Counted from the stretch's first letter, positions 1 through 32,000 are shown. The stretch: 32,000 nucleotides of DNA from Coprobacillaceae bacterium (GCA_963675515.1 OY776328.1:1110001-1142000); one strand, 5' to 3'. Notes: generated from the sequence alone by a model not told the origin. A program made the numbers and translations.

Positions 1-424
1 AAGATCCCACTCCCATCATCCGCCCCAACATATGCTCAGGCGTTTCAACAAGGATGATGTTGTACATCAAGGGCAGGGCAATCCCGACAGCCATACCTTG
101 GATAACCCGTCCAAGCAACAATATGGTGAAATTACCTGTCGTCACGTCGACAAGGATTCCGGTGATGAAAAGCATCCCTGCAAAAATGAATAGACTCCGT
201 TTGGGAAATCTCTTGTTTAGATATGAAGACAGAGGGATCATCATCCCAAGTGCAAGCAGGTTGCCGGTGGTCATCCATTGCACAGTCGAAGTGGCAACAT
301 CGAATTCGCGAATCAGTGTGGGAAATGTGATGTTCGTGGCAGTCTCGATCAAAATGCCGCAAAAAGCGAACAGCCCCGCTGCCACTATAGCCAGGAATTT
401 TCTTGCTGTAAGTTTATTGTTCAT
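1..424 (-). CDS. MFS transporter (DHA2/EmrB-QacA-like multidrug efflux type), N-terminal part; the gene runs off the left edge
   Basis: Not in the ORF track because there is no stop in the window. Reverse-complement translation from the ATG (complement of cat at 422-424) gives MNNKLTARKFLAIVAAGLFAFCGILIETATNITFPTLIREFDVATSTVQWMTTGNLLALGMMIPLSSYLNKRFPKRSLFIFAGMLFITGILVDVTTGNFTILLLGRVIQGMAVGIALPLMYN... This has the hydrophobic TM1-TM4 pattern and GR-x-IQG loop typical of MFS/DHA2. A GGAGG sits 8 nt upstream (complement of cctcc at 431-435). Confidence 0.8.
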   Translation of the reverse strand, partial: MNNKLTARKFLAIVAAGLFAFCGILIETATNITFPTLIREFDVATSTVQWMTTGNLLALGMMIPLSSYLNKRFPKRSLFIFAGMLFITGILVDVTTGNFTILLLGRVIQGMAVGIALPLMYNIILVETPEHMLGRMMGVGS

Positions 425-440
425 AATATACCTCCATGTT

Positions 441-470
441 TAGGAACCTAACCAATTACTTAGGCTCCTA
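441..470. promoter_or_regulatory. Imperfect inverted repeat TAGGAACCTAA-N8-TTAGGCTCCTA just upstream of the MFS gene RBS; candidate operator or 5'-UTR hairpin
   Basis: 10 of 11 positions are complementary between the arms (441-451 and 460-470). It lies between a TATAAT-like box (complement of 472-480) and the RBS of the minus-strand MFS gene. Confidence 0.4.
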
Positions 471-747
471 AATATAATAGCGGGATATTTTCCTAAAGTC
501 AAGAACAAGCTAATTCTAAATTAGTCGCACCGTGATGAAATTGGTAAGTAAATATTCATGATGGCTAATGGTCATTAGTTATATTCACAATATAATCAAT
601 CCATGGTTTTGTTTGTGGGAATAGAGACATTTTCATTGTGCCTGTTGTCATATTTGAAAATTTTGGGGAATATTTTAGAAAGATAGATCCCTCAATTTCT
701 ATATTCATTCAATGATGAAGCTGAAAATTGGTGAATTGGGTCCTGTT

Positions 748-807
748 ATGATGGTTTCAATTTTGCTTCATTCATATGATGGTGTCAATTTGATTTGATT
801 CATTCAT
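748..807 (+). repeat. Tandem imperfect direct repeat (about 28 and 32 bp units) upstream of the first diguanylate cyclase gene
   Basis: Unit 1 is 748-775, ATGATGGTTTCAATTTTGCTTCATTCAT. Unit 2 is 776-807, ATGATGGTGTCAATTTGATTTGATTCATTCAT. A related copy, TTCATTCAATGATG, starts at 704. Confidence 0.55.
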
Positions 808-881
808 TTGCATTTTCCCTCTTATTTGATATAATTAATTTTAAATGCTCCACATATGAGCAATTGGAATCGAGGGGACAT

Positions 882-1763
882 ATGAATGATATTTTCGACA
901 GTATAAGGGAACAACTGGGGCTTTTCAATGCGATGTACGACTTTGTGAGGATAGTCGATCCGATAAGGAAAATCGCCTACCTTGAAGACGGGGCCAACCT
1001 GGATTTCGCAAAGAGCGTATGTCACCGGTTCTGGAAAAGTGGGACCCCTTGCGACAACTGTATCTCAATCAGGGCTATCGAGACAAACAAGGCGACAACT
1101 AAAATTGAGATAAAAGGCGAAGTGGTCTATCTGATCCAGGCGATTCCCATGCAAGTCAAGGGCAAACATTATGTGGTTGAGATCCTCAAGGACATAACCG
1201 AAGATAGGATATTCTATCTCGATGGACAACAGCAAGGAAACCTCCAGGACTATATTTTCAAGATCAACTCGCAATTGGTGATCGATCCGCTCACTAAAGC
1301 ATACAACCGCCGTTATATCGAGGAAAGATTCATCAGCGATCTGAGCCAGATTGAGACAAGGGGAAAGGGCATGGTAATGGCTATCGGTGATATCGATCAT
1401 TTCAAACAGGTTAACGACACATTTGGCCATCTGGCCGGCGACTATGTGCTATCTAAGGTGGCGATGCTGATCAAGGATTCGATCCGCGATTCTTTCGATT
1501 GGGTGGCACGCTATGGCGGGGAGGAATTCCTGGTTGTCCTCAACGGCATCACTGATGAAAAGGCGTTTGAAGTCATCGAAGGCATCCGGGAAAAGATCGA
1601 GTCATTCGACTTCGTTCATGACAACAAAACCATCAAGATAACCTGCAGCTTCGGGCTGGTGACAATAGATGACTCGCACAAGGATTTCGACGAATTGTTT
1701 GCAATAGCCGATGGCAAACTTTACCAGGCCAAAAATCAAGGGCGAAACCAAAGCGTGATTTAG
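882..1763 (+). CDS. Diguanylate cyclase (GGDEF domain, GGEEF active site) with an N-terminal Cys-motif sensor domain
   Basis: The ORF-track frame is 795-1763. The likely true start is the ATG at 882, preceded by GAGGGGA. RYGGEEF, DHFKQVNDTFGH and YQAKNQGRN are GGDEF-domain hallmarks. The N-terminal 150 aa carry C-x9-C-x2-C (nt 1020-1061). Confidence 0.88.
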   Translation: MNDIFDSIREQLGLFNAMYDFVRIVDPIRKIAYLEDGANLDFAKSVCHRFWKSGTPCDNCISIRAIETNKATTKIEIKGEVVYLIQAIPMQVKGKHYVVEILKDITEDRIFYLDGQQQGNLQDYIFKINSQLVIDPLTKAYNRRYIEERFISDLSQIETRGKGMVMAIGDIDHFKQVNDTFGHLAGDYVLSKVAMLIKDSIRDSFDWVARYGGEEFLVVLNGITDEKAFEVIEGIREKIESFDFVHDNKTIKITCSFGLVTIDDSHKDFDELFAIADGKLYQAKNQGRNQSVI

Positions 1764-1771
1764 GGGAACAT

Positions 1772-3817
1772 ATGGAAAACAGAAAAAAAGAGAGCATGAT
1801 CCTGGCCAAATACAAGCTGGGATTCACAACCAATCCCCTGCGGATCATACATCTATACCTGGTAATCGGTTTTGGCTGGATATTGCTGTCGGATACCGTG
1901 TTGAATGCCCTTATCAATGACAGCAGGCTCAATGCCACATTGCAATCGTACAAAGGGGCCCTTTATGTCTTGTGGACCGGGGCATTGTTGTTTGTGATAA
2001 TCAGGAAGGATTACAACCGGATACTGGATCTGACCGCAAAGGTGGCCTTGAAAAATGAGGAACTAACCGAATACTCAAATGACCTGGAAACCGCCAAGAA
2101 GATGCTTAAAAGCCAGGTGAAGGCCTTGAACCGGTCATTGGATACCATCAATAGCCATAAGGAGTTTTCCCAGGCCATATACGACAATGCCAACACGGCC
2201 ATAGTGATGTTGAATATCTCCGGCGAGATAATGGATTACAACGAATATTTCACCGAACTCTTCGGGTATCAATCAGGGGAGATAACCGGGGAAAAATGGC
2301 ACAATTTTCTTGCCAATCTCGATGATGACCTGATCGAAACAATGAGGAATGCGCTCAACCGCGACAAGTTCATCAACAACTACGAAAGCCAGGCCATAAC
2401 CAAGGATGGCCAGCTGCTCGAAATCGTCTGGAACAACAACCTGATCAAGGATCCCGTTTCTAATGAGCCGGTGATATTCTGTATCGGCATCGACCGGACA
2501 ATCGAGAAGCAAAACGAGCGCCAGATTTATGAGCTTGCCTACAAGGACCGCATTACCGGGCTTGACAATCAGCTGGTATTCGAAAACCAGCTGGAAAAGC
2601 TTATCAAAGACAACTGTGATTTCACCCTGTATTACCTGGATTTCGACAACTTCCGCAATCTCAACGACATCCATGGCCATCACTATGGCGATTGTTTCTT
2701 GCGGGACTACGCCAACATGATCAAGGATGAATTCCCTACGATCAAGCCGTTTCGATTCGGTGGTGACGAGTTCATGCTTCTCGACGGCAAATGCGACGAC
2801 GATAATGTCAATAAGAACCTAGAGCGGCTTTTTGAAAAGACTAACCAGGCCTTCGCATATGGGGATTTTTCTTACTACCCGTCGATCAGCGTGGGTGTGG
2901 TTAAATATCCTGAAGACGGAAACAACCGCGGGACTATTTTCAAGAATATCGACCTGGCCTTGTATAAAGCCAAGACCAAAGGAAAGAACCAGGCGGTCAA
3001 ATACCATCTCGAAATTCATCAGGAGATTGAAACCAGCATCCTGATTGAAAACGGCATCCGCTCGATGCTTCTAAACGATGACTTTGTTTCTTACTACCAA
3101 CCGATTCATGATTTCAAAACAAAAGCGATCGTCGGGGTGGAATCACTGCTTCGCTGGGACCGGGCGATTCTCGAATGCAACCCCGACCAGCTTATCGAGG
3201 TGGCCGAACAGACCGGGCAGATTGTCGCCATCGACCGCTGGGTGGTATCCAACAGTTTCCAATTCAAGAACCGATACCTTAAAGATGAAAATATGACCAT
3301 GTCGATAAATCTGTCAACCCGGACAATCGAGTCACCGGGAATGATGGAATATCTGATGGAACAGCTGCAGCTCCACCGGATCGACCCAACGATGATAATA
3401 TTTGAAATCACCGAGCATTCCCTGTTTGACAATATGGAAAACAGCCAACACCTTGTCAAGAAACTCAAGACAATGGGCTTCAAGATCGCTCTTGATGATT
3501 TTGGGACCCGCTATTCATCGCTCAACTATTTGAAGAGTCTGGATATCGACCGGTTGAAAATCGACAAGCTCTATATCGACAAGATCATCGAATCCGACAA
3601 TGACAGCATCATTGTAGAGCAGATGATCCTGCTTGCTTCCAGGCTGGGAATCGAAACAGTGGCCGAGGGGATCGAATGTGAACGTCAGTTCGAACTTCTC
3701 AGATCGATGGGCTGCACTTATGCCCAGGGATACCTGATGGCAAGACCCCTTTGTGGTAACGACCTGATAAATCTAATTGAAGACAATGAAAAAAGTCCTA
3801 ATCAGTATTCTGACTAA
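1772..3817 (+). CDS. Membrane-anchored PAS-GGDEF-EAL c-di-GMP turnover protein
   Basis: 681 aa. There are two N-terminal hydrophobic helices, a coiled-coil region and a PAS-like segment. The GGDEF domain has RFGGDEF and YKAKTKGKNQ. The EAL domain has VESLLRW, FEITEH, LDDFGTRYSSL, KIDK, VAEGIE and QGY. It starts 9 nt after the previous stop, so co-transcription is likely. Confidence 0.9.
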   Translation: MENRKKESMILAKYKLGFTTNPLRIIHLYLVIGFGWILLSDTVLNALINDSRLNATLQSYKGALYVLWTGALLFVIIRKDYNRILDLTAKVALKNEELTEYSNDLETAKKMLKSQVKALNRSLDTINSHKEFSQAIYDNANTAIVMLNISGEIMDYNEYFTELFGYQSGEITGEKWHNFLANLDDDLIETMRNALNRDKFINNYESQAITKDGQLLEIVWNNNLIKDPVSNEPVIFCIGIDRTIEKQNERQIYELAYKDRITGLDNQLVFENQLEKLIKDNCDFTLYYLDFDNFRNLNDIHGHHYGDCFLRDYANMIKDEFPTIKPFRFGGDEFMLLDGKCDDDNVNKNLERLFEKTNQAFAYGDFSYYPSISVGVVKYPEDGNNRGTIFKNIDLALYKAKTKGKNQAVKYHLEIHQEIETSILIENGIRSMLLNDDFVSYYQPIHDFKTKAIVGVESLLRWDRAILECNPDQLIEVAEQTGQIVAIDRWVVSNSFQFKNRYLKDENMTMSINLSTRTIESPGMMEYLMEQLQLHRIDPTMIIFEITEHSLFDNMENSQHLVKKLKTMGFKIALDDFGTRYSSLNYLKSLDIDRLKIDKLYIDKIIESDNDSIIVEQMILLASRLGIETVAEGIECERQFELLRSMGCTYAQGYLMARPLCGNDLINLIEDNEKSPNQYSD

Positions 3818-3826
3818 GACTTTTTT
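3789..3826. terminator. Bidirectional intrinsic terminator overlapping the 3' ends of two convergent CDSs
   Basis: AAAAAAGTCCTAATCAG (3789-3805), loop tatt, then CTGACTAAGACTTTTTT (3810-3826). This is a 17-bp stem with 2 mismatches, flanked by A6 and T6. Only 7 nt separate the two stop codons. Confidence 0.6.
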
Positions 3827-6353
3827 ATTTTTCCTGTTCAATTACCGGGACGATTTTTTGTTTGCGGACCAGATCGGCAAAAATTATTGCCAATTCAGGA
3901 TCGAACTGGGTTCCGGCGTTTTTCAGGATTTCCTGCAAGGCGAACTCAAGAGGCCGGTTTTCCTTGTATGAACGTTTTGAGAGCATCGCGTCGAAACTGT
4001 CGGCGATGCAAAGGATCCTTGCGAACAGCGGAATGTCGTTGCCGCGAACCTTGCGGGGATAACCGTTGCCGTCCCAACGCTCATGATGGCCGATGACGGC
4101 CGGAATAACGTAGGTCAGTGATGGGATGTGCTTGATGATGGCTACCGAATTTTCCACATGGGTCTGCATTATCGAGCGCTCCTCATCGGTGAGGCGTCCG
4201 GTCTTGTTGAGGATTTTCTCATCGACACCGATCTTGCCGATGTCGTGAAGCAATGCCGCTTCCTTGATGATTTCAATCGAATCCTTGTCCATGTTCAAGC
4301 CATAAGCCAGCTCGGTCGCATAGTAGCAGACGTTGTTGGAATGACTGTAGGTGTAGTGGTCTTTGGTGTCGATCGCCGCCGTCAGAGCATGGATCATTGC
4401 CGCATATTCCGAATATATTTCAGCCTTGTGTTCCACTTCATCGTCGGGATTCTCGTTGCGTTTGACAACTTGGCCGGTGGAAATCCGGATGCTGTCCTTG
4501 CCGGAGCGCTTGACATGATAAATCGCCAACTCGGCATCGTTGATCAGCACGGTCGGGTTGTTGGCCAGAAACGGAATGGTCGAAATGCCGACGCTGACGG
4601 TGATCCGCTTCATTTTGTAGTTTTCCCGTTTGGAATTGATCTGGTTGATCTGTTTGGAGATTTTCTGGGCGATCAGCCTTGTCTGGTTGACATCGTAGTT
4701 CGGGAATACGCAGGCGAATACCTTGGAATCGTAGCGGGCGCAGATGCCGATGCCTTCCATAGTGGCCTTGATGATCCTTGCCACCTCGATCAGGACGGTA
4801 TCTCCTTCATTGTAGCCATAAAGCTGGTTGTAGAGCTTGAAGTCGTCGATATTGAATATAGCGATCGAAAGCAAGCCGTCATGACGTTTTTTCTCGAGGT
4901 CCTTGAGCGCGGCCAGGAAATACTTGCGATTAAGCAGTTTTGTCAGATCATCCTTGCGGGCCTCGTTGTATACCACCTCGTAAAGCTGGGCTTTTGACAG
5001 GGCGGTCGAAGAGATCAGCGAAATATTTTCCAAAAAGTCAATGTCATCATCGGTGAACTTCGATGACTTGTTTTTGTGGGTAAGCATCAGGATGCCGACC
5101 AACTTTTCATCGTCGATCAAAGGGACGAAACATTCGATATTCAGGTAATCGAGTTCCTTCTTTTCATCGGTCCACATCGACTTGTAGGCATTAAGCTTTT
5201 TGAGGTCATCAAGCAGGATGCAATCACGGGTGTTATTGAGCAGCATGACCAGAGGATTGTTGAGCTCCAACCTGAAGTCGATTAGATTCAGCGGGTTGCT
5301 GGTATTGATGACATGGAAATGCTCATTCTTGTTATCGGGAAGCAATACATATGTTTCTTTTACGTCCAAGGTATCCTTGATGACGTTTACAATCAGTCGG
5401 GAAATCTCTTTGACTTTCAAGCTCGAGAAAGCGTTGTTTTTGAATTCTTTCAGGATATTTGTCCGGATTGTGTCATCCGATATATAGATTCGGTTGATGA
5501 ACAGCTCCAGCGCCCTGTAGAAAATAAAGGCAAAGACCGTAAAGCAAACGCTAATGATCATTACTTGATTTTCGATTGGAAAATTGAAGTTTTGCAGCAA
5601 TAGATCTTCTATTAAGTGAATCGATTGCATAAGTATCAATAATGATATGATGACCGAGATCAGGTAGACGATCCAGCGGGAAATCAACAAGTCAAGCTTG
5701 AATAATTTTTTCTTATATAATGAATAAAATAGAGCGAAGGCAAAGAAAACACTGGCAATGATATCAATCGGGATTCCCTGCAAAAAAGGCAATACAGTCA
5801 ATAAGTGTCCCAGAAGCAAAACGACTATCCCGATTTTCAAGGGATCAAAAGCGCTGTGGGAAAATTGGTTTGCTTCAGTCTTGACAAACAGGACCTTGAA
5901 GATGAAAAAGATAATAACTGAAGCAAGTACAAACAAGAAGGCTACCGGCCAAGAGGCGTGGTATATGAATAAACTATTACCTTCAGGAGAAATGACGATT
6001 TCAGGCTGGGCCAGGAAAAAACCGGTAATGGTGTTGATGAGCATGAATACAACACATGACACCAGCAGGACCAAATCAACCATATTCCGTTTGATTTCGG
6101 AAAAGTTTTTGACAAAAATCAAAAATTCGTAAGTGGCAAAGATGATTCCAAACAGCGAAATATCATACCAGATCTTGGTTATGTTCAAAAACTGGGTCCT
6201 CATCAGGAAGGATCCGCCACTCCACAGCGTAAGATATACAAGCACCATTATGAACGAGTTGATAACCGGGGATTTTTTGGCAGCAAGAAAAGCTAACAAT
6301 AAGAAGCTAAAGCAAGCTACGGCTATAGCAGGAACAATTGTGTAATCAATCAT
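3825..6353 (-). CDS. Polytopic membrane sensor with GAF-like, degenerate GGDEF and HD-GYP domains (predicted c-di-GMP phosphodiesterase)
   Basis: 842 aa. About 290 aa of multi-span hydrophobic N-terminus come first. The GGDEF-like domain has RYDSKVF in place of the R-x-GGDEF signature (aa 540-546, nt 4716-4736). The HD-GYP domain is intact (LLHDIGKIG, GHHERWDGNGYP). The ATG at 6353 overlaps the upstream gene's stop by 8 nt. Confidence 0.88.
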   Translation of the reverse strand: MIDYTIVPAIAVACFSFLLLAFLAAKKSPVINSFIMVLVYLTLWSGGSFLMRTQFLNITKIWYDISLFGIIFATYEFLIFVKNFSEIKRNMVDLVLLVSCVVFMLINTITGFFLAQPEIVISPEGNSLFIYHASWPVAFLFVLASVIIFFIFKVLFVKTEANQFSHSAFDPLKIGIVVLLLGHLLTVLPFLQGIPIDIIASVFFAFALFYSLYKKKLFKLDLLISRWIVYLISVIISLLILMQSIHLIEDLLLQNFNFPIENQVMIISVCFTVFAFIFYRALELFINRIYISDDTIRTNILKEFKNNAFSSLKVKEISRLIVNVIKDTLDVKETYVLLPDNKNEHFHVINTSNPLNLIDFRLELNNPLVMLLNNTRDCILLDDLKKLNAYKSMWTDEKKELDYLNIECFVPLIDDEKLVGILMLTHKNKSSKFTDDDIDFLENISLISSTALSKAQLYEVVYNEARKDDLTKLLNRKYFLAALKDLEKKRHDGLLSIAIFNIDDFKLYNQLYGYNEGDTVLIEVARIIKATMEGIGICARYDSKVFACVFPNYDVNQTRLIAQKISKQINQINSKRENYKMKRITVSVGISTIPFLANNPTVLINDAELAIYHVKRSGKDSIRISTGQVVKRNENPDDEVEHKAEIYSEYAAMIHALTAAIDTKDHYTYSHSNNVCYYATELAYGLNMDKDSIEIIKEAALLHDIGKIGVDEKILNKTGRLTDEERSIMQTHVENSVAIIKHIPSLTYVIPAVIGHHERWDGNGYPRKVRGNDIPLFARILCIADSFDAMLSKRSYKENRPLEFALQEILKNAGTQFDPELAIIFADLVRKQKIVPVIEQEK

Positions 6354-7968
6354 ATTTTACCCCCATGTACTCCCCGACTCGCTGCTGGATGTCGACCAAA
6401 TCACGGATCTCATATTTCGATGGATTGAATGATTTGACTGGCTTTTGATAGACTTGTTGGTACTTATCGAATGTGCCACAGCGCAAGATAGTAATTTCCA
6501 ATGGGTCCATGCCCAGGATTGTTTTCAAAGATTCATAATCCGAATCGATATAGCGGAAATAGATTCCCAGCTGACCTTGGAGAATATCTTTAAGGTATGC
6601 CGAATCGATCAATGTGCTCTGGTCAAGTTCGACATACATATGCAATAACGGTTTGTTGTTCTGGTTGTATTCCTTGACGATCGCATAATTTTTGATGTCA
6701 AGATTTGCCAGGGCAATGACATTGTCGATTAGTTCTTTGGTGATCCGGGTGAATCCGGCTATATCGATGACATCGGGGGACCGATCCACGAACTTGAATC
6801 GTGGCAGACCCTTGTCATTCTTTCCTACGCACTTATAGACATCTTTGATCCGGTAACGCATGAACGCTCCGCCTTTCAATACGGAAATCACAAGTTCATA
6901 AACGCCATCGACCTCGAGCTCGTTGAACAGATAGGTCTTTGGGTTGTAGTTTTCATCATCGATACACCGATACATGTCCGATTCTTTTATGAATTCATAG
7001 AAGCAGGCATCGGGAAAGAAATACATTCCATTGCGGTTGTAGTCCTCGGTTCCTACGCAAGTCGGCTCGGTCCCGGCAAAAACTTCCAGTGGAGTAATGC
7101 CCCACATCGACTCTAGTTCATCTTTGTAGCAGTCGCTGTCGGCCCCGGTAATCATGAATCCTTTGAGCTTGAAGAAGTCTTTTGGCATGAGCTCGCGATT
7201 TTCTTGTTTACAAACTCGTTTCGCATTTATGTATCGCAAAACCATTTTCAATGGAACTTTGGATTTTTTTTCTTTATCAATCGGACCAGATCCCCCGGTC
7301 CTCATCGCCGGAAAACTTTTGGAAATGTAGTAGGTCACCGATGCCAATCCGAAGAAATAATCGATGCCCCGCTGCAAACCGAGTTTGAAACCTTCCTTGT
7401 TGCGATCTTTGAAACTCATGTCTTCAGCAGTTTCGACATCAGGCAGGAAATCGACATCCACGTTCATCGACAGTGCCCGAGGCAACAGTCCGGTCGCATA
7501 AGGCAGTGGTGCCAGCGCGTAAAGGAAAGTGTTGTCAGGTTCGATATCGTAATGATACTTGCCTTTTGAAGTTGCCTGGATCATGCAGGCGAAGACATTG
7601 TCCTTGAATGAATCGATCATGTCGCTTGTGTAAGGTGCGAGCTTGACTGGATGTTTGCCGCCTTCCCAGGTGGTCTTGATCCAGATTACCGCTTTGCTTG
7701 GCAGCAGGTCATCCCTTTTCAAAAGGAGGATGTCGGCATAATCCTGGTAATTGGTCAGCGGGAATGTCCGCCGGAATTCCTCGACGCTTGATATTTCCTC
7801 TTTAAGCAAAGATTTCCCCAATGGCGATTTTTGCCACAATCTTAGCTGTTCTTTCATCAAGCGGTTCTGGATGGCCATGAATTCATCTATTGTCAAATCC
7901 AAAAAGCCGCAGTACTGGTCCCATATTTCCTTTTTGCTTTTTGATTTGTAATCATCCTTAAAACTCAT
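6346..7968 (-). CDS. GH3-like protein (GH3 auxin-responsive-promoter / acyl-acid amido synthetase fold), divergent
   Basis: 540 aa. The layout matches recalled bacterial GH3 family landmarks: SVEEFRRTFPLTNYQDY, a P-loop position reading IKTTWEGGKHPVKLAPYT, GMYFFPDACFYEFI, YELVISV..GAFMRYRIKD and PRFKFVDRSPDVIDIAG. The RBS is GGAGAAA. Its start overlaps the upstream gene by 11 nt. Confidence 0.6.
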   Translation of the reverse strand: MSFKDDYKSKSKKEIWDQYCGFLDLTIDEFMAIQNRLMKEQLRLWQKSPLGKSLLKEEISSVEEFRRTFPLTNYQDYADILLLKRDDLLPSKAVIWIKTTWEGGKHPVKLAPYTSDMIDSFKDNVFACMIQATSKGKYHYDIEPDNTFLYALAPLPYATGLLPRALSMNVDVDFLPDVETAEDMSFKDRNKEGFKLGLQRGIDYFFGLASVTYYISKSFPAMRTGGSGPIDKEKKSKVPLKMVLRYINAKRVCKQENRELMPKDFFKLKGFMITGADSDCYKDELESMWGITPLEVFAGTEPTCVGTEDYNRNGMYFFPDACFYEFIKESDMYRCIDDENYNPKTYLFNELEVDGVYELVISVLKGGAFMRYRIKDVYKCVGKNDKGLPRFKFVDRSPDVIDIAGFTRITKELIDNVIALANLDIKNYAIVKEYNQNNKPLLHMYVELDQSTLIDSAYLKDILQGQLGIYFRYIDSDYESLKTILGMDPLEITILRCGTFDKYQQVYQKPVKSFNPSKYEIRDLVDIQQRVGEYMGVKYD

Positions 7969-8527
7969 AATTTTCTCCTTTTTGAATAACCCTTTTTATC
8001 GATCTGTATGAAGGGATCAGAAATGGCACATCCTTCTTGTAATCCTGATAGTCATGGAACGTCCTTACAAAGGTGTAGTTGTCCTGGATGACAATGTAGA
8101 TCAGGTTCATCAATGAAGAGACTGCCGCGAAAAGTGTGAAAGTCATGTCATTGAAGACGAAGATCAAAGAGACATACATCAAGATGAACCATAAAACCCC
8201 GATATGTCGTGATAAACCGTACATTCCCGTTCTTATTGCCTTGGTCTGGTCGAATGCGACATAGGTCGATTCGAATGGCAGGGCGAAAAACAGGGTGTAG
8301 ATCAGCAGGCATAAAAATATAAGCGCGCAGCCTATCAGTATGATTGACGAGCTTGTAAAAGCGATGGCGTCTTTAAGCCGGTAAAACAAAGCGACATTGG
8401 TCAGTGTGAAGATTCCACTCGCAAACAGAAACAGTTTGTCGAGCAGTTTGTTCTTAATTGTGACACTGTTGATGTCATAGATAATATATAGACTAAAAAC
8501 TCCAAATGCAATCAAGTGATAGATCAT
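7958..8527 (-). CDS. Small polytopic membrane protein, ICMT/PEMT-like (isoprenylcysteine carboxyl / phospholipid methyltransferase family-like)
   Basis: The track ORF starts at a TTG (8542). The ATG at 8527 with GGGGGA 7 nt upstream is preferred, giving 189 aa and 5-6 TM helices. The C-terminal pattern TGMYGLSRHIG...DYQDYKKDVPFLIP resembles the ICMT/PEMT signature (G-x-Y-x-x-x-RHP...Y-x-x-Y-x-x-x-V-x-x-x-IP). Confidence 0.45.
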   Translation of the reverse strand: MIYHLIAFGVFSLYIIYDINSVTIKNKLLDKLFLFASGIFTLTNVALFYRLKDAIAFTSSSIILIGCALIFLCLLIYTLFFALPFESTYVAFDQTKAIRTGMYGLSRHIGVLWFILMYVSLIFVFNDMTFTLFAAVSSLMNLIYIVIQDNYTFVRTFHDYQDYKKDVPFLIPSYRSIKRVIQKGENYEF

Positions 8528-8939
8528 AGCGCAATCCCCCAAAAATATGATAACACTATTTTTAGTAATTTACTAATATTATCGTAAAAATATGCGCTTT
8601 TTTTGCATCATTTGTCTCTTAACAAGAGGATATTTAGATTATTATTACCAATATGTTATAAAATAGACAAATAGTTTTGTATAAAAAACAAATACGGAAA
8701 TTTCTTGTCAAGCAAATATATTTTACATATGTAACATAATTTAATGGTGGGTAATAAATATTGCTGGGTTTCCCCGCTCCTTCATTCATGAATATCGTCA
8801 GATCTTAACGCCTATGAAACAATGTTTCGTAAATATGGATAAATCGGATAAAATCATGAAACGAAATTGAGAAGTAAGGTCCTGCCCTTTACAAAATATT
8901 TTAAAGTTTTAAAATGGAAGCAAATAAGGAGGATTTACA

Positions 8940-10319
8940 ATGGAAAGAAAGTTCCCAAAAGATTTTTACTGGGGTGGCTCAGTTTCTTCATTCCAGACTG
9001 AAGGTGCCCGTGATGAAGGTGGAAAAGGTCTGTGCATCTATGATGTCCGCCCGACCAATCCAGAATTCAGCGACTGGTCGGTGGCAATCGATGCCTACCA
9101 CCGTTATGACGAAGATATCGCCTTGATGAAAGAGATGGGCTTCAATTTTTACCGTTTCTCGATCTGCTGGTCTAGGATCATCCCCAACGGTGATGATGCG
9201 GTCAATGAAGAGGGTGTAAAATTCTACAGCGATCTTATTGACAAGCTGATCGCGGCTGGTATCGAGCCGATGATCACGCTGGTCCACTTCGACATGCCTT
9301 ACAAGCTGGTTAAGGAACATAACGGTTTTGCTTCAAGGTTTGTCGTTGACTGCTTTGAACGATATGCTCGAGTTTGCATCGAACGATTCGGTGATAGGGT
9401 AAAACATTGGATGAGTTTCAATGAACAGAACCTTCACGGGATGATGTTAAGGGTGTCGAATGCCGAAACGGTGCCTGAAGGAGTCGACCCTGCCAAACAT
9501 CTCTACCAGGTCAACCACAATGTCTTCATCGCCCATTGCAAGGCGGTAAGAGCGTTGCGCCAGCTCCAAAGCGATGCCAAGTTCTGCGGGATGAATGCGG
9601 TGACCAATTTCTATCCGGCAACCAACACTCCTAAAAACAACCTGTTTGCCTGGCAGGCGTACCAATACATGAACGGATTCCATTGCGATGTGTTCACATA
9701 TGGAAAATATCCCGACTATATGGTGGCCTATCTGGAAAACCGTGGCTGGATGCCTGTTTTCGAAGATGAGGATGAGGAACTGTTGAAATATACGGTTGAC
9801 TATATCGCATTTAGCTATTACCGTTCGAACACCCTGACCGAAGGGGAATTCGACTACAAACGGCCATACCATGAAATCGTCGGGGAACATACCATTAAGA
9901 ATCCAAACCTGGAAGCCAATGAATGGAACTGGGAAATCGATGCGATCGGTTTTAGATGGACACTAAACGAACTGGCAAACCGTTCACACCTGCCGGTGTT
10001 CGTTCTTGAAAACGGGATCGGATGGCGCGAAGAGCTTGACGAAAATGGAATGATCGAAGACGACTACCGCATCTGTTATCACCGCGACCATATCCAGGAA
10101 ATGAAAAACGCGATGATCGAAGAAGGTGTCAACTGCATGGGTTACGTGACCTGGGGACCAATCGACATCCCGGCAAGCATGTGTGACATGTCGAAACGCT
10201 ACGGTTTCGTCTTTGTCAACCGCACAAACAAGGACTTGCGCGACCTGGCAAGAATCCCGAAAAAATCATTCAAATGGGTCAAAAAAGCCTTCGAATCTAA
10301 TGGGGAAGATTTGGCTTAG
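8940..10319 (+). CDS. Glycoside hydrolase family 1, 6-phospho-beta-glucosidase type
   Basis: 459 aa. The N-terminus is FPKDFYWGGSVSSFQTEGA, the acid/base motif is SFNEQN and the nucleophile motif is LENGIG. The C-terminal S..MSKRYGFVFVN is typical of phospho-sugar-specific GH1 enzymes. A strong RBS, AAGGAGG, precedes the start. Confidence 0.88.
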   Translation: MERKFPKDFYWGGSVSSFQTEGARDEGGKGLCIYDVRPTNPEFSDWSVAIDAYHRYDEDIALMKEMGFNFYRFSICWSRIIPNGDDAVNEEGVKFYSDLIDKLIAAGIEPMITLVHFDMPYKLVKEHNGFASRFVVDCFERYARVCIERFGDRVKHWMSFNEQNLHGMMLRVSNAETVPEGVDPAKHLYQVNHNVFIAHCKAVRALRQLQSDAKFCGMNAVTNFYPATNTPKNNLFAWQAYQYMNGFHCDVFTYGKYPDYMVAYLENRGWMPVFEDEDEELLKYTVDYIAFSYYRSNTLTEGEFDYKRPYHEIVGEHTIKNPNLEANEWNWEIDAIGFRWTLNELANRSHLPVFVLENGIGWREELDENGMIEDDYRICYHRDHIQEMKNAMIEEGVNCMGYVTWGPIDIPASMCDMSKRYGFVFVNRTNKDLRDLARIPKKSFKWVKKAFESNGEDLA

Positions 10320-10454
10320 TCTGTAAAACAACAATAGGCAATTAACCGGGATTATGCTATAATACCGATGATTAAGTTGCATAACTTAAAATACTGTATA
10401 ATAGAACTACGGGCGATTGCCTTCTTGCAACATGTAAAATACGAGGAGAAAACA

Positions 10455-11417
10455 ATGGAAATTTTGAAATTAGCGCCAGCCTTCAAGGATTATTTATGGG
10501 GAGGGCTCAAACTAGTTGAGCAGTACAACAAGAAAAGCGACCTGGAAAAGGTGGCTGAAAGCTGGGAAATGTCGAACCACAAGGATGGTTCATCGACAAT
10601 CATCTCCGGTGAATATCAGGGGTCAAGCTTCAGGGATTACCTGGAAAAAGTCGGGAAAGGCGCATGGGGGACCAAGGCGGCCAAGTATGACAATTTCCCG
10701 ATCATGATCAAATTCATCGATGCCAAACAGGCTCTAAGCATCCAGGTGCATCCTAATGACGAATATGCCCTGAAATACGAAGGGGAATTCGGAAAGAACG
10801 AATTCTGGTATGTCCTGGAAGCCGAAGAAGGTGCCTTCTTGTACTACGGTGTCAACCAGAAGATGACCAAAGAAGAGTTCAGGGATCACATCGACAAGGG
10901 TGTCATCTGCGATTATCTCAAGAAGGTCGAAGTGAAAAAAGGCGATTGCTTCTATATCGAAACCGGAACAATCCATGCCATCGGAGCGGGAATCGTGATC
11001 GCCGAGATCCAACAATGTTCGAACTCGACCTACCGGGTGTTCGATTTCAACCGGCTTGGAGTGGACGGGCAGCCCCGGGAACTCCATATCGACAAGGCCG
11101 TGGCGGTGTCAAGACTGACTCCAAACGCCTCGAGCGGTGAACCCGATGGGAAAGTCGAAAAACATGTTGGGTTCGAGAAGCTGCTTCTCACCGAAAACAG
11201 CTACTTCAACTGCACCAAATTCGATGTGACCGACAGTCTGGATCTTGATGTTACAACCGAAAGTTTCCAGGCGCTTACCATCCTCGAAGGCCAAGGGACA
11301 ATCAGCGATGGTGACCAGGCTATCGAGCTTGCCAAAGGCGACAGCATCTTCATCCCGGCCCAAACCGGAAAGGTAACCCTAAAAGGTGCCATCAGTTTCA
11401 TCCAGACCCAATTATAG
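10455..11417 (+). CDS. manA: Mannose-6-phosphate isomerase, class I (Firmicute type)
   Basis: The true start is likely the ATG at 10455, after GAGGAGAAAACA. The track start at 10368 is an upstream extension. MEILKLAPAFKDYLWGG, SIQVHPND, EFWYVLEA and IHAIGAGIVIAEIQQ.SN.TYR are class I PMI motifs. Confidence 0.88.
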   Translation: MEILKLAPAFKDYLWGGLKLVEQYNKKSDLEKVAESWEMSNHKDGSSTIISGEYQGSSFRDYLEKVGKGAWGTKAAKYDNFPIMIKFIDAKQALSIQVHPNDEYALKYEGEFGKNEFWYVLEAEEGAFLYYGVNQKMTKEEFRDHIDKGVICDYLKKVEVKKGDCFYIETGTIHAIGAGIVIAEIQQCSNSTYRVFDFNRLGVDGQPRELHIDKAVAVSRLTPNASSGEPDGKVEKHVGFEKLLLTENSYFNCTKFDVTDSLDLDVTTESFQALTILEGQGTISDGDQAIELAKGDSIFIPAQTGKVTLKGAISFIQTQL

Positions 11418-11440
11418 ACATCATTGCGATGTCTTTTTTT
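11416..11440 (+). terminator. Rho-independent terminator after manA
   Basis: AGACATC attgc GATGTCT followed by TTTTTT. The hairpin overlaps the stop codon. Confidence 0.75.
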
Positions 11441-11444
11441 GTAG

Positions 11445-11474
11445 CAAAAAAGACCCGACTATGCAGGTCGAGCC
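11445..11474 (-). terminator. Rho-independent terminator after the lipoprotein gene
   Basis: On the minus strand: GGCTCGAC ctgcata GTCGGGTC (8 bp with 2 G-U pairs) followed by TTTTTT. Confidence 0.6.
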
Positions 11475-11491
11475 TTGGTTGAATTGGCATA

Positions 11492-12010
11492 TTAGTCATA
11501 GCCACCCTGGATTGGCGGGAGCTGCTTGTATTCGTCCTTGGCGATGACAATCTCGTGGATCCGTTCAAACAGGTTGCGCAGAGCTGTTGCCTTGGCGATG
11601 GTGACCAGGCCTTTGTCATCCCAGTGGATGGACTTGGTCTGGCCATCCAGGGTTATTTCGATATTATAGGTCACATAGGGCGATACTTCCACATCGGTTT
11701 CGGGATCGTAGATTTCGGGATAATCGAGGATGGCGATATCGCGCATCATCTGGTAAATCCCCGCCATTTCACCATCACTCAGCCTGAGGTCGGTTGTCAC
11801 CGGCGGTGCCATGACGAGGTCCTTGGTATAGGTGCCTTTGATCGTGTCGAGCGAGTTGCGAACTGTCACTCCATAATAGAGGACGAAACCGAAATCACCG
11901 GGCATAGTTTCAGGCATTTGTGAATCCGGTTTGGAAAGCAGGTTGCAGGATGTCAGGACAAATACAATGATCGTAAACAGGATGATAAGAATCTTCAATG
12001 ATCTGCGCAT
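11492..12010 (-). CDS. Putative lipoprotein, function unknown
   Basis: The ATG at 12010 is preceded by GGAGGTG. The N-terminus MRRSLKILIILFTIIVFVLTSC has a basic n-region, a hydrophobic core and an L-T-S-C lipobox. The track start at 12118 is an unlikely extension. Confidence 0.7.
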   Translation of the reverse strand: MRRSLKILIILFTIIVFVLTSCNLLSKPDSQMPETMPGDFGFVLYYGVTVRNSLDTIKGTYTKDLVMAPPVTTDLRLSDGEMAGIYQMMRDIAILDYPEIYDPETDVEVSPYVTYNIEITLDGQTKSIHWDDKGLVTIAKATALRNLFERIHEIVIAKDEYKQLPPIQGGYD

Positions 12011-12324
12011 GGAAACACCTCCATATTTTACATAAGCGGCTAAAGGATTAAGTAATGGAATTTTGCCTGCAACATCTGCTGCAAACTCAAAATTGATTGA
12101 TAGAATCATCCAAATCAACCGTCAAATGAATGGTTCATCTAATCTAATCATAGCACTGTCATCTGACGATTAAAACCGCAATGTCGAATATTTTTTCATT
12201 GATTGATGTGGTAGAATGGCCGGTATTGATGGACGGTACAACCTATAAACCAATCCGATTGCCATTTTCAGGAATGTTGTAATATAATGTAAGTGAATAC
12301 ATAAAAGGAAATGGAGAGATCACA

Positions 12325-13308
12325 ATGATAGAAAACCAATGGTACGCCGTATTGGCATCGAAACAGTTAAAAAAAGGCAAGATGCTTGGGGTTACAAGGC
12401 TCTCAAAAAAACTGGTGTTCTGGCGTGAAGGCGACCAGGTCAATTGCATCTTTGACAAATGTTGCCATCGGGGGGCCTCGCTGAGTGGAGGCAAACTGGT
12501 GGCCGGCCATGTCGAATGCCCCTTCCATGGCTTCTTGTACGATGGATCTGGGAAGGTGCAGGTCATTCCCGCCAATGGCAAGGGGGCGAAAGTTCCGGAC
12601 CGCTACCGGGTCAACTCTTATCCCTGCCTAGAGGCTTATGGTTTCATCTGGGTGTGGTATGGCAAATGGTCACAAGAACTGCCGGATATCCCTTTTTTCG
12701 AGGAACTCAAATCCGGTTATGTCTCAGGTGGCTTTAGTGAGACCTGGAATGTCCATTACACCCGGGCAATCGAGAACCAGCTCGATGTTGTCCATCTGCC
12801 ATTTGTCCACAAGACTACCATCGGCAGAGGGAACCGGACCCTTGTCAACGGTCCGGTGGTGACCTGGCAGGACAACCTGATGACATTCTATGTAAAAAAC
12901 GAGGAGGACATCGGTCAGATTCCCAAACGCCCCGGTGAGATCAATGAATACAGGAAACTCTTCCATCTCCAGCTGCTTATGCCCAACGTCTGGCAGAATG
13001 TCATCTCGGAACGCTTCCGGATCGTGGCCGTATTTGCCCCGATCGATGAAAGCTCCACCCATATCTATGTTCACATCTACCAGAACATAATCAAAGCGCC
13101 ACTTTTAAAAGATGTATTCAGCTTCTTTGGCGCGATGGGCAACCGGGTCGTCCTCCACCAGGACCGGAAGGTTGTGCTTACCCAGTTGCCCATCAGGAGC
13201 GAATTGAAGATGGACGAGAACCTGATCCAGGGCGATCTGCCGATCATCGAGTTCCGCAAAAAGAGGGATGCGTTGAAAAAGATCACCGAAGCCAGGTCTG
13301 ATGAATAA
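12325..13308 (+). CDS. Rieske [2Fe-2S] non-heme iron oxygenase family protein (PaO/KshA-like alpha subunit)
   Basis: The Rieske motif is CCHRGASL...CPFHGFLY (C-x-H ... C-x-x-H). The mononuclear iron motif is ENQLDVVHLPFVH (D-x2-H-x4-H). The RBS is GGAGAGA. Confidence 0.85.
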   Translation: MIENQWYAVLASKQLKKGKMLGVTRLSKKLVFWREGDQVNCIFDKCCHRGASLSGGKLVAGHVECPFHGFLYDGSGKVQVIPANGKGAKVPDRYRVNSYPCLEAYGFIWVWYGKWSQELPDIPFFEELKSGYVSGGFSETWNVHYTRAIENQLDVVHLPFVHKTTIGRGNRTLVNGPVVTWQDNLMTFYVKNEEDIGQIPKRPGEINEYRKLFHLQLLMPNVWQNVISERFRIVAVFAPIDESSTHIYVHIYQNIIKAPLLKDVFSFFGAMGNRVVLHQDRKVVLTQLPIRSELKMDENLIQGDLPIIEFRKKRDALKKITEARSDE

Positions 13309-13484
13309 TAATATTCAAGATCGGACAAAGGTATAATTCAAACAGCTTTCGGTTTTTTTCACAAATTGATTATTTGGTGCTTCTCTTGTGGGGCGAAGGT
13401 GCTATAATTATCTTAGAAAATGGGATGGCCGGCATTGCATATTTGATTGCCTTGAAAATGGCCGTAATGAAAAGAGGACAGTCT

Positions 13485-14021
13485 ATGAATCAAACCGAGA
13501 AGCGCCGGGCGCAACTGATCAGGGAATTGATCAAACTGACGGATGAGGAAGTTTTCGATGAGGAGTTCATCCATCTGCTGATTGGCCAGAAGCTGTCATT
13601 GAACTTGAACGACGACAAAAACATGACCTTCGGTCAGAAGGCGGCTGACAAGGTGGCCAAATTCGCCGGATCATGGGCATTCATTTTTTCATTTGTTGCC
13701 TGCATTGTCATCTGGATAGCGATCAACCTGATCATGCTTACCAATGCCTTCGACCAGTATCCTTTCATCCTGCTCAATTTGATTCTTTCATGCATTGCCG
13801 CCATCCAGGCGCCGCTGATCATGATGAGCCAGAACCGCCAGGAGGCCAAGGACCGGGAACGGGCGGAAAATGATTTCCGGGTCAATTTGAAAAGCGAAGC
13901 TATCATCGGTGATCTCTATTCCAAGATGGAGGCGGTATTGAAAACCCAGCATCGGATTATAACCGAACTCGAGGAACTCAAGAAGCGGGAATCCAAAGAA
14001 GACACCAAATTCCCCAATTGA
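13485..14021 (+). CDS. DUF1003 family membrane protein
   Basis: The ATG at 13485 follows AAGAGGA. FGQKAADKVAKFAGSWAFI..., two TM helices, then QAPLIMMSQNRQEAKDRERAENDFRVNLKSE match my recollection of DUF1003. Confidence 0.6.
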   Translation: MNQTEKRRAQLIRELIKLTDEEVFDEEFIHLLIGQKLSLNLNDDKNMTFGQKAADKVAKFAGSWAFIFSFVACIVIWIAINLIMLTNAFDQYPFILLNLILSCIAAIQAPLIMMSQNRQEAKDRERAENDFRVNLKSEAIIGDLYSKMEAVLKTQHRIITELEELKKRESKEDTKFPN

Positions 14022-14072
14022 CAGTAGTGGGATAACAGATATTGAAAACCAATCGATCGGGAGGCGGTAACC

Positions 14073-14651
14073 ATGAAATCGAAAAAGCCTGAAAGCTGGC
14101 ATCATTTCAAGGATCGCAGTCAATGGCGCAAATGGCTCGAAAGCCATCATGACAAGGAACCTTCAATCTGGATCGAAATCAAAAAGGCCAGGTCTCAACA
14201 GGCTGGCATTTATCTGGCCGAGGCTGTCGAAGAGGCCATCTGTTTTGGTTGGATCGACGGCAAGATATTTGGTGTCGATTAGGACCGGTACATAATCAGG
14301 ATGACACCCAGGCGGCCTGGAAGCGTCTGGTCGAAAATAAACCGGGACCGAGCGGTGGCATTGATAAATTCGGGGATGATGCGCGAGAGTGGGATGGAAT
14401 CAATCTCTGTCGCCAAGGCCAACGGCCAGTGGCAAAAAGCCTACAGTTCCAGGGAGGCTCCGTACCTGCCTGAAGATTTGTCTGATGCTTTGAAAAGCCG
14501 GGAAGGGGCTTTGGCCAGTTTCAAGGAGTGGACCAACTCCAAACAGCTTGCTGCAATCTCCTGGCTAAACCAAAGCAAACGGGACACAACCCGGATGGAA
14601 CGGATTGCCAGAATCGTAGATGCGGCAGCGAGCAACAGTTTTCTAAGATGA
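14073..14651 (+). pseudogene. YdeI/OmpD-associated family gene interrupted by an in-frame TAG at 14280-14282
   Basis: ORFs 14073-14282 and 14301-14651 are in the same frame. Read through, the sequence gives ...EAVEEAICFGWIDGKIFGVD*DRYIIRMTPRRPGSVWSKIN..., which is one continuous YdeI-like protein of about 190 aa. Confidence 0.6.
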
Positions 14652-14720
14652 AGTGAGTGACATTAAAACCGGCTTGATTTGATTTTTGGATGACAAGATT
14701 TACTCTTGAGGAGAAAAAAT

Positions 14721-16280
14721 ATGGCATTATTTGACAGCAAGCTAAAGGATGGCAACGGCAATGTCATCTATAAAGGGAAACTCAAGGACGGCAAACCTCA
14801 CGGCCAGGGGACTGCCTATGGAAGAACCGGTGAAAAGACCTATCAGGGCGAATGGGAATATGGAGTCCAAAAAGGGAGAGGAACCCAATACTATCCTGAC
14901 GGGTCCAAGGAGTACGAAGGCGACTGGCTGATGGGAAAACCCAACGGCTATGGCATCCTGTACGACAAATCAGGTATGAAGGTATATGCCGGAAGGTTCG
15001 CCGACAACAAATTCCAGGGCGATGGAATATCCTACCATCCCAATGGGATGAAGCAATATGAGGGCACCTTTATCAGCTCCAAGGCAGCCGGCTATGGCAC
15101 GAGCTACTTTGACACCGGCATCATCGCCTGCCAGGGCAGCTTTGAAAACGGTCAGGCTTACGGTCAGGCCACCAGCTTTCATGCAGACGGTTCCAAGCAA
15201 TACGAAGGAACCTTTGAAAAGGGGCTGTTCCAAGGCTATGGAATCCTGTATGGCAATGATGGCAGCATCGTCCACCAGGGCCAATTCGAGCAGGGAGAGC
15301 CGGTAAAACCGCCTAAATCCCAGCCTGATATCCAAAGCGAACAAGTCAAAGAAAGCCCGGTTGAATATCCGGAAATCAGGGAAGTTGAGCAACCGGCTAC
15401 CGGGGAACTTCACGATGAAGCGGGCAACCGTATCTACCAGGGTGCAATCGAAAATGGCTTGCGCACCGGAATGGGTATTTCCTACTACCAGGACGGCACA
15501 AAGGAATACGAAGGTTCATGGCAGGATGACAAGTTCCATGGCTTTGGCAGATTGTACCGCCCGGGCGGGTCGCTGTGGTATGAAGGCAGCTATCAAGTCG
15601 GTGTTGAAAACGGCTATGGCGTCCTTTACTCATCCCTGAATGGCAAAAAGGTCAGGGAAGGAAACTGGGTCGATGGCGTCCTGTCGGGTCCGGGCATTTC
15701 CTATTATGAAAGTGGCGCCCGGGAATATGAAGGCAGCTGGAAAGATGGCAAAAAAGACGGGCTGGGAACATCATTCAATGAAGATGGCGCGATCATTTAC
15801 AGCGGCAATTGGATCATGGACCTGACTGAGCTCCAAAGAAAAGAGAAGTCAGGGTCGATCTACGAGTACGGGGAACTCAAGTATATGGGCGAAATGCGAG
15901 ACGGTTTGCCTGATGGCCATGGCACATCCTATTACTCATCAGCGGCCCGGGAATATGTGGGCGACTGGGTCAGGGGCAAAAAAAGCGGGGAAGGTACGAT
16001 GTACACCCTGCCTGGAGACAAGTATTATGAAGGCTTCTGGCTCGACAATGAATGGACTTCGGGAATCTGGTATTATGACAACGGCAACAAGCGCTATGAA
16101 GGCGATTTTGCGAGCGGCCGCCGCTACAATGGTTATGGGGTGTCATATCACAAAAACGGCAATGTCGAATACAAGGGCATGTGGAATCAAGGCATGAAAC
16201 AAGGCAAGGGAACGCTATACGATGAAGCAGGGAATGAAATCTTCAGCGGCATGTGGAGTTATGACAAAAAATCCCAGTGA
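14721..16280 (+). CDS. MORN-repeat protein (about 20 repeats in two or three blocks)
   Basis: The ATG at 14721 follows GAGGAGAAAAAAT. Y-x-G-x-[WF]-x-x-G-x-x-x-G-x-G units recur about every 23 aa (for example YEGDWLMGKPNGYG, YEGSWQDDKFHGFG). I saw no signal peptide or TM helix. A Pro/Glu/Gln-rich linker lies near aa 197-232. Confidence 0.85.
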   Translation: MALFDSKLKDGNGNVIYKGKLKDGKPHGQGTAYGRTGEKTYQGEWEYGVQKGRGTQYYPDGSKEYEGDWLMGKPNGYGILYDKSGMKVYAGRFADNKFQGDGISYHPNGMKQYEGTFISSKAAGYGTSYFDTGIIACQGSFENGQAYGQATSFHADGSKQYEGTFEKGLFQGYGILYGNDGSIVHQGQFEQGEPVKPPKSQPDIQSEQVKESPVEYPEIREVEQPATGELHDEAGNRIYQGAIENGLRTGMGISYYQDGTKEYEGSWQDDKFHGFGRLYRPGGSLWYEGSYQVGVENGYGVLYSSLNGKKVREGNWVDGVLSGPGISYYESGAREYEGSWKDGKKDGLGTSFNEDGAIIYSGNWIMDLTELQRKEKSGSIYEYGELKYMGEMRDGLPDGHGTSYYSSAAREYVGDWVRGKKSGEGTMYTLPGDKYYEGFWLDNEWTSGIWYYDNGNKRYEGDFASGRRYNGYGVSYHKNGNVEYKGMWNQGMKQGKGTLYDEAGNEIFSGMWSYDKKSQ

Positions 16281-16387
16281 CAATGGTGGCAGTCTCTCAA
16301 CTGACCAAATTGTAATTCGTCCAGATAATACAATTTGCTTACTAAAAAAATTGTATTAACATAATTGAAAGAAACGGGAGGGCGCAT

Positions 16388-16864
16388 ATGAACAATTCAA
16401 CTTTGAAAAACCTGCTTGTCAACGGCCTGATCGCCGCCGCCTACGCCGCCTTGACAATCCTGGTTTTCCCATTGTCTTACGGACCGATCCAGATGCGGAT
16501 CTCAGAGGTGATGGTGTTTCTGGCTTTCTACAACAAGAAGTTCATCCCGGGTCTGACCCTGGGCTGTCTGATAGCGAACATCCCATCGACTCTTGGGGCG
16601 ATGGACATGGTCTTTGGAACGCTTTCCACCCTGATAGTGACGATTTTGATGTACCGGATCAACAACCGGTTTGTGGCGGCCTTTGCCGGAGCAACCGTCA
16701 CCGGAGCGATCATCGGCTGGGAACTCTCGATTGCTTTTGGCATCCCATTTTTGATCAACGCCTTCTATGTCTTTGCGGGCGAAGCGATTGTCCTGTTTGT
16801 CGGAGCCGTTGTCTTTGGTCGCATCGAGAAGAACCAGTCGTTCATCAAACTGATCAAGGAATGA
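16388..16864 (+). CDS. queT: QueT family queuosine-precursor transporter (ECF-type S component)
   Basis: 158 aa and very hydrophobic. LVNGLIAAAYAALTILVFPLSYGPIQMRISEVMVFLAFYN matches the recalled QueT N-terminus. The RBS is GGGAGG. Confidence 0.7.
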   Translation: MNNSTLKNLLVNGLIAAAYAALTILVFPLSYGPIQMRISEVMVFLAFYNKKFIPGLTLGCLIANIPSTLGAMDMVFGTLSTLIVTILMYRINNRFVAAFAGATVTGAIIGWELSIAFGIPFLINAFYVFAGEAIVLFVGAVVFGRIEKNQSFIKLIKE

Positions 16865-17392
16865 AACTGGATCAGGATATGTTTAGAACTATGGCTAAAC
16901 TGACATCAAAGATGTGGCCTATCGCGCCTTGAAAATTTCGTTTGATTGTTCGAAGTATAATCATATCATTGTTTGGCGACCAGAATACCCGGTAACAGAA
17001 CTGTCATTTTTTCATTCCCTCCAACTACACACAACTAATACTGGCACCGGCCCCGCTTGGAAAATCAAGGAACCAGGATTTTCAAGGACGTTGATTACAA
17101 TAGTGCAAGATGGAAAATCAATTTTCATAATCCAAAAAAACTTGATTTATAGAAGTTTTTTTGTTTAAAAACTAGATGTTTGGAGTATAATATACATATA
17201 GGGTGGCAATATGAATTTTGCCACTGGAGATGAATCAAAGAGAAAAAGTTGGCAATCTTTCAATCAATCCAATGACTCGATTTTTAATGGAATTTCATGC
17301 ACGATTAGAATTAGTTGGAAATTTATTTACTGGTAGGGCCACTCGTTACTTCAGTCATTAGTGGTTCAAGTGAGCGACCGTAAGGTAGCTTA

Positions 17393-17791
17393 ATGGAGAA
17401 AATGATTATGAACGAACAAAAAGACGATTTTGAACCTCAGGAACCGAAAAGTGGATCGGGATCTTCTCAGGATCAAGAAGAAACCTATTCAAAAGAGGAT
17501 ATTGAGAAAAACAAGACCATGGCTGGGCTTTCCTATTTTATTTTTTTCTTGCCGCTATTGGTTTGTCCCGATTCAAAATACGCCAAGTTTCACGCGAATC
17601 AGGGGTTGATCCTGTTTATCGCTGCCATAGCGGGAAATGCAATCTTAGGGTTTATCCCCGTGATTGGGTGGATGCTTATCCCGATTTACGGGCTAGGCGT
17701 TCTGGCACTTGGCATCATGGGCCTTATCAATGGCCTTGGAGGAAAAGCGACACGGCTGCCCCTGATCGGCGGATTTGACCTAATCAAGTAA
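17393..17791 (+). CDS. Small membrane protein, DUF4870/Tic20-like
   Basis: 132 aa. An acidic N-terminal tail is followed by LSYFIFFLPLLVCPDSKYAKFHANQGLILFI and two further TM helices. The start codon is uncertain (17393, 17402 or 17408). Confidence 0.5.
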   Translation: MEKMIMNEQKDDFEPQEPKSGSGSSQDQEETYSKEDIEKNKTMAGLSYFIFFLPLLVCPDSKYAKFHANQGLILFIAAIAGNAILGFIPVIGWMLIPIYGLGVLALGIMGLINGLGGKATRLPLIGGFDLIK

Positions 17792-17818
17792 AAAACGAAT
17801 ATTCTAATTTTAGGAACG

Positions 17819-17877
17819 AAATGGACCCATGCATCCGGATACGTCATAAAAACGTGCTTGGATTCATGGGTCCATTT
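17819..17877. terminator. Long hairpin / bidirectional terminator between convergent genes
   Basis: AAATGGACCCATG (17819-17831) pairs perfectly with CATGGGTCCATTT (17865-17877). It is flanked by A-rich and T-rich runs, and the loop is partly self-complementary. Confidence 0.65.
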
Positions 17878-17906
17878 TTAATATCTTAATTTATTGCATT
17901 CCAATC

Positions 17907-18800
17907 TTATTTTTTGAGCTTGCGGTACTTGTGTTCAGGCAGGGAAATCAGCACCTGGGTGTACGGCGGGATCGAGCTGGTGATGAAGCTGTTGCCTCCG
18001 ATCACGCTGTTATGGCCGATCACCGTCTCGCCACCAAGCACGGTCGTGTTGGCATAGAGGACGACGTGGTCTTCGATGGTCGGATGGCGCTTGATACCTT
18101 TTAGACCCTGGCCTTTGGCAGTCGACAGGGCGCCTACCGTCACTCCCTGGTAGATCTTGACATGGTCGCCGATTATGGCGGTTTCACCGATGACGATTCC
18201 GGTCCCATGGTCGATCATGAAATACTCACCGATGGTCGCACCCGGGTTGATGTCGATTCCGGTCTTGCTGTGGGCCTCTTCGGACATCATTCTTGGAATG
18301 AATGGGACCTTGGCTTTGTATAGCTCATGGGCGATGCGGTAGACGAAAATGGCGTACAGTCCCGGGTAGGAGAATATGATTCCCTCATGGCTGTCGGCCG
18401 CCGGGTCACCGTCCATCATCGCCTGGACATCCTTCATCAGCTTGGTCTGGATTTCAGGCATCTTGGCGATGAAATCCATCACGATCTCGTGGGATCTCTC
18501 GCCAAGTTGGGGACAGTTCTCGTTCTCGTAATTCAATGCGATCTGGACGTGGTTGGCCATGTCCTCATAGATCCGCGCCAGAATCGATCCGGCAAAGTTG
18601 TCCAGGGAATTGAATTTGGGATTCTCTGGTCCAAAAAATCCGGGGAACATCAGACGGCGGATGTCTTTCATCGTGTCGAGCACCGCCCTTAGATTTGGCA
18701 GTTTATAACAATGACGTTCGTCGAAATCCTCGTAGCCCCGGTAGTTGCGGGCCAGTTCCTTCCCGATGTCATTGATGTCTTCTTTTATCTTATTACTCAT
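17907..18800 (-). CDS. cysE: Serine O-acetyltransferase
   Basis: The ATG at 18800 follows AGAGGTGAAAGC. The left-handed beta-helix hexapeptide region DINPGATIGEYFMIDHGTGIVIGETAIIGDHVKIYQGVTVGA and the N-terminal SATase helical domain are both present. Confidence 0.85.
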   Translation of the reverse strand: MSNKIKEDINDIGKELARNYRGYEDFDERHCYKLPNLRAVLDTMKDIRRLMFPGFFGPENPKFNSLDNFAGSILARIYEDMANHVQIALNYENENCPQLGERSHEIVMDFIAKMPEIQTKLMKDVQAMMDGDPAADSHEGIIFSYPGLYAIFVYRIAHELYKAKVPFIPRMMSEEAHSKTGIDINPGATIGEYFMIDHGTGIVIGETAIIGDHVKIYQGVTVGALSTAKGQGLKGIKRHPTIEDHVVLYANTTVLGGETVIGHNSVIGGNSFITSSIPPYTQVLISLPEHKYRKLKK

Positions 18801-18866
18801 GCTTTCACCTCTTAAGCCATTATAACCCATCTTTTAATAAATGGAAAACGTTTAGCTAAAATAATT

Positions 18867-19304
18867 TCATTGATCGAGCAGCTTGTCTATATCGTTGCTT
18901 GAAAAGATTTCAATACCGGCCTGGTCAAGCAAGTCTGCGGCTATGCCATTGCCGGGGATGAGCGTCTTCGAAAAGGTTCCATCATAGATCAAGCCATGAC
19001 CACATGAAGGCGACCGGACCTGCAACAATGCCTTTTTGCAGTCGCAGATTCGGGCAATCTTCACCGCTTCTTTGGCACCGCCGATGAACTCGCGGTCGAA
19101 GTTCTCGCCATCCCGGTTGCAAAAATGGACCTCCACCTTTTCCACCGGCTTTCTTGGGGTGGCCATGCCCCCGAAGACTTCCGGGCATACTGGAATCAGG
19201 TTGTATTTTTCCTTGAGCTTATCAAGCTGTTCGATCAGGTTGTTTTTGCCATCATAACGGCAGTTGACCCCGAGCAGACAGGCGCTCACAAGCAGATTTT
19301 CCAT
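18867..19304 (-). CDS. DUF523 family protein (TudS-like, 2-thiouracil desulfidase family)
   Basis: 145 aa. LVSACLLGVNCRYDG and PVCPEV.GGM.TPR are the conserved Cys motifs of DUF523. The RBS is GGAGG. Confidence 0.75.
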   Translation of the reverse strand: MENLLVSACLLGVNCRYDGKNNLIEQLDKLKEKYNLIPVCPEVFGGMATPRKPVEKVEVHFCNRDGENFDREFIGGAKEAVKIARICDCKKALLQVRSPSCGHGLIYDGTFSKTLIPGNGIAADLLDQAGIEIFSSNDIDKLLDQ

Positions 19305-19489
19305 GGCTTTGCCTCCTTGTCGTGAATCAATTGTACCACATAAATCAAATCAAAGACAGTCAAAATACCAGACGCTATTATTGGATTTGGGCCTAGGATT
19401 GGCGGCCATGGCATCAAAAGATAAAGGGGTCCTTTCAGGAGTTGATGGCATCATTCTAGCCATGGCTGGAACAATAATATGCTTTTCTC

Positions 19490-19517
19490 TTTACAAATGC
19501 CTCCAGGATGCTATAAT
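19490..19517 (+). promoter_or_regulatory. Sigma-A type promoter driving the FMN riboswitch and ribU
   Basis: The -35 box is TTTACA (19490-19495). A 16-nt spacer follows, then an extended -10 TGcTATAAT (19509-19517). Confidence 0.7.
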
Positions 19518-19529
19518 ACGGTTGAAAAT

Positions 19530-19640
19530 AAAAGTCTTCAGGGCAGGGTTTGATTCCCGACCGGCGGTGACAGTCCGCGAGCGCAAGCTGAGTAGGTGCG
19601 ATTCCTACACCGACAGTATAGTCTGGATAAAAGAAGATCA
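19530..19640 (+). promoter_or_regulatory. FMN riboswitch (RFN element)
   Basis: GTCTTCAGGGCAGGGTTTGATTCCCGACCGGCGGTGACAGTCCGCGAGC...AGGTGCGATTCCTACACCGACAGTATAGTCTGGATAAAAGAAGA matches the conserved RFN core (CTTCGGGGCAGGGTGAAATTCCCGACCGGCGGT ... GCCGACAGTGAAAGTCTGGATGGGAGAAG) almost position for position. Confidence 0.93.
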
Positions 19641-19657
19641 TCACATCTTTTTTGCCG
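19628..19657 (+). terminator. Riboswitch expression-platform terminator
   Basis: AAAAGAAGAT catcac ATCTTTTTT. The stem shares the 3' strand of the P1 helix and runs into a T tract. Confidence 0.6.
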
Positions 19658-19710
19658 TTCATGGAGACCCGTCTTTTCATGACTTTTTTACATTTAAGGA
19701 GAAGATGTTT

Positions 19711-20346
19711 ATGGAAATTACCAAAACGAGAACTTTAGTTACTTTAGCCATGCTTTCGGCCCTTGGCGCATTGTTGAACCTGATTGAAATCCCATATCCC
19801 ATCGCCCCTTGGCTGATGATCGACCTGGCTGAGGTCGTGGTCCTGGTCGCATTCTTGATGCACGGGTTCCAGGGCGGTGTGATTGTCTCTTTCGCCAAAT
19901 TCTTTGTTTCCCTGGTCATCAAGGGACCGGTGGGACCGTTTGGGATCGGGCAGATAACCGCTTTGATCGGGTCGCTTACAATCCTTGGCTTCTACATGCT
20001 GTTCGACAAGGTGTTCAGATCGAAATACCTGCCGGCCATCATTGCGACGATGCTTTGCTTTGCGACTGTCATGGTTGTGATCAACTATCTGTTCGTTACC
20101 CCGACCTACCTTTCACAAAAATTCACCTGGTACACCCAGCTGCCGTATACGCTGGATATCAACGCCTTCAACGAGTATTTCGGGATGAGTCTTCCAAGCC
20201 TGGGATTTTTAGGATGGCTTGGCCCTTATGGTGAGGCGATCTTCATCATCTATTTCCCATTCAACCTGTTGAAGGGACTTGTCACCGGATTTTTCTACCG
20301 GGTATTGAAGCCGGTAATCATCAAGAACTTCATCAAGCGGGCCTAG
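19711..20346 (+). CDS. ribU: ECF transporter S component, riboflavin-specific (RibU-like)
   Basis: It lies downstream of the FMN riboswitch. MEITKTRTLVTLAMLSALGALLNLIEIPYPIAPWLMIDLAEVVVLVAFL is the typical S-component N-terminus. The start is ATG 19711 (9 nt after GGAG) or 19705. The track ORF start at 19264 runs through the riboswitch and is an artefact. Confidence 0.8.
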   Translation: MEITKTRTLVTLAMLSALGALLNLIEIPYPIAPWLMIDLAEVVVLVAFLMHGFQGGVIVSFAKFFVSLVIKGPVGPFGIGQITALIGSLTILGFYMLFDKVFRSKYLPAIIATMLCFATVMVVINYLFVTPTYLSQKFTWYTQLPYTLDINAFNEYFGMSLPSLGFLGWLGPYGEAIFIIYFPFNLLKGLVTGFFYRVLKPVIIKNFIKRA

Positions 20347-20358
20347 CCTGCTTTTTTT
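20337..20358 (+). terminator. Rho-independent terminator after ribU
   Basis: GCGGGC cta GCCTGC (one G-U pair) followed by TTTTTTT. It overlaps the stop codon. Confidence 0.6.
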
Positions 20359-20436
20359 CATATGTAAATAAAGTGACTGTAGTAATTATAATAAATGTTT
20401 GATACAATAAATGTATCTAAATAAGGGGAGGGCATC

Positions 20437-21438
20437 ATGATGAAGAAACCATACTTGCGCGAATATCAGAAAATCACTAAGCTTATTATCCTGATTTCCA
20501 TCGCCATCAACCTGGTATCGGTGTATCTGGATTTTTTCGTGCTCCATAATTCGTTGCTGCTGACCCTTGGGGATGTCACGTTGCTTGCGACATTGACCCT
20601 TGTCTATGTCTTCTTTGAAAGGTTCCTGGACAGCTTTTTTGTGCGCCGGTGGATCTTTGCGGTATTTCCGCTTGTCTACTTTCCCATGGCTTGGCTTGGC
20701 TCTTCTGGAAACCACCAGATCGGGGTGATATACTTCTTCCTTTTCTCCTCGGTCATGATGTTCATCAATCCCGGCAAGATCGGCTTTCTTGCGATACTTG
20801 CCTTGCTTCTGGAGATGATGGTACTTGTGGCCTGGGGCAACTCGACTTTGAATGGTCCGGGTTTCGAGTGGGAGTACCTGCTCCACCTGGGGATTGTCGG
20901 AATTGCCAACACCTTCATAATGTACAGCATCATCGTCAAAAACAATCTCCTCTCACAGACTTTCTACCACAATTCCAACCGGGATTTTCTGACCGGGAGC
21001 TACAACCGCCGCTATCTCAACGAACATTTCGCTTCCCTGGACGAGTCCGGCAATTACGGCGTTTCGACATGTCTGTTTTTCTGCGACCTTGACGACTTCA
21101 AGATGATCAATGACAGCCATGGCCATGAGACCGGTGACCGGGTGCTCAAGCTCTTCGGTGATGTCATCACGTCCCAGATCCGCTCGCAGGACCTGTTCGG
21201 CCGTTTTGGCGGCGATGAATTCGTGATCCTGGTCAACAATCTCAAAGCTGACGACGCCCTGGGTTTCCAGAGCCGCATCATCGACCAGTTTTCCAACCAG
21301 GCCCGCCAGCAGTTTGGCTTCGAGGTGGCCGTATCGATCGGCTTTGCCATGGTCGACCAAAGCATTGAAAAGGCGATGGACCAGGCCGACAAGGCCATGT
21401 ACCAAAGCAAGAACAAGAAAAAAGCCCTGGAGTTTTGA
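20437..21438 (+). CDS. Membrane-bound diguanylate cyclase (multi-TM sensor plus GGDEF with RxxD I-site)
   Basis: 333 aa. About 160 aa of TM helices are followed by NRRYLNEH, DDFKMINDSHGH and RSQDLFGRFGGDEF. The RxxD is at the canonical distance from an intact GGDEF. The RBS is GGGGAGG. Confidence 0.9.
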   Translation: MMKKPYLREYQKITKLIILISIAINLVSVYLDFFVLHNSLLLTLGDVTLLATLTLVYVFFERFLDSFFVRRWIFAVFPLVYFPMAWLGSSGNHQIGVIYFFLFSSVMMFINPGKIGFLAILALLLEMMVLVAWGNSTLNGPGFEWEYLLHLGIVGIANTFIMYSIIVKNNLLSQTFYHNSNRDFLTGSYNRRYLNEHFASLDESGNYGVSTCLFFCDLDDFKMINDSHGHETGDRVLKLFGDVITSQIRSQDLFGRFGGDEFVILVNNLKADDALGFQSRIIDQFSNQARQQFGFEVAVSIGFAMVDQSIEKAMDQADKAMYQSKNKKKALEF

Positions 21439-21451
21439 TTCCGGGGCTTTT
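21424..21451. terminator. Hairpin terminator shared by convergent genes
   Basis: GCCCTGGA gttttgat TCCGGGGC followed by TTTT on the plus strand. On the minus strand the same hairpin is followed by TTTTTT. Confidence 0.5.
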
Positions 21452-21461
21452 AAGTTCAAAT

Positions 21462-22229
21462 TCAGTATTGGGGCTGGTCGTTGCAGTCGAACATCGTTCT
21501 CAAAAAGACAAACAGTCCGCTGATCAGGGTGAAATAGCGGTTGAGGTAGATGGCGATCATGATGGCTATCTGGTACATGATGGCGTCGCTTGGCAGGGCG
21601 CCACCCAGTATCTGGCCGGTCATCATCCCGGGCAGGGCGACCAGGCCCAGTGTGGCCATCGAGGCCACGGTCGGCTTGATCGTCAGGGTCAAGGCCTCCT
21701 TGATGTAGGGCTTGCATGCCTGAAACAATGTGGCTCCCAGGGCCAGGTCGTAATTGAGGATCTCCTTGTTGTTTTTGATGCCGTTTAAAAAGGTGTTGAG
21801 TCCCACGATATTGCCGTTGAGCACGTTGCCAAGAAGCATTCCGCCGATGGTTATCACATAGCGGGCCGGCAGGATGCCATCAAGCTCGAGCAGGACAACA
21901 TTGAAAAAAAGGATAAGCAATAGATTGGGCACCATCACGCTTAGAAACATCGGGACCATCAGCTTCCTGTTTTTGATGGCTGTGGCCTTGAGGGTGTTGT
22001 AGGTGGCGATCAGTTCCATGATCAGGATGTAGAGCAGGTTGAGCAAATGATTGTCAAGCTCGAAGATGTATCTAAGATAGATGCCCACCACGGTGAGCTG
22101 GGCGAACATCCGCACCATTGCAAGGAGGATCTGGCTGTTGAGCCGGATTTCCAAAAAGCGGTTGACAAGCAGGGTCGGGATGACCAGAAGGCTCAGCATT
22201 AAAAGGCCAAAATAGGTTATCTGTTCCAT
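21462..22229 (-). CDS. fetB: FetB/YbbM family (UPF0014) ABC transporter permease
   Basis: The ATG at 22229 (MEQITYF...) overlaps the upstream stop in a TGATG junction. AQLTVVGIYLRYIF, LALGAT and LGLVALPGMMTGQILGG align well with my recollection of E. coli FetB. Confidence 0.8.
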   Translation of the reverse strand: MEQITYFGLLMLSLLVIPTLLVNRFLEIRLNSQILLAMVRMFAQLTVVGIYLRYIFELDNHLLNLLYILIMELIATYNTLKATAIKNRKLMVPMFLSVMVPNLLLILFFNVVLLELDGILPARYVITIGGMLLGNVLNGNIVGLNTFLNGIKNNKEILNYDLALGATLFQACKPYIKEALTLTIKPTVASMATLGLVALPGMMTGQILGGALPSDAIMYQIAIMIAIYLNRYFTLISGLFVFLRTMFDCNDQPQY

Positions 22230-22840
22230 CACCAGCGCACCTCCTTGAATTTTCCGGTTTCTTTGAAGCACCGGTCGTGGGAAATGACGATGACGGTGGC
22301 ATCGAGTCCCGCAAGATAGGCGGCCGTCTTTTCCTTGAGCTCGCTGTCCAAGCCTGAAGTTATCTCATCGAAAAGAAAGATGTCCCGGCCCAGACTCAAG
22401 GCGATCATCAAGCCCAGCCGCTGGCGCTGGCCCCCGGAAAGCTTGCCTGTGTCAAGTTTGAACAGGTTCTGGTCGAACTCGAAGTGGTCGAGCAGTTCTT
22501 TGGCGATCGTGCCGTCAAAACTGTTGTGGTCGTATTTGTGGATCCGTTTCAACACATCTTGGACGATGCCTTCCTGGATTGTCACATCCTGGTTCACATA
22601 GGAAAAGTTCTGGCGGACCGCCTTCAAATCGCCGTATTCAAGAAGCTGTCCCCTGAAATAGTAGTTGCCTGAGTCCGGCCTGACAAAACCGAGGAGGATC
22701 TTGAGCAGGGTCGATTTGCCCCGGCCGGATTTCCCGGTGATCAATATTTTATCGCCCTGGTTGACTTTTAGGTTGAAATGGTCGAAAATTATAGTATCAT
22801 CATAGCGCAAATTGATATCTTCAAGTTTAATCAAACACAT
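22229..22840 (-). CDS. fetA: ABC transporter ATP-binding protein (FetA/YbbL-like)
   Basis: Walker A is GKSGRGKST, the ABC signature is LSGGQRQRL and Walker B is IFLFDEITSGLD. It is translationally coupled to the fetB-like permease. Confidence 0.85.
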   Translation of the reverse strand: MCLIKLEDINLRYDDTIIFDHFNLKVNQGDKILITGKSGRGKSTLLKILLGFVRPDSGNYYFRGQLLEYGDLKAVRQNFSYVNQDVTIQEGIVQDVLKRIHKYDHNSFDGTIAKELLDHFEFDQNLFKLDTGKLSGGQRQRLGLMIALSLGRDIFLFDEITSGLDSELKEKTAAYLAGLDATVIVISHDRCFKETGKFKEVRW

Positions 22841-22919
22841 AGGCTCTACCTCACATAGGTAAAGTTTACCATTGTCGATAATAAGTTACAAGCATGCAAC
22901 AAAAAGAAAGGGTGATTGG

Positions 22920-23657
22920 ATGAAAAGAGTAGCCGCATTTTTCGATATCGACGGAACGATCTATCGCGAAGGGCTGATCACCGAGCTTTTCAAGAAACTG
23001 ATCAAGCACGAGCTGGTCGACGAGTCGGTCTGGTTCGATGATGTCCGCCAGGCTTTCATGAAATATGACCGGCGCCAGGGCGACTATGACAGCTATCTCG
23101 ATGCCATGGTCGACTCCTACACCAAGTCGATTCTCGGGGTCAACCGGGTCTTGATCGACCATATCGCCACCAAGGTCATCGAACAGAAGGGCGACCGGGT
23201 CTATGTCTTCACCCGGGACCAGATAAAATACCATAAGGAAGAAAACAACATTCTTCTTGCCATTTCCGGTTCGCCCATCGAGCTGGTTGAAAAGATGGCA
23301 AGGAAATATGAGTTCGACGACTATAGGGGCACCATCTACGTGACCGATGATTCCAATTGCTACACCGACCAGATCATCCCGATGTGGGATGGCGCATCGA
23401 AGCTCAACGCCATCAAGAAGCTCGTAAAAAAGTACGACATCGACCTGGCCCAGTCCTATGCGTATGGCGACACGGTGGGGGACTTCACGATGTTCAAGAT
23501 GGTCGGCCATCCCTATGCGATCAACCCGACCAAGGCGCTTTTAAAGATGATCTACGAAGACCCGGGCGTAGCAAGCAAGATCAAGGTCATTGTCGAACGC
23601 AAGAACGTAATCTATGAAATAAAAATGTCCGACGTCAAGTTTCTCGATCTCGAATAG
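22920..23657 (+). CDS. HAD-IB family hydrolase (SerB-like phosphatase superfamily)
   Basis: The ATG at 22920 follows GGGTGA. HAD motif I is FFDIDGTI, motif II is AISGSP, and motifs III/IV are K...YGDTVGD. Confidence 0.75.
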   Translation: MKRVAAFFDIDGTIYREGLITELFKKLIKHELVDESVWFDDVRQAFMKYDRRQGDYDSYLDAMVDSYTKSILGVNRVLIDHIATKVIEQKGDRVYVFTRDQIKYHKEENNILLAISGSPIELVEKMARKYEFDDYRGTIYVTDDSNCYTDQIIPMWDGASKLNAIKKLVKKYDIDLAQSYAYGDTVGDFTMFKMVGHPYAINPTKALLKMIYEDPGVASKIKVIVERKNVIYEIKMSDVKFLDLE

Positions 23658-23679
23658 CCAGGTAAAAGCCTGGTTTTTA
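23657..23679 (+). terminator. Rho-independent terminator after the HAD gene
   Basis: GCCAGG taaaag CCTGGT followed by TTTTT. Confidence 0.65.
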
Positions 23680-23775
23680 TTGTTTTTGCGAACGGATTTA
23701 TCAATATCCTAAAAATACTTTACAATTTTGTCGTAATAATATATTATCGAATAGTTTTTTAAAGGAGAGCATACA

Positions 23776-25125
23776 ATGGAAAAAAATAAATTCAGCAGCC
23801 GGCTGGGCTTTGTCATGGCCGTGGCCGGCAGTGCGGTGGGGCTGGGAAATATCTGGCGATTCCCTTACCTTGCGGCCAAATACGGGGGTGGGACCTTCCT
23901 TATCGTCTATATCGCCCTTGCCCTTACAATCGGTTTCACTTTGCTTGTGAGTGAGACGGCAATCGGAAGGATGACCGGGGCCCCCAGCCCGATCAAGGCC
24001 TACAAGCATCTTCGTGCCGGCAAATTGAAATTTGGCGGTTATATCAACGCCCTGGTTCCCATCCTGATATTGCCATACTACAGCGCCATCGGGGGCTGGG
24101 TCCTCAAATACTTCTATGAATACCTGACCGGAAACAGCCAATCACTAATAAGCTTTGATTATTTTGGCAGCTTCATCTCGAATCCCCTCGAGCCGATCAT
24201 CTTCCTGCTTGTATTCACCGGGATCTGTTATGTGATAATCACCCAGGGGGTCAAGGGCGGAATCGAGAAGATGTCGCTGATCCTGATGCCCGTCCTGATT
24301 GTCCTGGCGGTATTCATCTCGGGTTACACCCTGACCACCCCGGGCGCAATCGAAGGGGTCAAATACTACCTTTCGATCAAACCGGAATATTTCACCATCT
24401 CCACAGTTGTGGCGGCTTTGGGTCAGATTTTCTACTCCCTGTCGATCGGGATGGGGATCCTGATCACCTTCGGTTCGTATATGGATAAAAAGGATGATAT
24501 GGAAGCCTCAATCGGCCAGATCGAGATCATGGATACCCTTATCGCATTTCTGGCGGGGATGATGATCATCCCGGCGGTCTTTGCCTTTTCCAGTGGGGCC
24601 AATGTTTCCGCTGGACCATCACTGATGTTCATAACCCTGCCCCAGGTCTTTTCTTCGATGGCCTTTGGCAACATCATCGGCCTGGTATTCTTCCTGCTTG
24701 TATTCTTCGCGGCTTTGACTTCGGCGGTATCGCTGTATGAGGCGAACATCGCCATTGTCGAGGAAGTATTCAAGATCGACCGGAAGAAAGCCAACCACTG
24801 GCTTTTTGTCTGGACGTTTGGCATCGGGATCCTGGTGGCTTTAGGCTTCAATGTCCTCTCGTTTGTCCAGGTGGCGGGAATGTCGATCCTGGACATGCTT
24901 GATTTTGTCACCAATTCGATCTTCATGCCAATCGGGGCCCTGTGCACCGTGTTGCTGATCGTGTTTGTCGTAAAGATCGACACAATCGTAGGCGAAGTCA
25001 AGTCGTCATCGGAGTTCCACCGCGAGAAGATCTACCGCTTTTTGGTTAAGTACATCGCCGCCCCGGCTCTTATCGTCATCCTGGTGAGCTTCATCCTGGC
25101 TTCGCTCCATGTCATATCAATTTAA
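23776..25125 (+). CDS. Sodium-dependent transporter, neurotransmitter:sodium symporter (NSS/SNF) family
   Basis: FSSRLGFVMAVAGSAVGLGNIWRFPYLAAKYGGG is the hallmark NSS TM1 motif. The protein is 449 aa with about 11-12 TM helices. The RBS is AGGAGA. Confidence 0.92.
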   Translation: MEKNKFSSRLGFVMAVAGSAVGLGNIWRFPYLAAKYGGGTFLIVYIALALTIGFTLLVSETAIGRMTGAPSPIKAYKHLRAGKLKFGGYINALVPILILPYYSAIGGWVLKYFYEYLTGNSQSLISFDYFGSFISNPLEPIIFLLVFTGICYVIITQGVKGGIEKMSLILMPVLIVLAVFISGYTLTTPGAIEGVKYYLSIKPEYFTISTVVAALGQIFYSLSIGMGILITFGSYMDKKDDMEASIGQIEIMDTLIAFLAGMMIIPAVFAFSSGANVSAGPSLMFITLPQVFSSMAFGNIIGLVFFLLVFFAALTSAVSLYEANIAIVEEVFKIDRKKANHWLFVWTFGIGILVALGFNVLSFVQVAGMSILDMLDFVTNSIFMPIGALCTVLLIVFVVKIDTIVGEVKSSSEFHREKIYRFLVKYIAAPALIVILVSFILASLHVISI

Positions 25126-25133
25126 ACATAATG

Positions 25134-25167
25134 AAAAAATGCCTTTGCGTGATGCTAGGCATTTTTT
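25134..25167. terminator. Bidirectional rho-independent terminator
   Basis: AAAAAATGCCT ttgcgtgatgct AGGCATTTTTT, between convergent genes. Confidence 0.75.
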
Positions 25168-25168
25168 G

Positions 25169-25462
25169 TTACAGAAGTTCGATGTCGCAGTAATTGGCTT
25201 TTAAGGTCTTGATCAGGGTTTCGACCCGCTCATCCTTGATTTTATAGAAGATCGCATTGCCCTGTTTCTCGTTGGCTACGATGCCGTGGGCCTTTAGTGA
25301 GGCGAGATGCTGGGAGATTGCCGGCTGGGACAGGTGGGAAAGCTTTTCGTGGAGCTGGGAAACATTCATGCTTTCCTGGATCAAATAACATACTATCAAA
25401 AGCCGGTTTTCATTGGCAAGGACCTTCAACATGTCGGCTACTTCTTTTGCTTGTGAAATCAT
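25169..25462 (-). CDS. ArsR/SmtB family transcriptional regulator (two Cys: C25 and C92)
   Basis: The ATG at 25462 follows AAGGAGAAAG. LKVLANENRLLIVCYL and the wHTH SQLHEKLSHLSQPAISQHLASLKAHGIV are the ArsR signature. It is divergent from the CoADR-fusion gene. Confidence 0.88.
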   Translation of the reverse strand: MISQAKEVADMLKVLANENRLLIVCYLIQESMNVSQLHEKLSHLSQPAISQHLASLKAHGIVANEKQGNAIFYKIKDERVETLIKTLKANYCDIELL

Positions 25463-25486
25463 TATCTTTCTCCTTGACAAAGTATT

Positions 25487-25510
25487 ATAAGTATATTAGT
25501 ATATGCTTAT
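25487..25510. promoter_or_regulatory. AT-rich inverted repeat ATAAGTATAT-tagt-ATATGCTTAT in the divergent promoter region; candidate ArsR-family operator
   Basis: 9 of 10 positions are complementary between the arms. It lies immediately downstream of a TTGACA box (25474-25479), between the regulator gene and the CoADR-fusion gene. Confidence 0.45.
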
Positions 25511-25563
25511 AAACTAAATATATATTTCACAAAAGGAAATGTCAATACTAAACGGAGGACTTT

Positions 25564-28032
25564 ATGAAAAAAACTTTAATTGTCGGCGGTGTTGCCGGCG
25601 GGGCTTCGGTGGCGGCGCGGCTGCGTCGGGTCGATGAAAACGGGACGATCATCATGTTTGAAAAAGGGGAATACATCTCTTTTGCCAACTGCGGTCTTCC
25701 TTATTATATAGGAGGGACGATCCAGGAGCGGGGCAAACTGCTTGTCCAGACAGTTGAAGACATGTCGGAAAAGTTCAATCTCGATATAAGGATCCTGAGC
25801 GAAGTTGTCAAGATCAACCGTGAGGCCAAGACAGTAACGGTCCGCAAAACCGACACGGGCGAAGAGTATGAGGAGTCATACGACAACCTGGTTCTTTCAC
25901 CGGGTGCTTCACCGCTTCGACCGAAAATTCCAGGCATCAACCAATGCAACAACCTGTTCACTTTGCGCAACATTCCCGATACCGACACGATCAAGTCATA
26001 TGTGGGCATCCATGATGTCAAAAAAGCGGTTGTCGTCGGCGGGGGCTTCATCGGGCTGGAAATGACCGAGAACCTTGTCGAACTTGGTATCGATGTGACC
26101 CTGGTCGAAATGTCAAACCAGGTAATGGCACCACTTGACATCGAAATGGTGTCCCAGGTCCATGACCATCTGCAGGAACATGGTGTCAACCTGGTGTTGG
26201 AAGACGGAGTTGCCAGCTTCGCAAACGAAGGAAGACAGGTCATCTTGAATTCCGGTCTTACACTGGAAACCGATCTTGTCATCCTGGCGATCGGGGTCGC
26301 TCCCGAAACCGGATTCGCTTCAAAGGCGGATATCAAGGTAAACGCCAGAGGAGCCATCATCGTTGACGAACATATGCGTACCAACGACGAATCGATCTAC
26401 GCATTAGGTGATGCGGTAGCCATCAAGGACTTCGTCAACCAGGAAGAAACGATGATTCCTCTTGCCTGGCCGGCCAACCGCCAGGGCCACATCGTTGCCG
26501 ACAATATCGCGGGGATTCCAGCCAAATACAGGGGAACCTTGGGTTCTTCGGTAGCCAAAGTTTTCGATCTGACCGTGGCTTCGACCGGGAACAATGAAAA
26601 AGTCCTGAAAGCCAAAGGAATCGAATACCAGGTGCTTCATATCCATCCGGGTTCTCATGCAAGCTACTATCCAGGTGCCTTCCCGATCCATCTTAAACTG
26701 ATCTTTGGCAAAAAGGGTGAAATTTACGGAGCACAGGGTGTGGGAATGGACGGAGTCGAAAAGCGGATCGATGTGCTGGCTACAGCCATCAAAGGCAAGC
26801 TTTCGGTTTACGACCTTCCTGATCTGGAACTGTGCTACGCACCGCCTTATTCTTCAGCCAAGGATCCGGTCAACATGGCAGGCTATGATGCCTCGAACAT
26901 GCTTGATGGTCTGGTCAAGACAATCCAGTGGCACGAGATCGATGAAGTGGGAAGCACTGGGGGATTCATTCTCGATGTCCGTGAGGACTTCGAACTGGCG
27001 ACCGGACTGCTTGAAGGTTCAACCAACATTCCCCTAGGTCAGATCCGCACCAATCTGGACAAACTGCCAAAAGACAAGACGATCTACGTCTACTGCCAGG
27101 TGGGACAACGTGGTTATGTCGCTGCTAGAATGCTTGGCCAGTTAGGCTATGATGTGGTCAACCTTGACGGGGGCTATAAGACTTACAAGAATGTGAAGTT
27201 CTGCCGCGTTGACAAGGAACCGGTAATCATCGACAAGGAGGCCAAAGAAGTGCACGAAACAAAAGCCAATTTAGATATGACCGACGTCAAGGTGACAATC
27301 GACGCCTGCGGTCTGCAATGTCCAGGACCGATCCGCCGCGTCTTCGAGGAAATGCAAAAACTTGAAGAAGGTCAGATCATGGAAGTAAAAGCGACCGATC
27401 CGGGATTCAACAAGGATATCGTCTCTTGGTGCAAGAACACCAAAAACACGATCCTTTCTAAAGAGACCGACCCGAAAACCAAAGTGACGACAGTGAAGAT
27501 TGTCAAGGGTATGTACGGGGCGCCGGTTGGATCGACTGCGCCGGCCCAGCTTGTCGAAGGGAAAAACGGTTCGACCATGGTTGTTTTCTCCGGTGATCTT
27601 GACAAGGCCATCGCCTCATTCATCATCGCGACCGGGGCGGCGTCAATGGGCAAGGAAGTCACAATGTTCTTCACCTTCTGGGGCTTGAATGTCATCAAGA
27701 AAAGGAACAAACCAAGCGTGAAAAAAGATATCATTTCGAAAATGTTCGACTTCATGCTCCCTAGCCATGCCGGAAAACTGCCGCTGTCACAGATGCAGAT
27801 GTTTGGCATGGGACCGGCGATGATCAAACACATCATGAAAAAGAAAAACGTCGATACCTTGGAACAGCTTATGGAAAACGCCATGAAGCTCAATGTCAAG
27901 ATTGTTGCCTGCGCCATGAGTCTTGATCTGATGGGAATCAAGGAAGAAGAATTGCTTGATGGAGTGGAGGTTGCCGGAGTCGCTTCATATCTCGCAGCCG
28001 CCGACGAATCGAATCTCGACCTGTTCATCTAA
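25564..28032 (+). CDS. Four-domain fusion: CoA-disulfide/persulfide reductase (FAD/NAD(P)) - rhodanese - TusA/SirA-like - DsrE/DsrF-like
   Basis: 822 aa. The N-terminus has GGVAGG and SFANCGLPY (Cys43, nt 25690-25692). The rhodanese loop is YCQVGQRG (Cys511, nt 27094-27096). The TusA motif is CGLQCPGP (Cys586, nt 27319-27321). The C-terminal DsrE-like domain has VVFSGDLDKA and IVACAMSLDLMG. The RBS is GGAGG. Confidence 0.85.
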   Translation: MKKTLIVGGVAGGASVAARLRRVDENGTIIMFEKGEYISFANCGLPYYIGGTIQERGKLLVQTVEDMSEKFNLDIRILSEVVKINREAKTVTVRKTDTGEEYEESYDNLVLSPGASPLRPKIPGINQCNNLFTLRNIPDTDTIKSYVGIHDVKKAVVVGGGFIGLEMTENLVELGIDVTLVEMSNQVMAPLDIEMVSQVHDHLQEHGVNLVLEDGVASFANEGRQVILNSGLTLETDLVILAIGVAPETGFASKADIKVNARGAIIVDEHMRTNDESIYALGDAVAIKDFVNQEETMIPLAWPANRQGHIVADNIAGIPAKYRGTLGSSVAKVFDLTVASTGNNEKVLKAKGIEYQVLHIHPGSHASYYPGAFPIHLKLIFGKKGEIYGAQGVGMDGVEKRIDVLATAIKGKLSVYDLPDLELCYAPPYSSAKDPVNMAGYDASNMLDGLVKTIQWHEIDEVGSTGGFILDVREDFELATGLLEGSTNIPLGQIRTNLDKLPKDKTIYVYCQVGQRGYVAARMLGQLGYDVVNLDGGYKTYKNVKFCRVDKEPVIIDKEAKEVHETKANLDMTDVKVTIDACGLQCPGPIRRVFEEMQKLEEGQIMEVKATDPGFNKDIVSWCKNTKNTILSKETDPKTKVTTVKIVKGMYGAPVGSTAPAQLVEGKNGSTMVVFSGDLDKAIASFIIATGAASMGKEVTMFFTFWGLNVIKKRNKPSVKKDIISKMFDFMLPSHAGKLPLSQMQMFGMGPAMIKHIMKKKNVDTLEQLMENAMKLNVKIVACAMSLDLMGIKEEELLDGVEVAGVASYLAAADESNLDLFI

Positions 28033-28033
28033 A

Positions 28034-28058
28034 AGGAGCCTAATGGCTTCTTTTTTTT
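28034..28058 (+). terminator. Rho-independent terminator after the CoADR fusion gene
   Basis: AGGAGCC taat GGCTTCT (one G-U pair) followed by a T7-8 run. Confidence 0.7.
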
Positions 28059-28079
28059 CGTAGCAGGGTGGATTTGTCC

Positions 28080-28108
28080 TTGAAGAAACATGCTGTCACC
28101 GGTATAAT
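28080..28108 (+). promoter_or_regulatory. Sigma-A type promoter of the hydrogenase-like gene
   Basis: The -35 box is TTGAAG (28080-28085). A 17-nt spacer follows, then the -10 box TATAAT (28103-28108). Confidence 0.6.
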
Positions 28109-28134
28109 TAAGCTATAACAGGGGAGGAACTGAA

Positions 28135-29658
28135 ATGAAACCGGAATATAAAACCTTGGCGAACATCCGCCATCAAGTCTTTGAAGAAGTGGCGCGGATT
28201 GCCTACAACGGCAACGATTTCTCGCAGATCGAATCGCTGCCATACAAGATAATACCAGGTGAAGTGGCGACTTACCGCGACTCCATCTTTTTGGAACGGG
28301 CGATCATCGGCGAGCGGATCCGTCTGGCCATGGGGCTTAGCCTCAATCCGGTGGACAAGCCCGAACCGCTTTCCAAAAATATCGAGGATGCTCTGATTGC
28401 GGAAAAATACTATGAACCGCCGCTGGTCAACATCATCAAGTTCGCCTGCAACGCCTGCAAGACAAAGGGTTATGAGGTGTCCAACGGCTGCCAGGGCTGC
28501 CTGGCCCATCCGTGCATCGAAGTGTGTCCGAAAAACTGCATCTCCTTTGTCAACGGCAAAGCCTTCATCGACCAGAATGAATGCATAAAGTGCGGCCTGT
28601 GTCACCAGGTTTGTCCTTATGGAGCGATCCTGAAACATCAGCGGCCCTGCGCTCTGGCTTGCGGGATGGATGCCATCAAATCAGACGAGTTCGGCCGGGC
28701 CGATATCGATTATGACAAATGCGTCAGCTGCGGGATGTGCCTGGTCAACTGCCCGTTCGGGGCGATCGCCGACAAGTCGCAGATTGTCCAGCTGATCCAG
28801 GCGATCAACTCGAGCCATGAGGTCATCGCGGTAGTCGCACCTTCGTTTGAAGGCCAGTTCGGACGCAACATCTCATTTGGCGCGTTCAAACAGGCGATGC
28901 AAATGAGCGGTTTCGATGATGTGGTAGAGGTGGCGATCGGAGCCGATCTATGCACCATTGAGGAGGCTGAGGACTTTTTGGCCAAGGTTCCGGCCAGCCA
29001 GCCGTTCATGGCGACTTCATGCTGTCCGTCATGGTCGATGCTTGCCAAGAAGCAGTTTCCCGAATTCGAAAGCTACATCTCGATGGCCTTGACTCCGATG
29101 GTTCTTACCGCCAGGCTGGTCCGGGAATCGCATCCGGATGCCAAGATTGTCTTTGTGGGGCCTTGTTCGGCCAAGAAGCTCGAGGCATCGCGCAAGTCGG
29201 TCCGTTCCGAAGTCGATTTCGTGATCACCTTCGAGGAGCTTTCGGGGATGTTCTCGGCCAAGGATGTCGACATCACCAAGATCGAGGACAAAACGCCTCT
29301 TGACAACAGCGCCACCCGTGATGGCCGGGGATTTGCCGTTGGCGGCGGGGTTGCCAATGCGGTGGCCAACCTGATCAAGAAAAAGCATCCGGAAATGGAT
29401 GTGAAGATCAAAAGCGCCGACGGGCTGCGGGAATGTTCGACCATGCTTCGCGACGCCAAAAAAGGTCTCTATGACGGTTACCTGCTTGAAGGTATGGGCT
29501 GTCCGGGAGGATGTGTGGCCGGGGCGGGATGCAATGCCAACTCGCGGATGAGTGCTTTGGCGGTCAAGAAGGCGGCCGGGGCGTCGATTCTCAAGACAAG
29601 CGACGAGTCGGTATACTCGCAATATCTCTACCTCCTCAATGAAAGCGAAAAAAAATAA
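28135..29658 (+). CDS. [FeFe]-hydrogenase-like protein (ferredoxin-type 4Fe-4S domains plus H-cluster domain; group B-like architecture)
   Basis: 507 aa. There are several C-x2-C-x2-C-x3-CP ferredoxin motifs. The H-cluster motifs are ATSCCPSW (Cys296/297, nt 29020-29025), VGPCSAKKLE and LEGMGCPGGCVAGAG. The RBS is GGGGAGG. Confidence 0.8.
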   Translation: MKPEYKTLANIRHQVFEEVARIAYNGNDFSQIESLPYKIIPGEVATYRDSIFLERAIIGERIRLAMGLSLNPVDKPEPLSKNIEDALIAEKYYEPPLVNIIKFACNACKTKGYEVSNGCQGCLAHPCIEVCPKNCISFVNGKAFIDQNECIKCGLCHQVCPYGAILKHQRPCALACGMDAIKSDEFGRADIDYDKCVSCGMCLVNCPFGAIADKSQIVQLIQAINSSHEVIAVVAPSFEGQFGRNISFGAFKQAMQMSGFDDVVEVAIGADLCTIEEAEDFLAKVPASQPFMATSCCPSWSMLAKKQFPEFESYISMALTPMVLTARLVRESHPDAKIVFVGPCSAKKLEASRKSVRSEVDFVITFEELSGMFSAKDVDITKIEDKTPLDNSATRDGRGFAVGGGVANAVANLIKKKHPEMDVKIKSADGLRECSTMLRDAKKGLYDGYLLEGMGCPGGCVAGAGCNANSRMSALAVKKAAGASILKTSDESVYSQYLYLLNESEKK

Positions 29659-29674
29659 AGCCGGAAACGGCTTT
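29657..29674 (+). terminator. Weak hairpin terminator (GAAA tetraloop) after the hydrogenase-like gene
   Basis: AAAGCCG gaaa CGGCTTT. Only 3 U residues follow the stem. Confidence 0.4.
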
Positions 29675-29685
29675 ATCGTGAGTGT

Positions 29686-30249
29686 ATGATGAAAAGAATA
29701 GACTACAACGCCCCGGTTGTCCTGAGTTTCTTTTTTGCAAGTTTCCTCGCTTTGGTGCTATCTATGGTCACCAGGGGCAACTCCAATATCCTGCTTTTTA
29801 GCGTTTATCAGGCACCTTTGACCAACCCGCTGACCCTTTTCCGGCTCTTTGGCCACGTGCTCGGGCACAGTTCGCTGAGTCATTTCTCATCGAACATGAT
29901 GCTCCTGCTTATCGTCGGGCCCAACCTCGAGGAGAAGTACGGCTCGAAAAACCTGGGCACGATGATTGGTATAACCGCCGTTGTCACCGGCATCATCCAG
30001 ATGATGTTTTTTCCGACCATCCTGCTTGGAGCCAGCGGCGTGGTCTTCATGATGATCATCCTGGCCTCGTTTGGAAAGATATCAAATGGCAAAATCCCGA
30101 TGACCCTGGTCATGGTTGTTCTTATTTATCTGGGCAACGAGATCTACCTGGCCCTTTTTGCCAGCGACAACATCTCCCAGGTAACCCATATCGTGGGCGG
30201 CCTGCTTGGCATGGTATTTGGATTCTATCTCAACGCTAGCCAAAAATGA
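29686..30249 (+). CDS. Rhomboid family intramembrane serine protease
   Basis: Motifs seen are H-x4-H-x3-N (GHSSLSHFSSNMM), GASGVVF (catalytic Ser) and HIVGGLLG (catalytic His). There are six hydrophobic helices. Confidence 0.82.
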   Translation: MMKRIDYNAPVVLSFFFASFLALVLSMVTRGNSNILLFSVYQAPLTNPLTLFRLFGHVLGHSSLSHFSSNMMLLLIVGPNLEEKYGSKNLGTMIGITAVVTGIIQMMFFPTILLGASGVVFMMIILASFGKISNGKIPMTLVMVVLIYLGNEIYLALFASDNISQVTHIVGGLLGMVFGFYLNASQK

Positions 30250-31144
30250 CAAGCAGTCCCATCATCAGCCCCAAAGATACCAAAGTAGAAAGTGTCGCCA
30301 CAATCGGCGGCACTTTGCTTTTGGGGTCGATCGATATGCTGTAGATGACCGCGATTACCGGAGTCGGGGTGACCAAAGCCAGCGCGATTATCAGTTTGGC
30401 GGTAGGATCTACGGGCAGGAGCATGAAAAGTCCAAGGATGGCCAGGTTGGTGGCGTATTTGCCAAGCAATGTCTTGCCCACCGATTTCAGGGCGGCACGA
30501 TCAAGGGCGAAGTTGAGCTTGATGCCAATCAGAGCCATGCACAAAAACGAATTGGCTCCAGCGGGAATTGCCGCAATGTCGATCACCGCTGATGGCAAGG
30601 TTATGCCAACCAGGCTCAGTAGAATCATGAAAAAATAAGTCATGAAGGGGATCGAGCGGACGCAGTGGCCCATTATCTGCTTTATCAGCGAACCTCCGCT
30701 TTTGTTTATCTGGGAAAGAGCCAGGGCGTTGTTGCCCCCGAAGACCATCAGCGAATTGCCGATATCGAAGAAAATCAGATAGAGGATGGCCCAGTTGGGG
30801 AAGATGCCCGAGACAATGGGCATCAAGAAAAGGCCGTTGTTGTAGCCCGACGCATTGATCATCGAGATCGCCCTGACGTTTCCAGGCTCATTCTTGTTGA
30901 TAAGGTAAGCCACGCCGTTGACAAGGAACGGTCCCACAAGACCCAGGAATATATAAGGGACCAGATCCCATGACAGGGTGATTCCGTTGGTGGCGGTGAT
31001 CAAGAAGGCCGGCAGGGTGACCTTCATTACGATGTGGCTTAGCATCACGCCATCCTGTTCCTTGACAATTCCGGCGCGCTTGATGATGTATCCGATTACG
31101 ATGATCGAGATGAAACTGATCATTTTAAATATCATTGCATTCAT
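30236..31144 (-). CDS. AEC (auxin efflux carrier) family transporter
   Basis: The ATG at 31144 follows AAAGGAGATTTAT. The product is 302 aa with about 10 TM helices. The N-terminus MISFISIIVIGYIIKRAGIV is typical of the PF03547 membrane transport family. Its 3' end overlaps the rhomboid gene by 14 nt. Confidence 0.75.
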   Translation of the reverse strand: MNAMIFKMISFISIIVIGYIIKRAGIVKEQDGVMLSHIVMKVTLPAFLITATNGITLSWDLVPYIFLGLVGPFLVNGVAYLINKNEPGNVRAISMINASGYNNGLFLMPIVSGIFPNWAILYLIFFDIGNSLMVFGGNNALALSQINKSGGSLIKQIMGHCVRSIPFMTYFFMILLSLVGITLPSAVIDIAAIPAGANSFLCMALIGIKLNFALDRAALKSVGKTLLGKYATNLAILGLFMLLPVDPTAKLIIALALVTPTPVIAVIYSISIDPKSKVPPIVATLSTLVSLGLMMGLLVIFG

Positions 31145-31304
31145 ATAAATCTCCTTTGCGATTACCTGCATTATATCCGATTTTAAATTCTTTTGCTCCA
31201 TTTTTACAAATCTGAAAAATGAAAAAATTCACGGAATAATTGATAAGGTGGATTGTTTGACATAAGTACCCTGAAAAGTATAATTAAAATAAGGAGGGAC
31301 TTGT

Positions 31305-31688
31305 ATGAATCTCGAAGAAATAATGCAATATGATAATTTTGTCGTTTTGGGAAATACCATCGAGCCGGAAAAGTATGCCTGCAAGATCAAAAACCGGCTG
31401 CTTGATTGTGGCTACACTGCCGTAGGCGTGCAAAAGGAGCTTGAATCAATCAACGATGTCGATTTCGATATCGATGTGCTCGTTCTTTGCATCAACCGGA
31501 ATCTGGGAATCGAATTTTTGAAGGAGAACAAGAAACCGATCAAAGCAGTGGTAATCCAGCCCAACGCCGGATCAAGGGAAATCACTGACTTTCTCGATGA
31601 AAACAAGATTCCCTGGATGGACGGCTGCATCCTGGTGGGTTGTTCACTTTCAAACAAACACAAAAAATGGAGGATAACAAATGAATAA
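31305..31688 (+). CDS. CoA-binding domain protein (YccU/YneT-like)
   Basis: 127 aa. The FVVLGNT...KYA.KI...L...GY....V pattern is that of small CoA-binding (Rossmann-like) proteins. The RBS is AAGGAGG. Confidence 0.55.
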   Translation: MNLEEIMQYDNFVVLGNTIEPEKYACKIKNRLLDCGYTAVGVQKELESINDVDFDIDVLVLCINRNLGIEFLKENKKPIKAVVIQPNAGSREITDFLDENKIPWMDGCILVGCSLSNKHKKWRITNE

Positions 31689-32000
31689 TATTCTTGTATG
31701 CAAAGAACTAGACGAGGAAACCAGGGTCGCCCTGATCCCGGGGGACATCAAAAAGCTGATTGGAATGAATCTTCAAGTCGCCGTTGTTTCCGGGGCGGGC
31801 CTCAAGTCGGGCTTCATGGACGATGACTATCAAAAGGCGGGTGCGACGATCGTGGCGACAAATGATGAGGGCTACAAGTCAGCCGACATAATCGTGCGCA
31901 TCATCAAACCCGAGACAGTCGATGGAATCAAAGCAGATACTCTTCATGTAAGCTACCTCGATCCTTTCAATGAAAAGGAACTCCTGGGGGAAATGGTTGA
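31681..32000 (+). CDS. pntA: NAD(P) transhydrogenase alpha subunit (PntA-like, alanine dehydrogenase/PNT N-terminal domain); partial, runs off the right edge
   Basis: Not in the ORF track because there is no stop in the window. The ATG at 31681 overlaps the previous gene by 8 nt. The translation is MNNILVCKELDEETRVALIPGDIKKLIGMNLQVAVVSGAGLKSGFMDDDYQKAGATIV...IIVRIIKPE, which resembles the PntA N-terminus. Confidence 0.7.
   Translation, partial: MNNILVCKELDEETRVALIPGDIKKLIGMNLQVAVVSGAGLKSGFMDDDYQKAGATIVATNDEGYKSADIIVRIIKPETVDGIKADTLHVSYLDPFNEKELLGEMV

Follow-up and report, generated by a model that had tools for sequence, protein, structure and literature searches.

The window analysed here, a 32,000-nucleotide stretch of DNA from a Coprobacillaceae bacterium, carries on its minus strand three adjoining genes, designated geneA, geneB and geneC (Table 1). 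They encode an ICMT/PEMT-like membrane protein, a GH3-type enzyme and a membrane receptor, respectively. The three open reading frames were found where the original prediction, made from the sequence alone, had placed them, and the two start/stop overlaps of 11 nt and 8 nt that it described were both read as claimed. For geneA, the ATG at 8527 is a likelier start than the upstream TTG, since the sequence GGGGGA (8535-8540), located 8 nt upstream of this ATG, provides a ribosome-binding site.

Table 1. Coordinates of the genes, domains and signals of the locus, counted from the first nucleotide of the window.
Feature	Position	Strand	Remarks
geneA	7958..8527	(-)	189 aa from ATG 8527 (likelier start)
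geneA, alternative start	7958..8542	(-)	TTG 8542, 194 aa
geneB	6346..7968	(-)	540 aa
geneC	3825..6353	(-)	842 aa
geneA/geneB start/stop overlap	7958..7968	(-)	11 nt, ATGAGTTTTAA, AAAGGAG upstream
geneB/geneC start/stop overlap	6346..6353	(-)	8 nt, ATGATTGA, GGGGG upstream
geneC polytopic membrane input domain, residues 1-300	5454..6353	(-)	hydropathy peaks; divergent HisKA_7TM (PF16927) relative
geneC GAF, residues 314-446	5016..5414	(-)	Pfam GAF 27.7 bits vs cut-off 22.4
geneC degenerate GGDEF, residues 467-620	4494..4955	(-)	Pfam GGDEF 3e-29
geneC HD-GYP phosphodiesterase domain, residues 659-821	3891..4379	(-)	Pfam HD_5 7e-39
Intrinsic-terminator-like hairpin	3789..3826	(-)	17 bp + T-run, directly after geneC
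Intergenic region, presumed promoter/5' leader	8543..8939	(-)	AT-rich, upstream of geneA

The terminator-like hairpin is common to geneC and to a convergent PAS-GGDEF-EAL gene. At the other end, a GH1 glycosidase gene lies across the intergenic region, divergent from geneA. The sole minus-strand promoter-like match in this region was at 8670..8641 (9/12 positions), and an Rfam E-value scan of positions 8450-9000 returned nothing meaningful in the way of a riboswitch. Within the operon, promoter-like sites numbered 9, as compared with 11.6 expected from shuffled sequences, and were only weak consensus matches; the terminator-like stems were short. The predicted lack of an internal promoter or terminator was thus upheld. 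Co-transcription of the three genes, also predicted, remains an inference and has not been shown; the overlaps are confirmed and tight junctions recur in related loci.

The three encoded proteins

By Pfam and fold, the geneB product is a cytoplasmic GH3-type (ANL superfamily) adenylate-forming enzyme, whose activity is inferred in the absence of any assay. Two Pfam profiles scored above their cut-off of 23.6, GH3_M (7.8e-12, 45.6 bits) and the GH3 N-domain (7e-7, 29.2 bits), and GH3_C fell slightly under its own (9.5e-4, 20.3 bits). When the protein was compared with the PDB by phmmer, grapevine GH3-1 was retrieved (E 1.6e-4). Foldseek aligned the AF2 model (pLDDT 78) with plant GH3 structures (4EPL, 4EPM, 7VKA, 9FWD) at TMq 0.61-0.63 and E values of ~1e-15 to 1e-16. 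The GH3 assignment of the 540-aa protein therefore held on profile-HMM search and predicted fold. The best fold matches by E-value were PaaK-type CoA ligases (E 2e-19, with lower coverage than the GH3 matches), so that the second half-reaction could be the formation of a thioester and not of an amide.

The reference nucleotide-binding motifs of GH3 enzymes are SSGTSxGxxK, YGSSE and YRxGD (PMC12493201). In geneB, motif II (FAGTE, 297-301) and motif III (GAFMRYRIKD, 367-376) are present, FAGTE and MRYRIKD being invariant. Motif I (TTWEGGKHPVK, 99-109) is invariant in the family as well, and is non-canonical, strongly divergent from SSGTSxG. Mean column identity in the family alignment (A2) was 69%. 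The plant enzymes JAR1/GH3.11, PBS3/GH3.12 and GH3.6 share with geneB the GH3 N and M domains, the two-domain ANL fold and motifs II/III, but identity is only 13-16% and the P-loop is divergent. Unlike the plant enzymes, the geneB protein invariably comes with a membrane protein and a receptor.

The 189-aa polytopic product of geneA can be regarded only as a remote relative of the ICMT/PEMT superfamily. The window protein gave no Pfam or NCBIfam match and remained below all ICMT/PEMT (PF04140/PF04191) thresholds. Foldseek of its AF2 model (pLDDT 80; five long helices plus C-terminal helices) against the PDB yielded no ICMT match, so that fold similarity to solved ICMTs was not borne out, and the profile of the family alignment (A1) retrieved no solved ICMT. 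Among 34 family members, weak PEMT matches were obtained for 23 and weak ICMT matches for 16; of ten members scanned individually, P0021 alone exceeded the PEMT cut-off (28.8 vs 25). Alignment with Ma-ICMT by hhalign gave a probability of 62% (E 7.7e-5).

The conserved motifs of geneA are YDINS, LFFALPF..TY, G.Y...RH(P/I)GVLWF and QD...F..Y..Y....PFLIP, and D18, N20, R107, H108, N141, Q148 and D149 are invariant polar residues within its helices (alignment A1). The alignment in the ICMT register spans G.Y...RHP through [QE][DE]...F..Y..Y...P; R107-H108 agree with Ma-ICMT, as does the distance from them to Q148-D149 and F..Y..Y...P. Like geneA, ICMT/Ste14 and PEMT (Ma-ICMT 4A2N, Tribolium ICMT 5V7P) are small polytopic proteins; the spacing of G.Y...RHP and [EQ][ED]...F..Y..Y...P is the same in both, close to where the final two helices end on the cytoplasmic side. 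What sets geneA apart from them is its sub-threshold scores, the missing Foldseek match and its substitutions. The canonical RHPxY...EE reads RHIGV...QD in the window (P to I, Y to V, EE to QD), and for this reason methyltransferase activity is uncertain. The proline is lost in the Erysipelotrichales clade; relatives carry ED or QE at the EE position. The predicted ICMT/PEMT assignment was thus partly sustained, by family members, motif register and hhalign, as a remote superfamily relationship only.

The geneC product consists of a 7TM input domain, a GAF domain, a degenerate GGDEF domain and an intact HD-GYP domain; the GAF/degenerate-GGDEF/HD-GYP architecture predicted for the 842-aa protein was confirmed by Pfam and motif inspection. 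No Pfam match was found for the N-terminus of the window protein. Searching with this domain by phmmer identified 248 relatives among 1.84 billion representatives, of which P0388, P0251, P0285 and P0339 match HisKA_7TM at 35-47 bits (cut-off 28.6). Sensors of the HisKA_7TM family (PF16927) resemble geneC in these above-threshold N-terminal relatives and in their kinase, GGDEF, EAL or HD-GYP outputs, whereas the window domain itself has no HisKA_7TM match. To our knowledge, sensors of this family have no known ligand.

In the GGDEF domain, the motif reads RYDSKVF in the window and R-Y-S-G-K-E-F in the family, lysine occupying the catalytic Asp/Glu position in 69/69 family members; the RxxD I-site is absent. 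The GG[DE]EF catalytic motif of an active diguanylate cyclase is missing. The HD-GYP motifs LHDIGK and HHERWDGNGYP are intact in the window and conserved across the 69 family members, which agrees with the HD_5 signature of HD, HHExxDGxGYP and metal ligands. It is inferred, without an enzyme assay, that geneC should degrade c-di-GMP; the literature also records HD-GYP proteins that lack activity or have different nucleotides as substrates.

Conservation of the cassette and exchange of its output domain

The comparative set comprised 80 species-level genomes, 79 of them labelled Bacillota or unclassified. In 80/80 loci, the GH3-like gene was directly preceded by the ICMT-like gene on the same strand. 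Immediately downstream of this pair, the sensor gene was found full-length in 69 loci and by tblastn in 11 more, 10 of the latter being truncated by a contig end. In the eleventh, L036, the sensor gene is full-length and had been masked by an antisense ORF; one further locus, L023, left no room to test for it. In these related loci, the geneA-geneB junction overlapped in 37/81 cases and did not exceed 25 nt in 71/81; the corresponding values for the geneB-geneC junction were 55/70 and 67/70. No flanking gene was conserved, each neighbour family being confined to 10 loci or fewer. With overlapping or very short junctions throughout, the arrangement goes beyond chance.

The original prediction would have been refuted by assignment of the proteins to unrelated families or by a lack of synteny; neither was observed, and the trio stands together in all testable loci of the 80 other species genomes. 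Many members of the gut Lachnospiraceae, Oscillospiraceae and Erysipelotrichales carry the cassette. No description of it was found in the literature that could be searched.

Some neighbouring elements were observed in a single lineage each. A DegV fatty-acid-binding gene adjoins geneA in 10 loci of one clade, and in Parasporobacterium paucivorans a c-di-GMP-I riboswitch lies directly upstream of geneA. The SAM synthetase gene metK stands beside the cassette in L084, which is only circumstantial support for SAM-dependent methyl transfer.

In rare relatives, the enzyme pair and the 7TM-GAF input are kept and the output is exchanged for a hybrid histidine kinase or GGDEF-EAL. The gene order is response regulator, Hpt, ICMT-like, GH3 and 7TM hybrid kinase in L081; ICMT-like, class I SAM methyltransferase, GH3 and 7TM-GAF-GAF kinase in L083; and ICMT-like, GH3, 7TM-GAF-GGDEF-EAL and MetK in L084. 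In L082, the ICMT-like and GH3 proteins are fused in one ORF followed by a 7TM hybrid kinase, a fusion which may be an assembly or frameshift artefact. Since the outputs are interchangeable, the conserved core is the enzyme pair with the 7TM-GAF sensor and not c-di-GMP hydrolysis in itself. The predicted link of the enzymes to c-di-GMP turnover had to be corrected accordingly: their partner is the 7TM-GAF input module. P0283, a more distant member of the 7TM family, has no GH3 or ICMT-like neighbour, and the enzyme link is thus specific to one 7TM subfamily.

These loci bear on two alternative roles for the enzymes. First, although this seems rather unlikely, geneA could be a non-catalytic membrane anchor or adaptor that docks the soluble GH3-like enzyme beside the sensor, the latter enzyme alone being active, for example by adenylating or conjugating a cytoplasmic acid bound by GAF. 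The failure of window geneA in the Pfam, NCBIfam and Foldseek family tests, its degenerate tripartite motif and the separate class I SAM methyltransferase supplied in L083 speak for this explanation, and the L082 fusion is compatible with tethering. The extra soluble enzyme of L083 also leaves it possible that the ICMT-like protein is not the methylating one. Against a mere anchor, nine invariant polar or charged residues in predicted helices, in the register of the ICMT cofactor pocket, exceed what a passive role needs, and in relatives the EE position again carries E-D or Q-E.

Second, the enzymes could act on the 7TM-GAF receptor protein itself and modify it covalently, for adaptation or maturation. 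One of the sensor's carboxyl groups would be methylated by the ICMT-like protein, and one adenylated or amidated by the GH3-like enzyme, by a logic resembling that of CheR/CheB chemoreceptor methylation or of ICMT acting on protein C-termini. Carboxyl groups of proteins are what ICMT canonically methylates. Strict co-occurrence and translational coupling of the three genes are as expected of stoichiometric partners, the pair goes with the 7TM-GAF input whatever the output domain, and the L082 fusion hints at a physical complex at the membrane. However, every characterised GH3 enzyme, bacterial OlsH included, uses small-molecule acids. The C-termini of the receptors differ completely from one output variant to another (HD-GYP, EAL, REC), which leaves only the 7TM-GAF part as a place for the target, and no candidate modification site was identified. 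Receptor modification is considered unlikely.

A putative ligand-making and ligand-sensing cassette

The reading that we favour is that of a self-contained membrane signalling cassette, in which the enzyme pair makes or modifies a ligand read by the 7TM-GAF receptor; this is inferred, and could as well prove wrong as right. The GH3-like enzyme would adenylate a carboxylic acid with ATP, most plausibly a free fatty acid or another lipophilic acid, and then attach an amine or amino acid to this acid. Its partner in the membrane would methylate the product or its precursor within the membrane, probably with S-adenosylmethionine held in the cytoplasm-facing RH...Q/E-D/E pocket of the ICMT-like protein. 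The 7TM-GAF module may then bind the lipid-like compound, or sense the balance between substrate and product, and would switch the HD-GYP domain so that c-di-GMP is lowered, the dead GGDEF domain serving as a dimerising or regulatory spacer.

The constant gene order, with its tight junctions and variable flanks, and the retention of the core when the output is exchanged speak for this reading. On the enzyme side, support comes from the conserved GH3 motifs II/III, the family-invariant motif I variant and the predicted GH3 fold, and, for geneA, from the invariant polar residues in its helices and the alignment in the ICMT register. The OlsH precedent (PMC12493201) and the DegV gene of one clade give hints as to the substrate; the c-di-GMP link rests on the intact HD-GYP motifs and on the riboswitch of P. 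paucivorans. Against the mechanism, there are no data on substrate, product or activity for any of the three proteins, whose functions are all inferred. The speculative part of the original prediction, a pair making a signal that the sensor reads, is thus strengthened and still unproven.

The same prediction held bacterial GH3 homologues to be essentially uncharacterised, which failed: OlsH (2025), the only bacterial GH3 to have been characterised, synthesises N-acyl ornithine out of a free fatty acid (PMC12493201). The OlsH-OlsG-OlsI system of Singulisphaera acidiphila resembles what is inferred for the cassette: its GH3-like ATP-dependent enzyme joins a free fatty acid to an amino acid, the gene shares an operon with that of a lipid methyltransferase, and the chemistry takes place at the membrane (PMC12493201). 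However, that operon has no sensor protein, whereas the third conserved gene of the cassette is a sensor, and it requires the alpha/beta-hydrolase OlsI (an O-acyltransferase), which was not found among the conserved neighbours here. It comes from Planctomycetota and the cassette from Bacillota, for which the BLAST census of the OlsH study reported no clade (PMC12493201). Motif I of OlsH is near-canonical (TSGTTQGATK; PMC12493201), in contrast to that of geneB.

The cassette as an OlsH/OlsG/OlsI ornithine-lipid pathway was rejected, no third biosynthetic gene being conserved next to the pair. In a broader alternative, the operon would serve detoxification or membrane-lipid remodelling (for example by producing an aminolipid, on the model of the OlsH pathway, or by conjugating host or environmental acids), the c-di-GMP enzyme being merely a co-regulated neighbour and not the receptor of the product. 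The OlsH/OlsG precedent of a GH3-like enzyme and a methyltransferase making a membrane lipid (PMC12493201) and the DegV gene in one clade argue for it. On the other hand, neither an OlsI-type O-acyltransferase nor any other lipid gene is conserved beside the trio, and the 7TM-GAF sensor is found in every testable locus, even with a kinase output, which is hard to explain by co-regulation alone. This alternative appears improbable.

For the signalling reading, a parallel exists in the Rpf/DSF system of Xanthomonas, composed of the enzymes RpfF and RpfB, the sensor RpfC and the HD-GYP protein RpfG. As is proposed for the cassette, genes for the synthesis and turnover of a fatty-acid-type signal, among them that of the ANL-type ligase RpfB, form a cluster with those of a membrane sensor and an HD-GYP c-di-GMP phosphodiesterase. 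In Rpf/DSF, unlike in the cassette, sensor and phosphodiesterase are separate proteins joined by phosphotransfer, and a crotonase and a FadD-type ligase stand where the cassette has GH3 and ICMT-like proteins. The system is known in Gram-negative bacteria only.

A bolder reading, which we would sooner expect to fail than to hold, is that of a signalling unit of autocrine or quorum type, unrecognised so far, in anaerobic Bacillota (formerly Firmicutes). A GH3-type ligase and an ICMT-like membrane methyltransferase would between them produce a lipid signal resembling a methylated N-acyl amino acid. A 7TM-GAF receptor dedicated to this signal and encoded on the same transcript would read it within the membrane, with c-di-GMP degradation as the read-out, or a phosphorelay in sister lineages. 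On this bolder reading, GH3 conjugation chemistry of the plant-hormone type would serve bacterial signalling. N-acyl amino acids whose biosynthetic origin is unclear have been described from Lachnospiraceae, Oscillospiraceae and Erysipelotrichales lineages (PMC12493201).

For most membrane-embedded c-di-GMP and histidine-kinase sensors, the ligands are unknown. Here, the genome points to the chemistry of the ligand through two enzymes that are never parted from the sensor input module, and because they stay with it, the question of the ligand becomes directly testable. If true, the proposal would for the first time assign a function to the GH3 enzymes of the Bacillota branch, among bacteria, and also to a large orphan branch of membrane proteins of the ICMT/PEMT-like kind.

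Gene structure of the operon

Three minus-strand genes encode an ICMT/PEMT-like membrane protein (geneA), a GH3-like enzyme (geneB) and a 7TM-GAF-GGDEF-HD-GYP sensor (geneC). The original prediction of these ORFs, with overlaps of 11 nt and 8 nt, was confirmed; the overlaps read ATGAGTTTTAA (AAAGGAG upstream) and ATGATTGA (GGGGG upstream). For geneA, ATG 8527 (189 aa) is probably the true start rather than TTG 8542, because a GGGGGA Shine-Dalgarno sequence lies 8 nt upstream; this rests on inference from sequence alone. A single transcript without internal promoter or terminator had also been claimed. A promoter scan gave fewer matches within the operon than in shuffled sequence, and terminator-like stems were limited to short ones. 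The gene layout is established; co-transcription is still only inferred.

Positions of the features in the window and in loci of other genomes
Feature	Sequence	Position	Strand	Remark
geneA	window	7958..8542	-	ORF from TTG start
geneB	window	6346..7968	-	540 aa; start within geneA 3' end
geneC	window	3825..6353	-	842 aa; start within geneB 3' end
17-bp hairpin with T-run	window	3826..3789	-	directly 3' of geneC; common to convergent gene
PAS-GGDEF-EAL gene	window	1772-3817	+	681 aa; convergent with geneC
Intergenic region	window	8543-8939		about 400 nt, AT-rich
FMN riboswitch	window	19530-19642	+	102 bits
ORF from TTG start	window	19264..20346		360 aa
ICMT-like/GH3-like fusion ORF	L082 (GCA_964391915.1)	2827-5004	+	725 aa; ICMT-like 2-170, GH3-like 189-715
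Class I SAM methyltransferase gene	L083 (JGI 3300024429)	2597-3322	+	directly upstream of GH3-like gene
S-adenosylmethionine synthetase (MetK) gene	L084 (Logan SRR15048737)	5057-6241	+	directly 3' of sensor gene
c-di-GMP-I riboswitch	L061 (Parasporobacterium paucivorans)	7265-7349	+	60.6 bits; gathering score 35
c-di-GMP-I riboswitch	L052 (Faecalicatena contorta)	5216-5296	+	one gene further upstream of ICMT-like gene

The PAS-GGDEF-EAL protein is a second c-di-GMP enzyme encoded beside geneC, and its gene is not kept beside the cassette (the geneA-geneB-geneC homologue trio) in the other genomes compared. The intergenic region separating geneA from a divergent GH1 glycosidase gene is unusually long; the region 5' of geneA gave no Rfam match, no known RNA family and no c-di-GMP-I riboswitch. 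Elsewhere in the window, the FMN riboswitch apparently falls within the 360-aa ORF, whose start is possibly over-called; the next ORF begins at 20437.

Family assignment of the three proteins

In Pfam, geneB scored above threshold for GH3_M (7.8e-12) and for the GH3 N-domain (7e-7), and just below threshold for GH3_C. Its sequence match in the PDB was grapevine GH3-1 (E 1.6e-4). For the AF2 model (pLDDT 78), the best coverage was obtained with the plant GH3 structures JAR1, PBS3 and GH3.6 (TM 0.61-0.63); PaaK-type adenylating ligases gave slightly better E-values than plant GH3 but lower coverage. Of the GH3 nucleotide motifs, geneB has II (FAGTE) and III (GAFMRYRIKD), and motif I (TTWEGGKHPVK) is non-canonical yet invariant in the family. 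Conservation within this family is very high, with 52-57% identity between members from different orders and a mean column identity of 69%.

The geneC product consists of a polytopic N-terminal domain followed by GAF, GGDEF and HD-GYP domains (HD_5 7e-39). Its GGDEF motif reads RYDSKVF, against R-Y-S-G-K-E-F in the family, with Lys at the catalytic acidic position in 69/69 family sequences and no I-site in the family's GGDEF domain. Therefore, by its sequence, this domain is dead as a cyclase across the whole family. We count this among the results shown, as we do the family and domain assignments and the intact HD and HHERxDGxGYP motifs, which are conserved in the family. No Pfam match was found for the N-terminal 300 residues of the window protein itself. 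An exhaustive phmmer search with this domain returned 248 relatives, several of which exceed the HisKA_7TM (PF16927) threshold. A separate homologue search returned one protein only, too few for structure prediction from a deep alignment.

Among the three, geneA has the weakest family call. The protein has no Pfam or NCBIfam match, its family HMM profile retrieved no solved ICMT from PDB sequences, and Foldseek found no match for its reasonable model (pLDDT 80). YetJ, a candidate PDB relative from the profile search, was rejected as spurious (28-residue match only). Several homologues are annotated Ste14 in JGI. Among 34 family members, 23 weakly match PEMT and 16 ICMT, and one member exceeds the PEMT cut-off in the same region. 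By hhalign, the family aligned with the C-terminal cofactor region of Ma-ICMT (4A2N) over 75 columns (probability 62%, E 7.7e-5) and more weakly with Tribolium ICMT (5V7P). The motif register, G.Y...RH(P), about 40 residues, then [QE][DE]...F..Y..Y.....P, has the spacing of Ma-ICMT and was judged convincing; geneA carries Q-D where relatives have E-D or Q-E. Furthermore, nine invariant polar residues lie within its predicted helices. On the basis of these weak PEMT/ICMT matches, the hhalign result, the motif register and the invariant polar residues, geneA was classed as a divergent ICMT/PEMT-superfamily protein. Methyltransferase activity is plausible and unproven; that geneA is instead a non-catalytic tether is possible but less likely.

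Compared with the original prediction, the GH3 call for the 540-aa protein held in both the HMM check and the comparison with JAR1-type plant structures, and the GAF/degenerate-GGDEF/HD-GYP architecture held by Pfam domains and motif counts. The ICMT/PEMT call for the 189-aa protein stands only as divergent superfamily membership, without direct Pfam match. Bacterial GH3 enzymes had been described as essentially uncharacterised; one characterised member exists, OlsH of the Singulisphaera acidiphila ornithine-lipid operon OlsH/G/I, the only one, which forms N-acyl ornithine from free fatty acid, ATP and ornithine (PMC12493201). The census in that study reported no Bacillota clade (PMC12493201).

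Three-gene linkage and exchange of the output domain

When a single genome was scanned for each species, 334 genomes contained a close geneB relative, and the best 80 loci were compared. All but one (79/80) are labelled Bacillota or unclassified, the carriers including Erysipelotrichaceae, Coprobacillaceae, Lachnospiraceae, Oscillospiraceae, Anaerovoracaceae, Peptococcaceae, Christensenellales, Eubacteriaceae, Acetobacterium and others. The sole non-Bacillota label belongs to L018 (DATMZG010000047.1), a Candidatus Acidoferrum (Acidobacteriota) MAG, where the contig may have been mis-binned.

A geneA homologue lies directly upstream of the geneB homologue, on the same strand, in 80/80 loci, and a full-length geneC homologue directly downstream in 69. 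In the remaining 12, tblastn detected a geneC homologue in 11, ten of them truncated at the contig end; that of L036 is full-length, having been hidden earlier behind an antisense ORF. In L023, the twelfth, there is no room downstream. In the large majority of loci, adjacent genes of the trio overlap or are separated by ≤25 nt. Other neighbour families each occur in at most 10 loci, and those that are shared are lineage-specific housekeeping genes. PADLOC indicated no relationship to a defence system. Strict three-gene linkage, with geneC homologues wherever there is room, is thus shown across the compared loci, so that the trio is syntenic in other genomes, as the original prediction required. 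That the enzymes belong to a lipid or detoxification pathway with which the sensor is merely co-located appears unlikely.

Relatives of the 7TM domain of unusual length carry other output domains. In L081, the order is response regulator, Hpt, ICMT-like, GH3-like and 7TM hybrid histidine kinase. In L082, a 7TM hybrid kinase gene follows an ORF joining both enzymes, with about 20 linker residues between them, possibly a natural Rosetta-stone fusion or possibly a stop codon lost in assembly. L083 contains ICMT-like, class I SAM methyltransferase, GH3-like and 7TM-GAF-GAF hybrid kinase genes; the reading that the soluble methyltransferase is a non-homologous substitute for the ICMT-like protein was rejected because an ICMT-like gene is also there, 2 kb upstream. 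In L084, ICMT-like and GH3-like genes precede a 7TM-GAF-GGDEF(intact)-EAL gene and a SAM synthetase gene. A more distant 7TM-GGDEF protein, P0283, lacks GH3-like and ICMT-like neighbours. The output domain is interchangeable, HD-GYP being the commonest of several. Since the enzyme pair is kept when outputs differ (L081-L084), the pair and the 7TM-GAF input form the conserved functional unit.

In ten loci of one Lachnospiraceae clade, Lachnoclostridium/Enterocloster/Hungatella (L025, L028, L034, L037, L040, L045, L047, L051, L059, L070), a DegV-family (fatty-acid-binding) gene abuts the ICMT-like gene upstream on the same strand, ending 1-9 nt from it (51 nt in one locus), in a predicted four-gene operon.

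In Parasporobacterium paucivorans, a c-di-GMP-I riboswitch and then a terminator-like hairpin lie directly 5' of the ICMT-like gene (ATG 7419), and the whole cassette would apparently be under c-di-GMP control. In Faecalicatena contorta, the riboswitch lies 5' of a gene for a 614-aa solute-binding/5'-nucleotidase-C lipoprotein-like product; 124 nt separate the end of this gene from the ICMT-like gene, so an extended operon is conceivable. A home-made c-di-GMP-I covariance model (4 sequences) detected nothing beyond its own training set, so the frequency of such riboswitches (one direct case, one possible) refers only to the 34 loci scanned with Rfam.

Proposed function of the cassette

The components all come from known superfamilies, and the closest system-level analogues are the OlsH/G/I operon and the Rpf/DSF cluster. 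OlsH performs the first step proposed for the GH3-like enzyme, fatty acid conjugation, and its gene adjoins a lipid methyltransferase gene (PMC12493201); the operon has the chemistry proposed for the cassette but no sensor. In the Rpf/DSF cluster, lipid-signal enzymes occur together with a sensor and an HD-GYP protein; its enzymes are different, however, and its sensor and phosphodiesterase are separate proteins. No description of a GH3/ICMT-like/7TM-GAF cassette was found in the literature searched (GH3 + HD-GYP, ICMT + GH3, HisKA_7TM).

In the best-supported model, the enzyme pair makes or modifies a compound sensed by 7TM-GAF. The cytoplasmic GH3-like enzyme would adenylate a lipophilic carboxylic acid and join it with an amine. 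Its ICMT-like partner would modify the conjugate, probably by methylation, at the cytoplasmic face of the membrane, and the 7TM-GAF module would sense the product and control c-di-GMP hydrolysis. This model is inferred, with activities unproven, and we consider it as likely to be wrong as right. It is considered improbable that the enzyme pair modifies the receptor covalently. Under the preferred model, the cassette would be a sensory system equipped with its own signal-processing enzymes, and the genomic linkage makes the ligand of an orphan sensor experimentally tractable.
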